Source: an uncultured archaeon (GTDB lineage Archaea; Asgardarchaeota; Thorarchaeia; Thorarchaeales; Thorarchaeaceae). From it: a DNA stretch of 64,000 bases. Positions 1 to 64,000 of the stretch are shown here, in pieces (position 1 is the first letter of the stretch; every line of letters starts with the position of its first letter). The stretch covers positions 1-64,000 of the forward strand of contig CAYYQL010000002.1 in NCBI GenBank assembly GCA_964473825.1, read 5' to 3'. The translations under genes were made by a program, and so were the position numbers. The notes beneath the pieces were generated by a model. It saw only the letters and a list, made by a program, of their open reading frames with translations, was not told the DNA's origin and did not search any database.

Positions 1-162
1 GTAGTCTTGCATAATCCGTTTCTTACAATTTGGTGAGTGAACGTCACCTGCAAGAAACTTCTGCGTTCCATCCCTCCCCTGAGAGTATTCAAGACTACGT
101 GTCAGCAAGGAGGAAATCTGACACTTTAACTAGTAAAAGGGGGTATTTTCATTACTTCAGAA

Positions 163-708
163 CTACGAATAGGAGTGTCGTATCAATCGCCCTGCAAGCT
201 CGTAACCCAAATCAAAGACCCAGAGGCCGACTGCTGTAAGCAGAAAGTCAGGCCAGACAAGAGGTAAGAGTATGGCAGAAATCTTCAATGTGAACCTATA
301 CTCAAAGAAGGGGGATAAGACTGACGGATTGCGTCCATCGGCCCAGTTGTTCCCCAGTTCATCCAATACCGAAGCCAAGAAAAGTATGGCAAGTGATGTC
401 AACCATCGGTATAACTCGGTGACAGGAGGAACGCCATGTAACAGCAACGCGAGAGCCATCACAACGAACCCTATTCCAAACTGGGGGCGGTTGACTTTTC
501 CAGAGGCAAGAACGCCAAGGATGATTGAAACCATCAAGACCATATCCGCTTCAGATATGCTCATCAAGAAGCCAAAGAAGAATCCGGAAATCCCAAGTGG
601 AAGCCATGCAGAATCAGATCTGTTAGCCTCATCCAGGAAATCATCTCCTATTTTGAGAGTGAGTCCAGCAAGACAGTATGCCCAGAGTACGACCAATACT
701 TCTAACAT
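163..708 (-). CDS. hypothetical multi-pass membrane protein
   Basis: 181-aa hydrophobic ORF with two K/D-D-x-x-D-like motifs (KIGDDFLDE, VLDELGN). Confidence 0.65.
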   Translation of the reverse strand: MLEVLVVLWAYCLAGLTLKIGDDFLDEANRSDSAWLPLGISGFFFGFLMSISEADMVLMVSIILGVLASGKVNRPQFGIGFVVMALALLLHGVPPVTELYRWLTSLAILFLASVLDELGNNWADGRNPSVLSPFFEYRFTLKISAILLPLVWPDFLLTAVGLWVFDLGYELAGRLIRHSYS

Positions 709-851
709 CAGAATCAGGCTTCTTTCTGTTTGATTGGTGGCTCCTCGGCTTAACTATGATTCGTCCTTGGGATAGACCCTCAGATAGCCAAGATCGTCAT
801 CGGAGCCAACATTAACTACCGATAACATTCTGATAAAACTTGACACACGTA

Positions 852-1136
852 CTATTGGAGTGTGACCGCAGTCCCTATTGCTTGGCCTGGGAGGTTCGTT
901 CTGAATTTGGCTCTCACTGCACCACTGTTACCATGGGGTGCCAAGACCTTACCCAAGAACTCACGGCCGGTTTCCGAAACCCATACAACCTTCTTACCGA
1001 CTAGGGTAGCTGCCTTATTTCGTGATGAGATGCCGTCAAACAGGAGTATCACTTGGTTTGGGTGCTGTAGATGCTTCCCTCTCCGGTAGCTGGTGACCAC
1101 ACCTCTACGGCCTTTAACTATATCACTCTCTGACAT
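852..1136 (-). CDS. rpl35ae: 50S ribosomal protein L35Ae
   Basis: SYRRGKHLQHPNQVIL...GKKVVW...GKVLAPHGNSGAVRAKFRTNLPGQAIG; start trimmed to MSESD. Confidence 0.95.
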   Translation of the reverse strand: MSESDIVKGRRGVVTSYRRGKHLQHPNQVILLFDGISSRNKAATLVGKKVVWVSETGREFLGKVLAPHGNSGAVRAKFRTNLPGQAIGTAVTLQ

Positions 1137-1232
1137 TTTCGGAATTCCCCGTGTAATCAGGTCTCGTTGACGCGCTAGAGACTCCATTTAAGACTTGCTG
1201 AATGAGCTACTCTGTCCCGATGTGGGTTTCTT

Positions 1233-1868
1233 CTAGGCTTCTATACCCGGCCCTTCATCTGCAGAGCCTGACTTAGTATTCTGAACTGCGCTTCGCTTCT
1301 CTATCTCCTCTTCTTTCTCCAAGATAACATCGCGAACCGACCATCCCGTCTTGTCTTGGCGCTGAGCAATCTGAAAGAGCGCAAACCATGTCCTCCCCTT
1401 TGACTCAGATTCCGAGATGAGGAGATCATTGATGATATTTCTTGCCCCTTCCACAAGGTATTCAGAGTTTTCAAGCCGCATCTCAACCCCTCTTCTTGCT
1501 TCAATCAAGTTGTGGACGCGTCTTGCTACAAGTACCGCCCCAACTACTGCTACTGCTGCAACGAGAATGATGAAAGGCAACAGCTCTACTATCATATAGA
1601 TGCTATCAAGAATGAGCGCGTAGATAACCACCGCGGCAATGGCCAACATATTCACAATCAGTGACTCAGATGCAGCTCTTCTTACACTTCCAATTCGCCA
1701 ACTGTAGTATTTGGATAGTGGACCCTTGGGTTCACGGAAATGAGTGATATCTCGTACATAATTATCTCTCGCTTTTCGGACAACGAACATCCAAAGGAAT
1801 TGGAATCCTAATGCGAAAATGATTATGAACAAAACAAAGCTGTCAAGTAACAATTGCATGACTAACAC
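1233..1868 (-). CDS. hypothetical membrane protein (about 3 TM)
   Basis: 211-aa ORF with hydrophobic segments and a charged C-terminus. Confidence 0.6.
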   Translation of the reverse strand: MLVMQLLLDSFVLFIIIFALGFQFLWMFVVRKARDNYVRDITHFREPKGPLSKYYSWRIGSVRRAASESLIVNMLAIAAVVIYALILDSIYMIVELLPFIILVAAVAVVGAVLVARRVHNLIEARRGVEMRLENSEYLVEGARNIINDLLISESESKGRTWFALFQIAQRQDKTGWSVRDVILEKEEEIEKRSAVQNTKSGSADEGPGIEA

Positions 1869-2129
1869 TCATGGACATTGGTTTAAAGCCTATTGAATAC
1901 CGAAACTGTAGTATTACTTTCGGTCTTCTCTCCAAAATGTGGATGTGCTGTCAACAAGACCATTACTTCACGTAATCTTGAACCGTTCTCAGACTGTTCA
2001 TGCCATGGTAATTAGTTACGGAATGCGTGGGTTCGGGTCAGGCCCTCCCGGCGAACACCTGTGCTCACGCTCACTTTTTCATTACAGAATGGTTTATCAT
2101 CTTTCAAATCTGGTTCGACATGAGCGATA

Positions 2130-3056
2130 ATGGTGGATCCTGTAAGTCACATCTCAGTAGAAGTCAATATGTCTGTAGCAGAGATTGTGCGTCAAATGGA
2201 ACGGGTAGGTGTGTTGGGCGCAGGACGAATGGGTAGAGCAACAGATATAGCTGCCCGAATGTTTGAGGATTCCGATTGTTTCACGTATTTATCTATGTCC
2301 GGCCCCATGGTACCGGGCGGAATGCGTTTCTTGATATCCCACTTAGTTCGCGAAGGATTGATTGATGGAATTGTGACTAGTGGTGCCAATATTGTGCATG
2401 ATCTTATCGAGGCTTACAGCGGCAGACACTATCGCGTGCCCCAAGGAAGAAACGACGCGGAGCTGAGGTCTGCAGGGATGGGACGCATTGCAGACATCTT
2501 TGTCAAAGATAAGGACTTTGAGGAATTGGAGGCACGAATCTATCACTTTCTAGATACTCTCAATCAACGAAAGCTGACCGGCCTTGCTCCAAGCGAGTTT
2601 CTATCAGAACTCGGATCCACCCTAACGGATTCTTCATCGATTGTCAGGCAGGCATATCTCAAAGGAGTACCCATCTTCTCACCTGGACTCATGGACTCGA
2701 TGCTCGGATTTCATATGTATACATTCAGCACGACAACCAATTTCTCACTTGACTTTGTCAAGGATCTCCGTATACTAGGAACAATGATAATGGAAGCAAA
2801 AAGGACCGGTGCTATAATGCTAGGTGGCGGACTCACAAAACACTTCACAATGGGAAGTACCATTCTGAAGGGGGGGCTCGACATGGCAGTTCAAATAACA
2901 CTGGATCGACCAGAGGGCGGAAGCCTCGGCGGCGCTCCATTGGTGGAGGGTGTATCTTGGCAGAAAATGCAAAAGAATGCAGATTTTGAAACCGTGATAG
3001 GTGACGCCACAATCCTCTTCCCATTACTTGTAATCGGGGCTCTCAACAGAGAATGA
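2130..3056 (+). CDS. dys: deoxyhypusine synthase
   Basis: SGPMVPGGMR, IVTSGANIVHD, GGGLTKH, GSLGGA..EGVSWQK motifs. Confidence 0.92.
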   Translation: MVDPVSHISVEVNMSVAEIVRQMERVGVLGAGRMGRATDIAARMFEDSDCFTYLSMSGPMVPGGMRFLISHLVREGLIDGIVTSGANIVHDLIEAYSGRHYRVPQGRNDAELRSAGMGRIADIFVKDKDFEELEARIYHFLDTLNQRKLTGLAPSEFLSELGSTLTDSSSIVRQAYLKGVPIFSPGLMDSMLGFHMYTFSTTTNFSLDFVKDLRILGTMIMEAKRTGAIMLGGGLTKHFTMGSTILKGGLDMAVQITLDRPEGGSLGGAPLVEGVSWQKMQKNADFETVIGDATILFPLLVIGALNRE

Positions 3057-3312
3057 GTTGCCCATGCCATGGACATTCCTTGAAGGCAGCATATCAATCC
3101 TGGCACCTTGACGATTTGCTAGAAGACCTGTACAGACAGGCGGTAAGTGATGAACGAGCACATCAATCTCTTCTCATTGAAAACGAAACGAATCGTAAGC
3201 TGTCACTGCTCCATTCAGAGAGCCATGCCAAAATCCTTTTATTCAGACATCAAGGCGTTGCAATGAATCTGGCCACTCAAGGCCATAGACCGATTGACCA
3301 AGGTGAATCAAA

Positions 3313-3858
3313 ATGGGTAAACGACCAGGCCACTGCTACAGAGAACAAAACCGTCCTCCGTATGTGCGCAAGCGGTATATTCACAGGCAGCCAGCCTCCC
3401 GCATCGTATCTTTTGATATGGGAACCACGAACGGGAACTTTGAAGCTGTCCTGTCCTTGGTCGGTCTTGAAACATGTCAGATCCGTCACCAGGCGCTTGA
3501 GGCGGCGAGAATTGCCGCTAACCGATGGTTGCTCAGGAATGCAACACGCCGTAACTATCATCTCCGTGTACGGGTCAAGCCGTTTCACTATCTGCGTGAA
3601 AACAAGATGATTTCAGGTGCTGGCGCAGATCGTGTTCAGGATGGTATGAGAAAGGCATTTGGCAAGGTCATAGGCCTGGCAGCAAGAGTCGATGCTGGAC
3701 AGCCTCTAATGACTGTAAGAGTCAATAGAGAACATATTGGGACAGCCATGAAGGCTCTCAAGAAAGCTGCACCAAAGCTGCCAACTCCATGCAAAGTTGT
3801 ATTTGATGAGATTGATCCTGAGCTAGCCCGCAAGATGGGCTATGGCTATGTTGAATGA
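3313..3858 (+). CDS. rpl10e: 50S ribosomal protein L10e/uL16
   Basis: MGKRPGHCYR, QIRHQALEAARIAANR, RENKMISGAGADRVQDGMRKAFGK. Confidence 0.97.
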   Translation: MGKRPGHCYREQNRPPYVRKRYIHRQPASRIVSFDMGTTNGNFEAVLSLVGLETCQIRHQALEAARIAANRWLLRNATRRNYHLRVRVKPFHYLRENKMISGAGADRVQDGMRKAFGKVIGLAARVDAGQPLMTVRVNREHIGTAMKALKKAAPKLPTPCKVVFDEIDPELARKMGYGYVE

Positions 3859-4604
3859 TTCCTGGATTCTCTTAGGCTCTCCAAGATTTTCCGTATTGTG
3901 CCTATGAGGGTTGTGACTTCGCGTCCGGTGAGATAGGAACGACCCAACAGATTCTCAAATACCTGCTTGACAAGTGGCCTTCTGAAGTCACGGAAAGAAA
4001 CCATGTCAACCAGTTCATTGAAGAATATGGTAGCCTGCTTTTTCTCTGTTCTATTGGCAGGACGGGCAGACGATCGCGAGAAATCTTCCACTTCTGAATA
4101 CTGCACAAACATATGATAGAGGGTCACAGCCACTGCATGACTCAGATTGATGCTCGTATACCTCTCAGAAACAGGAATTGAAAATGCCAGGTCGCAGACG
4201 GCGACTTCTTGATTTGTGAGACCTGAGCTCTCTCGTCCGAATACAAGAGCCACTCTTCCATCTAGTGAGAGCGGGTCTGGGAGTTCGGGCAAGGGAACCA
4301 CCGCTCTTGTTACACTGTGATTCCCACCTATCCGGGCGGTGGCAGCCCATGCAGCGTGAATACCACTCAGAGCTGATTCAAGAGTTTCAAAGATAGTAGC
4401 CGATTCGAGAATCCCAAGGGCATGAACCGAGTAGATCTGCGCATCCTCCTCATTCCGGGGATCTGTGCCCACAATACGGAGATCTGTCACGCCAAAGTTT
4501 GCCATGACTCGGGCGGTGAAACCCACATTGCCTGGAGTTTCAGGTTCAACAAGTACTACTGTAAGTCTGTCAAGTTCAGCTGCCTCACTCGTCATCAAGA
4601 CCAT
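3846..4604 (-). CDS. trmJ: TrmJ/TrmH-family SPOUT tRNA methyltransferase
   Basis: VLVEPETPGNVGFTARVMANFG, VFGRESSGLTNQE, SINLSHAVAV. Confidence 0.9.
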   Translation of the reverse strand: MVLMTSEAAELDRLTVVLVEPETPGNVGFTARVMANFGVTDLRIVGTDPRNEEDAQIYSVHALGILESATIFETLESALSGIHAAWAATARIGGNHSVTRAVVPLPELPDPLSLDGRVALVFGRESSGLTNQEVAVCDLAFSIPVSERYTSINLSHAVAVTLYHMFVQYSEVEDFSRSSARPANRTEKKQATIFFNELVDMVSFRDFRRPLVKQVFENLLGRSYLTGREVTTLIGTIRKILESLRESRNHST

Positions 4605-4617
4605 CTCATCGGCTATA

Positions 4618-5796
4618 TTAACGATGCATCAACTGAAGCACATCACCGTCTTGAAGAGAATAGTTCAGACCCACCTGTCTTCTCTTTATCTTCGACTCTT
4701 TCCGAATAATCACTGCAGCTCTGAATTTCTCCACGAACAGCTCCTTGTGGACCTTCTCCGCAGCATCTTCTACTACCGATCCCTCTGGTAGGACTATGGG
4801 TCTGTCTTCTCTCTTTTTCCCGGGAGTCTTTGTGTAGACACGGAGAATATCGAGATGCTCATACATAGCCCATTTCATCTTGTCAAGATTTTCCTTGCTC
4901 TTGACACTGACTGGAACTATGTGAAACCTCTCACCGTATTTTTCTTGAAGCTCCTTGTATCGTGCCTCGGAATGTGCTGCATCGCCCTTTGTTGCAACCA
5001 TCATAGCGCGGATGTAGGCCACGCTTGAATCAAGAGCATCTTGCAGATGCTCTAGAGTTGCCGGCATCTGAAAACGCACAATCATATTGGTAATCTTCCT
5101 GTCTTTCAGATACTCAATGACTTCGTCTTTCGAGCCCTCATAGTAGTGCGCCCCATAAATCATAAGCCCACCCATTCCTGTTCGCTCTACCCTGACTGCG
5201 CTCCTCTCCCGGTTCAGCCTGATTCTCGCCTTATCAAGTTCTCCCATGATTATGTTCATTTGCCTGTCGATATCCTGGGACAAATCAACAACCAGAGCAA
5301 TGCAATCAGAATTCCGTGCCACTGACAGTGATTGACGGCCGATTGCAGAATTATAGCTCCCCTCAAAAAGACCGGGGAGCTCAACTAACTGGATATTGAT
5401 GTCTTCGAGATGCATCATTGCCGGTGTTGGGATTGGTGTGGAGAGTGGATAGTCCGCCACCGTTAGATCTGCATTTGTCACAGCGTTGACAAGGGCTGAT
5501 TTGCCACTGTTTGTTGCCCCAATGAGGCATATCTGACCGGCACCCTCCTTTCGGATAACGCCCTCCTCTGGGCCTGCGCTGGACTTGCGCTGCCTCTCCT
5601 GCTCCCTCTTCTTTTCTAGTTCGGCCTTTAGTTTGGCAAGCTTCTTGCGATAGTCACCAACCATTCTCTCGGCCCCCTTATGATTGGGAGCGAGTCCAAG
5701 AAGCTTCTCAAGCTCTACTATCCTCTGTTGGAGGTCTTCTGTATCCTCATATATCAGCCGCTGTTTATCGAATTCCGGAGTGACATTGGTTGGCAA
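4618..5796 (-). CDS. DRG-family GTPase with TGS domain
   Basis: PNHKGAE, KEGAGQICLIGATNSGKS, C-terminal TGS domain (RVYTK.PG...DGDVL). Confidence 0.9.
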   Translation of the reverse strand: MPTNVTPEFDKQRLIYEDTEDLQQRIVELEKLLGLAPNHKGAERMVGDYRKKLAKLKAELEKKREQERQRKSSAGPEEGVIRKEGAGQICLIGATNSGKSALVNAVTNADLTVADYPLSTPIPTPAMMHLEDINIQLVELPGLFEGSYNSAIGRQSLSVARNSDCIALVVDLSQDIDRQMNIIMGELDKARIRLNRERSAVRVERTGMGGLMIYGAHYYEGSKDEVIEYLKDRKITNMIVRFQMPATLEHLQDALDSSVAYIRAMMVATKGDAAHSEARYKELQEKYGERFHIVPVSVKSKENLDKMKWAMYEHLDILRVYTKTPGKKREDRPIVLPEGSVVEDAAEKVHKELFVEKFRAAVIIRKESKIKRRQVGLNYSLQDGDVLQLMHR

Positions 5797-5877
5797 TCTA
5801 ACTCATACTCGTAGATAGGCTTTGAATATTTGATATCTTTGTCTGATTCATTATGAAGCTTTCCTAAAGGAGACATC

Positions 5878-6450
5878 TCATGAATAGTCAAAAGCTCTGT
5901 TCAAATCATTGATGAAACGTTCAGGGTGTTTCGTTTTGTGAAGACGCTCGAAAGAAACCTTCTGTGAAAGAGTCTTTGAAAAGCCACCGACTATATACAC
6001 GAAGACACCTTGCGGGTTCAGACTGATTTGGTCGGGGAGAGTGTCTGATGCTTGATCCGCTAAGTACATCGGCCTCTTAGAGAAGGAATCGAGCATATTC
6101 GCCATCGTCCCTTTCTCCAATCTAATCCCATTATCCATGATCTTCTCTTGCCCCAGATCCATTTCGTCAAGATGCTGGGTGGCCTTCATGATGAAGAACG
6201 AGATTGAACGCTCATCCGGTGACACACGCTTCAGCTCATCTCCTGGAAATGTGATAAGCGAAACCAGATTGTCTTCAGACCGGCCCAGCGATATCTCAAC
6301 ATCCCTTCTGAGATCCCTAGAAACAAACAATGATGTATTCACACACCGGCAGGCTGCCACCAAGTTAGCTGGATTCGTCCCTGCTCGGATCTTACTCTTC
6401 TCAATGGGAATTGAATCGAACAGCACCATATATGTCCGCAAATAAACCAT
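5878..6450 (-). CDS. trmY: tRNA (pseudouridine-54-N1) methyltransferase-like protein
   Basis: CRCVNTSLFVSRDLRRDV, LKRVSPDERS. Confidence 0.75.
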   Translation of the reverse strand: MVYLRTYMVLFDSIPIEKSKIRAGTNPANLVAACRCVNTSLFVSRDLRRDVEISLGRSEDNLVSLITFPGDELKRVSPDERSISFFIMKATQHLDEMDLGQEKIMDNGIRLEKGTMANMLDSFSKRPMYLADQASDTLPDQISLNPQGVFVYIVGGFSKTLSQKVSFERLHKTKHPERFINDLNRAFDYS

Positions 6451-6479
6451 CTACCTCTCTAGAACCCGTAGTAGTTCCA

Positions 6480-7823
6480 CTACATGCCGGGCATTCCGGG
6501 AATTCCTGGAAAGCCCCCTCTTCTCCCTCTCCGTTGCTTGCTCATGGCCTTCATCATCTTCTTCATCTGTTCGTACTGCTTCAGAAGCTCTCTGACATCT
6601 TCAGGTTGGACCCCTGCGCCTCGTGCGATACGCCTTATTCGTGATGATTTAATGACTTTTGGATCGTTGAGCTCTTCTTTCGTCATCGAGTTCATGATGA
6701 CCTCAAATTTCCGGAGGTTCTCCTCTTGGAGTTCTGCCACATCATCGGGAAGTTTGTACTGTAGTCCCAGCATCTCCATGACCTTTCCGATCGGACCCAT
6801 CTTCTTCAGCTGCTTCATCTGAACCATCATATCTTTCAGCGTAAACTGGCCCTTCATCAGGCGCATGGCCGCATCTTCATCAACATCTATCTGAGCCTCT
6901 CGGACTTTATCTATGAGACCCTTGATGTCTGACATTCCTAGAAGTCTTCCCGCAAACTTGGTGGGATTAAATGTTTCAATGGCATCCATCCCCTCACCGA
7001 CTCCTATGAACTTGATCGGCGCTCCCGTAGCGGCTACAGCAGATAACGCACCGCCCCCTTTTGCTCCACCATCGAGCTTGGTAACGATTATAGAGCCGAT
7101 GTCGGTGGCCTCCTTGAAAGCAGCAGCCTGGGCACTAGCCTGTTGACCCAAGGTGCCATCAATCACCAAGATGATTTCTTGGGGTTTCACGGCTTTCGCG
7201 ATATCCTTCATTTCTTTTATGAGTCCAGATTCCTCTCTATGCCGACCGGAAGTATCTATGAGAATGAGCTCCACGTCTCTCCTCTTCATCTCCTCCACAC
7301 CCCGCTTGGCGAGTTTGGAGGCATTATCTTCTTTCTCATCCCCGTAGAATGGAACATTAGATTTCTCGGCCAGTTGTTTGAGTTGGTTGTATGCGCCCGG
7401 TCGGAAGTTATCGGCACATATCACTCCGCTACGAATACCCCTCTTCTGATAATATCGGGCAAGCTTACCCACAGTAGTTGTCTTCCCCGAACCCTGTATC
7501 CCAACAAGCATGATAACATTGGGCTGACCCGGATGTATTGTGAGAGGGACTGGCTTCTCCCCCAAGAAGAGGGCAAGATTGTCCCATACAACTCGTACAA
7601 TATGCTCTCGTCTGGATACGCCCCGCGGAAGGCTTTCATCGAGGGCTTGTTCCTCCACCCTCTTAGTTATTGCTAGAACAAGATTCACGTCAACATCCGC
7701 TTGTAACAGTGCTCGCTGAAGGTCCCTGACAAGCTCTTTGACAAGCTCTTCATCAATGACGCTTGCACCGAAGAGCTTCTTCAGTGCGGAATTGAGTGAC
7801 CTTCCCAGACTTTCTAAGACCAA
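6480..7823 (-). CDS. srp54: signal recognition particle 54 kDa protein
   Basis: GIQGSGKTTT, DTSGRH, TKLDGGAKGGGALSA, Met-rich M domain; start placed at TTG (MVLESLG). Confidence 0.97.
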   Translation of the reverse strand: MVLESLGRSLNSALKKLFGASVIDEELVKELVRDLQRALLQADVDVNLVLAITKRVEEQALDESLPRGVSRREHIVRVVWDNLALFLGEKPVPLTIHPGQPNVIMLVGIQGSGKTTTVGKLARYYQKRGIRSGVICADNFRPGAYNQLKQLAEKSNVPFYGDEKEDNASKLAKRGVEEMKRRDVELILIDTSGRHREESGLIKEMKDIAKAVKPQEIILVIDGTLGQQASAQAAAFKEATDIGSIIVTKLDGGAKGGGALSAVAATGAPIKFIGVGEGMDAIETFNPTKFAGRLLGMSDIKGLIDKVREAQIDVDEDAAMRLMKGQFTLKDMMVQMKQLKKMGPIGKVMEMLGLQYKLPDDVAELQEENLRKFEVIMNSMTKEELNDPKVIKSSRIRRIARGAGVQPEDVRELLKQYEQMKKMMKAMSKQRRGRRGGFPGIPGMPGM

Positions 7824-7950
7824 GTCAATATCACCAATCTTACGGTCCTTTGTCAAGCGGTGCACATATCAACTTTCGCCTACCTTTAAACGCTAATTCG
7901 AATGGGAAAGTCTAATACCTTGTTTAGGAGGGGCAAGTCATAGTTCAAAG

Positions 7951-8442
7951 GTGATCTGTTTGGTCAAGAAGAGTGACAAAATCAGGATTGTCAAAATACA
8001 CAATGGAACCGTGATTGATCACATTCGTGCGGGCCATGCACTTGAAGTTCTACAAATCTTGGGGATCTCCGGCAAAGAAGGAAATACGGTCACCTTGGCA
8101 ATGAACATCTCAAGCTCCAGAATCAGTACCAAGGATATTGTGAAGGTTGAAGAGCGGTTCCTTGAGGATGAGGAAGTTGCACGCATAGCTCTTGTAGCAC
8201 CCGAAGCAACAATCAACCTCATCAAGGATGACGAGGTTGTTCGGAAGACCCGCATCAAGCTTCCGTCTACCTTCACTAACATAGTCCAATGTCCTAATAC
8301 GCGATGTATAACCAATAAGGAACGTGAGCCAATAGAACCCAAGTACCAGGTTGTTTCAATGTCGCCGATACGAATCAAATGCCTGTATTGCTGGACCTTA
8401 CTAGATGAGCATGAGATTGTAGAGCAGTTCACAGCGAACTGA
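7951..8442 (+). CDS. pyrI: aspartate carbamoyltransferase regulatory subunit
   Basis: NGTVIDHI, KDIVKVE, CPNTRCIT, CLYC. Confidence 0.95.
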   Translation: MICLVKKSDKIRIVKIHNGTVIDHIRAGHALEVLQILGISGKEGNTVTLAMNISSSRISTKDIVKVEERFLEDEEVARIALVAPEATINLIKDDEVVRKTRIKLPSTFTNIVQCPNTRCITNKEREPIEPKYQVVSMSPIRIKCLYCWTLLDEHEIVEQFTAN

Positions 8443-8619
8443 GGTTATCAGATCCAGGATATTATCTGGAAACCTCGAGTGAACAATGTCCATGGTATAG
8501 CTTGTGCTCTGACTGTAAGGTACAGAAGAGAGAGCCTATATGCTATGCTAACAGAAGATATAAACGGGTCAGTTAGGAAGAGAGAATAGATTCGCAGAAG
8601 CCCTAGGAGAAGTAAAGAG

Positions 8620-8988
8620 ATGGTTGATGAATCAAAAATCAAAACCATAGTTGCCGATACAATGGCTGCAAATGCAGACATTCAAGGTATGATTGTATGT
8701 GACGCTGAGGGAAATGTTGTTTTTGGCCATACAATCACTGGCGATATCAAACACGGCGAAGTTGCCAATCTGGCGGTCAACATAGCCTCAAATTCGGCAC
8801 AAATGGTTAGCGGGCTCGATAAGGGGGGCCTAAACGAGATAGCAATAGCAGCTGACAAAGGACTTGTCATTATCCTCGGTGATGTCAAACTGGTTCTTGC
8901 AGCAATAGCTGGAGAGAACGCTCGGGAATCCATGGGTCTAATCAGAATGGCCGTCAAACGGGCGCTAGTCAACATGCTAACAGAATAA
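8620..8988 (+). CDS. roadblock/LC7 domain protein
   Basis: 122 aa; IQGMIVCDAEGNVV...GGLNEIAI...MGLIRM pattern. Confidence 0.75.
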   Translation: MVDESKIKTIVADTMAANADIQGMIVCDAEGNVVFGHTITGDIKHGEVANLAVNIASNSAQMVSGLDKGGLNEIAIAADKGLVIILGDVKLVLAAIAGENARESMGLIRMAVKRALVNMLTE

Positions 8989-9183
8989 GAAGTCAGACAG
9001 AGCTACCTTTTTGTAGCTAACAATAGTAGCACGACGCAATCGAGATTATACCTCGACGAGCCCCAAAGTAATACTTAGGTATTACCAAGTGTATTTAGGA
9101 GTCTGTATCCTCCTAGTGATATAGAAACAGAAGCTCACAGTGTATATTGCTGATGTAAGAATGGTCATGGATGGGAAGGTGTC

Positions 9184-12100
9184 TTGGTTCACATAGAGAA
9201 GCTGGTATGCAAGGGCTTCAAGAGTTTCGGACGAGATACCGTCACAATAAAGTTCAGCAAGGGGTTTACATGCATCGTTGGGCCAAATGGTTCGGGAAAA
9301 TCAAACGTCATTGATGCCATCCTTTTCGTACTCGGACAGCTTAGCGCAAAGACCCTTCGAGCGAATGTGTTCTCGGATCTCCTCTATTCGCCGCCCAAGC
9401 CGGATATGCCGCCTAAAGCCAGCAAAGCATCGGTTGAGCTCTATTTCAACAACAAAGACCGCAAGTTACAGATTGAGTCTGATAGAGTAGTGATAGAGAG
9501 AGAGCTTGATGAATCAGGAACTTCAACATGTAGAATCAACGGAAAGAATGTAACACGTTCCACGGTGCTGGACATTCTTGGTGGAATCGGCGTAGACCCA
9601 AATGGGTACAATCTTGTGCTCCAAGGGGAAATCGCTCAGATGGTCCAAGTCAGTCCTAATGACCGACGAAAACTCGTTGAAGAGATAGCTGGAATCTCAG
9701 CCTATGACGAGCAGAAGGAGCGAGCAATGAAGAAGCTGGCGGAGAGTGAGGCGAATCTATCAAGAGTGGAAACCCAGCTTCAGGAGAGAAGAAGGCAGCT
9801 TGAGAAATTAGAATATGAGAGAACCGATGCCCTCCGCCATCAGAATATGAGAGAGCAGATTCAGGATATTCAGATCGATAACCTTGCTTGGACCATAGTC
9901 AAGTCAAGTACGAGAATTGATACAATCAATGAAACGCTTGCAGAAAGAGCAGAAGAAGCGGAGAAACTCAACAGAGAACTCGTAGAGGTTGAACAAGAAA
10001 TAGAGAATGCAGAATCTGAAATCGACAGTATTGATAGCCAGATAGATCAGATCACGGGAGGGGATTCTGCAAGGATTTCTGAGCAGTATGGTATTATCTC
10101 TGCAGCAGTAGATCACATCCGAAACGACTTGGAGAGAGCCGAAGATACATTCAAGGAGAAGCGAGATGAACGCCAGTCATTGAAGGAACAACTCGAGGCC
10201 GTGCAGCAAGAACTGGAAGTGGCTGATAATCAGGTCAAATCAAAGCGAAAGGAACTAGAATCTCTGAATATCGAGATCGACAGGACAACTGACCAGATAG
10301 GAGCCCTCGAGGAGAGCCTCAACCGTGAACAAGAGAGTTACTATGAAACACAGCAAAAGCTTCAGGACCTCAACAATCAGATGGTATCTCTTGACGAGGC
10401 CGTATCTGATGTGCGTTCAGCAATAAAGTCTCACGACCGAGAGTTAGGTTTGGCCTATGAGGAGCTTCGAGATGCAACCGAAGGCCTCGAACGCACAAGA
10501 GCCGAGCTTCAGGAACTACAAGAAACGGTTCCAACAAAGAGAGAAAATCTGAAAGAATCTGAGAAGAAAGAAGAGAAGAAACAGAAAGAACTGGATACTG
10601 TGAATGCACAGCTGGAGACTGTTGATGCAGAGGTCAGCGAAGCTGCGAGTGTGTTGAGTTCCACCAGAGAAGAGCTCATCAAGTTTCAGGCCAGACAAGA
10701 TGCCCTCAAGGAGGCTGAAGAGGCCTTTCTGAAAAGAAAGATAGCTGTGGCACGAGTACTGGAATTGCGTGACAATGATATCATCGAAGGAGTCCACGGC
10801 ACCGTTGCAGAGCTTGGCACAATAGATCCCGACTATGCAATCGCCATGGAGATTGCAGGTGGAAGCAGGCTGACCTATGTGGTGGTTGAAGATGAAGAGG
10901 TTGCCACCAAATGCGTGAACATCTTGAAACGGGAAAGGGTCGGACGCGCGTCCTTCATCCCGCTTGACAAGATTCGCACAAGAAGTCCCGGCAGAACACC
11001 GGATGAGGTTGGTGTCATTGGCTACGCAATAGACCTGGTAAGCTTCGATCCGAAGTTCCAAGCTGCATTTGAGTTCACATTTTCTGATACTATAGTCACG
11101 GAAGATTTTGAATCAGCAAAACGGCTTGGTTTCAAGGGCAAACGAGCAGTGACCCTTGATGGGGACCTAGTGGAGAGATCAGGGCTCATAACAGGGGGAC
11201 ACTATACCAGGGGAGGATCAGGGCTCACCCTTCAACTTGAGGATAGAAGTCCTGAGATTGTTGAGAAGCTTCAGGGCCTAGAGAGAATCCATGCGAATCT
11301 AAGGAAGAAACAGGACGACCTCAGAGAGAGGAAGAAGGAACTAGGTCTAGAAATCCAAGATCTTTCGAAGAACAATTACCGTAAGAGAATCGAGCTGGAA
11401 AGAGATGAGGAGAACCTTCAAGAGAAAACAGCTCGGGAAGAGGCACTCCAAGAGGTCATCCAGAAGTCCGAAGTTTCCATTGAAGCATTTGAACAGCAGA
11501 TTGCGGAGCTAAGAGAGAGAGATCAAGAACTCTCGGCACATCGGGAACATATCAGAAAACAGAGAGATAGCTGTAACGAGATGCTTGCGAAGTCAGATGC
11601 TTCGAAAATCACGCAAGATATGAAGGATCTGAAAGAAGTCCTTGAGCACATGAGGCGAAAGAGAGACCGGCTTCATAGTGAAGTGACTGGCCTTGAAGTG
11701 GCAATCGACGAACGTCTTGGGCCAAAGAGTGTTGAGCTGGAGATGCGATTGCAGGCCCTTGCTGCGGTAATTCCTGAACTGAAGGAAGAGACCGAAAATC
11801 TAAGCACGAAACTCTCTGATAAAGAAGAAGAGATGCTGGATCTGAGGTCTGAGAGAGAAAGGATTGAAGATGCGGTAAAAGACAAGAGGGTCAGACAGGT
11901 CAGACTGAAAGAAGACCTACGTAATCTCCGATTGAGGCATGAGGAGATTAGAGAGGAGCAGACGAACAATGAGAAGGCAGTCTATCGCCTCCAGACTGAG
12001 CAGTCAAGATTGGAGGAGGACATAGTTGCCCTCAGAGCGGAGTTAGACAATCTCTCTGAAGTGGATGAGGAGCTTGAAGCGAGAAAAGAGAAAGAAGAAC

Positions 12101-12774
12101 TCACCTATAGAGAAATAGAAGACCTAGAGGAGAAAATCAAAGAGCTGGAGCGAGAGCTGGAGGCGATGGGAGCTGTAAATCTCAAAGCTCTGACAGACTA
12201 TGATGTTGAGAAAGAGAGATACGAAGAGATAGTTGATAAGAAGACTACCCTAGAGCGCGAGCATAAAGAAATACTGGAGTTCATGGAGGAACTGGAGAGG
12301 GAGAAGACACGTAAGTTTCTGCAGGTCTATAATGAGATTGCAGACAATTTTGCAAAGGTTTTTGCGAGACTGTCCCCAGGGGGCGAGGCAAATCTCATGC
12401 TTGAAAATCCTGAGCATCCGTTGATGGGAGGGATAACTGTACGTTCTAAACCACAAGGAAAGGACTTGGTGTCTCTCGAGGCTATGAGTGGAGGAGAAAA
12501 GACTCTGACCGGTCTAGCGCTGATCTTCGCAGTACAGATGTATAACCCTGCCAGTTTCTATGTCTTCGATGAAATTGATGCCGCTTTGGATGATGTCAAT
12601 GCACACAATGTTGCATTGCTGATATCAGACATGGCCAAAGAGTCACAGTTTGTTGTGGTCTCATTGAGAGATGTGACGGTCAGAAAGGCAGATTTGCTCG
12701 TTGGTGTTTCTAATCAAGATGGCATCTCTCGGATTGTAGCAGTTGATTTGGAGGAGGTTGCGGGGACTGCATGA
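9184..12774 (+). CDS. smc: chromosome segregation protein SMC
   Basis: GFKSF, GPNGSGKSN, coiled coils, hinge (GVHGTVAELG, GRASFIPL), MSGGEK, FDEIDAALD. Confidence 0.98.
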   Translation: MVHIEKLVCKGFKSFGRDTVTIKFSKGFTCIVGPNGSGKSNVIDAILFVLGQLSAKTLRANVFSDLLYSPPKPDMPPKASKASVELYFNNKDRKLQIESDRVVIERELDESGTSTCRINGKNVTRSTVLDILGGIGVDPNGYNLVLQGEIAQMVQVSPNDRRKLVEEIAGISAYDEQKERAMKKLAESEANLSRVETQLQERRRQLEKLEYERTDALRHQNMREQIQDIQIDNLAWTIVKSSTRIDTINETLAERAEEAEKLNRELVEVEQEIENAESEIDSIDSQIDQITGGDSARISEQYGIISAAVDHIRNDLERAEDTFKEKRDERQSLKEQLEAVQQELEVADNQVKSKRKELESLNIEIDRTTDQIGALEESLNREQESYYETQQKLQDLNNQMVSLDEAVSDVRSAIKSHDRELGLAYEELRDATEGLERTRAELQELQETVPTKRENLKESEKKEEKKQKELDTVNAQLETVDAEVSEAASVLSSTREELIKFQARQDALKEAEEAFLKRKIAVARVLELRDNDIIEGVHGTVAELGTIDPDYAIAMEIAGGSRLTYVVVEDEEVATKCVNILKRERVGRASFIPLDKIRTRSPGRTPDEVGVIGYAIDLVSFDPKFQAAFEFTFSDTIVTEDFESAKRLGFKGKRAVTLDGDLVERSGLITGGHYTRGGSGLTLQLEDRSPEIVEKLQGLERIHANLRKKQDDLRERKKELGLEIQDLSKNNYRKRIELERDEENLQEKTAREEALQEVIQKSEVSIEAFEQQIAELRERDQELSAHREHIRKQRDSCNEMLAKSDASKITQDMKDLKEVLEHMRRKRDRLHSEVTGLEVAIDERLGPKSVELEMRLQALAAVIPELKEETENLSTKLSDKEEEMLDLRSERERIEDAVKDKRVRQVRLKEDLRNLRLRHEEIREEQTNNEKAVYRLQTEQSRLEEDIVALRAELDNLSEVDEELEARKEKEELTYREIEDLEEKIKELERELEAMGAVNLKALTDYDVEKERYEEIVDKKTTLEREHKEILEFMEELEREKTRKFLQVYNEIADNFAKVFARLSPGGEANLMLENPEHPLMGGITVRSKPQGKDLVSLEAMSGGEKTLTGLALIFAVQMYNPASFYVFDEIDAALDDVNAHNVALLISDMAKESQFVVVSLRDVTVRKADLLVGVSNQDGISRIVAVDLEEVAGTA

Positions 12775-13487
12775 GTGATGATGAGAATCCTTTTTGGATT
12801 ACACCACCATACATACTCCTCACTGACGTGCTCCAGCTTGATAAGGTCGAGCCTTGGAATATTGATGTGGGCAAACTAGTGGCTGGTTTCCTGCAAGAAA
12901 TGAAAAGGTTAGGTAACATTGATTTCAGAGTGTCAGGCAATGCACTCTATTCTGCTTCAGTTATTTTCATGAAGAAGACACGAGACCTTGTAGATCTTGG
13001 CCTGTTGCCCGATGATGACGAGGATAGTGACGAGGACATAGAGATTCCACTTATTCGACCTCCATTTCGCCTGACAAACAGACGGGTCACAATCCAAGAG
13101 CTTCTTCTTGCAATGGATAAGATGTTGAAGAAAGGAATCCGACGGCGGCCACCCCCCAAGAAGAGGAGGACGAAAGACGAACTTGACCCGATATCCTTCC
13201 AGATGGATGTTACAAGGGCAGATGTCGAGGAGACCATTGGAGAAGTATATTCTGATCTCAGGAAGATCGTGGATGTTGGTGATACTGTAAGATTCCAAGA
13301 CATCCTTGTGAACAACACTCGACGGGAAATTGTACGAGTGTTCTTTGCAGTATTACATCTCCACGGACGCGCTTTTGTAAATATGTGGATGGATGAAGAG
13401 TGGACAATCTGGATTACAATCAAGGAGCCTCCACAGGTTTCTGAGAGAGAGATAGAGATACTTCAGCAACAGTTACTCGAGGAGTAG
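12771..13487 (+). CDS. scpA: kleisin ScpA
   Basis: VEPWNIDV, DFRVSGNALYSASVIFMKK, C-terminal winged helix; overlaps the smc stop. Confidence 0.9.
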   Translation: MSDDENPFWITPPYILLTDVLQLDKVEPWNIDVGKLVAGFLQEMKRLGNIDFRVSGNALYSASVIFMKKTRDLVDLGLLPDDDEDSDEDIEIPLIRPPFRLTNRRVTIQELLLAMDKMLKKGIRRRPPPKKRRTKDELDPISFQMDVTRADVEETIGEVYSDLRKIVDVGDTVRFQDILVNNTRREIVRVFFAVLHLHGRAFVNMWMDEEWTIWITIKEPPQVSEREIEILQQQLLEE

Positions 13488-14048
13488 GTGCGGATATTGG
13501 ATGACGATATGCTAACACTGGAAGCAGCACTATACGCAGCAGGACGCGCGCTTACCATCGAAGAACTGTCGGAATTGATTGGGAAGGCAGAATCAACGAC
13601 TGAGAAACTCCTGAAAGACTTAGAGTTTGAATATCACAAGAGAGGGGGAGCACTAGAGGTTGTCCAGCTCCCACGTGACCGCTATGTGATGCAACTCAGG
13701 CCAGAGCTTACCCCAAGAGTGGGCAGACTGATTCCGGGAGGTTTGCTGTCTTTTGCAACCCTCCAGACTCTGGTATTCATCGCATTGAAACAGCCGATAC
13801 TCCAGTCAGACTTGGTGGCCCACAGGGGCACACACGTGTACGAATATGTCAAGGAGCTGGAAGAGAAAAAGTTCATCCGTAGCGAACCTGAGGGAAGGAC
13901 AAAGATGTTAAGGACCACCCAGTTGTTCTCTGACTACTTTGGGTTAGACCGTGACAAAGTCAAGATGAAAGCACAGTTGAAACACAAGATGAAGCGGATT
14001 CTGGAGGAGCAACGCGAGGTCGAAGATGACAATCAGACTAGGTTCTAG
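13488..14048 (+). CDS. scpB: SMC-Scp complex subunit ScpB
   Basis: LEAALYAAG, LQTLVFIALKQPI, TTQLFSDYFGL. Confidence 0.93.
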   Translation: MRILDDDMLTLEAALYAAGRALTIEELSELIGKAESTTEKLLKDLEFEYHKRGGALEVVQLPRDRYVMQLRPELTPRVGRLIPGGLLSFATLQTLVFIALKQPILQSDLVAHRGTHVYEYVKELEEKKFIRSEPEGRTKMLRTTQLFSDYFGLDRDKVKMKAQLKHKMKRILEEQREVEDDNQTRF

Positions 14049-15058
14049 CAGACGCGCGGGACAGGTTCCCCGTAGGGTACCTGTATTATCTTCCTTCCGC
14101 CGATGCCAGTCTTCATAATCACTCGCCCTTTTCCCTTCGAAACTGTGCCAATCACCTTAGCCTGTGCTGTCGATTCGTGTTTCTTTAGTGCATCAATTAT
14201 CTCGTCGGCCTTTGAGAATTCAACTGACATGACGACTGTTCCCTCACAGCTCATATGGAGGGGATCGAGACCGAGTATGCCACACAACGACTTGACCTCT
14301 GGCCGGATGGGGAGACTTCGCTCATCGATCTCAATTTCAACTCTAGATTTAGCAGCAATTTCATTGAGGGCAACAGCCGTCCCACCACGGGTCGGATCTT
14401 TCATTGCGTTGATGCCACCAATGTCCAGACAATCTCTGATGGGGGACCATAATGCCGCCACATCGCTAATCAGGCTCGTGTCAAAATCCAGGCCTTCCCG
14501 ATGCGCTAGTAGTGTGGTTCCATGGTCGCCAACCGGTCCTGTGACAATCAATGCGTCATCGTCCTGTGCGCCACTGTCAGTGACTGCACGGTCACCATAC
14601 ACCACTCCTATACCCGAGGTGGACATGACCAGCTGGTCAATGGTGCCTCTTGGCATGACTTTCGTGTCGCCTGCAATCATGGCTACTTCAAGGGAGTTGA
14701 TTACGTCATTAAGTGATTCGAGAACCAACTTCAGAGTATCAATCTCAAAGCCTTCTTCCACTATGACAGTATTGGTCATTGCTATTGGCCTTGCGCCCAT
14801 AACAGCAATGTCATTGATTGTCCCACAGGCGGTGAGTTTCCCAATGTTGCCACCCGGGAAAAAGAGGGGCTGAACTGTGTGGGCATCGGTACATACAACT
14901 AGTTCCTTCCCATTTATCCTAAGAGTTGCACCATCATCCATCTCATCCAAGCCGATATCACCTGCATGTCGGCGACTGAACGACGGGATTATGACCTCTT
15001 CCAGCAGGCGCTGCATAATCTTCCCGCCGGCACCATGGGAAGTCTCTATCTTCGTCAT
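14045..15058 (-). CDS. hypE: hydrogenase maturation carbamoyl dehydratase HypE
   Basis: HGAGG, PLFFPGGNIGKL, AMKDPTRGG, C-terminal PRVC; start trimmed to MTKIE. Confidence 0.95.
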   Translation of the reverse strand: MTKIETSHGAGGKIMQRLLEEVIIPSFSRRHAGDIGLDEMDDGATLRINGKELVVCTDAHTVQPLFFPGGNIGKLTACGTINDIAVMGARPIAMTNTVIVEEGFEIDTLKLVLESLNDVINSLEVAMIAGDTKVMPRGTIDQLVMSTSGIGVVYGDRAVTDSGAQDDDALIVTGPVGDHGTTLLAHREGLDFDTSLISDVAALWSPIRDCLDIGGINAMKDPTRGGTAVALNEIAAKSRVEIEIDERSLPIRPEVKSLCGILGLDPLHMSCEGTVVMSVEFSKADEIIDALKKHESTAQAKVIGTVSKGKGRVIMKTGIGGRKIIQVPYGEPVPRVC

Positions 15059-15207
15059 GCGTTCTTCACGTACCTGATGGCCCATCAACATCCAAAGATG
15101 TATTTGAAGAGGTCGATATATGCGGTCTGGGTATTCATCGTCACTAAGCAAAGTTTAAAACAACCTCTAGATGTGCGTGATTGAACCCAACCAAGAGGTA
15201 GTCAGAA

Positions 15208-15585
15208 ATGGGTGTATGGCATAGAAGATCTAGACGCACATCCACAGGCGCGCGACTCAGAAAATTCAGAGGTAAGAGAAAATACGAGCAGGGTCGCACA
15301 CCAACTGAGACCGTAGTGGGTAAGACCAAGCGTAGGACAGTCGACAGCAAAGGCACCTATAAGAAGATGCCCGCCCTTAAGGTCAAGATGATCAACGTTA
15401 CTGACCCAGAGAAGAATGAGACCTACCGTGTAGAGATTGAAGATGTAGAGAAGAACCCAGCCAATATGGACTATCAGAGAAGAAAAGTCATTACGCGGGG
15501 CACAATCATCAAGACCTCGAAAGGGCGTGCAAGAGTCACTAGCCGCCCCGGCCAGACGGGTATTATGAACGCAGTTCTTGTCTAG
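15208..15585 (+). CDS. rps8e: 30S ribosomal protein S8e
   Basis: MGVWHRRSRRTSTGAR, ITRGTII, ARVTSRPGQTG. Confidence 0.97.
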   Translation: MGVWHRRSRRTSTGARLRKFRGKRKYEQGRTPTETVVGKTKRRTVDSKGTYKKMPALKVKMINVTDPEKNETYRVEIEDVEKNPANMDYQRRKVITRGTIIKTSKGRARVTSRPGQTGIMNAVLV

Positions 15586-15614
15586 CTGATTGATGTGCGA
15601 CAGCATGTCATACC

Positions 15615-16004
15615 TTATCTGTTTGAGTCAATCTCGGCCTCGATGTTTGTTATGAAAAACTCCTTTCCTCCCACTATCTTAGTAGAACTGCCTCCACATC
15701 TCGGGCACTTCAGAGGGGCAAAGACTGCAATCTCTGGGGGAAGCTCATGAGCAGACTCTGATTCTCCCTCAAAACCGCAATCATCACACTCCAGAGTCCC
15801 TCGAACCTTGGTGATGTTCAGCTTGGCATCTTCGAGAATTGTATCTTTGGCTGCAATCTCAAAGTTGAACTCCAGTTGTTCAGGAACCAAGAAAGTGAAC
15901 TCGCCAACTTCAATATTTACTGCGTTTACTTTCGTTGCGCTGTGTTCGCGTGCGGCTTGAAGAGCAGTTTCTACTATCGAGCAGGCGGCCGAGAATTCAT
16001 GCAC
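15615..16004 (-). CDS. hypA: hydrogenase nickel metallochaperone HypA
   Basis: MHEFS start, CDDC...CPRCGG, GGKEF. Confidence 0.95.
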   Translation of the reverse strand: MHEFSAACSIVETALQAAREHSATKVNAVNIEVGEFTFLVPEQLEFNFEIAAKDTILEDAKLNITKVRGTLECDDCGFEGESESAHELPPEIAVFAPLKCPRCGGSSTKIVGGKEFFITNIEAEIDSNR

Positions 16005-16187
16005 TTGTATACACTCTGACTTTATCGTCGCAGGTCTATGCTTTTCTCTTTTCGTCTAGGGCATCAAGCATCTAGATGATGAGGGCATATCACTTGGGGA
16101 AAAGATGGAGCCGGTCACTTTTTCCGTTCTCGTTCACCTTATATAACAATCAGATTTTCGATGATAACAAGGAGAAACAGAAGAACG

Positions 16188-16724
16188 ATGGGTTCGGATC
16201 AAGATAGGGATGAATTGACTAAGAAGGTCAGAGATTTAGACCTTGATTATATGCGTGGTCTGATAAGCGAGAATGACTATAAGAAGAAAATTGAGGAGTT
16301 GAAGACCAAACTGGCTGAGTTGGGCGGAGGAGAAACAGATATCCCATCTATTTCCATCTCTCTAGAGCAGAAACATGTAGGAACAGGTACATCCCCTACG
16401 AAGAAGGATGCCACTGTTGACCCTGTCACCGCAATCAGAAGAACGATTCAATCCATGAGACGGCTTCCTATTGAGAGAATCGCCCAAGAATCAGGCGTTG
16501 ATGCAATAAATGCCACCAAGATACTGGGTGATCTTCTGGACGGCCGAGAACTCTCAGGCAGAATAGATCATGATTCGGGAGACTTCATCCTTGGAACTGG
16601 AACCGGACCCGCACCAAAGACAATAGCTGCCTGCCCTTATTGCAAGAATAACCTAGAACGAATAGCAGTTCGGGGAGAAACGATAAACTGCCCAGTTTGC
16701 AACGAATCGTTCATTGTATCCTAG
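16188..16724 (+). CDS. SHOCT-like + PCI/winged-helix-like + Zn-ribbon protein
   Basis: GLISENDYKKK; IERIAQESG...LLDGRELSGRIDHDSG; CPYC...CPVC. Confidence 0.6.
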   Translation: MGSDQDRDELTKKVRDLDLDYMRGLISENDYKKKIEELKTKLAELGGGETDIPSISISLEQKHVGTGTSPTKKDATVDPVTAIRRTIQSMRRLPIERIAQESGVDAINATKILGDLLDGRELSGRIDHDSGDFILGTGTGPAPKTIAACPYCKNNLERIAVRGETINCPVCNESFIVS

Positions 16725-16726
16725 GT

Positions 16727-18082
16727 ATGAGCTCGTCGCTCTCTGAAGAGATAAATGAGGCCTGTTCTATTAGGTCTTATATGAGGTCAGCCACATTGAG
16801 TGAGAAGTTGAACTTCTTTCAGGCTTGTATGAAGAACGATGAAAGAACCGCAGCGACCCGAGTAGACCAGATGATATCACGAGCTCAGACACCAGCAGTC
16901 TGGGCGATACTTCTGCATGCTGCAGCTTGGCACGAGGAGCGGACCTATGATACACCTCACGCAACCATACTCGTTAACTCAATTCATGGTATGATTCAGG
17001 ACTGTGGACTTAATCCGAATTTGTTGAGTAGAAGTTCAGGAGAGGCAGCAGTAGTTCTTCCTGATGAGTTCAGAGAGAGTCTTCAGAGATTCCTGATTGA
17101 GCGCCTAGCACTGTATCTGGCTGCAGTAGACCACTGGGACCTTGAAAGAGGACCACAGTATAAGGTCGAGAGGAGAGCAGAATCACCCGATAATGCCCTT
17201 CACTCGTATGTACAGGCGATACGTGAGAAGAATCATGTTGGTGCCCTTCGTTCGGCGGTGGCCTTGACAGCACAGGGTAGCTATACAAGACTGCTGCGCA
17301 TGACAGCAACACTGGGAGCAGAACACCCAGATCGTCTTGGTCATGCGTTCATTCTGCCGGTATCCCTGCTTCATGAGCTACCAAAGGCTCGATTCACAAT
17401 GCCTCACGAGGCAGGACTATGGCACCTCACTGAGTATCTTGTCAGAGAGGTGCCCAATCGAAGACCGAGCGGGTTCGATCCGGAACCTAGTTACGCTGAC
17501 ATGGCGTCCCCTACGTCGGTATCGCAATACAAAGAGCTCTTCAGAAGAGCGACAGTCAACTATGGAATCTTGGGACATAATGCGATATTCGCACATCGAA
17601 TAGCTATTGCTGCTAAGAATGGAACGACGGACTCAGGTACAATTCATTGGCTCATGAAGGAGCTGGAGTATAACACTGATGGAAATCGACTTCAGGATGC
17701 AAATATCTCTGTAGAAACTCTCATTGACCAACAGAACGGTGCTGACTGGGAAGAATCACCCCCTAAGATTCTCTCACCACATAGTGGACCCTTGAGAACG
17801 TGGCTTAACGAAAATATAGGCATCTACTGGAAGAGCATGTTGGACAGAAGAGGAGATGCCTTTGAGAGGAAGATTCCAGACATTGGAAAAGAAGAGTGGA
17901 ACCTTGTCAGAGCTGCCCAATACGCGATGGCCTCGTTGAATGGCATGCCCAATGGGTCACATGTCATAATATTCGCTCATGCAACATGGAATCTGTCCGA
18001 CTTGGAACTCATACCTCAGGAACTGGCAGCACTTCAGACGCATCGTATGCTGCGAGAGAATCTGAAGCGAGGCCAGACATGA
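16727..18082 (+). CDS. hypothetical helical protein with repeated His motifs
   Basis: long ORF directly after the previous gene; PHATIL, GHAFIL, GHNAIFAH, SHVIIFAH. Confidence 0.65.
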   Translation: MSSSLSEEINEACSIRSYMRSATLSEKLNFFQACMKNDERTAATRVDQMISRAQTPAVWAILLHAAAWHEERTYDTPHATILVNSIHGMIQDCGLNPNLLSRSSGEAAVVLPDEFRESLQRFLIERLALYLAAVDHWDLERGPQYKVERRAESPDNALHSYVQAIREKNHVGALRSAVALTAQGSYTRLLRMTATLGAEHPDRLGHAFILPVSLLHELPKARFTMPHEAGLWHLTEYLVREVPNRRPSGFDPEPSYADMASPTSVSQYKELFRRATVNYGILGHNAIFAHRIAIAAKNGTTDSGTIHWLMKELEYNTDGNRLQDANISVETLIDQQNGADWEESPPKILSPHSGPLRTWLNENIGIYWKSMLDRRGDAFERKIPDIGKEEWNLVRAAQYAMASLNGMPNGSHVIIFAHATWNLSDLELIPQELAALQTHRMLRENLKRGQT

Positions 18083-18127
18083 TTCAAAGAAAACCAAGAG
18101 AGGGATTTCTCCCCCTCAGGGGAGGAT

Positions 18128-19696
18128 CTACTTCTTGTCACCTCTTCGGTATGAATCAGCTAGAAGATCAGGAATGTATTTTGTTTCGATAGAGGTCCCC
18201 TTCATGATATCCTTTATCTGAATTGTACAGAATGGGCACTCTGTGGTCACCATATCGGCCCCGGTCTTCTCGATGTATTCCTTCTTAGTGGTGGCAATCT
18301 TCATAGAGAGATCACGCAGTCCGGCACGAACACCACCGCCAGCCCCACAACAACGGTTCTTGTAGGGGTCCTCGATATATTCAACACCAGGAATCATCTT
18401 GAGAAGCTCGATTGGCTGATCAACGACTCCTTGACCTCGACCGAGGTGACATGGTTCGTGATATGTGATTTTCATCCTAATCTCACCTGTCGGTTTCACC
18501 ATGTTCTCCTCGCCTATCACATCGAGAAGATATTCTGCAAGATCATAGACCTTGAATCTCGGAGGCTCTCCTCGCATCTCCTCAACAATGGGACGGTGGT
18601 CCTCACGTAGAGTCTTGCCACAGCCTGCACAAGCAACGACTACCTCATCCAAGTTGTATCTCTCCATCACATCCTCGAATATCTCTGTGACTCGGACAGC
18701 TGCGGTCTTTCCTGTATGTACATCGCCTGTCCTGAAAGCCGGACTGGCACAACACCACTGTTCCTTGGGAACAATCACGTCAACATTGTTCCTGTTTAGC
18801 ACCTCAATAAGAGCTCTACCAGTCTCCTGCATCCGATAGTCAATGAGACAACCCGTGAAGAAGGCCACCCGGCCTTGAGGGTTATCCACAAGAAACTCCT
18901 CGGTCTCAGTACTCTTGAGCAAGGGCGTGTCCTTCTCAGGAACGGATCGTCCAGTCTTGTTTATCTGGTCAATAAAGCCCTGTTGACCTGCTGCAAGGGG
19001 ATAGCCAGCCTCCACGGCCTTCGCCCGTAGTAGCTCCACTGCAAGACTTGGAATCTTGATGTTCTTGGGGCAGATGTCCTCGCACATCTTGCAGGTTGTG
19101 CAGGAATAAACTGCCTCATCAAGCGCCATAGCCACTCGGTCCTCAACATCACGAGGGTCAAGTTGAAGGCGAGCCAGCTGACGAATAATCATGGGACCCG
19201 GATAGTCCCAAGTTTCTGCAACGATGGGACAGTTAGAGAGACATGCGCTGCATTCTATGCATTTCCTGATTTCTCGAAGCTTCTCGATATCTTCTGCTTG
19301 GATGATCTCAGGTCGTTCAGGGGGTTTATCGCGAGCCACATAGGGTCGGATGCGTCGAATCCTGTACGTGACTTGTGCCATGTCGACAACCAGGTCTTTT
19401 ATGATTGGCATCTTGTCGAGGGGTTCTAGTACGACATCCTCGTCAGGATTGACTTTCGTCCGGCAGGATATTCGCGCAGTCCCGTTGACTTTGACTGCAC
19501 AGGATCCACACTGACCACCACGGCATTCCCAACGAAATGCAAGACCCGAATCGTATTTGTCTTGGATATAGAGCAGTGCATCAAGTACTGTCATTCCTGG
19601 CTCGTATTCTACTTCAAAGTCTTGAAAATAGGGACTGTCGTCGACGTCTGGGTTATATCTTTGAACACTTGTCTTGAATGTCTTAGCCATCTTCAA
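18128..19696 (-). CDS. tfrB: thiol:fumarate reductase subunit B (FrdB-like Fe-S domain + HdrD-like CCG domains)
   Basis: CRGGQCGSC, two 4Fe-4S motifs, WCCAS and RCCGAGGG domains. Confidence 0.9.
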   Translation of the reverse strand: MKMAKTFKTSVQRYNPDVDDSPYFQDFEVEYEPGMTVLDALLYIQDKYDSGLAFRWECRGGQCGSCAVKVNGTARISCRTKVNPDEDVVLEPLDKMPIIKDLVVDMAQVTYRIRRIRPYVARDKPPERPEIIQAEDIEKLREIRKCIECSACLSNCPIVAETWDYPGPMIIRQLARLQLDPRDVEDRVAMALDEAVYSCTTCKMCEDICPKNIKIPSLAVELLRAKAVEAGYPLAAGQQGFIDQINKTGRSVPEKDTPLLKSTETEEFLVDNPQGRVAFFTGCLIDYRMQETGRALIEVLNRNNVDVIVPKEQWCCASPAFRTGDVHTGKTAAVRVTEIFEDVMERYNLDEVVVACAGCGKTLREDHRPIVEEMRGEPPRFKVYDLAEYLLDVIGEENMVKPTGEIRMKITYHEPCHLGRGQGVVDQPIELLKMIPGVEYIEDPYKNRCCGAGGGVRAGLRDLSMKIATTKKEYIEKTGADMVTTECPFCTIQIKDIMKGTSIETKYIPDLLADSYRRGDKK

Positions 19697-19702
19697 TTCC
19701 TC

Positions 19703-21391
19703 CTACGGGGGTGGGATCTTCGTGATCACAAGGTCTTTCCTCTCAAGCTTCATCTCCCCATCTTCGCCCTTACGAATCACGATGTTATAATAGCCCTTAT
19801 CATTGGGGTCAGCATCAATACGGTAGTGTGCTCCTCGACTGCCTTTTCTCATGAATGCCGCCTCAGCAACCATTCTAGCAGTAGTCACCATATGAGCAAA
19901 CTCAATTGCCTGATGCCACCCGGGATTGAATCTCTTGATGGGTACATCTACTTTGATCTTCGGGACAACTTCCTTCTCGATGCGTTTCAGCTCTTCTACG
20001 GCATATTTGAGGTCTTCTTCGTTCCTGAAGATCTGTACCTTTTCCCACATCAGATTGTTGAGCTCTTCGCGGGCATCAGCAGGTGAAATGCCATCCTTTC
20101 GTTGAAGCATAACTTGAACGCGCTCGAATTCATGTTTAGCCACGTCCCGGTCGAACCCAGAGAGTTTGTGTTCTTTGGCAAACTTGGCTGCTTTCTCACC
20201 TGCTAGAGCACCGAACACCTGCGTGTCAGCAAGTGCATTGCCGCCCAAGCGGTTTCCACCGTGGAGACCACCCATACATTCACCGGCTGAGAAGAGACCG
20301 GGAATGCTGGCTTGTGCATCAGTGTCGATAGCAATTCCTCCCATGAAGTGGTGACAGGTCGGTGACACCTCCATTGGTTCTTCTCTTATGTCAACTCCCG
20401 CATCACCAAATTGTTCAATCATGCTCTCAAGGCGAAACTCTATGATTCGCTTTGGTAAGTGGCAAATGCTGAGATACGCTCCACCGGTAGGCGAACCTCT
20501 GCCTTCAATGACTTCGGTCATAATTGACCTGGCAACTTGGTCGCGGCCAGCGAGTTCCATGACCTGTGGATAGTACTTCTTCATGAACCGTTCACCCTCG
20601 CTATTGAGAAGAATACCGCCCTCTCCACGTACTGCCTCCGTGACAAGCCTTCCTTTGGCTGATTCGGGTCTTGTCATGCCGGTTGGATGGAACTGTATCA
20701 TCTCCATGTCAATCATCTCGCATCCAGCCTCGTAGGCCATAGCATATCCATCACCCACATCGAGCTGAGCATTGCTTGTGACCTTGTAAATCCTGCCTGC
20801 ACCGCCTGTTGCCATCACGACGGCCTTTGCGCGGAAGACGAGATAGTCGCCATACTTCATATCAATGGCTGTGACACCGGCAATTCTGCCGTCTTCAACG
20901 AGCAGTTTGGTAGCAAACATCTCGTCAAATACCCGAACAGAACTCTTTCGTATCGCCTCCACCAGAGTCACCATAATCTCTGAACCCGTCCTATCAGAGG
21001 CATAGGCAGTTCTTCTCCAACTCTGCTTCCCAAACGGTCTCTGAGCAATCTTGCCCTCGGGAGTTCGATCGAAAACCGCACCCATTTCCTCAAGATCATA
21101 GACTCTAGCTGTGGCATTGTCAACGAGAATCTCGACGAGTTCTTGGTTGTTAATGTAGTTGCCACCAACAACCGTGTCTTTGAAGTGAGTTTCGGGGTCG
21201 TCCTTCGGGTCAACATTTCCTAGAGCAACGTTGATTCCACCCTCGGCCATAGAGGTATGCGCCTTGCCGAGGAGCTCTTTGCTTAACATTATGACATCCA
21301 AGTTATGGTTTGAGGCCTCTATTGCAGCCCGACAGCCTGCACCGCCGGCACCCACAACAAGCACGTCACATACAATGGTTTTGTATTCCAA
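19703..21391 (-). CDS. tfrA: thiol:fumarate reductase flavoprotein subunit A
   Basis: GAGGAG, AHTSMAEGG, QFHPTG, EAVRGEGG, HHFMGG, HGGNRLGGNAL, SRGAH. Confidence 0.92.
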   Translation of the reverse strand: MEYKTIVCDVLVVGAGGAGCRAAIEASNHNLDVIMLSKELLGKAHTSMAEGGINVALGNVDPKDDPETHFKDTVVGGNYINNQELVEILVDNATARVYDLEEMGAVFDRTPEGKIAQRPFGKQSWRRTAYASDRTGSEIMVTLVEAIRKSSVRVFDEMFATKLLVEDGRIAGVTAIDMKYGDYLVFRAKAVVMATGGAGRIYKVTSNAQLDVGDGYAMAYEAGCEMIDMEMIQFHPTGMTRPESAKGRLVTEAVRGEGGILLNSEGERFMKKYYPQVMELAGRDQVARSIMTEVIEGRGSPTGGAYLSICHLPKRIIEFRLESMIEQFGDAGVDIREEPMEVSPTCHHFMGGIAIDTDAQASIPGLFSAGECMGGLHGGNRLGGNALADTQVFGALAGEKAAKFAKEHKLSGFDRDVAKHEFERVQVMLQRKDGISPADAREELNNLMWEKVQIFRNEEDLKYAVEELKRIEKEVVPKIKVDVPIKRFNPGWHQAIEFAHMVTTARMVAEAAFMRKGSRGAHYRIDADPNDKGYYNIVIRKGEDGEMKLERKDLVITKIPPP

Positions 21392-21632
21392 ACTGTAGTC
21401 CTCCGATTGAAGACGAACGTTCTGTTTATCGTGATGGCGGACCTCCCTTCCCCTTTATTGTTGTTACTGTTGAGGTGGAAACTGCTTCATGACAAACAGG
21501 GGTCTTGATTGAGAGAAATCTGATTGTTTTGTGCATAAGCTTGCATTGGCGCTAAACTCAGTTTTTTTGGATCTAAACAGCTAACTTCTAAAAGAAAGTA
21601 TTACACATGGTGCTTGTCTGGGAGTGATATGA

Positions 21633-21734
21633 GTGAAGGCCGAGAATCTGTTCCTATTGATGGCGTTTTTCGTTTTGCTCTTCTTTATGATATATGGCAT
21701 CACAATCCCGATTATGAATGCCTTGGGATCCTGA
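21633..21734 (+). CDS. candidate 33-aa single-TM small protein
   Basis: GTG-started MKAENLFLLMAFFVLLFFMIYGITIPIMNALGS with GGAGTGA upstream; below the ORF-track size cutoff. Confidence 0.35.
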   Translation: MKAENLFLLMAFFVLLFFMIYGITIPIMNALGS

Positions 21735-21937
21735 GGGTGCACCAACAGCTACAGAGCACTTGAACAGAGTTGAACATTTCTGCGTAGGAGTTCGTGTCCT
21801 CCAGCCAGTGACCGAGACCCGGTCATTCACATACTATCGCCGACCACGTTTGTCCAACATGCAATGAACGGTCTAGATCAAGAAAGGAGAGGACAGACAG
21901 GATGAAACCTGTCTATCAGTAGTAAGCTTACCTGCTG

Positions 21938-22543
21938 TTATTCGATACCTAACTTGGCATAGATGTCATGTCGTTTTGCCTCGACCTTTTCATCCATCTC
22001 ATCATGTAGACTTCTACCATGAGAGTCCATGGTGACGAGGAGGGGACCGAAATCTTCAGCAGTAATGACCCACAGAGCCTCAGGCATGCCCAAGTCCTGC
22101 CACTCATAAGCTCGGACTTCCTTCAGCCCACGAGAGGCCAGAGCACCACAGCCGCCTGTGAAGCTGCAGTATACAGCGCCCACATCCTTCAGCGCAGCAA
22201 GGGTCTTGGGCCCCATACCGCCTTTGCCTATGATGATTCGTGGTTTATACTTCTTCAGGAACTTGTCTTCAAAGAGCTCCATCCGAATGCTCGTTGTTGG
22301 ACCTGCGGAAACAATGTGCCATTTTCCATCTCTCTGTTGCGCTACAGGCCCGACATGATACACGACACTTCCCTCAAACTCTACAGGGGGCTTCTCACCC
22401 TTCTCATACATTTCAAGAGCGCGTTCATGGGCCTCATCTCGGGCGGTATACACGTGTTCGCCCGTGACATAGACAACATCGCCAGCCTTCAACTTCCTTG
22501 CATCTTCCTCTGAGATTGGTGTAGTTAGATGATACTCTGTCAT
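21938..22543 (-). CDS. Fe-S fumarate hydratase beta subunit
   Basis: YTARDEAHER, AGPTTSIRME, IIGKGGM, DLGMPEA, MDSHGRSL. Confidence 0.93.
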   Translation of the reverse strand: MTEYHLTTPISEEDARKLKAGDVVYVTGEHVYTARDEAHERALEMYEKGEKPPVEFEGSVVYHVGPVAQQRDGKWHIVSAGPTTSIRMELFEDKFLKKYKPRIIIGKGGMGPKTLAALKDVGAVYCSFTGGCGALASRGLKEVRAYEWQDLGMPEALWVITAEDFGPLLVTMDSHGRSLHDEMDEKVEAKRHDIYAKLGIE

Positions 22544-22544
22544 T

Positions 22545-23432
22545 CTACTTTCCCTCCAGTGGGTGTGTGAGATAGTCAACTTGTAGGTCCTTGGAGATCA
22601 CTGCTGTGCTTCGACGCGCCGCCCAGCATTGGACTGCAACACCAACAGGAAGACTAGCAGGATGCCGCATTGCATAGTCAATTTTCACCCCGAGGACTGT
22701 GGTCTTACCCCCTAGCCCCATCGGACCGATACCTGTGGAGTTGAGTGCCTCCTTCAGTTCGTCCTCAATTGCTGCAACCTCTGGTTCAGGATGACTGTCA
22801 GCCAAGGGGCGCATCAGCTGTTGCTTTGCAACCTTGATTGCAATATCTGCCCCGCCACCGATTCCTATACCAATGATATTCGGCGAGCAGGCCTTTCCCA
22901 TGTAGTCCATAGCGTTGTCAATGACTAGTTTCTTCACACCTGCTAGTCCGACGCCTGGCTTCAGCATACCCACTATGGAAACGTTCTCACTGCCTCCGCC
23001 TTTGGGAAATGCAGTAATCTCCAATGTATCGCCTTCAACAATCTCCCAGTTAATCCATGGAATCTTCCTGCCAGTGTTATCACCAGAATTGCCTCCAACA
23101 ATTGGGTTCACTGCGTTTGGTCTCAAAGGGACGCTGATGGTCGCTTCCACTGTTGCCTTCTCCAGTGCTGATTTGATATCACCCAAGAAAGGAAACTCAT
23201 CTCCCACTCGTAAGTAGAAGATGATAATCCCTGTATCTTGGCACATCGGCACACCGGTAGCTGCTATCTCGATGTTCTTGAGAATCGCAGCAAACTGTGT
23301 CTTTGCTGTTTCTTCGGTTTCATCCTCGTATGCTTCTCCCAGAGCATCCTCAATATCCTGAGGCAGCTTTGTGGCAGCCATTCGAAGAAGACGAACCGTT
23401 GTGTCCTGAATTACTTGTGCTGGATCCTTCAT
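22545..23432 (-). CDS. Fe-S fumarate hydratase alpha subunit
   Basis: PMCQDTG, PLRPN, KGGGSEN, GIGPMGLGG, HPASLPV, QCWAAR. Confidence 0.93.
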   Translation of the reverse strand: MKDPAQVIQDTTVRLLRMAATKLPQDIEDALGEAYEDETEETAKTQFAAILKNIEIAATGVPMCQDTGIIIFYLRVGDEFPFLGDIKSALEKATVEATISVPLRPNAVNPIVGGNSGDNTGRKIPWINWEIVEGDTLEITAFPKGGGSENVSIVGMLKPGVGLAGVKKLVIDNAMDYMGKACSPNIIGIGIGGGADIAIKVAKQQLMRPLADSHPEPEVAAIEDELKEALNSTGIGPMGLGGKTTVLGVKIDYAMRHPASLPVGVAVQCWAARRSTAVISKDLQVDYLTHPLEGK

Positions 23433-23619
23433 CCTGTAATCATCTTCTGAGTTCTCTGTTTGAGAGGCCCAAGGGGCCCCTGTCCATATGACATAAATCT
23501 GACGGCTATTTAATCTGTGTTACTATATGCGGTAACTCTGATAGCTGAACTAGGCAAATATATGGAGAGGGAACAATACCGGAGTGTGCTCCAATTAACC
23601 ATGCACTGAGTTGAACTGA

Positions 23620-24123
23620 ATGATGGAATCTTCGCACGCCACAATAGTCGTGTTCATTGAGTGTGTAGTTGTACTTACATGGTTCAGTCATGTAGACATT
23701 TCAACCAGGAGAATTCCAAACCGGCAGACAATTGTGGCTCTCGTTCTCGCTTCTCTCACAATCATTGCTTCGGGACATTTGTTCGACCATCTGATACTAC
23801 ATGCATCGGCAGTTGGATTCACGGGATTCATGGTCTGTGTGTTGTATCAATTGGGTTCAATAGGCGGGGGGGATGCGAAACTGCTTCTTATTGTGGTCTT
23901 CCTAAGCCCAGGTGTAATCTTTGTATCAGGTATGAATCCAGTGTTCGAGGGAGTAATCGCCTCAGGGCTTCTCATCTTTGGCATGCTACTACTCGGATGG
24001 GTCTATTCGAGAATATGTGAGAAGAAGGATGCCTCATGTCTGAGGGCAATGACCCCTCTGATACCTTTTCTCACCCTGAGTTATATTATGCTACAGACAA
24101 TTGCAATAGTGCTCCGGACCTGA
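23620..24123 (+). CDS. A24-family prepilin peptidase
   Basis: DISTRRIPN and GGGDAKL aspartyl motifs, P-L-I-P-F tail, multiple TM segments. Confidence 0.75.
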   Translation: MMESSHATIVVFIECVVVLTWFSHVDISTRRIPNRQTIVALVLASLTIIASGHLFDHLILHASAVGFTGFMVCVLYQLGSIGGGDAKLLLIVVFLSPGVIFVSGMNPVFEGVIASGLLIFGMLLLGWVYSRICEKKDASCLRAMTPLIPFLTLSYIMLQTIAIVLRT

Positions 24124-24256
24124 TGCCTCAAACAATCTTGGTGGCTTTCAATCCGATTGAAGAGATGACAGTCTATGTCATGAAGTGTAGATATCAGTGA
24201 AAGACGTGGGGCTTCTTGAACAACGACCAGACATCTATTCAAGAGAACTGATAGTT

Positions 24257-24661
24257 CTACAATATGAGATTCTCTAGAAGGGGAAGCATTTGTCCCTCAA
24301 AGGCGCTGGGGGGGACAAAGAATCCGTAGAGCAGTGACCAGAGAAGTACCCACAGAAGCAAGTAAGATGGGAGTGTCTTGACAATCAGTTTCTGTCGCCC
24401 ACCAATCTCTTCCGGGTCGATTTCAAGCAGATAGACGATAACGAAGAGGGAGAGAACATAGATCAAAAGACCGAGCCACAGGCCCCTGACTCCTGCAAAA
24501 GCTTGACCTCCAAAGGCACAGGCAATACCACTTACGAATGCGAAGAATATCTTGACATAGTAATCTTGATTGTCAGGGTCGCCTTCCCATCTGCCGAACA
24601 TGGTCTTGAAGAGATTCTTTAGCGGCTCCACATGGTACACCTCAGAGTATGAGGTCGTCAA
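24257..24661 (-). CDS. EMC6/Rab5ip-like 3-TM membrane protein
   Basis: YYVKIFFAFVSGIACA...GLWLGLLIY...SYLLLWVLLWSLLYG resembles EMC6 (Y.R...SG...G...TYVLFWTFLYG). Confidence 0.65.
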   Translation of the reverse strand: MTTSYSEVYHVEPLKNLFKTMFGRWEGDPDNQDYYVKIFFAFVSGIACAFGGQAFAGVRGLWLGLLIYVLSLFVIVYLLEIDPEEIGGRQKLIVKTLPSYLLLWVLLWSLLYGFFVPPSAFEGQMLPLLENLIL

Positions 24662-24702
24662 TCGACTATGTTATAAAATCCTCGGTTCGATGAAGAATCG
24701 AA

Positions 24703-26709
24703 ATGAAGGACGCAATGAGCAACGTAGATATCAGAATCATGATGCAAGAGATACAAGAAGTATCTGAAGGCGGATTCATCAAGAATGTATACCAATATGG
24801 AGATGTATTTGTCCTCAAGGTGTATCAGCCAGGCGAGGGAACATCTCAGCTGCTCATCGAGCCCGGGCACAGGATTCATGTGACTGACTACAGACGTGTT
24901 GCTCCCCGACTACCTCGCAAGTTCGTTAGCGTCCTTCGGAAGTATCTCCGGGATAGACGAATCATATCCGTGAACCAATATGAGATGGACAGGATTGTTG
25001 TCATCGAGGTGGGGGACGAAGAGAGCTCACATAAGTTGGTGGCAGAGCTATTTGGTAGAGGGAATCTACTTCTACTAGACAATGAAGATGTGATATTCAT
25101 TGCACTTCACTACAAGAGAATGCGCGACAGGGATGTTATCCCCAAGGAAGTATACGAGTTCCCTCCACAGCGAGGAGCGAATATTTTCAATCTGGACGAT
25201 GATGTAGTCGGGAGTATCATAACCGACTCGGAGGCTAGTGTCATAAGATCCCTGACAAGACAGTTGAACCTTGATTCTCTGAGCTGTGAAGAGATCTGCA
25301 GATTGGCAGAGATAGAACCCGGTTCCAAAGTGAGTGATATTGATCAAGACTCACTGAGAGCCCTGAACGACGGGATTGAAGAATTCAGGCTAAAGATAAA
25401 GAAAGGAGTAGACGACCCAAGAGTGGTCTACGATAAAGAGGACGAATCCGAGTCGGTGGCATTTGTCCCCTTCAAATTCGAAATCTTCAAGGACCATCCC
25501 CAGACAACTTTTGATAGCTTCAGCCAGGTTTTGGATGAGTACTATGGGGTCACTGAGGAAGAGATAGATCAGGAAACACCAGATACCGCAGCTTTGGAGA
25601 GGGAACAAGAACGGCTCAAGACAATAATTGAAAAACAACAAGAGAATGTTGACAGTCTTCTTCTCAGAGCGGAAAAACTGCGGAATGCAGGAGAGATGAT
25701 ATACACACACTTTCAGATTGTGACAGATATTCTTGAAACGATTAGGCAAGCACGGTCGGAGGGTGTTTCTTGGGAGGAGATAGAATGCACGATAGAAGAG
25801 GGAAGGGAGCAAGGAAATAAGATTGCTCAGAGAATTGTGAATCTCTATCCGTCTCAAGGGGAAGTTGTAGTGAACCTGCAAGGCGAAGATATTGTATTGG
25901 ATATCCGAAAGACTCCGCAGGAGAACGCGGCACAAGCATATGAGGGAGCTAAGAAAGCAGAGCATAAGGCGGAGGGGGCCAAGAAGCAGATCAAGAAGAC
26001 AAGAGAGAAGCTCTCTGAATTGGATCTCACTGACATTGAAGATACGAAAGAGCCGGTCCCCATCAAGATTAGGAATAAACGCTGGTATGAAAAATATCGA
26101 TGGTTCATTTCATCAGAAGACTACCTTGTCATAGGAGGAAGAGATGCTCGGACGAATGAGAGAATCGCTAAGAAGCACATGGGGCCAAGCGACGTGTTTC
26201 TACATGCTGCTGTACACGGAGCGCCATATACGGTGATTAAGGTGCCCGACAAACCTCCGGGAGAACAGACGCTGTGGGAAGCAGCTCAGTTTGCCGTCAC
26301 ATTCTCAAGAGCATGGCAAGATGGCCTGACGGCAGGAGACGCCTACTGGGTGGATCCGGAACAGGTCAGTTTCACTCCCCCCTCTGGAGAATATCTCCCA
26401 TCCGGAGCAGTTATGATTTATGGAAACAAGAATTTCATCAAGAATGTCCCAGTGGAGCTTCGGGTGGGAGTCCTGCTCGAAGAAGAGTATGCGATTCCGT
26501 TCTCTGGACCGCCCTCAGCTGTGGAAACGAACACGAAATATCATGTGAGAGTAATCCCTGGAGGGGACAAGAAAGGACAACTGGTTAAAGACATCTTGAA
26601 TGCCCTTGAATCAATGGTCCCCGATGAAAGAGCACATCTTGTCTCGCGCATTCCTGAAGAGGAGATGATGAGAGTGCTTCCTCCGGGTGAAGGAGTATTA
26701 AAACGATAG
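24703..26709 (+). CDS. rqcH: ribosome rescue protein RqcH/NEMF (archaeal Rqc2)
   Basis: MSNVDI, VLRKYL, ELFGRGNL, WYEKYRWF, GGRDARTNE, SGEYLPSGA. Confidence 0.93.
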   Translation: MKDAMSNVDIRIMMQEIQEVSEGGFIKNVYQYGDVFVLKVYQPGEGTSQLLIEPGHRIHVTDYRRVAPRLPRKFVSVLRKYLRDRRIISVNQYEMDRIVVIEVGDEESSHKLVAELFGRGNLLLLDNEDVIFIALHYKRMRDRDVIPKEVYEFPPQRGANIFNLDDDVVGSIITDSEASVIRSLTRQLNLDSLSCEEICRLAEIEPGSKVSDIDQDSLRALNDGIEEFRLKIKKGVDDPRVVYDKEDESESVAFVPFKFEIFKDHPQTTFDSFSQVLDEYYGVTEEEIDQETPDTAALEREQERLKTIIEKQQENVDSLLLRAEKLRNAGEMIYTHFQIVTDILETIRQARSEGVSWEEIECTIEEGREQGNKIAQRIVNLYPSQGEVVVNLQGEDIVLDIRKTPQENAAQAYEGAKKAEHKAEGAKKQIKKTREKLSELDLTDIEDTKEPVPIKIRNKRWYEKYRWFISSEDYLVIGGRDARTNERIAKKHMGPSDVFLHAAVHGAPYTVIKVPDKPPGEQTLWEAAQFAVTFSRAWQDGLTAGDAYWVDPEQVSFTPPSGEYLPSGAVMIYGNKNFIKNVPVELRVGVLLEEEYAIPFSGPPSAVETNTKYHVRVIPGGDKKGQLVKDILNALESMVPDERAHLVSRIPEEEMMRVLPPGEGVLKR

Positions 26710-26832
26710 AGAGGTCATCGACGGGACGGTTAGACAAACTTTTTAATCAAACAAACTCGCACTCTTCCGTGATGCCCAGACACACTTGTGGGCACCAACT
26801 GCCAAGTCCCTGAGTAGATTGAGGTCAATAAG

Positions 26833-27396
26833 ATGGCAAATCCAGCACAGCATAGCATGTCGGTGCGCGATATCATGACTCATGATGTCGTCACAATGGC
26901 GCCAACCGCAACTGTATTTGAAGTAGCAAAAGCAATGACCGATATGGACATTGGCTCCATAGTAATTGCTGAAGGAGAGCGACCCCTAGGAATAATCAGT
27001 GAGACAGACCTCATCAGGCGAGTGATTGCTAGGGAAGTAGACCCCAAAACGACGGCTGCACGGGAAATAATGTCAGCACCATTGATTCATATAACACCAG
27101 CAACGGGTCTGACAGAGGCTATGCGTGTGATGGCAAGAAGCGGAATCAGACGACTCATAGTCCTGAAGAACCACTCTCTGGCCGGCATTTTGACCTCTCG
27201 TGACATCTTGCAGTGGTCACCTGAGTTAATTGATATCCTTGTCGAGTCACTGAGAGTACGAGGAGAACCCACAAGACGCGAAGTGGATGAAGATGAATTA
27301 GTGGCCTATGGCGGAATATGTGACAGTTGTGGAGAATACTCTACTGATCTTGCAATGCAAGATGGACGTTATCTGTGTGAGAGTTGTCGTAGTTAG
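26833..27396 (+). CDS. CBS-pair protein with C-terminal Zn ribbon
   Basis: VRDIMT, GIISETDL, GILTSRDI; CDSC...CESC. Confidence 0.88.
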   Translation: MANPAQHSMSVRDIMTHDVVTMAPTATVFEVAKAMTDMDIGSIVIAEGERPLGIISETDLIRRVIAREVDPKTTAAREIMSAPLIHITPATGLTEAMRVMARSGIRRLIVLKNHSLAGILTSRDILQWSPELIDILVESLRVRGEPTRREVDEDELVAYGGICDSCGEYSTDLAMQDGRYLCESCRS

Positions 27397-27458
27397 TTAA
27401 GAGGGATTATCGGTTCAAATCATCCTTAGTCGTAAGCATCATTTCGGAGGTACATTAA

Positions 27459-28277
27459 TTGGAAGTCAGCCAGATAATGAGTGAGCCAGTAACAATTGAC
27501 AAGGACCAGCGATTATCTCATGCTCTGGATCTGCTGGATAAGAAAGGTGTTGATAGACTCGTCGTCATTGACGACAAGGAAGTGACAGGAATACTCACTT
27601 ATGCCGATATCGCAGACAGGCTTGGTGTGAGCAAAGTAGTAGCAGTGTCAATAGGAAGACTCCATGTATCAAGTGCTATGTCTGATACTGTCATCAATGT
27701 GAAACCGGAGCACGATGTCACAGATGTTGCCAATCTCATGATTGAGAGAGGTATGAGTGGATGCCCGGTAGTTGATGATGACGGAACCCTTGTTGGAGTC
27801 ATTACCAAGACGCAGCTTGCCGATCTTATGAAGAAGTTCACTGATGTCAAAGTGAAGGCCCTTATGACGTCAGAAGACCTCTTGGTTGTGAATCCGGTTG
27901 ACCGCCTCATCAAGGCTAGAAGTGACATGTTGACCGCAGGATACTCCGGATTGCCTGTGACCGATGGAAAGCGGGTCCTTGGCCTTCTGACTCAGAAAAT
28001 GGTAGCAGAAGCAATGGCTCGGTTCAGCGTCGAAGTCCCCGATAAGCATCGTGCAAATCAGGTAAGGCTTCTGAGAGTTGTAGACGCTATGGCTCAGCAG
28101 CCCCCGATGACCGGGCCGGAGGATTCGATTGCAGAAGCAGCCACTGTTATGCTTGACAACGGCCTGAATACCCTTCCGGTGGTAGAAGAGGGGAATGCGA
28201 TTGTAGGAGTAATCAGCACTACAGATTTCACACGATTTGTGGCCAACAAATTCAAGATACCTGCCAACAAAGAGTAG
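27459..28277 (+). CDS. four-CBS-domain protein
   Basis: repeated PVV..G...GVIT/S motifs. Confidence 0.88.
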   Translation: MEVSQIMSEPVTIDKDQRLSHALDLLDKKGVDRLVVIDDKEVTGILTYADIADRLGVSKVVAVSIGRLHVSSAMSDTVINVKPEHDVTDVANLMIERGMSGCPVVDDDGTLVGVITKTQLADLMKKFTDVKVKALMTSEDLLVVNPVDRLIKARSDMLTAGYSGLPVTDGKRVLGLLTQKMVAEAMARFSVEVPDKHRANQVRLLRVVDAMAQQPPMTGPEDSIAEAATVMLDNGLNTLPVVEEGNAIVGVISTTDFTRFVANKFKIPANKE

Positions 28278-28319
28278 AACAATTAAGAGGGGTTGCCTGT
28301 AGTACACTTGTGATGTTGC

Positions 28320-29633
28320 ATGCCAGTTGAACTCCTTCTGAAGGATGGCAGGGTCATTATTGATGGTAAGGAAGAAGTGCGTTCTGTTGGCGTGAAATAC
28401 GGAAAGATAGAGGGGGTATACCGTTCAGGACAAGAGCCTCTCGCTGACAGAGTTATCGAGTGTGCAGGACTCTACGTTCTTCCTGGTATGATTGACATAC
28501 ACGTACACCTTCGTGGTTTGGAGCAAGTGCAACAAGAAGACTATCGTACCGGCACGATGGCTGCCGCTGCAGGAGGTGTAACTACTGTCGTTGATATGCC
28601 AAATTCCAGACCGCCTGTCCTCGATAGGGGCGTTCTTGATAGGAAGATAGCAGACGCGGTCTCGAACAGATATGTGAATGTGGGATTCTATGCAGGCATA
28701 CCAAAGACTGTGGAAGATTTTGATGCAAGACTAGTCCCAGATATTCTTGGCCTGAAAGTCTACCCCCACTCGCCCCTCACGCAGGGCACTGAGTATACAA
28801 GAGAACGAATAGAGAGCTGTGTGTCACTTGCGAAACAACATGGGCTGCCCCTCATGTTTCACCCCGATTCTTCAAGTGAGAGGACGCCCATCTCCAGTAT
28901 CCAAGACCATTTCATGGTACACAGCTGTGATAGCGAGTACAAATCGGTGAGTATGTTCATAGAGGCAAAGGAGAGGGTGGAGGGGCGCATTCACGTGTGC
29001 CATGTGAGTTGCGCTAGTGCTGCCCGATTGGTTGCCCAGAGTCGTGCTGAGGACTCGCTGACCGCAGAAGTCACTCCTCATCATCTGCTTCTCTCAAGCG
29101 ACCAGTTTCCCGTGGAGGATGGAGTGGCTAAGATGCTTCCGCCCTTACGATCACCCTATGACTGTCAGACTCTCAGGCAAATGCTATGCAATAAATGTGC
29201 AATCGATTGTGTGGCATCCGACCATGCACCACATGCCGCAGAGGACAAGAAAACCGACTACTTGAGAGCTGCAGCTGGAATTCCAGGTCTTGAAACGTCT
29301 GTTCCTCTACTCCTGACCCAAGTATTCGATGGAATGCTTACATGGGTTGACTATCTACGTATTTCTTGCTCGGCCCCAGCTGACATACTTGGCCTGTCAG
29401 GAAAGGGGGTTCTCGCAGAAGGATTTGATGCAGATATTATAGTAGTATCAAAGGAGGAATACAAGATTCGAGGAGAGAGATTCTTTTCAAAGGCCAAGAT
29501 GACACCCTTTGAAGGCTATCGCGTGCTAGCTCGTCCAGTCATCACAATCGTGGGAGGAGAAACTGTCTACAGTCATGGCAAGTTTGTCACGGGAGTAGGA
29601 TTGGCGGGAAGAGTCCCGTTGCGAAAACGTTAA
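28320..29633 (+). CDS. pyrC: dihydroorotase
   Basis: PGMIDIHVHLR, GGVTTVVDMPN, EVTPHHL, PPLR, ASDHAPH. Confidence 0.88.
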   Translation: MPVELLLKDGRVIIDGKEEVRSVGVKYGKIEGVYRSGQEPLADRVIECAGLYVLPGMIDIHVHLRGLEQVQQEDYRTGTMAAAAGGVTTVVDMPNSRPPVLDRGVLDRKIADAVSNRYVNVGFYAGIPKTVEDFDARLVPDILGLKVYPHSPLTQGTEYTRERIESCVSLAKQHGLPLMFHPDSSSERTPISSIQDHFMVHSCDSEYKSVSMFIEAKERVEGRIHVCHVSCASAARLVAQSRAEDSLTAEVTPHHLLLSSDQFPVEDGVAKMLPPLRSPYDCQTLRQMLCNKCAIDCVASDHAPHAAEDKKTDYLRAAAGIPGLETSVPLLLTQVFDGMLTWVDYLRISCSAPADILGLSGKGVLAEGFDADIIVVSKEEYKIRGERFFSKAKMTPFEGYRVLARPVITIVGGETVYSHGKFVTGVGLAGRVPLRKR

Positions 29634-29677
29634 CGGCAACCGTTTGTCACTCTGATGATGCAGCAGGTGAAACACAG

Positions 29678-30313
29678 TTGGAACATGCATATGAAATCGA
29701 GGACGGAAGATTTCTGATAGGAGTAGCACGAGATGCAATAATGGAGTATGTAAAGGACGGGACTCAAATCGCGATTCCCGAGGAAACTCCCAGTCATCTT
29801 CAGGTCAAATCTGGTGTTTTTGTCACTCTGAACAAGGTACTGGAAAACCAGACTGTGCTACGAGGGTGCATTGGAAGACCTTATCCCACCCAGCCGCTAA
29901 TACAGGCTACGATTGAGTCGGCAATAGATGCTGCGGTAAACGACCCACGATTCCCTTCGGTCACAAAAGAGGAACTGGATTTGATTGCTGTTGATTTGAG
30001 CGTTCTGACTCCTCCAGAAAAGATTGAGTACAGTAATCCGAAAGATCTATTGGAGAAGGTCAGAGTTGGTCGGGATGGCCTCATTGCTGCCAGAGGAGCT
30101 TGGCGGGGACTTCTTCTCCCACAAGTCCCGCTGGAATGGGGATGGGATGTGAAGGAGTTCTTGGAACACACCTGCAATAAGGCCGGTCTTCCCAGAAGTG
30201 CCTGGATGGACCTCGAAACAGAGTTTTATGCATTCCAAGCTGACGTGTTTGGCGAGAGAGAGCCAAAAGGCAAAGTGGTTAGAAACCCCAAGGGAGAAGT
30301 CTGCAGGAGTTAG
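29678..30313 (+). CDS. AMMECR1 domain protein
   Basis: GVFVTL, LRGCIG, DPRFP, GLLLPQV, CNKAGL. Confidence 0.92.
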   Translation: MEHAYEIEDGRFLIGVARDAIMEYVKDGTQIAIPEETPSHLQVKSGVFVTLNKVLENQTVLRGCIGRPYPTQPLIQATIESAIDAAVNDPRFPSVTKEELDLIAVDLSVLTPPEKIEYSNPKDLLEKVRVGRDGLIAARGAWRGLLLPQVPLEWGWDVKEFLEHTCNKAGLPRSAWMDLETEFYAFQADVFGEREPKGKVVRNPKGEVCRS

Positions 30314-30319
30314 GAAGAG

Positions 30320-31174
30320 ATGAAAGATTTACCCCCTGAAGCCATCGAGGCACTCCGAGGATTCCTAGACGAGGATGTCAGGTCTGGAGACCTGACCACT
30401 GAATTGATGGGGCCGTTGGCTGCAGAGGCGACTGGTACCGTCTATGCAAAGTGCAAGACAATTGTGGCGGGAGTCAAGGAAGCAGTGGCCCTTGCCGACA
30501 TGGTTGGACTTGAACACAAGATACTGGCAGTTGAGGGTGACTGGGTATCACCCGGTGCGGCAATATTGGAGTTGAGGGGAGAAGCGGAAGCTCTTCTGAT
30601 AGTCGAGAGGGTGACTCTCAACATAATGATGAGAATGAGTGGTATAGCAACCAAGGTCAACAACATGCTTGAGGCTGCTCGAAGAGGAAATCCCTCCATT
30701 ATTGTTGCAGCCACAAGGAAGACAACTCCCGGATTCAGGTTCTTTGAGAAACGAGCAGTACAGATTGGCGGCGGAGATACCCACCGTTACGCACTTGATG
30801 ATATGGTGCTGATCAAGAACAACCACATCTCGGCAATGGGAGGGGTTTCTGAAGCAGTCCGTGCTGCAACAGAGGGGGTCTCCTTCACGAAGAAAATCTC
30901 ATGCGAAGTCAGATCACTGAGCGAAACAATAGAAGCTATAGAAACCGGAGCAGACATCGTGCTTCTAGACAATCTAACACCGGACCAGATCAGGAGCATT
31001 CAAGGTGTATTGGAGGAAAGAGGACTAAGAGAGGGGATCATCCTTGAAGGTTCCGGGGGTATAGATGAGGTCAATGTCGAAGAATATGCCAAGAGCGGTC
31101 TTGATATCATCTCTTCGGGAGCTCTGACACACTCCTATGTTTCCGCAGATTTGAACATGATACTACAGCTGTGA
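30320..31174 (+). CDS. nadC: quinolinate phosphoribosyltransferase
   Basis: GDLTT, ATRKTTPG, GGGDTHR, LLDN, EGSGGI. Confidence 0.95.
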   Translation: MKDLPPEAIEALRGFLDEDVRSGDLTTELMGPLAAEATGTVYAKCKTIVAGVKEAVALADMVGLEHKILAVEGDWVSPGAAILELRGEAEALLIVERVTLNIMMRMSGIATKVNNMLEAARRGNPSIIVAATRKTTPGFRFFEKRAVQIGGGDTHRYALDDMVLIKNNHISAMGGVSEAVRAATEGVSFTKKISCEVRSLSETIEAIETGADIVLLDNLTPDQIRSIQGVLEERGLREGIILEGSGGIDEVNVEEYAKSGLDIISSGALTHSYVSADLNMILQL

Positions 31175-31190
31175 TAAGGAAGAGATCGTG

Positions 31191-31268
31191 TGGTGCCCCG
31201 GCCGGGATTTGAACCCGGGTCGTCGGATCGAAAGTCCGAGATGCTGGGCCGAGCTACACTACCGGGGC
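31191..31268 (-). tRNA. tRNA-Glu (TTC), CCA encoded
   Basis: reverse complement GCCCCGGTAGTGTAG...TCGGA CTTTCGA TCCGA...GGTTCAAATCCCGGCCGGGGCACCA folds as a cloverleaf. Confidence 0.95.
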
Positions 31269-31319
31269 CTATTCGCAGCAAACCCGGAATTCAGGTTATT
31301 AACATTGCGCAAGTGCCCA

Positions 31320-31820
31320 TCACTGGATTGCTCGCGAAGAAGCCTCTGGTGATTTTCGTTCGTTCGATTCTTGAGAGGGAAGGTCAACGGATGTGGCACT
31401 GGACACTTCCCCCCTAACAGGTTGTGTCATGCTGGTTGTGTCATTGTTGGCTTGGAGAGTGGCCAGGTTTCCCTTGCGCAAGAGTAGCGCGGCGTCGATT
31501 ATCCGAGCAATATCTATGGAATCAGCAGTTCGCTCCGAAAGAGCACGGAAAAGGAACGACCTGAGATCATCTAGGTCTGGAACTCCGGAGAGGGTGCTAG
31601 AGCGGGCCACCATCGTAGGCACGGTCATGATGCCGTAGGCCTTGGCAACTCTTGCATAGCTATCTACATCGATTTCACATACCAGACTATCTTTTCCAAA
31701 GAGATCTTCTTCCTCGACTATCATATCCTTCAGAAGGTCGCACCACGTGCAGTCTTTCGATGTGAACAGGAGAATCATCACTAGGCCCAAGTCCTTTTCC
31801 AGTTGTCCTGATATTGCCAT
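31320..31820 (-). CDS. thioredoxin-family protein
   Basis: FTSKDCTWC, EIDVD, YGIMTVPT; start uncertain. Confidence 0.75.
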   Translation of the reverse strand: MAISGQLEKDLGLVMILLFTSKDCTWCDLLKDMIVEEEDLFGKDSLVCEIDVDSYARVAKAYGIMTVPTMVARSSTLSGVPDLDDLRSFLFRALSERTADSIDIARIIDAALLLRKGNLATLQANNDTTSMTQPVRGEVSSATSVDLPSQESNERKSPEASSRAIQ

Positions 31821-31991
31821 TTAAGGTCGGACTCGCAGAGGATATTGTATATCCAGGAGGCGGTCTACTGCACGCGGCCTCGTCAAACTGGGCGCGCAAT
31901 GACTGTCTGTAAATAGGTCCGGACAAATCCAAGCATTCACCATCTTTCGCAAGCTTAATATCGACAACTCGGGGGCATGATTCTGGATAAC

Positions 31992-32068
31992 GGGCCCATA
32001 GCTCAGCTTGGTAGAGCGGCAGGCTCATAACCTGTCGGCCAAGGGTTCAAGTCCCTTTGGGCCCACCA
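31992..32068 (+). tRNA. tRNA with CAT anticodon, most likely tRNA-Ile2
   Basis: GGGCCCATAGCTCAG...GCAGG CTCATAA CCTGT...GGTTCAAGTCCCTTTGGGCCCACCA; GGGCCC acceptor is typical of archaeal Ile tRNAs. Confidence 0.9.
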
Positions 32069-32153
32069 TTCTTTCTCTCTTTGAATAGAGAATCTCACCT
32101 ATCATACTCGAAAATGAGATAAACCCATGATGTGCCTTCTCTGAAGAGGCGTA

Positions 32154-32942
32154 ATGATGCAGATGCTGTCAGATCCAGTCATTATGGGCATAGTTGCTAG
32201 TCTGGTAGCGGGCGCTGCGACCGGACTTGGGGCCATTCCGGTTCTACTAGGTGGCAAGTTCAGTCAGAAGACTCTAGATATCATGCTTGGTTTCGCAGCT
32301 GGGGTCATGCTTGCAGCTTCAGCATTCAGTCTCTTGGTTCCTGCGTATGAGATGGTTGTTGATTGGGTGGGAGTTCTTAGCGTTGTAGGACTTGGATTCG
32401 CTCTTGGTGGAGTCTTTGTCCATGAGGCGGACAAACATGTTCCCCATGAGCACTTTCAGAAAGGACATGAGGGGCCATCATCCTCCCTTGCAAGGGTATG
32501 GCTTCTGATTCTTGCCATAACCATTCACAACTTCCCGGAGGGCCTTGCCGTAGGTGTCGCTTTTGGCACAGATGACGTCTTGACAGGAATCTCGGTTGCC
32601 GTGGCCATAGGCCTGCAGAATATACCGGAAGGACTAGCAGTGGCTGCGCCATTAGTACGAGAGGGGTACTCTAGGAGATATGCGGCAGGACTTGCTCTGC
32701 TTACAGGTCTTGTTGAGCCAATAGGAGGAATAATTGGTGTTTCGATTGTGACAGTTGCAGCATTCCTGTTGCCCTATGGACTGGCTTTTGCAGCAGGAGC
32801 CATGATATTTGTGGTTAGTGACGAGATGGTACCAGAGAGCCATGTGGGAGGACATGCTCGTGAGGCGACATGGGGGATTATGGTGGGATTTCTGATAATG
32901 ATGACTCTGGACAATATCTTCGCTTTTATCTTTGCAGGATAG
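32154..32942 (+). CDS. ZIP family metal transporter
   Basis: GFAAGVML, HNFPEGLAVG, QNIPEG, AAGAMI. Confidence 0.93.
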   Translation: MMQMLSDPVIMGIVASLVAGAATGLGAIPVLLGGKFSQKTLDIMLGFAAGVMLAASAFSLLVPAYEMVVDWVGVLSVVGLGFALGGVFVHEADKHVPHEHFQKGHEGPSSSLARVWLLILAITIHNFPEGLAVGVAFGTDDVLTGISVAVAIGLQNIPEGLAVAAPLVREGYSRRYAAGLALLTGLVEPIGGIIGVSIVTVAAFLLPYGLAFAAGAMIFVVSDEMVPESHVGGHAREATWGIMVGFLIMMTLDNIFAFIFAG

Positions 32943-33142
32943 GTTAGGCGACCAGAGGGCATACAAGCAGGGAGAGGGGGCTATGCTGCAGACTGGCAGG
33001 AAGAGGGAACAAAAAAGAAACGATAGGATGTCTCCAGCCAGTGTCAACGTAACCAATGCGCGAAGGCGAATATCCATCACTGGTCAAAGGAATGACGCCC
33101 TAGTTATCGACAAATCGACGAGATAGATGCAGAATCGGCTAA

Positions 33143-33760
33143 CTATAGCCATTCGATCTGATCAAGGTATGGACTGAGGCCGCGTGAAACCTTGGTCTTT
33201 GTTTTGAATTTAGTGTCTGCGGTGAGTTTGATGTCTGAATCCAAGTCAAGCGTTCTCAGATTCGGGCACCGGAATAGTGCAGAAACATCCATTGCACTTA
33301 TGTCGTTCTTGGTCAGGGTCAACGTACGGAGTTTTGGGCAATTCTTTAGGGGTGAAGGGTCAATGGCGCTCAGCTTGTTTTCATAGAGGTGCAGGGATCT
33401 GAGGTTCTTACAGGAAGACAGCGGGGTCAAGTCTATGTCCCTGAGTCGATTGAAGGAGAGTCCTAAGTACGTGAGGTCAGGACATGCTCTGAGAGGTCCT
33501 AGGTCAATTGCAGTGAGCTCGTTTCCGCCCAGAGAGAGTTCAACCAGTGACGGACACTGCTCTAGGACTGAGAGGTCAATACTCTCAAGCTCATTCCCTG
33601 ACAGAGTGAGAACCTCGAGATTCGGAAACTCTTCCAGTGGCGACAGGTCAGTGGATCCAATCCGTTTGTCATTCAAATCCACTACAGTAGTGCTTGGGTC
33701 GAATCGCTCGACCACTTTTCCGCCTTTCTTGGTTTCGCTCCAGATAGTAATCTCATCCAT
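33143..33760 (-). CDS. leucine-rich repeat protein
   Basis: about six 22-aa repeats LxxLxLxxNxLxxIDLxPLxxCP. Confidence 0.9.
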   Translation of the reverse strand: MDEITIWSETKKGGKVVERFDPSTTVVDLNDKRIGSTDLSPLEEFPNLEVLTLSGNELESIDLSVLEQCPSLVELSLGGNELTAIDLGPLRACPDLTYLGLSFNRLRDIDLTPLSSCKNLRSLHLYENKLSAIDPSPLKNCPKLRTLTLTKNDISAMDVSALFRCPNLRTLDLDSDIKLTADTKFKTKTKVSRGLSPYLDQIEWL

Positions 33761-33943
33761 GTGTACCGAGTCCCTGAGAGTCGTTATGGCGCTCCCTAAT
33801 AAAGTGACGTTACGAACCAAGAAGGCGACGGAGCATCACCACTCACTGGAAGATTAGATTGACCGATCTGTAGCACTCCGTCTATGTCTTTCCTCTCAGC
33901 CAACAGGTGTAGTGGGATTCTTACCTAGACGGTTGTATGCAGA

Positions 33944-34165
33944 CTACTTGACAGCACCCACTATCAATAAGATGACTCCAAGACCCGTGAGTCCAAGCAT
34001 CACCTCAGTGAAGTTGTATCCTGCAAGAGCGATGGAATAGATGCCTTGGTCAAAGTAGACAAGTATTGCACTCAGGTCCACGTACGCTGTGAGAAATGTA
34101 GCCCAAATCGGTAGTAGTCCTGCTATGATTAATAGCAGACCCAGAATAGCTAAGCCTTTACCCAT
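33944..34165 (-). CDS. small 2-TM membrane protein
   Basis: 73 aa with two hydrophobic helices. Confidence 0.6.
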   Translation of the reverse strand: MGKGLAILGLLLIIAGLLPIWATFLTAYVDLSAILVYFDQGIYSIALAGYNFTEVMLGLTGLGVILLIVGAVK

Positions 34166-34286
34166 GTTCAGTCCTCAGTTTCGTTTCGCAATGTACGTAC
34201 AAACAGCTATATCAGCTGTTCGGATTCTGGGCCGCCTGTCTTCTGCGTTCCTTCATGGAACGCTGGCCCAGAAGTAGCCGAATCTT

Positions 34287-34849
34287 CTATGGTCTGAAGT
34301 GCTTGCCAACCTCCCAAGCATCTGCAAGACATTCGCCAACGGTCCAGTATCGGTTATCAGGCATTGTGAGGACAACAAGATTTGCCTTCCTGATATCGAG
34401 TCCATCTTCAGTGAGGAATCGTTCCTCGGAGTATGCCTCTACTGCTTCTCCAAGGACCAGATAGTTCGTGGGTAGCTCTACAATGTCAAGGACTCTGCAT
34501 TCGATTGCCAAGGGACATCCCTCTATCATGGGTGCTCCTTCGAGTGTGCCATAGAAGACATCGAAGACGTCTGATTTGTCGATCTTACTCCCCGAGCCCA
34601 GACGCAATAGTCGGTCTTTGTGATCATCTCTGCAGTGGGGAAGTTGATGCTGAACTCGCGATTCTCGTGTATACCGTTCATGGTGAAGTGGCGCTTCGCG
34701 ATGCTCGCGGCCCAGATTGGGGGTTTGTTGTTCACCCGAGCAATCCATGCCACAGCCATGAAATTGACACGTCCCTCTACCTTTGTACCAACCAGCGTGA
34801 CCGACATGGGGCAGGGGGTCACCCGTGTTCCCATCCTGACATGATTCAT
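34287..34849 (-). pseudogene. flavin reductase-like (flavoredoxin) gene with a 1-nt frameshift
   Basis: N-half (NFMAVAW..FSINFP..TDYC) and C-half (LGSGSKIDKS..APMIEGCPLAIEC) lie in different frames; one extra G near 34603 restores DYCGLGSG. Confidence 0.8.
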
Positions 34850-35061
34850 TCTACAGACCTCTACCATGTATCTGGACCAGACTGTCTTTTAGGCTATATG
34901 CCCGGCCCAGTACGCTAACTCTACAACATAGTGACAACAGTGCCCCTTGTAGTTTCTGTCGCATGGGTCTGAGCAATTCAATCAGCAAGAGTGAAAACCT
35001 AGAGAATCTCTCTTTTCCTTACTCAGTTGGTTTACCGACTTTTGGCCACTCTTCTGAGGGC

Positions 35062-35436
35062 CTAGCATTTATTGCATTCACCGTTATGCAAAACCAGCAC
35101 TTTGCACTCTTCAATTATACCTGCAAAGGCCTGGTAGAAGTAACATGCTGATTCACGTCTTGCCTCTTTGCCGGACTCGGTCAACCTGTAGAATATCTCT
35201 CGGCCATCTTGATGGCCCTCAATGTAGCCTTCTCCTCTGAGGTTCGCTAATGCAGGATAGATTGTCCCCGGAGTTGGCTTTGTGCCGCGCCGTTCCGCAA
35301 TCTTCTCTGCAATCTGTTGACCGGTAAGAGCTTCCTTTCCTAGCTCCCATAGAATTTGGAACGTGAGAAACCCTCTCATGTCACAGCAGTCTGGAGGACA
35401 GCAGAGCTCATTCTCATTTCCAGTTTCATCTGTCAT
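35062..35436 (-). CDS. PadR-family transcriptional regulator with Cys-rich termini
   Basis: PGTIYPAL..L..EG.I...YRLTESG; CCPPDCCDMRG and C-terminal CNKC. Confidence 0.88.
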   Translation of the reverse strand: MTDETGNENELCCPPDCCDMRGFLTFQILWELGKEALTGQQIAEKIAERRGTKPTPGTIYPALANLRGEGYIEGHQDGREIFYRLTESGKEARRESACYFYQAFAGIIEECKVLVLHNGECNKC

Positions 35437-35492
35437 TAGGTGATGTCTCCGGACCAATGGTTCTCTAACGAGCTGACAGCGTGCACAACCTT

Positions 35493-35533
35493 TTTATAAA
35501 TATTGGGCGCCCAATATATTGGATATCCGATAT
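35493..35533 (+). promoter_or_regulatory. TATA box followed by two tandem palindromic operator candidates
   Basis: TTTATAAA (35493-35500); ATATTGGGCGCCCAATAT (35500-35517, perfect); ATATTGGATATCCGATAT (35516-35533). Confidence 0.65.
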
Positions 35534-35581
35534 AATCTCTGTTTGGTGGTTCTATTGAATCGTGAGAGAAAGGTCAGCGAA

Positions 35582-36415
35582 ATGACTCCAGACGAAATCA
35601 AACAAGAAGTGAGTAGGAAATACTCCGAGGTTGCAGCACGTGGCAGGTCTCACAGAGGCACAGACTGCTGTAGTCCACATAAGTTGGATGGACGAAGTGA
35701 AGCGCAGACTTCCTGCTGTGATACCCATGCGACGACGACCATGCACATAACCGACTGTTACAGTAGTCCCGAGTCATTGCAGCCGACAGAATATGCCAAA
35801 TCAATCGGCTACGAAGTTAGTGGGCTACCGCGAGCAGCGACCGAATCGTTTGCCGGTTGTGGGAACCCGGTGGCGTTGGCGATGCTTCAAGAAGGGAAAA
35901 CAGTGGTTGACTTCGGATCCGGCGCAGGTCTGGATGTATTCGTTGCTGCGGAGAAGGTCGGGGCAACTGGACGCGTTATCGGCATTGACATGACACCTGA
36001 GATGCTTGAAAGCGCCCGAAAGAGCGCAATTGAGATGGGGGTCACCAATGTCGAATTCAGAGCGGGAGACATTGAAGACTTGCCTATTGATGACAGTTCG
36101 GTCGATGTGATTATCAGCAACTGTGTGATCAACCTTGCCCCGAACAAGGCCAGCGTCTTCGAGGAGGCGTATCGGATACTCCGTCCAGGCGGGAGGATAC
36201 TGATTTCTGACATCGTTCTTGAAGAGGATCTCTCACTGGAGGAGCGTGACAGTCTGGCTAACTACACTGGCTGTCTTGGGGGAGCAATCCTCGAACAGGA
36301 ATATCTCAGACTCATTCGGAAGGCAGGATTTGAGAGAATCAGTGTTTTGGATCGTACGGGCTATGGTCGGGCTATCAGTGCTAAGATAAGAGCATACAAA
36401 CCACCTATAGACTAG
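35582..36415 (+). CDS. arsM: arsenite S-adenosylmethyltransferase
   Basis: GCGNP, DFGSGAGLD, GIDMT, SNCVINL, GCLGGA; N-terminal CC pairs. Confidence 0.9.
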   Translation: MTPDEIKQEVSRKYSEVAARGRSHRGTDCCSPHKLDGRSEAQTSCCDTHATTTMHITDCYSSPESLQPTEYAKSIGYEVSGLPRAATESFAGCGNPVALAMLQEGKTVVDFGSGAGLDVFVAAEKVGATGRVIGIDMTPEMLESARKSAIEMGVTNVEFRAGDIEDLPIDDSSVDVIISNCVINLAPNKASVFEEAYRILRPGGRILISDIVLEEDLSLEERDSLANYTGCLGGAILEQEYLRLIRKAGFERISVLDRTGYGRAISAKIRAYKPPID

Positions 36416-36854
36416 AACCGGCGAACAGCGTCTACTCAGACAAGAAACAGGATGTGTGCGATTCTGTGACTGAAAAGATCACTTGTTCCTCCAAGAGTCT
36501 ACTGCATCCATGCATATGATAGCAACGCTCTATGCCGCGCGGTCATAGCTTCTGGTGTATCGCCACAGAACAATACAGCCTACCACTACGATGGGAACTA
36601 CGATGAGGACAGCCAGAAGAAAGGGGTCTGGACCTAGAGGTGGTAAAACGACATCCTGCAAAGCTATCACTCCCAGCCATGAATCAGAGAGTGTGCTATT
36701 ACGCTTTCTACCGTGTGTCAGGAAGTGTTCAGAGTACTGTTGCCAAGCGCTCCATAGCGAGCAATCAGAGATTCGCCCATTGACAATGTGACGGAGTTCT
36801 TGTATCGGGATAGCAATCTTAATATTCAATCCGTGGCCGTTCTGCGTTGCACTT

Positions 36855-37050
36855 GCCGCCGTGGCTCAGCCGGTAGTTGTTGTTCCTCTTGAGGAGCAGC
36901 AGCTGAAAGCGACAACGCCTTGCACTCCGCAATGCGGCGCTCTAGCCTGTTACCTTTCGGTCAGGTGGCCGAGAGCCAGACAGTTGTAGTGCATCACGCT
37001 TCGTGATGTGCGACGTATGGTCCCAGGTTCAAGTCCTGGCGGCGGCGCCA
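36855..37050 (+). tRNA. tRNA-Asn (GTT) with four introns at 22/23, 28/29, 37/38 and 43/44
   Basis: exons 36855-36876, 36908-36913, 36944-36952, 36982-36987 and 37018-37050 join into a 76-nt cloverleaf; each intron has BHB-like geometry. Confidence 0.85.
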
Positions 37051-37360
37051 TTCTTCTCCGAGTCTACTACTTGAATGACACTCAATGTCTAGTCCCTTCA
37101 TCTGGAAACGAGTAGGAAGCCTTCCCCAGAGGACACTTCAGACTCTAAGCAAATAGGATTTGACCCTTGGGAATCTGGTCTATAAGTCAGAACCATGCTT
37201 CTCAGTCCAAGACTTTCATGGAGAATCCTCTAGGCAAAGAACTGCGACCAATACTCTTCTTTGAACTCCCCATCATAGTACTTCTTGTACATCTCTTTCA
37301 GATCGTGCAGGATGAGACTGTTGGTTTCCAGGATGTCTACCATATCTCGAGGATAGGCGC

Positions 37361-37687
37361 ATGATCACAAAGGAGTCCATGCCTGACTCACGGACCCAGC
37401 TGTATGGGGGGCAGACTATACCTTTCCTCGACGGTTTTAGAGTATCTCTTGAAACGGCTGAGCGATTCATCAAGAGCAGAACGGAAGTCATAGACCACAT
37501 ACTAGATGCGTGGGAAAACCTGCTGAGAGCAGTCAAGGAAACGCCAGAGGCCAAGAAGCTCAAAGAGGTGGTTTCTGTCTTCTCAGTTTGGCTTGGAAGC
37601 TATCAGGACTTGCTTACCGACTTCAATGAACGCTTCAACGAGCGAATAGAGGATCTTGAGAAAGACCTACTGCTGTTGAAGTTCTAG
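37361..37687 (+). CDS. hypothetical protein (possibly a fragment)
   Basis: 108-aa helical-looking ORF, no recognised motif. Confidence 0.45.
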   Translation: MITKESMPDSRTQLYGGQTIPFLDGFRVSLETAERFIKSRTEVIDHILDAWENLLRAVKETPEAKKLKEVVSVFSVWLGSYQDLLTDFNERFNERIEDLEKDLLLLKF

Positions 37688-37816
37688 CCTGCTGGCTGTG
37701 ATGGAGCTCGAAGTAGATGAGAGGTACTGGGTCGGGAACACATTCCCTGATACGAAAAAAGGACAGGCATGTTGTAACCACAATGTCCAAAAGCACAGGG
37801 CTTCAAAATGGTTTAG

Positions 37817-38230
37817 TTGAGAATCATGAAGACAATAGGATATTTCGATGGGACCGACTCTACGCTCCTGACAAAGCTTGTGGCTCTGGGATACAGTACC
37901 ATGCCATTGGCCAATGACTACGATGAGGCCGGGAAGCCTTCGGCACATCTAGAACCGGGAAACGTTGACATCATCATTGGATATCTGCACAAACTGACTC
38001 CAGTATCAAGGAAGAAACCACCCTCAACCGGTAGCAGTATGGGGAAACGCAAAGACATGAAACCTATCGAACTGCTCTATCCGGCCAAGACGTACGACAT
38101 TCCGGTCATTGTCATTGTGCCCGCAAACCACCATAAGGCCGCAAAGGAAATCCTCGGAGAAGCCGCGGAATTCGTTAAGATTGTGACCCCAGATGAACTC
38201 GAAGAGAGGGTTCTAGAACAACTCAAGTAG
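37817..38230 (+). CDS. hypothetical alpha/beta protein
   Basis: 137-aa ORF with protein-like composition and a downstream hairpin. Confidence 0.65.
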   Translation: MRIMKTIGYFDGTDSTLLTKLVALGYSTMPLANDYDEAGKPSAHLEPGNVDIIIGYLHKLTPVSRKKPPSTGSSMGKRKDMKPIELLYPAKTYDIPVIVIVPANHHKAAKEILGEAAEFVKIVTPDELEERVLEQLK

Positions 38231-38262
38231 TGGCTAGTGAAAAGCGCGGGCAGTGTGACTCA

Positions 38263-38286
38263 CAGGGGAGTAACATAACTCCCCTC
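38263..38286. terminator. hairpin between convergent genes
   Basis: AGGGGAG(T)...(A)CTCCCCT inverted repeat. Confidence 0.4.
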
Positions 38287-38393
38287 ATCTCATGCCTTCT
38301 CATTCTCGTCTGGTATGAGAGGACCTTCTTCGGACGTATTTCAATGGGTTCCTTTTCCTGTCAAGATGACAACTAGGATAGTACCCACGTTTC

Positions 38394-39104
38394 CTAATAG
38401 AGTAAAATGGTCCCATGCAGCAGTAGAGCTAGTACGACAATAGATAGGATGACATTGAACCGCCGTTTGCCGGTGACAGGAAACGGAACGAAGAAGGCGC
38501 TCTCTTGGATATAGGCAGCATATTCCTCTGGGCGATGCTTCAGCAGGTACTGCTCCTCGGCAATGGCAAGAAAGACATAGGCGAACAGCTCAGCATACCA
38601 GATAGCTATCGCCATCTCCGCGGTGAAGTAACCTAGCACGAATGTATGTGTGATAAGCCATACACTTTTTGTTGTAAGGCTCAGAGTGAACATGACTACG
38701 CCGAGATACTGCGGATGCCGGATGAACCTGTACGGCCCTTTGGTGACAGGGGGTATTTCCCTGTTCAATCTCAGATATAATATGGAGAAGATCAAGAGAG
38801 AGAATCCAATCACGGATATTACAAGCTCGAGTGGAAATCCACCAAAGATGAGAGATACCAGGAAGATGGGTAGCCCAACCAATGTAACGGGAGCAGTGGT
38901 CGCTATTCCAAGTAGATACAGCAGGAAGGGTGCACTCATGCCCAGCGCATAGCCGCCAAATGGAATCGACTGAAAGAGAGGAACTAGGTACCCCATGCCA
39001 TCCAGGAGCTTCTTCGTCAACTTCTGCTTGGGTGCAGGGGACGTGCCCTCCATTCGACTATCATCTCTATTCCTATCTTCTTTGAGGAATAGGCGCGTAG
39101 CCAT
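38394..39104 (-). CDS. isoprenylcysteine carboxyl methyltransferase/PEMT-family membrane protein
   Basis: VTKGPYRFIRHPQY, EEQYL...EEYAAY. Confidence 0.8.
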   Translation of the reverse strand: MATRLFLKEDRNRDDSRMEGTSPAPKQKLTKKLLDGMGYLVPLFQSIPFGGYALGMSAPFLLYLLGIATTAPVTLVGLPIFLVSLIFGGFPLELVISVIGFSLLIFSILYLRLNREIPPVTKGPYRFIRHPQYLGVVMFTLSLTTKSVWLITHTFVLGYFTAEMAIAIWYAELFAYVFLAIAEEQYLLKHRPEEYAAYIQESAFFVPFPVTGKRRFNVILSIVVLALLLHGTILLY

Positions 39105-39292
39105 TTAATCGTGTTGTACAGCAGCAGATTGAGTATGAGTTGTGTAAATGGGATGAATAATTTAGAACACGTGTTCTAGGATTCAGGAAAAAACGGCCTC
39201 CCTAAAAAGAACTATGCGGGCGGAAAGTCTTCCATGTTGAAAGCCCAAGGCTCAAAAGGCCATCTTCATTATAGTTTACTAGAGAGATACCC

Positions 39293-39496
39293 GTGAGTGT
39301 AGCAAAAGTAATCGAACTTGTCGGTCAGTCGGAGAAGAGCTTTGATGATGCTATCGAGAATGCATTGGAGACTGCATCTGAGTCCATCAGAAACATCCAT
39401 GGTCTCGATGTGCTTGACATGACTGCTGACGTTGAAAATGGGAAGATTATCAAGTATAGAGCGAACGTGAAGATAGCCTTCCGGTACGAAGAGTAG
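39293..39496 (+). CDS. dodecin-family protein
   Basis: SVAKVIELVGQSEKSFDDAI...YRANVKIAF. Confidence 0.92.
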   Translation: MSVAKVIELVGQSEKSFDDAIENALETASESIRNIHGLDVLDMTADVENGKIIKYRANVKIAFRYEE

Positions 39497-39505
39497 AAAC
39501 CCAGA

Positions 39506-39538
39506 GAGGGCGGCCCGGCCCTCGTGTTACCTTTTTTT
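39506..39538 (+). terminator. GC hairpin plus T-tract after dodecin
   Basis: GAGGGC-GGCCCG-GCCCTC followed by T7. Confidence 0.5.
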
Positions 39539-39697
39539 GTCTATTCTCCAACCATACTCAATGCCACCTCTTACAGCAGTACGAGGCTGTAGGATCAGGA
39601 CTCAGCAGGATTCTGTAGCCCTTTCGTCATAGGAGCGGTCATCTGTGGGAGTATAGACTGATAATGCTGAAAAGAGCATATCCTGCTCAAGACAGAT

Positions 39698-40318
39698 ATG
39701 GCGCACCACGATGAAAAACGGATGGACATGGACGTTTGGTGTCCCTTGATTCCACCCCAAGATTTCTCGAAGCTGGAAAGGTATGAGGGTGAATTAGACA
39801 AGGTCAGCAACGCCTATGATGACTGGCAGGCTTTCATGCGTGGTAAGCCCTTCATTGAGACAGATGTTGGTGTTCTCTTAGACCGTATCAGGATGCTCAT
39901 GATTGGGATAGGTGTTGCATGTGCTCAAGACCGAGATTTCGCAGAGGTTGTTCAGTCCATCCTGTCACATAATCTACGGAAGACTGCCATCGAGTTGGTG
40001 GAGAGGGTGTCAGATACAGGCCAGTACGATGGCCGGATAAAGGGAATCCTGACCAATTTCTTCTCTACAATCAAGTTCACTCGAGACCTCTATCCCCGTG
40101 AAGAGATAGAGAAGGCAATGGCGAATTACAGAGATGAACAGGGGGGCGGGACACTGCTCTCATCATTGAAGAAAGCAGCAGCCGAGGCTCGAAAAAACAG
40201 GGACGATGCCGATAGTGAAAGGGAGGAGGCTATACAGGCTGCACTATCTGAGGCTGCGAGTGTAGCAAAACGAATCTACCTCCGTCTTCTCAGCCCCGAC
40301 CCGTGGGGCATTCAATAG
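39698..40318 (+). CDS. hypothetical protein
   Basis: 206-aa helical ORF. Confidence 0.65.
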   Translation: MAHHDEKRMDMDVWCPLIPPQDFSKLERYEGELDKVSNAYDDWQAFMRGKPFIETDVGVLLDRIRMLMIGIGVACAQDRDFAEVVQSILSHNLRKTAIELVERVSDTGQYDGRIKGILTNFFSTIKFTRDLYPREEIEKAMANYRDEQGGGTLLSSLKKAAAEARKNRDDADSEREEAIQAALSEAASVAKRIYLRLLSPDPWGIQ

Positions 40319-40322
40319 GAGT

Positions 40323-40907
40323 TCATTCAATCCGCCTGATGCCAGCCGAAGTCTTGAGGAAGTCCGAGACTGACTTCTTTACACGCTTCCAGTCTGAAGC
40401 AAAGAGGGTGACCGATACCTTCCCTTGACCAATATGTAGTTCAATGAAGCTGGCCTCTTTTCTACCTCCCCTACCTCCTGTGGCACCAGTGATGGTCCCG
40501 GGATTGAGCAAGAGGCGACTCTTGCAGAGGTCAATAGAGGAATCATGAGTATGGCCATGAATAGCAATATCGGCTCCGACTTGCTGGGCTATCTCCCAGA
40601 GCTCGGATATGCTTCCGCGGGGGCTCAGCTGAGTGCCATGAATGAGAAGAATATGGAACTCCTCAATATCCATGGTCTTCTGGAAGTCATGCTCACCACC
40701 AAAGTCCATGTTACCATGGACCATATGACTCGGAGGAAGGGGAGGAAGACTGTTTCGCATCGCCTGCTCTTGGACTAAGTCGCCCGTTATCAGGGCCAGG
40801 TCGTAGTCGGTATCCTCAATATGACAGTAAAACTCCTCAGGAATTGAAGTGGCCCTGGTGGGAATGTGCGTGTCCCCAAAGACTAAGATCCTCTTCAACT
40901 CAGCCAT
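40323..40907 (-). CDS. Vps29/YfcE-family metallophosphoesterase
   Basis: GDTHIP, TGDLV, HGNMD, IHG, GHTH, NPGTITGA. Confidence 0.88.
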   Translation of the reverse strand: MAELKRILVFGDTHIPTRATSIPEEFYCHIEDTDYDLALITGDLVQEQAMRNSLPPLPPSHMVHGNMDFGGEHDFQKTMDIEEFHILLIHGTQLSPRGSISELWEIAQQVGADIAIHGHTHDSSIDLCKSRLLLNPGTITGATGGRGGRKEASFIELHIGQGKVSVTLFASDWKRVKKSVSDFLKTSAGIRRIE

Positions 40908-40910
40908 GCC

Positions 40911-43139
40911 TCATGAGGATATTCGCGCCTCAGTAAGATGGTCAAGTATCTTGGAGAAGACCTCTTTCTTGGGTCCCTTGGCCAGTTTGGCAAGACGCTC
41001 TACTATCAGTTCAGGGGTGCTTCTTGCTAAATATCCAAACCTCGGCGTTCGATCCACTATCAGCTCCAGTTCCTGATTGAGGCCCTTGGCCTCGATACCA
41101 TCAATCCGAACAGGAACCTGAGCGACCTCCTTTATCTCGCGAGCAAGATGACTACAAATGACTGTTGCACTGTTCGGGTCGTCTTGAAGAATCTCGATGA
41201 GTCCTGCAATCACATTGGCCGCACTGCCTGGTTCTGTGATAGCCTCTACCTCGTCGAAGAGTACTAGTTTTGACCTATCTGACACTACAATGTCAGCAAA
41301 TTGCTCTAAGGTTGTTTCAAAGGCCCCTGCATTCACCATTCCCTTACTCTTGTAGAAGAAGAAGAGTTCCTCAAAGACTCTCAGATGTACTTCTTCAGCA
41401 GGGACAGGGAGGCCGGTCTGTGCCATGGTGACTATCTGTGCAAGTGTCTGAATCGTGGTAGTCTTGCCACCGCTATTTGCTCCCGACAGGATCGCGCAGT
41501 TCTCACCATTGGTACCCTCAGGTCGGATGGGCGTGACTCCAATGGCGTAGTCGATAGGCTGGACCGGGCCATGTTTGCCCTTCAGCATGCTCTCAACCAG
41601 AAAGAGATTGCGCGCGTTCCTGACACCCACACCTGAGTACTCCAGTGAGATCTCAGGAAGGTGAAGATCATATTCTCTGGCAAACAGACCAACTGCCAGA
41701 AACAGGTCGAACTCAAGCAGCGTCTGTACCGCCTTGTCAACTGGATCCCTCAGCTGGTCCAGCTCGCCTGCTATTTTTTTGATGATTCTGAATTGTTTCT
41801 CAGCAAAGAGGCGCCTGAGGCGGTCTTCTAGCTCGTTGATTCGGGTAGCAACCATCTGGACAGGAAGTGAAATCTCTTCGCTGATTATACCCGTTACCCA
41901 GTCCGCCTCACGAGGTGTGAGCCCGAGCATATTGACCAGGCGATTTTCGGCCTCTTGGATTGTGGTCGTGAAAGTTTCTACTATCTCTGCGGGCAGCATG
42001 TTTCTCAGTGCCCCAGCATCTGCACCATCCATATCAGCGGACTGCAAAATACTGATAATCTGTTGTCCTCCAAGCGTCACTTCGCTACTGGATATTCTCG
42101 AGTTTATCTCATCATTTAGCCATGCTTCGACCTCTGCGATAGCTGTTGGGAATGCTTTCACTGACTTCCTAAATCGATCGAGCTCGCTATTGACCCCCAT
42201 AGCTATGGAACCAGATTCGTCTATGAAGTCCAGTAGTTCACTGACCTTTGTCAGGCTCTCAAAGTCTAGGCCATCTATGAATTGCTGGACGGTCGTGTTT
42301 GAAGGAATGCTCTTGAAAATCGTGGCTATCTCACATGCAGCATCAATGACACGATAATTCTTGGAGTAGAAACTCACCGTCTGCTCGGGGATGATATCTC
42401 CTACTTTCCAGTCTTTGCCAATGATTTCAACATTCTCCATCAAATCCAGCGAGTCATCATATACTCCATATGGAGAGATATACATCACAAGATCGTAACC
42501 CTGAGCGTAATCGGTTGCACTCTCATCTTCGGACAGAATATAGACTGGGCACCATTTGTCAACTTTCTCCTCCACCAGTCTATCAAAGGTCTTCTCGTCA
42601 TTGGTGAGGACAACTCGACCATCCAAGCGTTGGTGCTGTATCCTCTTGAAGAGAGCTCGCACTTGACCCAAGTTCTTTCGAAGCTGTGCTTTCTGGTCCT
42701 CCGTCAATCCTTGGGCCATCTCCAATGCATCAGCAAAATACGCTTGACGTTCTCGAATCACGTCAATCTTGTCAGGGGGAAGTGGAAAGTACAAGACTAG
42801 CTTGTCCTTGGCATAAGTCGTATTGGTATATCCCCGGATAATGTCCAGGATAGACTCGAAGATTCTTCGGATATCATGGCTTCGCATAATGGTATACGAG
42901 TTGGCGCCAAACTCGTGCTCAAACGCACCCTTCACAATATTGACAGCTTGACGGTCACCTATTCCCGGTACAGCAGCTACAAGGTCAACTCGAGAGTCCA
43001 TAATAACCTTGAGTGCAACGGCTTCGTTTCCGAAGTGCTCTATGAGAGCTTGCTTCATCTTCTTGCCCACACCAGGAATGTCAGATAGATTAGATATACT
43101 CACTCTAAGTTCCCCTGTAGCTAAGGCTGTCTTTTGCAT
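40911..43139 (-). CDS. archaeal MutS-related ATPase with N-terminal HhH motifs
   Basis: IPGVGKK and VPGIGDR HhH motifs; SGANSGGKTT, AGAFE, LFDEVEAITEPG, SHL. Confidence 0.88.
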   Translation of the reverse strand: MQKTALATGELRVSISNLSDIPGVGKKMKQALIEHFGNEAVALKVIMDSRVDLVAAVPGIGDRQAVNIVKGAFEHEFGANSYTIMRSHDIRRIFESILDIIRGYTNTTYAKDKLVLYFPLPPDKIDVIRERQAYFADALEMAQGLTEDQKAQLRKNLGQVRALFKRIQHQRLDGRVVLTNDEKTFDRLVEEKVDKWCPVYILSEDESATDYAQGYDLVMYISPYGVYDDSLDLMENVEIIGKDWKVGDIIPEQTVSFYSKNYRVIDAACEIATIFKSIPSNTTVQQFIDGLDFESLTKVSELLDFIDESGSIAMGVNSELDRFRKSVKAFPTAIAEVEAWLNDEINSRISSSEVTLGGQQIISILQSADMDGADAGALRNMLPAEIVETFTTTIQEAENRLVNMLGLTPREADWVTGIISEEISLPVQMVATRINELEDRLRRLFAEKQFRIIKKIAGELDQLRDPVDKAVQTLLEFDLFLAVGLFAREYDLHLPEISLEYSGVGVRNARNLFLVESMLKGKHGPVQPIDYAIGVTPIRPEGTNGENCAILSGANSGGKTTTIQTLAQIVTMAQTGLPVPAEEVHLRVFEELFFFYKSKGMVNAGAFETTLEQFADIVVSDRSKLVLFDEVEAITEPGSAANVIAGLIEILQDDPNSATVICSHLAREIKEVAQVPVRIDGIEAKGLNQELELIVDRTPRFGYLARSTPELIVERLAKLAKGPKKEVFSKILDHLTEARISS

Positions 43140-43211
43140 TCATGATGCTTGTCCTAAAAACGTTGACTCTCGGTCAAATGGAGAGAGCAGCATCTGCTCA
43201 TTCTCTTCTGG

Positions 43212-44347
43212 CTAGTATCCAAGATCGAGATCAACGATGTTTAGCGGCTTCTCACCATGAATAAACCGTAGGAGATTCTTCCCTACGAATCTAATCTGGT
43301 CATGCATTATATGCTCCGAGTAGGCGCCCCTATGTGGGGAGACCACAATATTATCTAGTTCGTGAAAAGGGGCTCTGTAAAATAACTCTCATATTGTTCA
43401 CGAAATGAATTCTGTGAACAACGAAATGGGTCTCTTCTGATAGTTTTGAGTTGCTCCATACAAGTTTTCCTTTATCTAAGCCATGTGAACTCGATTTATT
43501 TTACAGGTCCGTGAAAAGGGAAGTGCTTAGAAGGAAGAACACCTGACCCACCCCACTGTTGCGGGTAATCCCACCAGACATCAAGAGCGGCACCACGTAT
43601 TCGTTTCTCGTCTAGGGCATGAAAGAGTGCCTCTTCATCAACGATGTGTGCTCTTGAAACGTTCACCAATACTGATGTTTTCTTCATCCACGACAGAAAC
43701 TCATCATCCACCAGCTTGCGGGTCTCTTGGGTTAGAGGCAGGGTCAGAAACACAAAGTCCGAATCCGATACTGCCTGTGCTATCTCTTCAGGACCAAGCA
43801 TCTTATCCACTAGATGTGCATGTGGCGACTGACCAGACCGTGTCACAGCCTTCAAGTGGACATCGAAGCATTGAAGACGTTTCGCCAGTTCAGTACCTAC
43901 ACTTCCTAACCCAACGATTAGCACCTGCTTATGCCGAATCTCGATATTGGGACTGGAACCTCCCCAACCATATCTCCAGTTACCGCTGCGCAGCTCCCTA
44001 TCATTCACGATGATATTCTTTGTGACAGCCAAGAGAAGCATGAGTGCATACTCTGCAACCTCTGCGGCATTGACATGAGAATTACACACGAGAACGTCAC
44101 CTCGTTCACGCACTGCGTCAAGATCTATCTTGTCGATACCGGCTCCAAACGCTTGTATCATCCTGAGTTGCTCAGCACGTTCTATGTACTCCCTTGGGAC
44201 ACGACCTGAAGCGACAGCAACGGCATCATGCCCCTTCTCGAGCATATCCTCAGCCGTGCGTTCGGATTGCACAATCTCAGCCTGCGATCCGACTGTTTCT
44301 CGAATTTGTTCTACTATGTCATTGCCATACGGAACCAGTATCTTCAT
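43212..44347 (-). pseudogene. D-2-hydroxyacid dehydrogenase interrupted by a MITE
   Basis: GAGID, GLGSVG, LPLT, NVSR, ALDVWW; the frame resumes beyond the insert as PFHELDNIVVSPHRGAY...VDLDLGY* (stop at 43212). Confidence 0.9.
43371..43510. mobile_element. 140-bp MITE (type A) with IS5/IS903-like ends
   Basis: TIRs GGCTCTGTAAAATAA / TTATTTTACAGGTCC; 9-bp TSD GTGAAAAGG at 43362-43370 and 43511-43519; second copy at 61127-61266. Confidence 0.93.
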
Positions 44348-44435
44348 CGTGGAACTCTCCCAAAACCCCAAGAGATTAGCCAAGACAGGTGATAAATGAT
44401 TTCTAAGATGGGTCGCAGAGCCGTCCGTTTCACTG

Positions 44436-45917
44436 CTAGTATGATCTCGCCACATAGACAATGGCTTCAGCTGGCTTCCCACATACCACACAAACGCCGT
44501 CAGCCTTATCATCTACGTCGATTCGGGTGCCGAGGACATCTCCAGCAGTCTTGTCCTTAATCTCTTCGGCGCAGTGAAGACCATCCATATCGGTGCTGCA
44601 GAATTGTATTCTTGCAATCTTGCCATCTTCCATTGCATCTTGAATCCCGCCAATTGTTTCTACATCCACGATAAGATTCTCGAATTTCGACTCGGCTTGA
44701 GAACGAAGTGTCTTATCAATCTCAGCACCAAGCTCCTCAGTGAAAGCTACCACTCTGTCCAAAGGGATGGTTTCTCGTTCAAGGAGGTCTCGTCGAAAGA
44801 CAGATACTTTCTTCTGTTTTACCTCCCTAGGACCCACTTCCATTCGTATTGGAACGCCCTTCATCTCCCAGTGGTTGTATTTCCAGCCCGGTGTAGAGTC
44901 ATCATCGTCAAGATGGACGCGGATGCCAGCGGCGGATAGCGTTCCCTCCAATTCTCTACAATAGTCCAGCACTTCGTCTATGTCATCACCTCTAAAGATG
45001 GGCACAATAACGACTTGGTAAGGGGCGAGCCGATAGGGCAATCTAAGGCCCCGGTTGTCCCCATGAATCGAAATCATGGCGCCGTAGATTCGTGATATTG
45101 CAGGACCGTAACAGGTCTGCCAAGCATATACAGGTTCATTGTTCTCATCCACATACTTCACGTCGAAAGCGCGAGCGAAGTTGTCGCCTAAATCGTGTGT
45201 GGATGGAAGCTGGATGACCTTCCCGTCAGGCATGAGTGTGTCTGCCGCGTATGTATTCAGTCCACCAGGGAATTTGTCCCATTGGGTTCTCTTGAACACC
45301 ATCACGGGAATTCCGTAGTACTCTGTCACAACCTCCTTGGTGGTTTCGAGATCTTCCATGACCTGTTCCTTTGCCTCTTCATGGGTCGCAAAGACATTGT
45401 GAGACTCTATCCAGAGGAACTCTCTCCCTCTGAGAAACGGACGGGTACTCTTTACCTCGGAACGAAAGACGGTGCATCGTTGATAGCGTTTCATGGGTAA
45501 GTCGCGCCAGCTTCGAACCCAGAGAGAATACATCGGATATATTGCAGTCTCGCTGGTTGGCCTGAGGGCCAGTCGTTCCTCCAGTTCTTCTTGATCCCCG
45601 ATCTCACTGATCCAGAAGACCTGTGGGGTGAACCCTTCAACGTGGTCAGCCTCTCGTGTAAGATTGCTCTCAGGAATCACAGTGGGAAATATCATGGGTT
45701 GGTGACCTTTTCGATGGAGCACTGATTCGAGGAGGGCAAACATGATCTCCATCGAGATAACACTCCAGGGCATGAAGGGTGTAAACCCTTTCACACCATA
45801 CCTGATGTCAGCCAGTTCCGCGACTTTGCAAATCTCTCCAAACCAGTTCGGAAAGTCCTCGGTCTTATCGATGTCGAATATGACCTGTCTTGAGTCGCTC
45901 TTGTCATCATCGTTCAT
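44436..45917 (-). CDS. proS: prolyl-tRNA synthetase (archaeal/eukaryotic type)
   Basis: HVEGF, RPTSET, RPFLRGREFLW, GWKYNHWEMKGVP, YVARSY. Confidence 0.96.
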   Translation of the reverse strand: MNDDDKSDSRQVIFDIDKTEDFPNWFGEICKVAELADIRYGVKGFTPFMPWSVISMEIMFALLESVLHRKGHQPMIFPTVIPESNLTREADHVEGFTPQVFWISEIGDQEELEERLALRPTSETAIYPMYSLWVRSWRDLPMKRYQRCTVFRSEVKSTRPFLRGREFLWIESHNVFATHEEAKEQVMEDLETTKEVVTEYYGIPVMVFKRTQWDKFPGGLNTYAADTLMPDGKVIQLPSTHDLGDNFARAFDVKYVDENNEPVYAWQTCYGPAISRIYGAMISIHGDNRGLRLPYRLAPYQVVIVPIFRGDDIDEVLDYCRELEGTLSAAGIRVHLDDDDSTPGWKYNHWEMKGVPIRMEVGPREVKQKKVSVFRRDLLERETIPLDRVVAFTEELGAEIDKTLRSQAESKFENLIVDVETIGGIQDAMEDGKIARIQFCSTDMDGLHCAEEIKDKTAGDVLGTRIDVDDKADGVCVVCGKPAEAIVYVARSY

Positions 45918-46070
45918 TCTATCATCCTCACAGATTTGCTAGAAGCGGAGAACAGACTGGAATACAGAAGGAGTCTATTGGAGGTGTGGAACGTATTCAC
46001 CTTGTGTCATTGTGCATTCTCCAATTTGTGCATCGATATGTACGCCTTATAAACTGTAGCTTACTAGTCG

Positions 46071-46592
46071 TCATCGCTTTGTCGTGGTCTCACCTACTTC
46101 TCTGATTCTTTCATCAAGTTTCCGGTCCTTAATCAACTTGGCAACAACTGGTGGAACAAGATGCTCCCAATCACCGCCCTCTCTAATCAGACTACGGATG
46201 TGGCTTCCGCTGTAGGTCTTTCGTTTGAGAAGATCGGTTTCGTCAATTTCGATGCCTGCATCCTTGAAGAGGCTTCTTACAAGGGGATTGTGCGTGTATG
46301 CCAGATCGAAAGGTGGTACGTAACTCTTCAAGTGGGAAACCCAGAGAGGATGGATGTGAATGTCTGATAGAGGGATAATATCAATGCGGTCTAATGGAAG
46401 ACTCTCAGCAATCAGGGTCCTCTTGATTAGATGGACTCGTTCACCACCACTGAATGGGTTGTCTGGCGTGTGCGAATACTGTGAGCTACCGATGACTATT
46501 ATCAGGTCCTGTTCTCTATCGAGAATCTGAGTTATGGTATGGAGATGGCCCTTATGGATGGGCTGGAATCTCCCTATGAAGACAGATCGCAT
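46071..46592 (-). CDS. nadM: nicotinamide-nucleotide adenylyltransferase
   Basis: IGRFQPIHKGH, IGSSQ.SHT.DNPF..GER, SGSHIR. Confidence 0.93.
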   Translation of the reverse strand: MRSVFIGRFQPIHKGHLHTITQILDREQDLIIVIGSSQYSHTPDNPFSGGERVHLIKRTLIAESLPLDRIDIIPLSDIHIHPLWVSHLKSYVPPFDLAYTHNPLVRSLFKDAGIEIDETDLLKRKTYSGSHIRSLIREGGDWEHLVPPVVAKLIKDRKLDERIREVGETTTKR

Positions 46593-46703
46593 ATTGACCA
46601 CATAATGCTGATGCTTGTACCACATAAGGATTCTGAAGCCATGTCTTGGTAATCCATGAAAGGGCTTAACAGTATGTCAACCAGATTAGTCATGGATAGT
46701 ACA

Positions 46704-47771
46704 ATGATTGAGATTGATGGCTCGTACGGCGAAGGAGGCGGACAGATCCTCCGTACCACTGTGGCTCTGTCAGCCCTCACAATGAAACCTGTCAAGGTCA
46801 CCAACATCAGGGCGGGGCGCAAGACTCCTGGGCTCAGAAATCAGCATATTGCCGGCATTAAACTTACGGGTCAGCTGGTCGACGCGGAAACGGCGGGCCT
46901 CTCTGAGGGAAGCATGGAGATTCAGTTCAGACCTCGCGAGAGAAAGGGAGGGAAATTCACATATGATATAGGCACCGCGGGATCCATATCACTGGTTCTG
47001 CAGGCCGTCATCCCTGCAGCGGTATTTGCCCCTGAACCAGTCGAATTTGAGATACGGGGCGGCACAGATGTGGCATGGAGCCCACCCATTGATTATATGA
47101 AGAATGTATTCGTTCCGATGGTCCGACATTTTGGTGTTAACGTTTCAATCGAGGTGATACGCAGAGGGCACTATCCGAAAGGTGGAGGACTTGTGAGATG
47201 TCACGTGGAGCCAACAACCGAGATAATATCAAAAGACATGGTAGAATTCGGTGAACTACATAAGGTGCTGGGAATATCCCATTGCGTCAGATTGCCGCGT
47301 CATGTCGCTAAGAGACAATCCAAGACTGCGGAAACGAATTTACGACACAAGGGGGTATCAGACATTGAAATTAAAATCGAGAGTTACTCTAAGGATGAAG
47401 ATCCGCATCTTGGTCCAGGCTCTGGTATAGTAATCTGGGCTGAATCTAACGATGGATTCCGAATTGGAGGTGACAGCCTTGGAGCTCGTGGAAAGCCCGC
47501 TGAGAAAGTGGGAGAGGAGGCTGCATATCGTCTTATCGATGCGCTCTCAACAGGGATGGCAGTGGATTCCAATCTTGGAGATATGCTCGTTCCCTACATG
47601 GCACTCAGCAGTGACGAAACGCGGATAGGGCTTGCAGAGATCACAAGACATCTGAAGACGAACGTGTGGGTTGTTGAGAGGATTCTTGGCTGTTCTACAA
47701 CACTGGAGGGAGAACTAGGTCGTAGCGGCATTCTCTCAGTTGCCGGAACCGGACCACTTCTCTCTGATTGA
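46704..47771 (+). CDS. rtcA: RNA 3'-terminal phosphate cyclase
   Basis: IDGSYGEGGGQILR, PGLRNQH, GGTDVAWSP, RGHYPKGGG, TRHLKTN. Confidence 0.95.
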   Translation: MIEIDGSYGEGGGQILRTTVALSALTMKPVKVTNIRAGRKTPGLRNQHIAGIKLTGQLVDAETAGLSEGSMEIQFRPRERKGGKFTYDIGTAGSISLVLQAVIPAAVFAPEPVEFEIRGGTDVAWSPPIDYMKNVFVPMVRHFGVNVSIEVIRRGHYPKGGGLVRCHVEPTTEIISKDMVEFGELHKVLGISHCVRLPRHVAKRQSKTAETNLRHKGVSDIEIKIESYSKDEDPHLGPGSGIVIWAESNDGFRIGGDSLGARGKPAEKVGEEAAYRLIDALSTGMAVDSNLGDMLVPYMALSSDETRIGLAEITRHLKTNVWVVERILGCSTTLEGELGRSGILSVAGTGPLLSD

Positions 47772-48809
47772 TTCCAGATACTCGTCAATGGCCTGCTGCA
47801 TAGGTTCAACATCAATCTCATCAAGTGCAGTCTTCATCAGTGTGTCAACACCCTTTCCTTCGGTTGCGACAATCTCGATTGCGCCAGGTAGTTTCTCCCT
47901 TGCAATCTCTAGTCTATCAGGAGGGGTAATGTCAACCTTATTGAAGGCGACGATGATGGGACTCAAAGGAAACATTCTCCGAACCTCATTGTATAGGTTG
48001 ATCTGTGCGTCAATAGACCAGCCACAGGCCTCAGACGGGTCTAAGAGAAATAGTATCACTTGAGCAAGATATTTCAGGGCGGCAATTGCCTCCCTTTCGA
48101 TCTCGTTTCGATCTGACATGGGGCGATCCAGTATTCCGGGAGTGTCAACCACCTGTATCTGATGTCCCTCCATGGTCAGATGACCTACAATCACCTCTTT
48201 GGTCGTGAATGGGTAGTAAGCAACCTCAGGAGTGGCTGTAGAAACGCCTCGAACGAGTGTTGACTTTCCTACATTCGGGAATCCCGCACATACCAAAGTG
48301 GGAGAAAGAGGGCTGACCCCAGGGAGCCGGGCGAGTTTTCTCTTGGCATCAATGATGAAGTCCAAGTTTTCTGCAGTATCTCGCACTATGGATGCAATTC
48401 GCCCTTTTGCCGCACTTCGGAGACGTTTCATCTTTCGCGAGTCTTCAGCGAGTTTAAGAGCCTCGATATGATCATCAGCAATAGCATTGATGGGGGGAAT
48501 ACAGTTGTACACGGATCCAAGTGACTGCTTCAGCTTGTCAGTACCCACGATGATCTCTGCAAGTTCGCGGTAGAAGGGATGAAGCCTATCAAGAGAAGGA
48601 AACTCTTCTACGGCAATCTTGAGTTTGGTCTTTACTTGCTTCACGAACTCCTGTACACGACCAATCTCTCGGATCTTGGCACGTTGTTCTCGTGTGATTC
48701 GGAGTGAGCTCTTCCTACTTATCTTCTTGGACTTTCTGTGCGCAAACTCTATGATTTCATCTGCCTTCATCACTGTTGGCATACTGGCGAAAGGATTGAG
48801 TTTGCGCAT
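47736..48809 (-). CDS. NOG1-family GTPase
   Basis: LHPFYREL, GFPNVGKS, YPFTTK, DTPGILDRP, NKVD. Confidence 0.92.
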   Translation of the reverse strand: MRKLNPFASMPTVMKADEIIEFAHRKSKKISRKSSLRITREQRAKIREIGRVQEFVKQVKTKLKIAVEEFPSLDRLHPFYRELAEIIVGTDKLKQSLGSVYNCIPPINAIADDHIEALKLAEDSRKMKRLRSAAKGRIASIVRDTAENLDFIIDAKRKLARLPGVSPLSPTLVCAGFPNVGKSTLVRGVSTATPEVAYYPFTTKEVIVGHLTMEGHQIQVVDTPGILDRPMSDRNEIEREAIAALKYLAQVILFLLDPSEACGWSIDAQINLYNEVRRMFPLSPIIVAFNKVDITPPDRLEIAREKLPGAIEIVATEGKGVDTLMKTALDEIDVEPMQQAIDEYLESIREKWSGSGN

Positions 48810-48922
48810 TCTTATCACATCGGGAGGAATCGGTCCCACAGTATTGGTGTTAAGTAAACGTTTTAAAAAGGAATGGAACTGACCATAGCTAACTGAATAA
48901 AGGCGTCGGAGGCCACAGACTA

Positions 48923-49516
48923 ATGTCACTCCCAACAGGTGCAACCGTAGTAGGAATCAAGTGTAAGGACGGCGTGGTAGTAGCTACTGATTCACTCATT
49001 AGCTGGGGAACAATGATTCTAACAGATAAGGGAGTCAAGGCATTCAAGCTGACAGACACCATCGTTCTGGCATCTGCTGGACTCACCTCAGACTACCAGA
49101 TGCTAGTCAATCGGCTCAAGGCTCAAATTAAGTTGTATGAGATGAGAGAGAAGAAGGACATGAGTGTGAAGGCACTGGCCAAGATGGTTGCAAACACTCT
49201 CTACGCGCGGAGATTCGCTCCTCTTTTCGTTCAGACTGTCATAGTTGGGGTTGATGATGACGGTCCTGCGCTGTATTCACTAGACATGGGTGGATCACTC
49301 CTGCCAGAAGATGTCACCGCAGCAGGAAGTGGGACCCAGATGGCGTTCGGTGTTCTTGAGAAGATGTATGAAGAGGATCTGACTGTCAAGGATGCCGAGG
49401 ATATTGCTGCACAGGCGGTTCGAGCAGGGATTGCCCGTGATGCCCAGTCAGGCGGGAAGATTCATCTCATGATTGTGACTGAGAAGGGCGTCAAAGAGAA
49501 GAGCCTAGAACACTGA
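48923..49516 (+). CDS. psmB: proteasome beta subunit (probably non-catalytic)
   Basis: GATVVGIKCKDGVVVATD, GSG, RDAQSG. Confidence 0.92.
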   Translation: MSLPTGATVVGIKCKDGVVVATDSLISWGTMILTDKGVKAFKLTDTIVLASAGLTSDYQMLVNRLKAQIKLYEMREKKDMSVKALAKMVANTLYARRFAPLFVQTVIVGVDDDGPALYSLDMGGSLLPEDVTAAGSGTQMAFGVLEKMYEEDLTVKDAEDIAAQAVRAGIARDAQSGGKIHLMIVTEKGVKEKSLEH

Positions 49517-49532
49517 AGATTGTGTCCCAATA

Positions 49533-50780
49533 TTGTCAAGAAATAGCCTTATCTTTCGCTTTCATAGACAGTCCAGATACAGTGCTGCAGCCCTGCTGGG
49601 GGCAATTGAGGTAGACCCACGACTGGATGATTGGGATGTCTATGCCCCTGAAGGAATCTCTGATTTTCTCATCACCGATTGTATTGCAAGGGGAGAAACG
49701 GTCATAGCACACTCAGTAATGAGCACCCAACTCAAACGTATCAGAAGAGAGGTCAAAAATATCAGACAGACCTTTGGCGACCGGGTGACCATTATTGGAG
49801 GGGGCCCTCATGCTAGTGCGAGCCCTCGTAGCCTGCTGGACACTGGATTTGACTACGTTGTAGTTGGAGAGGGAGAAAGGGCTTTTCCGCAGTTACTCTG
49901 GCATCTCGCCACTGACCGCGAGCCAGATTCAATAGCGGGAGTTGTTGGACCTCATTCGAAGACCTATCCTATCCCGAGGGAGTTGGATTATGTCGAGTTG
50001 GACCAGTATCCCCCCTTTGCACTAAACATGAATGTCGTTGGACCTATTGAAGTCACAAGAGGGTGCCCATTTGGATGTAAATTCTGTAGTACACCGTTCC
50101 TGTCTGGCGGGATTGTTCGCCACAGATCAATTGAGGCCGTCAAGCATTGGTTGACTCGGGCGGTAAACGAGAGAGGTTTTTCAAGAGCGTGGCTTCTGTC
50201 GCCAAACGCCTTATGCTATGGGGGCAGAGGACGAAGTGTTGAGAGGAAAGAGCTTGAGCGCCTGCTAAGTGAGTGTACATCTATCAACGGATTGGATGAG
50301 CTGTTTTTTGGGTCTTTTCCGTCCGAGGTGCGACCTGAATTTGTCGATAGACCAGTACTAGAAATGATGCGACAATATGTTGCCAATGAAACACTCCAAG
50401 TAGGTCTGCAATCGGGAAGCGATCGGGTGCTCAAAATATCTAACCGCCATCACACTGTACAGCAAGGAGTAGATGCGGCACGGATTGCCCTCGATTGTGG
50501 GTTTCGTGCTCATGTCGACATCATATTCGGTCTACCAGGTGAGAGAAAGGAGGATTTGGACCTCAGCTTGAAGACCTGTAACGAACTGATTGACATGGGC
50601 GCTATGTTACACGGACACGTCTTCATGCCATTACCCGGCAGTGCATTTGAGAATGAAGAACCCGGGGCGTTGGATGCGGAAACTAGGGCGATACTCGGCG
50701 AACTCTCTAGAAAGGGCTTGATGACCGGTTCATGGTGCAACCAAGAACAGCTGGGTGAAGACCTGTCGATTGGACAATAA
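49533..50780 (+). CDS. B12-binding domain radical SAM protein
   Basis: GGPHAS, VVGEGE, EVTRGCPFGCKFC, GSFPSEVRPE. Confidence 0.88.
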   Translation: MSRNSLIFRFHRQSRYSAAALLGAIEVDPRLDDWDVYAPEGISDFLITDCIARGETVIAHSVMSTQLKRIRREVKNIRQTFGDRVTIIGGGPHASASPRSLLDTGFDYVVVGEGERAFPQLLWHLATDREPDSIAGVVGPHSKTYPIPRELDYVELDQYPPFALNMNVVGPIEVTRGCPFGCKFCSTPFLSGGIVRHRSIEAVKHWLTRAVNERGFSRAWLLSPNALCYGGRGRSVERKELERLLSECTSINGLDELFFGSFPSEVRPEFVDRPVLEMMRQYVANETLQVGLQSGSDRVLKISNRHHTVQQGVDAARIALDCGFRAHVDIIFGLPGERKEDLDLSLKTCNELIDMGAMLHGHVFMPLPGSAFENEEPGALDAETRAILGELSRKGLMTGSWCNQEQLGEDLSIGQ

Positions 50781-50841
50781 TGATTGTGCCAACTGGTAAA
50801 TGCTGATAAACAAGCGTTGGAGAATCTGAACAGGTGGTTCA

Positions 50842-51813
50842 TTGACTCAGGATATGCCCCCAGAACTCAAGGAGAGATTCCAAAGCCAAGGGTATCATCT
50901 GCTTGGCAAGAGGGGGGCATTCAAGGCTTGCCAATGGCAAAGGAAGAGCCTGATTGAAGGAAAGACCTGCTACAAGCAGAGATTCTATGGGATAGAATCG
51001 CATCGTTGCCTTCAGATGACTCCTACGGTGGACAAATGCACCCAGCAGTGCGAATTCTGTTGGAGAATCTTACCAGATGACGTGGGGGTAGAATGGGACC
51101 AGACTGACGTACACCGAGAAGACGTATTGCCTGCGGAGACTCTGTTGGAGGAAACGCTGAAGGCCAACCTCATGTCATTGGGAGGTTATAATCCAGAAGC
51201 AGGTGCTGACGTGTCAGAGAAGAAATATCGGGAGGCTAGGAATCCAAAACATGTGGCTATTTCTTTGGCTGGCGAACCAACACTCTATCCCTTCCTAAGC
51301 GACTTCATTGAGGCTGTAAAGAACAGGGATATGACCACGTTTCTGGTCACGAATGGTACACAGCCCGACACCCTGAGAAGACTCAAACTGCCAACCCAGT
51401 TGTATGTCACCCTAGCTGCACCCAATGAACGAATCTATAAGACATTGTGCAGGCCGTCGATGGTGGATGGCTGGAAGAGAATTCAGGAATCACAGGAAGT
51501 GTTGTCGACCCTATCATGCAGAACAGTGAATCGACTCACCATGGTTGAGAAATGCAACATGACAGACGTGCGTTCATATGCCGACATGATCCTAACAGGA
51601 GAACCCGATTTCGTCGAGGTTAAAGGATACATGTTCATTGGATCATCCCGAAACCGATTGCAGGCAGCCAATTCACCCTCACACAGATCAATCCGGGCGT
51701 TCTCAGATAAGTTAGAAGCAATGACAGGTTACCATGTAGTGGATGAACAGGTAGAGAGCAGAGTCGTTCTCCTGTCGCGCGAGGTCGATTATGATAGAAT
51801 CAGTGGAGTATGA
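50842..51813 (+). CDS. taw1: 4-demethylwyosine synthase TYW1
   Basis: CYKQRFYGIESHRCLQMTP, CTQQCEFCWR, HVAISLAGEP, EVKGYM. Confidence 0.95.
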   Translation: MTQDMPPELKERFQSQGYHLLGKRGAFKACQWQRKSLIEGKTCYKQRFYGIESHRCLQMTPTVDKCTQQCEFCWRILPDDVGVEWDQTDVHREDVLPAETLLEETLKANLMSLGGYNPEAGADVSEKKYREARNPKHVAISLAGEPTLYPFLSDFIEAVKNRDMTTFLVTNGTQPDTLRRLKLPTQLYVTLAAPNERIYKTLCRPSMVDGWKRIQESQEVLSTLSCRTVNRLTMVEKCNMTDVRSYADMILTGEPDFVEVKGYMFIGSSRNRLQAANSPSHRSIRAFSDKLEAMTGYHVVDEQVESRVVLLSREVDYDRISGV

Positions 51814-51819
51814 ACAAAA

Positions 51820-52443
51820 ATGGAGTTAGCAGATCAACTAGCCGCACTCAGAACAGAGATTGAGCATGATGACAGAGTAAGAGAGAGTGTCATACCAATG
51901 GCACGAGAGGCAACTCGGAAATGTAGTGAGGCAGTAAAGGAAATACATCGAGGTAACTATGATGCGGCCGATGGTCTCGTGAAGAAGGCCCATTCGGTTC
52001 TGAAGAGAGCAGAGGACAAGTGCGACGAGAGTGAGTTCATCTCCAAGAACAAGTACCTTGATACAGCTTATCAGGAACTGACCGAGGCGGCTAACCTCCT
52101 TTCTATACTCAAGAGAGGCACGTACACCCCGGGTTCCGAGTATGGAATACTTACAAGGCCGTATCTGACAGGTCTAGGAGATACCATCGGAGAGCTCCGA
52201 AGAGCAACTCTTGATGCATTGAGGCGTGAAGAAGTCAGTCGGGCCGAGGACCTCCTAGGCTTCATGGAAGATATCTTGGAAGAGCTCAGCGGCTTCGATT
52301 TTCCTGACTCCTTGATTCCTAGCCTACGAAGGAAGGTTGATGTTGGGAGACGCATAATTGAAAAGACTCGTGGGGATGTCACCAATGCAGTACTGCAGCA
52401 GAGCCTGATGAAACAGCTCAAAGAGTTCGGAAATAAGATATGA
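51820..52443 (+). CDS. translin-family protein
   Basis: AYQELTEA, YLTGLGDTIGELRR, LRRKVD. Confidence 0.88.
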   Translation: MELADQLAALRTEIEHDDRVRESVIPMAREATRKCSEAVKEIHRGNYDAADGLVKKAHSVLKRAEDKCDESEFISKNKYLDTAYQELTEAANLLSILKRGTYTPGSEYGILTRPYLTGLGDTIGELRRATLDALRREEVSRAEDLLGFMEDILEELSGFDFPDSLIPSLRRKVDVGRRIIEKTRGDVTNAVLQQSLMKQLKEFGNKI

Positions 52444-52463
52444 AGGAGGAGAGATGAGTAGGG

Positions 52464-53144
52464 TTGACAGCACCAGAGATCTGGTTTACACTTTACGAAC
52501 TTGCAAAGCGAGGAGCAGTGCATGGATACTGCGAGATCACAACGAGTGAACTGGGAGATGCACTTGATGTGAGTCAGCAGACTGCCTCAAGGAGAATACG
52601 AGACTCTGTGGAAGGAGGATTTGTTGAGAGAGTTCACACAGCAAGCGGCATGATGCTGAAGCTGACTGAGCAGGGTAAAAGAGAACTGCTGAACGTTCTC
52701 AATGACCTTGAGGTCTCACTAGCTCCACCTAGTGATGAAATCAAGTTTGTGGGAATAGCCGTCAGTGGTATCGGAGAAGGAGCATATTACGTGGAGGCCT
52801 ATTCGGATCGTTTCAAGGAGTCTCTGGGCTTTGAGCCATTCGCGGGGACTCTGAATGTCAAGGTGTCAGATGAACAATCACAGGCAGCAGTCAAGAAGAT
52901 GAAACATAGTCCCCCCATCATTGTACCCGGATTCAGCAAGGAAGATAGAACGTTCGGCGATGTGATCTGTTATCGAGTCAGAATAAACGAGAAGGTGGAG
53001 GGGGCTGTAGTGATTGCACAGAGAACACATCATAGTAAGGACATACTCGAAGTGATTGCGCCATTCAACCTGAGAGAAAAACTCGGCATCAAGGACAATG
53101 ACAGGGTGAGGCTGAGGGTGATTCCGCTCCATCTTGCAACTTGA
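52464..53144 (+). CDS. ribK: CTP-dependent riboflavin kinase with N-terminal HTH
   Basis: SQQTASRR HTH; SGIGEGAYY, PFAGTLN, RTHH, EVIAP. Confidence 0.92.
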   Translation: MTAPEIWFTLYELAKRGAVHGYCEITTSELGDALDVSQQTASRRIRDSVEGGFVERVHTASGMMLKLTEQGKRELLNVLNDLEVSLAPPSDEIKFVGIAVSGIGEGAYYVEAYSDRFKESLGFEPFAGTLNVKVSDEQSQAAVKKMKHSPPIIVPGFSKEDRTFGDVICYRVRINEKVEGAVVIAQRTHHSKDILEVIAPFNLREKLGIKDNDRVRLRVIPLHLAT

Positions 53145-53145
53145 A

Positions 53146-53820
53146 TCACTGACCGTAATCACCAGTCATTGGTACAAAGGCCACACCGCCCCAACGCTTC
53201 TTTGAGATGCTCAAGTCTTCGTTCTTATGCACGACCATGAGGTCTTGGAAGAATCCCCTTGCTCCAACTGGAATCAACATTATTCCACCGGGTACGAGCT
53301 GGTCTACGAGTGGTTGAGGAACATCGGGCGCAGCTGCGGCAACTAAGATGCGATCAAAAGGAGCGTGTTCCGGAAGGCCCTTCCCGCCATCCCCATGTAT
53401 CATAGTGACCCTGTCCGAATATCCGGTCTTCTCGAGGTTCTTCTTTGCAGATTCAACGAGTGCTTTCACGATTTCAATCGTGTATACGTGCCCAGGATTC
53501 TTGCTGCCTGCAGGAGCCACAATCTCGGCACAGAGTGCTGCATGATACCCTGAGCCTCCTCCGACATCTAGGACTGACAGTCCCTCAGATAGTTCAAGAA
53601 ACTCGCACATGATGGCACACATATGAGGAGCAGAAATCGTCTGGCCGTGTGCAATTGACAGAGGTGTGTCTCTATAGGCGTGACGTCTGACCTCTGGAGG
53701 GACGAACTCTTCGCGAGGGACCTGCCTCATGGCCCGTTCCACTTTCTCACTCTTTATGTATCCGGAGGCCTTAAGGCGTTGAATCAGTCGTTCGTGTTCC
53801 CTATTGATAGAGTCATTCAT
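53146..53820 (-). CDS. pcm: protein-L-isoaspartate O-methyltransferase
   Basis: VPREEFVP, GQTISAPHM, GGSGYHAA, APFDRI, VAFVP. Confidence 0.95.
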   Translation of the reverse strand: MNDSINREHERLIQRLKASGYIKSEKVERAMRQVPREEFVPPEVRRHAYRDTPLSIAHGQTISAPHMCAIMCEFLELSEGLSVLDVGGGSGYHAALCAEIVAPAGSKNPGHVYTIEIVKALVESAKKNLEKTGYSDRVTMIHGDGGKGLPEHAPFDRILVAAAAPDVPQPLVDQLVPGGIMLIPVGARGFFQDLMVVHKNEDLSISKKRWGGVAFVPMTGDYGQ

Positions 53821-53880
53821 ATCAATTCTGTATGAATTAAGATGTGCATTGATAAAAGACTTGGCGGTCAGGAATCCCAG

Positions 53881-54312
53881 ATGAAATACGAAGAAGTATT
53901 TGAAGCAAGTGGGCACAGGAATGTTGCAGGAACCCATAGGACTACTCTTGAAATCACCAAGGAGTCCCATCTCACACACAGCGGTACCTGCATAGTAGCT
54001 ACAGATTCAACCCTTGCTCTTGGAGACCTAGATGAATATATTCGGAGCCTCGCCCAGAAGAGTACAACGCGGATAGTCCTCAGAATGTCTGTCAATGATC
54101 TGACGGAAACGATTATCGGGTGGGGCAGTCCGGGGCTGACGTATAGGAGCAATACATGCATGGTGGCTCGGACCAGTGAATTCGAATGCGACAGAACTCT
54201 GATGATCAATGCTGACAGGGCAGCAGGAGACCTGAACCGCAGTTTCGTCAGAATGTTGAGAGATTCGGATGTACTGGTACACTGTGAGCTGACCTTCATC
54301 AGTGAACAATGA
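53881..54312 (+). CDS. DUF371-family protein
   Basis: GHRNV..THRTTLEITKE.HLT..GTCI, RTL.I.ADRAA. Confidence 0.85.
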   Translation: MKYEEVFEASGHRNVAGTHRTTLEITKESHLTHSGTCIVATDSTLALGDLDEYIRSLAQKSTTRIVLRMSVNDLTETIIGWGSPGLTYRSNTCMVARTSEFECDRTLMINADRAAGDLNRSFVRMLRDSDVLVHCELTFISEQ

Positions 54313-55354
54313 CATCTGCAACCATCTGGTATTCATATGGAGCGCTATCCCGTACTCGTCGCACCTTTTTGATTAGATCTACCCGTCGACCTGCCTCTTC
54401 TACCAGGCGTTGAATCTTTGCCTTGAGCAAGGATTCCGCATTTTCTCCACCTAAGAAATCATAGTAATGAAGTATTCCGCCCTCTCGTATCGCAGTACAG
54501 GCATCTGTAACAAACGCTGCAGCTCCGGAGGGGTGATTCATGATGACTCTGTCGACATTGTGGTCGAAATTACGGGACACATATTCGGACGCATCCGCCA
54601 CCACAGGGATAATCTGCCCCTCTAGTGGATTCATGGTGATGCTCTCCTCTAAGAGTGCAATGGCATCCGGATTAATGTCAATCGCATACACTGTACACTC
54701 GGAGCGGCCAGCAATATGGATGGCAAAGGGACCAACCCCGGTGAACATGTCTATTACTGTTTCTTCGCTGTCCACTTGTTGTGCGACCCGATAGTGTTCT
54801 TGAAGGAGTCGTGGACTGAAGTAGGCTTTTGCGAGATTCACAGCGATACGGAAACCATACTCAGTGTGGATTGTATAAGTCTTCTTCTCTCCATAGAGAT
54901 GCTCATACTCGCGTACTCGACGAGTACCGCCGATAGCACTGCTCTTTGCCAATACTGTAGAAAAGTTGGGATGTGTCTTATGGAATGCCTCACCTATGAC
55001 ATCGGCATGGTGTTGAATCTCATCAGGAATCTCCAACACTGCAATATCTCCAATCAAATCATAGGCACGAGGGAGATGCTTCAACTCCATGGGGCTCATC
55101 TTGTCTTCTAAGGCCTCCTCTAGTGAGCGTGGGCCTTCTACTGTAGAGTCAAAAACCCTCTCTCCGAAATCTACCTCCTCTGAGGAGAAGTGGAACCTTA
55201 TCGCCTCTTCATAACGCGTCAAGGGGATATAGAGGAATCCGCCTTCTGAGATGATACGGTGTTCTTTGTCGAATACTCCCATGTCTACGAGCATCTGCCG
55301 TATCCGCTCACCAGACTCTACCGGCACTCTCACAAAGGGGCTTTTATCTGTCAC
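54299..55354 (-). CDS. Trm5/Met-10-family tRNA methyltransferase
   Basis: YDLIGDIA, YFSPRL, DMFTGVGPF, IDINP, RVIMN. Confidence 0.9.
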   Translation of the reverse strand: MTDKSPFVRVPVESGERIRQMLVDMGVFDKEHRIISEGGFLYIPLTRYEEAIRFHFSSEEVDFGERVFDSTVEGPRSLEEALEDKMSPMELKHLPRAYDLIGDIAVLEIPDEIQHHADVIGEAFHKTHPNFSTVLAKSSAIGGTRRVREYEHLYGEKKTYTIHTEYGFRIAVNLAKAYFSPRLLQEHYRVAQQVDSEETVIDMFTGVGPFAIHIAGRSECTVYAIDINPDAIALLEESITMNPLEGQIIPVVADASEYVSRNFDHNVDRVIMNHPSGAAAFVTDACTAIREGGILHYYDFLGGENAESLLKAKIQRLVEEAGRRVDLIKKVRRVRDSAPYEYQMVADVIVH

Positions 55355-55396
55355 ACTAGCAGAGAATCATCCCATACCTAAGACCCTTGCGCTATA

Positions 55397-56464
55397 TCAG
55401 AGGATTTTGATGTATTCTCTGCCTGCTCCAGCCTTGGTGCCCACCATGAGTTGATGGAAGGCTGTCTTGCCGGATGGTTTCATAACTCTCTGAACAGTAC
55501 CTGCAACTTCAAGTTGGTCCCCTACTTGTGCCAGTCCTCTAAAGACCCCCTCATAGATCATGAGTCTGCTTGTCTTCTGTCCGTTGATGCACTGCAATTC
55601 GTCGGATTCACCGATGTAGAGTGAAGGAAGAAAAAGGCCATACGTTGCATCACGGACATCAAATGTGGTCTTCACAGGTTTGGAGGATACGTCCTGATAC
55701 CTCTCAGTGAGGTATGGGATTGGAGTTTCATGACTCAGCAGTACAGGAGTGACGCCGATAAACTGATTGTCAAGATGCAGAGCTCGTCGCCTCTCAAAGA
55801 GTGCATGGAGGTCCCCGATATCCAGTCTCGGAACCCGTGATAGAACTCTCGACTTCGCAGCAAGCCACTCTGTATTCTTCCTAAGAGAGACTCTCCTATC
55901 TTCGTCAGGTAGTTGTTCGTAGGATTTCTGCAATCGCCAAGAGTTCTCCAGACCATAGACACACATGTTGATGTCCGAGTGTTTGGGGTTATGGGCATGC
56001 CACGCAATGCTACCGGCCACCCCTAAGAATTGCGGTTTGATTCCAGCCGTATCGGATAGTATTTCTGCAAGTGCCAGCGCTCTCTCTTCAAGCGGATCTT
56101 TGGGACCAAGTTCAAGTATCTGTCTGAGGCGAACCTCAGGTTCGAAGTGCTTCGTTATGTATTGAACGGGTATACTTGGAAGCAGTGTGCCAAAATGGGG
56201 GTCATTGAAAAGGAACGCAGCACTCATCTGGTCCATCCCATCGGCTACTGATTGGACACCGCCCCAGAAGACACGGCGGAATCGCCTGTGACCTCTCGAC
56301 CATCGACCATCTTTGTCTGGCACGTATTTCAGGAAGGCAATGACACGGCCTTCAGGCTGAATATGGCCGAGAACAACCCAGATACGCCCCTCATTGTCAC
56401 AGGTTATATCTCGGTCAAGGAAGCCTCTCCGTGATACTTCAGCAGTTGTCATAAGATGTTCCAC
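55397..56464 (-). CDS. predicted archaeal nucleotidyltransferase
   Basis: AFLKYVP, GVAGS...SDIN..VYG. Confidence 0.7.
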   Translation of the reverse strand: MEHLMTTAEVSRRGFLDRDITCDNEGRIWVVLGHIQPEGRVIAFLKYVPDKDGRWSRGHRRFRRVFWGGVQSVADGMDQMSAAFLFNDPHFGTLLPSIPVQYITKHFEPEVRLRQILELGPKDPLEERALALAEILSDTAGIKPQFLGVAGSIAWHAHNPKHSDINMCVYGLENSWRLQKSYEQLPDEDRRVSLRKNTEWLAAKSRVLSRVPRLDIGDLHALFERRRALHLDNQFIGVTPVLLSHETPIPYLTERYQDVSSKPVKTTFDVRDATYGLFLPSLYIGESDELQCINGQKTSRLMIYEGVFRGLAQVGDQLEVAGTVQRVMKPSGKTAFHQLMVGTKAGAGREYIKIL

Positions 56465-56543
56465 CTCGATTTCGTCAAGACTCCCAGAAGATAGATAGGT
56501 GTCACTTAGTTAGATGATGACAGCACCCCTTGGAAGCCATATA

Positions 56544-57291
56544 ATGAGAATCCTTCATCTCTGTGATAGCCTTAATCCTGCCGGTCTGGGAGGATAGGAG
56601 TCCTACCTTCACTACCTCTCTGGGGTCTTGAGCCGAGCAGCACACGAGGGTATTATCTCGAGCCAGAAACCAAGACGAAACAGCCCCGGCTGGATCGAGT
56701 CGGAACACTATCGGAGTGGGCATCTTGAAGGGAATCTACTGGAGGCGAGGAAATGGGAGTATCCGGCCCTGCCTCAGGAGAAGCGGGGAAGTGTGGCGGA
56801 AAAGCTCTTCTCTCCTGATGACCTCGAGAAGAATGTCGAGTTACTTGTAACGGAATTCCAAAGTCTAATTGAGGATTTCCAACCAGATGTGGTTCAAGCC
56901 CACAGCACCTACGTTGGCTTCAACCGCATCCTTGAGCAATGTTGCTCTGAACCAAGTATCGAACAGCTGCCCCTGATTGCCACTATTCACGGGTTACCGA
57001 AACCGCTGGTTTTTTCCGAATGGCATTGAAACATCTGACTATGAACAACTCGCCACCCACTGCCCGTTTGATATTCTCATTGACCCTGATAAACTTGACA
57101 TCCTCGTGGATTCCATCTTGGCCCTGCTCAATAGCTCCGAGAGAAGGAATTTACTGGGAACTGGTGCACGCAGGACGGTTCAACATAGATTCAATATCCA
57201 AGATCATGCGAAACGGCTAGTTAACTACTACGGGAACATGATATCTGGAAAAAACGTGAGGGGGCTTCATTGCCCCCGCGGTTTGTGTTGA
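56544..57291 (+). pseudogene. degraded GT4 glycosyltransferase
   Basis: MRILHLCDSLNPAGLGG*ESY (TAG at 56595), PDVVQAHS, ATIHG, a frameshift near the T-run at ~57010, then a jump to a GT4-like C-terminal helix. Confidence 0.7.
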
Positions 57292-57306
57292 AACGAGTCT
57301 AGTGTC

Positions 57307-57996
57307 TTATTCGAAGACTTTTGCAGCCCGCTCAAGGAACTTCCTCGCGGCGGAGGCTTCTTCCTTTGGGACTTCCTTGTGGCACAGCCACCAGTCCAAA
57401 CACTCGTACTCTTTGGTGCGCTTCTCTGCTTCTTCTATGGATTTTGGAGGCGGCACGATTACGTGCTCCCCAACGATCTCGTTGTTTGGCCAGTTAGCAG
57501 GCATAGCAGCCTTGTATTCGCCACCTACTTGGAAGGCTTTGATCATTCGTAGGAACTCATCTATGTTACGACCCAGCTCCAAGGGGTAGAACAGGATTGC
57601 ACGGATAGTCTGGTTGGGGTCCACAATGTAGACAGCCCTTACAGTCGCGGTCGAGGACTGTGCATGGAGCAGACCAAGCGTCTGTGAAACGTTCCCCATT
57701 GGGTCTCCAATCACAGGGTAGTCGATCTTTTCGCCGACGTTATCCTCAATCCACTCAACCCATTTCATGTGGCTTATCGTACTGTCAACACTTAGTCCAA
57801 TAAGCTCAGTATTTAGTTTCCTGAAATCCTCATGCCTCTTCGCAAAAGCTATGAATTCCGTGGTGCACACTGGAGTGAAATCGCCAGGGTGACTGAACAA
57901 TACAAACCACTTGTCTTTGTAGTGATCCGGCAGTTTCAACGGGCCAAATGTAGTATCTACTTCCATCTCAGGGAATTTCTCACCGATTGTTAGCAT
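57307..57996 (-). CDS. peroxiredoxin (archaeal Prx6/TDXH type)
   Basis: [33 protein letters not shown]. Confidence 0.95.
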
Positions 57997-58121
57997 TCTT
58001 CTTTTCTCCTCAAACTGTTGTTTGCGTCAGATAGTATTCAAATCAGTCCCACAAGAAACGGTCGCCTCAATCATTTGATGTCGGGTCTTACCGCGAACTG
58101 TAGGACATGCTGGTCTAAACC

Positions 58122-58134
58122 AATAATCATTATT
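58122..58134. promoter_or_regulatory. Fur/Per-box-like palindrome
   Basis: AATAAT-C-ATTATT between the divergent prx and fur-family genes. Confidence 0.5.
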
Positions 58135-58200
58135 ACTTAAACTTTACTATCGATAAGTAACAAGTTGTAACAAAGAATGTTTTTATATGTAAGATTCAAC

Positions 58201-58635
58201 ATGGAAATCATAATGAAGGCCAAGAAGTCCAGACAAGCGATTGCCAAGGTGATCCGTGTACACGGATACAGAGCCACGCCTCAGAGGCTCGCAATCTATG
58301 ATGCACTGCACGAGTCCGGCTCTCATCCTACTGCACAGGAGATACACAAGACCGTCTTAGAGAGAGATCCGTCCGTCAGTCTGGCCACCGTCTACAAGAC
58401 ATTGCAGCTGTTTGTAGAGCTAGGTCTGGCTGGAGAGATGGGTTTCAGAGACCAGACCCACTATGACCCTGAAACGGGATATCACATCCACCTAGTCTGT
58501 ACCAACTGTGGGAGAATCGACGATTTTCATGTTGACGAGTTAGAGAGCTTCATGTCCCAGATAGAAGATCGGACTGAGTTCAAGATTTCAGGGCAGCGGT
58601 TCGATATGTACGGCCTCTGCTCAGATTGTAAGTGA
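58201..58635 (+). CDS. Fur/PerR-family transcriptional regulator
   Basis: TPQRLAI, HPTA, SLATVYKTL, H.HLVCTNCG, GLCSDC. Confidence 0.93.
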   Translation: MEIIMKAKKSRQAIAKVIRVHGYRATPQRLAIYDALHESGSHPTAQEIHKTVLERDPSVSLATVYKTLQLFVELGLAGEMGFRDQTHYDPETGYHIHLVCTNCGRIDDFHVDELESFMSQIEDRTEFKISGQRFDMYGLCSDCK

Positions 58636-58668
58636 GAGAAGAGGGATGTCAGTCCCCCCATCTCCTGC

Positions 58669-59283
58669 CTAGTGTACTATACTTGACACAACCGCTGGGG
58701 CTGCGATGCTCCAGATTCTTGCCAGGACAGGTGTCAGGAATACGACTGTTGGAAGGCCAGCTGTCAGAACAGGGAGTAAGACAAACCCGATGGCAACCAA
58801 TGTAGCATACCCTTCAATCACGATGCCAATGATGACCAAGAGAAGCGCTGTCATGATAAGACCAAATGCCGAGAGGAGGGACATCTTGACTAGGGAGCGT
58901 CCGCTTGAGAGTTCATAGGATGCCATTCCCACTACAAGACCTAGGACACCATATGCCAGTGCGGGAAGTGTGAAGGTCACAACAACGTTGTAAACTAGGA
59001 GCCCATAGATCACCTCGCCCAAGTATCCTGCCAGAAGACCTGCGATGGGTCCTCTGATAGCGCCTGCAAAGGCGATGAGCGCCAGAGCAGGAACTAGTCC
59101 CAGAGTGAAGAGACCCTCCATGACGAAGGGCATCGGAATTATTGAAATGAGGGCATAGATGACCGCCACAACCACGGCGAAGAGGATTGTTTCTGCTGCC
59201 ATTCGTGCATCCTTCATTCGGAGGAACTCGAATACGGTGGATACTGTCACGGGGGTTTCGGTTTCTTGGTTTTCTTTACTCAT
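58669..59283 (-). CDS. ECF transporter S-component-like membrane protein
   Basis: 5-6 TM segments; GAIRGPIAGLLAGYLG motif. Confidence 0.7.
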   Translation of the reverse strand: MSKENQETETPVTVSTVFEFLRMKDARMAAETILFAVVVAVIYALISIIPMPFVMEGLFTLGLVPALALIAFAGAIRGPIAGLLAGYLGEVIYGLLVYNVVVTFTLPALAYGVLGLVVGMASYELSSGRSLVKMSLLSAFGLIMTALLLVIIGIVIEGYATLVAIGFVLLPVLTAGLPTVVFLTPVLARIWSIAAPAVVSSIVH

Positions 59284-59295
59284 TCTCGGATCACC

Positions 59296-60936
59296 TCATC
59301 TTATCACAAGCTGATACACTCCCGACTCCAGTGATAGGTCGTAGTCTGTACCAGAAGCAGTGAGTACGCCTAGGACGGAGCCAGACGAATAGGCTGTTGG
59401 TGCCGAGTCGAAGTTGCTGAATGATAACGTTGCCGACTGGTCCACCCGTACATTGAGAATAAAGGCCTCCTTTGCTGCATCCCATTCTGCCTGATAGACC
59501 CAGATACGGTCGTCATCTGCAGAACTGATGTAGGGATAATCCCAGAACTCTGCAGGCCGAGCGTCCCCCAGATCCATGATTGTGATGGGGGCATGGGCCC
59601 AGATCCATCCAAATGCCGCTACTGACTGGAGGAACGGTTCCAGTGACATGGTATCGAAGTGCATCTGACGACCATCAGGAGACCAGACCTTGTTGTAAGA
59701 GTTGAAGAAGAAATTCGCTAGGCGATCTCGTGTCACGTAATCACCCATTTGATTCGCGAGGTGCATGGTGAAGAGTGTGCCCAAGATGTCAAAGGTGCCA
59801 AACCCACCGGGGTTGTTGTAGCTATCCATGATGTACGAAGAATCGGCAGAGACGTCCTTCATGAAGTACTCCAGGAACACGGGATAGTCGGCTATACTCT
59901 CCTCTGGCTGGATGTATTGCAGAAAGGCAAGCGCCCACCCATTGCAGTAGGACGAGACCTTCGGGCTACCATCACTGGTATAGAGGGACAGCTGAGGACC
60001 AGGAATCTCTTCCGGAACGCGACTGGTGTCATAAAGTGAAGACGTGGGTCTGTCGACGAAGTACCCGTCGATGAACAGGTCGTACTTGTCTTGGGCGACC
60101 GTGTTCACGAAATTGAGCCCATAGTCCCACATTCCCCCGTTCCAGTATTCGGACCCATACAGATTGTCGTACAGCTTCGTGCAGAGCATCGGTATCGAGT
60201 TGCATTGCACAAATACGATATAGGGTTCACAGGGAATCAGTCCGGTTCCCCAGAGACCGTCTTCCTTTGGATTGCCTCGCCTATCGCTTGTAAGAGAAAC
60301 ATTCCAATCGTCAACAAAATAGTCGAGATCATTCTTCATCAGGCCGGTGTTGAAACTGCGTTCATACATGGCCTCCATGAGAGCGATGTGCCCGGTCCAC
60401 ATGATATTGGCTGGACCTCGGAAGCCTCCAGTATAGATTGCCTCCGGATCGGATGCATTGTTGGGGTAGTGGTAGTCCACATAGTTGTAGGATGGATGTA
60501 GCCATTCCTTGTATTCGATGCTGTTGTTGCCCCACTCTTCAGCGGTTGTATTCATTTTCATTATCAGATCGTACAAGAAGTCGTGATAGTAATCGGTCCT
60601 ATAGCCCGAGGTTGCCTCGAACATCATTGCGACTGTGTATGCCATGAATGCTAACACATAGTGATGTAGGCCATGATACTTCTCGGCGTACCAGCCGTCC
60701 CACTCCCCGTAGCCCTGATAGTCACTACTCACAATCGTGTCCAAATAGTTGAAGACTGCAAGCATCTGGTGGTCAATCGCAGTGTAGTCAGCAAAGTCAA
60801 ACTGGATGCTGTCAACCGTCTGAACCCCTCTAGACACAGGAAGCCCTGGCAGATTGCCAACGGTAAGACCCCCAATCACAAGCGTCATGACAAGGGCGAC
60901 TAGGAAATACTTGTTGCTCATCACCTTTTTGCTCAT
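59296..60936 (-). CDS. exported linalool dehydratase/isomerase-like protein
   Basis: N-terminal signal/TM; YVLAFMAY, NIMWTGHIALM, IPCEPYIVFVQCNS. Confidence 0.75.
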   Translation of the reverse strand: MSKKVMSNKYFLVALVMTLVIGGLTVGNLPGLPVSRGVQTVDSIQFDFADYTAIDHQMLAVFNYLDTIVSSDYQGYGEWDGWYAEKYHGLHHYVLAFMAYTVAMMFEATSGYRTDYYHDFLYDLIMKMNTTAEEWGNNSIEYKEWLHPSYNYVDYHYPNNASDPEAIYTGGFRGPANIMWTGHIALMEAMYERSFNTGLMKNDLDYFVDDWNVSLTSDRRGNPKEDGLWGTGLIPCEPYIVFVQCNSIPMLCTKLYDNLYGSEYWNGGMWDYGLNFVNTVAQDKYDLFIDGYFVDRPTSSLYDTSRVPEEIPGPQLSLYTSDGSPKVSSYCNGWALAFLQYIQPEESIADYPVFLEYFMKDVSADSSYIMDSYNNPGGFGTFDILGTLFTMHLANQMGDYVTRDRLANFFFNSYNKVWSPDGRQMHFDTMSLEPFLQSVAAFGWIWAHAPITIMDLGDARPAEFWDYPYISSADDDRIWVYQAEWDAAKEAFILNVRVDQSATLSFSNFDSAPTAYSSGSVLGVLTASGTDYDLSLESGVYQLVIR

Positions 60937-61126
60937 TTTGGAAACTCTCTGGAATGTTTCATTGCTACAGATTGTCACATAGCTTCCGTGAGCGATGAGA
61001 AACGCTCCATAAATACTTTGCAAAATTGTCTAGAAACAAATCGACATATGACGAAATGCACAGACACAGTCATGAAAGAACGAAGAGCGGATGTCAATCC
61101 TGTCGAAATCCAGCTCGCTGATTGAC

Positions 61127-61266
61127 GGCCCTGTAAAATAAATCGAGTTCACATGGCTTAGATGAAGGAAAACTTGTATGGAGCAACTCAAAACTATCAG
61201 AAGAGACCCATTTCGTTGCTCACGGAATTCATTTCGTGAACAATATGAGAATTATTTTACAGAGCC
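61127..61266. mobile_element. 140-bp MITE (type A), inverted relative to the 43371 copy
   Basis: GGCCCTGTAAAATAA...TTATTTTACAGAGCC; about 5 mismatches to the other copy; flanked by CTGATTGAC. Confidence 0.93.
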
Positions 61267-61275
61267 CTGATTGAC

Positions 61276-61417
61276 GGCTCTGTAGAATAATTCACATCAG
61301 GTGTGGGAGCGAGTCCTGTCCTTGTTCCAGAATGTCCGGATGTGAACATTATGCTAGCAAACTGATGATGATCATGGTCATCGCGACCCTAGTCCCGTTG
61401 ACTTTTTCTACAGAGCC
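61276..61417. mobile_element. 142-bp MITE (type B), related TIRs but different interior
   Basis: GGCTCTGTAGAATAA...TTTTTCTACAGAGCC; flanked by CTGATTGAC at 61267-61275 and 61418-61426. Confidence 0.88.
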
Positions 61418-61497
61418 CTGATTGACAAAACACTGATTAGTCGCTTTCCAAAGCTCAGCAGCTCAGTCTTGCTCTCACATGGAGACCGACGAGTGCA

Positions 61498-61908
61498 ATG
61501 AAAGCCCGAAACAAACTGATCTGCGTAGGCATCCTGATCATGGGAGTGCTTGCTACGACCGTGGTCTTGTTGGTCACCGATGACGTAGATGGACCAATAA
61601 TCTATCAGATAGATGTCCTTCCTAGAAGACCTCACCCAGGCGATGTCATCAACATAGTCATCTACTGCATAGATTCATCAGGAGTGTCGGGGGCAACCTT
61701 GCATTATTCAGTCAATGACGGCGAGTGGCAGGAGCAGACGATGTACTTCTATGCATGCCTGTGCATTGCAGGTGGACGATGGGTGGGAGAAGTTGGCCCC
61801 TTGGATGCTGGCGAGAACGTCCAGTTCTATGCCACAGCGTTTGATAATTCGGTCACAATAAACTCAGCAGATACCCAGAAGTTCACAGTGGAAGTCGTTG
61901 AAACGTAA
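61498..61908 (+). CDS. membrane-anchored Ig-like protein with CxC motif
   Basis: N-terminal TM; DSSGVSGATLHYS, ACLC, beta-rich. Confidence 0.65.
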   Translation: MKARNKLICVGILIMGVLATTVVLLVTDDVDGPIIYQIDVLPRRPHPGDVINIVIYCIDSSGVSGATLHYSVNDGEWQEQTMYFYACLCIAGGRWVGEVGPLDAGENVQFYATAFDNSVTINSADTQKFTVEVVET

Positions 61909-61921
61909 GGGAGAATCGAAA

Positions 61922-62110
61922 TTGAAGTCGGACACTATCATCTACTTGCTGGTCATGATTCTTGGAATCGTGGTTGCTATTGCACCATGGACTTTTGCGC
62001 CCGTATGCGTCACCGAGATGCGTTGTTGGTTCACACGGGATGTCGAAACAGTGTTGGGAGCCGGCATAACAGTGCTGGCTGCCATCGGGCTGTTCAGAAA
62101 TCTGGCCTGA
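61922..62110 (+). CDS. small membrane protein, DUF4418-like
   Basis: two TM segments around APVC...MRCWFT. Confidence 0.55.
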   Translation: MKSDTIIYLLVMILGIVVAIAPWTFAPVCVTEMRCWFTRDVETVLGAGITVLAAIGLFRNLA

Positions 62111-62132
62111 TAGGACATGGAGTCATATATCA

Positions 62133-62597
62133 ATGAACAGAGAACAACGTAAAGCAGTACAGGTCATGCTGGTGATTCTGGGCTGCTTTGCAGTCTTTAC
62201 GTATACATACGCTCTAGAAACGAAGCGGTACTGTGATTGGACAGGTCTAGAGATTCAAGAGCGACTGGGACACGAAGTCACATTCACTCTCACAAACGGC
62301 ACTGCGCGTCACTACTGCTGTATCAATGTATCACTGGAGGCCCTTCAGGATATGATATGGCAAAGTGAAGCAATCCACATTGAGAGAATACAGATACGAT
62401 GTCCCATGTGTGGAATGCTCATGGACTCGGACGACACCATGATAGTCTGGATATATTCGGAAGACTACCTCAATCCGACTACCCATACCGCGACCATTGT
62501 TGGCGTCTGCGAAGATACGGCCGACCAATCCATGTGTGAGAGCCATTTTCTTGACCAGTACGGGGGGATCATAATATCTAACCCGTATGGGTTCTAG
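62133..62597 (+). CDS. NosL-like Cys-rich membrane-anchored protein
   Basis: TM followed by CDWTG, YCC, CPMCGM, FLDQYGG. Confidence 0.55.
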   Translation: MNREQRKAVQVMLVILGCFAVFTYTYALETKRYCDWTGLEIQERLGHEVTFTLTNGTARHYCCINVSLEALQDMIWQSEAIHIERIQIRCPMCGMLMDSDDTMIVWIYSEDYLNPTTHTATIVGVCEDTADQSMCESHFLDQYGGIIISNPYGF

Positions 62598-62609
62598 GAG
62601 GAATGAAGA

Positions 62610-63017
62610 ATGAGGAAAGGTGTGCTTCTCCTTGTGATGACCGCTCTGTTAGTTCTGGTTGTGGGTACAACGTTAGCTGTGACATCCTCAACACGAGGTC
62701 AGGTGGATTGGTTGTTTCCCGAGCTCGGACCGGCAGTGATTCAAGATACTCAGTATGGGAGGGCACCAATGCTGGATTCGCCGTTCAGTCTATTCGGAGA
62801 TGTTCCAGGCGGATACTCGCCCTATTGGGGGAATCCACTCGTTGACGAATTAGCAATAGATGGATGGGAGTGGGTTGAATTGCAGGAGGGCCTGAATCCA
62901 AGGGCATACACAGCCGATATCGGCATACTCCTACAGGGACTGCTGATCACTGTGGTTCCATTGATAGTCGTACTTTTTGCCGGGAGGAGATCCTATGGGA
63001 CTTCGAAGACACGTTAA
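62610..63017 (+). CDS. hypothetical protein with N- and C-terminal TM
   Basis: 135-aa ORF within the same co-directional cluster. Confidence 0.55.
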   Translation: MRKGVLLLVMTALLVLVVGTTLAVTSSTRGQVDWLFPELGPAVIQDTQYGRAPMLDSPFSLFGDVPGGYSPYWGNPLVDELAIDGWEWVELQEGLNPRAYTADIGILLQGLLITVVPLIVVLFAGRRSYGTSKTR

Positions 63018-64000
63018 TCTTGCAGACTATGCCATTGGAAATGTGTTCAAATACCGAACAAAGAGCACTGCAATCATATCGATATTGGTCATCTCATCAG
63101 GGCTGCTTGGTTCGCTTGAGTTCATCAGAGAGGGGGTGGTGCAAGATGTGATTGCTTCAATAGATGAGGGACCAGATGTGATAGTACAGAGACTTGAGGG
63201 CGGACGCCAGGTAATGGTGCCTACTGACTGGAGGACAAATATCTCGGAGATAACAGGAGTGCGACTGATCTCTCACAGGGTCTGGGGGTATGTGAGCATA
63301 GGGAACGGCCAGCTTCTCACCGTGATGGGCATAAATGCCTCGGAGTACTCCTCAATTCCAGGGATGGTGGGAACAGAGATTGTGGGTGAAGGAAGGTTTC
63401 TTGAGAAGGATGATAGCAGGAAGATGGTAGTTGGTGAAGGAATCATCGATTTGATGCGAAATGCTGCGCATCCTCTAGATGTCGGTGTGGGAAGCAGAAT
63501 TCAGCTCATCGCCTATGATAATTCACTGGTTGAATTCGAGATTGTTGGAGTGTTTGCATCCGACTCGAAGATTTTCAGTTACGACCTCATATTGACGGAT
63601 GCTGATAGTGCCCGTGAGCTGCTCGGGATTGCGGAGGGTGAGTGTACGGACATAGTCGTATGGGTCAACTACGGGACAATCGTGGACTCGGTTGCGTTGG
63701 TGATAGATATGGACTTCCCTGATGCAAGGGTCCTGACCCGTCAGGGGATAGCTGATGCGAGTCTAAGAGCTTACCTTGGGCGTTCCGGCATTGTCGCTCT
63801 GATGTGGGCCGTATTAGTTTTCGCAGTTGTCATGACAGCCATCACAGCTTCGGGGATTGGATCCGAGGAGGCCAGAAGAGAAGTAGGCCTGCTCAAGGCT
63901 CTTGGATTCGATACTGCCAGTGTCCTTGAGATCAGACTCATAGAGTCCCTAGTCACAAGCATCCTCGGGGGCAGTCTGGGCATCTCACTCGCAATCGTGT
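62995..64000 (+). CDS. MacB/FtsX-family ABC transporter permease (runs off the window)
   Basis: not in the ORF track; MGLRRHVNLADYAIGNVFKYRTKS...RVWGY...GRFL...RREVGLLKALGF. Confidence 0.88.
   Translation, partial: MGLRRHVNLADYAIGNVFKYRTKSTAIISILVISSGLLGSLEFIREGVVQDVIASIDEGPDVIVQRLEGGRQVMVPTDWRTNISEITGVRLISHRVWGYVSIGNGQLLTVMGINASEYSSIPGMVGTEIVGEGRFLEKDDSRKMVVGEGIIDLMRNAAHPLDVGVGSRIQLIAYDNSLVEFEIVGVFASDSKIFSYDLILTDADSARELLGIAEGECTDIVVWVNYGTIVDSVALVIDMDFPDARVLTRQGIADASLRAYLGRSGIVALMWAVLVFAVVMTAITASGIGSEEARREVGLLKALGFDTASVLEIRLIESLVTSILGGSLGISLAIV

Follow-up and report, generated by a model that had tools for sequence, protein, structure and literature searches.

The plus-strand segment at positions 36855-37050 of the window, the 64,000-nt stretch of archaeal DNA analysed here, is very probably its host's single, functional tRNA-Asn(GUU) gene, interrupted by four BHB-type introns that would be spliced by the endonuclease EndA and the ligase RtcB. 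The decisive support for this predicted four-intron structure is comparative, and comes from orthologous genes in which some or all of the introns are missing.

Anatomy, annotation and host of the tRNA-Asn gene

When the four introns listed in Table 1 are removed and the five exons joined, the locus yields a 76-nt tRNA-Asn(GUU), with alternating exon and intron segments of 22/31/6/30/9/29/6/30/33 nt in the 5' to 3' direction. ARAGORN identifies the spliced 76-mer as tRNA-Asn(GTT) with every stem paired (acceptor 7 bp, D 4 bp, anticodon 5 bp including one G-U, T 5 bp). The product carries the G73 discriminator and an encoded CCA, the latter a feature of nearly all tRNA genes in the host genome, and direct reading of the spliced tRNA recovers the invariants U8, A14, G18, G19, A21, U33, G53, U54, U55, C56, A58 and C61, as well as the G15-C48 pair. 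No open reading frame of at least 80 aa overlaps the segment on either strand. A preliminary description of the window had proposed this gene with the same coordinates, exon and intron lengths and 76-nt product, all of which we reproduced; its internal exons of 6, 9 and 6 nt came out the same on re-reading, and its paired stems and G73 agree with the ARAGORN call.

Table 1. Positions in the window of the exons, introns and upstream element of the tRNA-Asn locus.
Feature	Position	Strand	Description
BRE/TATA-like element	36812..36826	+	TATA-like octamer, 36819-36826; lies at about -36 to -29 relative to the mature 5' end
Exon 1	36855..36876	+	tRNA positions 1-22: acceptor 5' strand, D-stem 5' strand, D-loop, G22; kept in 26 orthologues
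Intron 1	36877..36907	+	31 nt, site 22/23; interrupts the D-stem
Exon 2	36908..36913	+	tRNA positions 23-28, 6 nt; no variation among orthologues
Intron 2	36914..36943	+	30 nt, site 28/29; interrupts the anticodon stem
Exon 3	36944..36952	+	tRNA positions 29-37, 9 nt; anticodon GTT at 36949-36951
Intron 3	36953..36981	+	29 nt, canonical site 37/38; interrupts the anticodon loop
Exon 4	36982..36987	+	tRNA positions 38-43, 6 nt
Intron 4	36988..37017	+	30 nt, site 43/44; at the anticodon-stem/variable-loop junction
Exon 5	37018..37050	+	tRNA positions 44-73 and encoded CCA (37048-37050)

The BRE/TATA-like element upstream of the gene probably acts as its promoter. A motif of this type, 15-17 nt long and almost invariant, is present ~29-43 nt upstream in 26/26 orthologues regardless of their intron content, and is conserved far above the surrounding spacer across the 26 family genomes. 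TA-rich boxes of a similar kind precede other tRNA genes of the host.

On the raw DNA, neither ARAGORN nor Rfam reports a tRNA at 36855-37050, and ARAGORN run with introns allowed miscalls the locus as a tRNA-Ile with a 119-nt intron, in line with the earlier expectation that standard annotation would overlook the gene. A search for any other tRNA-Asn in the host genome by three methods (ARAGORN -i, DNA similarity search and an intron-stripping survey) found none. Since the gene is apparently the only tRNA-Asn in the genome and is invisible to ARAGORN and Rfam, automated annotation would report an essential tRNA as missing.

The host genome is a metagenome-assembled genome (MAG) of 103 contigs, 95.7% complete with 4.4% estimated contamination. 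Rfam finds 33 tRNAs in it. ARAGORN -i makes 41 calls, among which are several false ones that span introns of 0.4-1.9 kb. At this level of completeness, the mere 33 Rfam tRNAs imply that several isoacceptors are hidden. Neither Rfam nor ARAGORN -i nor the survey recovered Ala-GGC, Arg-GCG, Pro-TGG, Thr-TGT or Trp-CCA in the host, and further hidden or split tRNA genes in this genome are likely. About half of the host tRNA genes (~20) are intron-free. The intron-stripping survey, a rough count, pointed to further candidate multi-intron genes, with three introns in Gly-GCC and two each in Ser-CGA, Pro-GGG and Met; tRNA-Asn was the longest locus and the sole four-intron parse, within the limits that the permissiveness of ARAGORN sets on such a count. 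At the tRNA-Asn locus itself, ARAGORN accepts 966 alternative excision combinations, some with other anticodons. Given this permissiveness, the ARAGORN call alone is weak, and the survey serves only as rough context.

Among other features of the host's tRNA complement, ARAGORN reports a tRNA-Sec(TCA) with encoded CCA at C35:13546-13636 on the minus strand, which suggests that this Asgard genome uses selenocysteine. Separately, 16 nt of the intron 2 hairpin recur exactly, in reverse orientation, at C2:177988-178003, 16-31 nt upstream of a tRNA-Leu(TAA); with an E-value of 0.011, this match is possibly due to chance.

The host had been guessed to be an Asgard archaeon, and its genome encodes a eukaryote-like actin (437 bits), while the three best named relatives of the methyltransferase adjoining tRNA-Asn, a gene widely shared with bacteria, are from Thorarchaeota MAGs. 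On these grounds we take the host to be an Asgard archaeon, probably of the class Thorarchaeia. The genome also encodes the enzymes that splicing would call for, namely RtcB (605 bits) and two EndA paralogues, one of 188 aa on contig C3 near 103.3 kb and one of 221 aa on contig C2 near 166 kb. The alignment of the 188-aa EndA with 3P1Z_B, the catalytic subunit in the heterotetramer of A. pernix, runs end to end and takes in the N-terminal loop region (E 3e-42); the Tyr, His and Lys contexts of the two proteins align. The 221-aa paralogue is divergent and lacks the catalytic His. We predict that the two proteins are the catalytic alpha and the structural beta subunit, respectively, of a heterotetramer-type endonuclease. 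An (alpha-beta)2 EndA with a broad-specificity L1 loop has been described throughout Asgard archaea, in a study that also read the incomplete tRNA sets of these genomes as a sign of disrupted tRNA genes still to be identified (Kaneta et al. 2018, PMC5829648). By analogy with that work, the host EndA is presumably of broad specificity, and the segment at 36855-37050 is one of the disrupted Asgard tRNA genes that it foresaw.

Intron presence and absence across 26 orthologues

We searched the DNA of 40 relatives and then compared 26 orthologues of the host's family (L001-L021, L138-L142) by spliced alignment. Each relative carries one tRNA-Asn locus, with between 0 and 4 introns. The compact end of this series is represented by the intron-less gene of G013, which is 94.6% identical to the spliced sequence of 36855-37050 and scores 70.1 bits with the Rfam tRNA model, a score that we used as a proxy for scoring the spliced 76-mer. 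Compared with this gene, the host locus contains four extra stretches, each of which is also absent in some other orthologue. Within the host's genus, G002 has all four introns, while G001 lacks exactly intron 1 and keeps the other three.

Six insertion sites are used in the family: 22/23, 28/29, 37/38, 43/44, 50/51 and 56-60 (about 59/60). Among the 26 orthologues, site 22/23 is occupied in 10, with intron 1 precisely absent from G001 and 16 others, and site 28/29 in 9, intron 2 being absent from 17/26. The canonical 37/38 intron is the most widespread (23/26), followed by that at 56-60 (about 16); site 43/44 holds 10 complete copies and a truncated copy in G011, and site 50/51 is occupied in three genes. 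Four introns occur in 8/26 species, in three combinations, and none of the 26 genes has five. Because orthologues lacking all or some of the introns are available, all four excisions are fixed to the base, and the presence/absence pattern across the 26 species defines the boundaries independently of any splicing motif.

The same series bears on whether the four inserts could have arisen in assembly or binning. The sequence does come from a metagenome-assembled genome with some estimated contamination (4.4%), yet the same architecture is found in the independent assembly of G002, at 93% identity, and seven more species have four introns in related combinations; the contig, moreover, is a long one on which many further archaeal tRNA genes lie. 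An artefact is therefore extremely improbable.

Introns were uniform in length at all six sites, 60/70 being 29-31 nt long (range 26-33), which suggests either that their origin was size-limited or that the endonuclease requires a certain size. The 3' end of the gene is more variable in the family: 21/26 orthologues encode CCA and five (L014, L019, L020, L021, L142) do not, so that CCA encoding was gained or lost within it. In another Asgard family, the tRNA-Asn of G028 (L024) has a single 20-nt insert near 39/40, outside the six sites described above.

Exons and introns differ in how well they are conserved. Mature tRNA-Asn sequences are about 80-99% identical across the family, and introns occupying the same site have mean identities of 0.61-0.68 with their hairpins kept, so the comparison with relatives bears out the higher exon conservation to be expected of the proposed gene. 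With RNAalifold, compensatory double changes were found at 3 hairpin pairs of intron 2, at 4 of intron 3 (12 orthologues) and at 5 of intron 4 (10 orthologues). For intron 2 the central helix was also recovered, in 8-9/9 orthologues; it was recovered for this intron only, and in introns 3 and 4 the outer pairs were preferentially placed in alternative registers. RNAalifold returned no structure for intron 1, the diverged hairpins of which could not be aligned by MAFFT; by a register-based count, each of its orthologues has its own hairpin of 5-10 bp. The compensatory changes within the intron hairpins imply selection for a splice-competent structure. As the exon side of the central helix is invariant, the register itself is not testable by covariation, save partly for intron 1, where partial covariation is seen between a D-loop base and the intron base paired with it (C-G, U-A and A-U combinations, against four A-G exceptions).

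This selection weighs against reading the locus as a decaying, insertion-riddled tRNA pseudogene whose working counterpart lies in an unassembled part of the genome. A MAG of 103 contigs at 95.7% completeness leaves room for a second copy, and the locus goes unrecognised by standard tools. Against this stand the intactness of every exon base and tRNA invariant, and the retention of exons, promoter motif and intron structure across 26 species, with one locus in each relative. We consider a pseudogene highly unlikely, and a functional tRNA-Asn gene remains the preferred reading.

Splice motifs and a proposed processing route

By the published definition of the BHB motif, the central helix joins the four exon bases that precede the 5' bulge to the four intron bases that precede the 3' bulge. 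Both bulges are 3 nt long, and each is cut after its second base. BHB geometry was found at all four boundaries, each intron forming a hairpin of its own, as had been noted earlier together with the same four central helices, including one mismatch each in introns 3 and 4. In intron 1, the central helix has 4/4 pairs (two of them G-U), the inner hairpin 10 bp and the outer helix 2 bp. Intron 2 combines a 4/4 Watson-Crick central helix with an inner hairpin of 7 out of 9 pairs (two mismatches), which begins one base off the strict register, and has no outer helix. The central helices of introns 3 and 4 each have 3/4 pairs, with inner hairpins of 9 bp and 10 bp; the outer helix is the anticodon stem in intron 3 and essentially absent in intron 4. 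Central helices are thus strict in introns 1 and 2 and relaxed in introns 3 and 4, and all four introns have a flanking helix of at least 2 bp by virtue of the inner hairpin h' (10, 7, 9 and 10 pairs). The register of each central helix is the same in the orthologues.

Because the four helix-bulge-hairpin modules do not overlap (36871-36905, 36908-36941, 36947-36979 and 36982-37015), they can coexist as a tandem array. In the minimum free energy (MFE) fold of the precursor (-92.8 kcal/mol), all four hairpins are retained, and the BHB central helix is retained for intron 2 only; the four-module model, at -78.1 kcal/mol, is 14.7 kcal/mol less stable. We estimated how often such motifs arise by chance from the 316,484 candidates that satisfied our relaxed BHB criterion in ~131 million (position, length) trials genome-wide, or ~2.4e-3 each, which puts the chance of four cloverleaf-fixed boundaries all passing at ~3e-11. 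The intron-less G013 orthologue and the precise presence and absence of introns in relatives are a stronger control than this estimate.

The folding results raise the question of whether a real gene might be processed in some way other than by four BHB excisions, with shifted boundaries, by a different route of removal, or after refolding of the precursor. Several observations would fit: introns 2 and 4 have relaxed motifs that lack an outer exon-exon helix, the MFE fold and RNAalifold favour other registers for introns 1, 3 and 4, relaxed BHB-like motifs are frequent by chance (preprint 10.64898/2026.10.13.758758), and intron 2 can be drawn at either 28/29 or 29/30 with an identical product. 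The boundaries of introns 1, 3 and 4, however, are unique given the mature sequence, the orthologues lacking introns fix the excisions to the base, and for intron 2 it is the placement at 28/29 that gives 4/4 central pairs, which the shifted register does not. We know of no other pathway of tRNA intron removal in archaea. Taken together, processing that departs from the four-BHB model seems very unlikely.

Under the four-BHB model, transcription from the conserved BRE/TATA-type promoter would produce a precursor of ~200 nt, in which each intron and the four exon bases upstream of it would fold into a local helix-bulge-hairpin module with a strict or relaxed BHB. The alpha/beta EndA would cut in each bulge of each module, and RtcB would ligate the exons into the 76-nt tRNA-Asn, with CCA already encoded. 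The sequence comparisons show the anatomy of the gene, its exact intron boundaries, the conservation of its structure and the presence of the enzymes; splicing itself, acceptance of the relaxed motifs by EndA and the order of cutting are inferred from them. In introns 2 and 4, bases of the mature D-stem and anticodon stem are taken up by the central helix, and consequently no cloverleaf would form before splicing. With internal exons of 6, 9 and 6 nt and motifs that share bases with the tRNA stems, stepwise, ordered or coupled cutting and ligation is to be expected.

Intron turnover and comparison with known systems

The distribution of introns points to rapid change among close relatives. In the RtcB tree, the host (G000) and G002 are sisters with G001 as their outgroup (support 99/90 and 100/100). 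Intron 1, which G001 lacks, has recognisable relatives in other genera (0.74 identity), and its precise loss in G001 is accordingly the simplest reading. Turnover within a genus is also seen: at RtcB branch lengths of 0.02-0.03, G005 has introns at sites 37 and 50, and G020 and G045 have them at sites 37, 43 and 59.

Introns at 43/44 (such as L006 and L142, the group to which the host intron at 36988-37017 belongs) resemble those at 50/51 (L019, L020 and L021) to an unusual degree. The mean cross-site identity of 0.68 (max 0.80) equals the mean within 43/44, while all other pairs of sites have mean identities of 0.49-0.59. Introns at these two sites co-occur in no gene of the 26, and species with nearly identical RtcB have an intron at different ones of the two. 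Where the intron bases GGCT are present, they can pair with the exon bases 5' of either site. The difference between 43/44 and 50/51 may thus reflect a possible 7-nt relocation of the intron. That the ~30-nt introns of the family more broadly are a mobile population, moving from one splice-competent site to another over genus-level timescales, is a tentative proposal, to which we give somewhat less than an even chance.

Copying of introns within the host genome is unsupported as a source of the four introns, as searches for copies of them elsewhere in that genome returned short, chance-level matches only. If relocation is real, these 26 species, whose tRNA-Asn genes have 0-4 introns at six sites, would offer a tractable natural experiment on the gain, movement and precise loss of archaeal tRNA introns.

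The canonical archaeal tRNA intron reportedly lies at 37/38 and has an hBHBh' motif, an account that goes back to Marck and Grosjean in 2003. Intron 3 resembles it: the anticodon stem serves as outer helix, positions 32-35 take part in the central helix, and the inner hairpin has 9 bp. It differs in the central helix, where most members of the family have a U-C mismatch in place of one pair. Introns 1, 2 and 4 depart from the canonical intron in lying at non-canonical sites.

Work on Thermoproteales (Sugahara et al. 2007/2008; Fujishima et al. 2010) reportedly describes BHB or relaxed HBh' introns at many positions, with at most three per gene, as well as multi-intron tRNAs that need an (alpha-beta)2 EndA with a specificity loop and related introns at different positions. 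The preliminary description gave the same classical maximum of three. Thermoproteales belong to a different phylum (TACK), and the gene described here has four introns instead of three and no intron copies elsewhere in its host. In the red alga Cyanidioschyzon merolae, multiple ectopic BHB-like tRNA introns and permuted tRNA genes are known (PMC3728597). Its genes resemble the present one in carrying several BHB-like introns at non-canonical positions in one tRNA gene; unlike the host, C. merolae has a eukaryotic nuclear genome in which some tRNA genes are circularly permuted, whereas the tRNA-Asn gene is collinear.

The closest parallels come from other Asgard archaea. In Atabeyarchaeia and Freyarchaeia, 92-95% of tRNA genes contain introns, more than half of them several (Valentin-Alvarado et al. 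2024, PMC11291895), with a highest curated count of three in the Atabeyarchaeia-1 part of the supplementary table. Up to five intervening sequences per Asgard tRNA gene have since been reported, 30% of them missed by tRNAscan-SE, mostly in the D-arm (Goswami et al. 2026 preprint, 10.64898/2026.10.13.758758). The gene described here shares with those genes several short introns at non-canonical sites with BHB-type boundaries, many of them in the D-arm, the failure of standard annotators, and introns revealed by compact relatives (here G013). It differs from them in its host, probably a member of Thorarchaeia, a group not mentioned in the main text of either study, and in intron length, 60/70 introns in the family being 29-31 nt long as against a reported median of 22-23 nt. 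With about half of its tRNA genes free of introns, the host is not of the "97% interrupted" type.

The four-intron tRNA-Asn is real, but of a kind already described in other Asgard archaea; having been called exceptional at first, it turns out to share its intron number with other orthologues in the family (8/26 in all), and heavier interruption in Asgard archaea has already been published. The locus adds Thorarchaeia to the Asgard lineages in which tRNA genes are split into micro-exons, and its fast within-genus intron turnover and candidate relocation bear on how BHB introns enter and leave tRNA genes.
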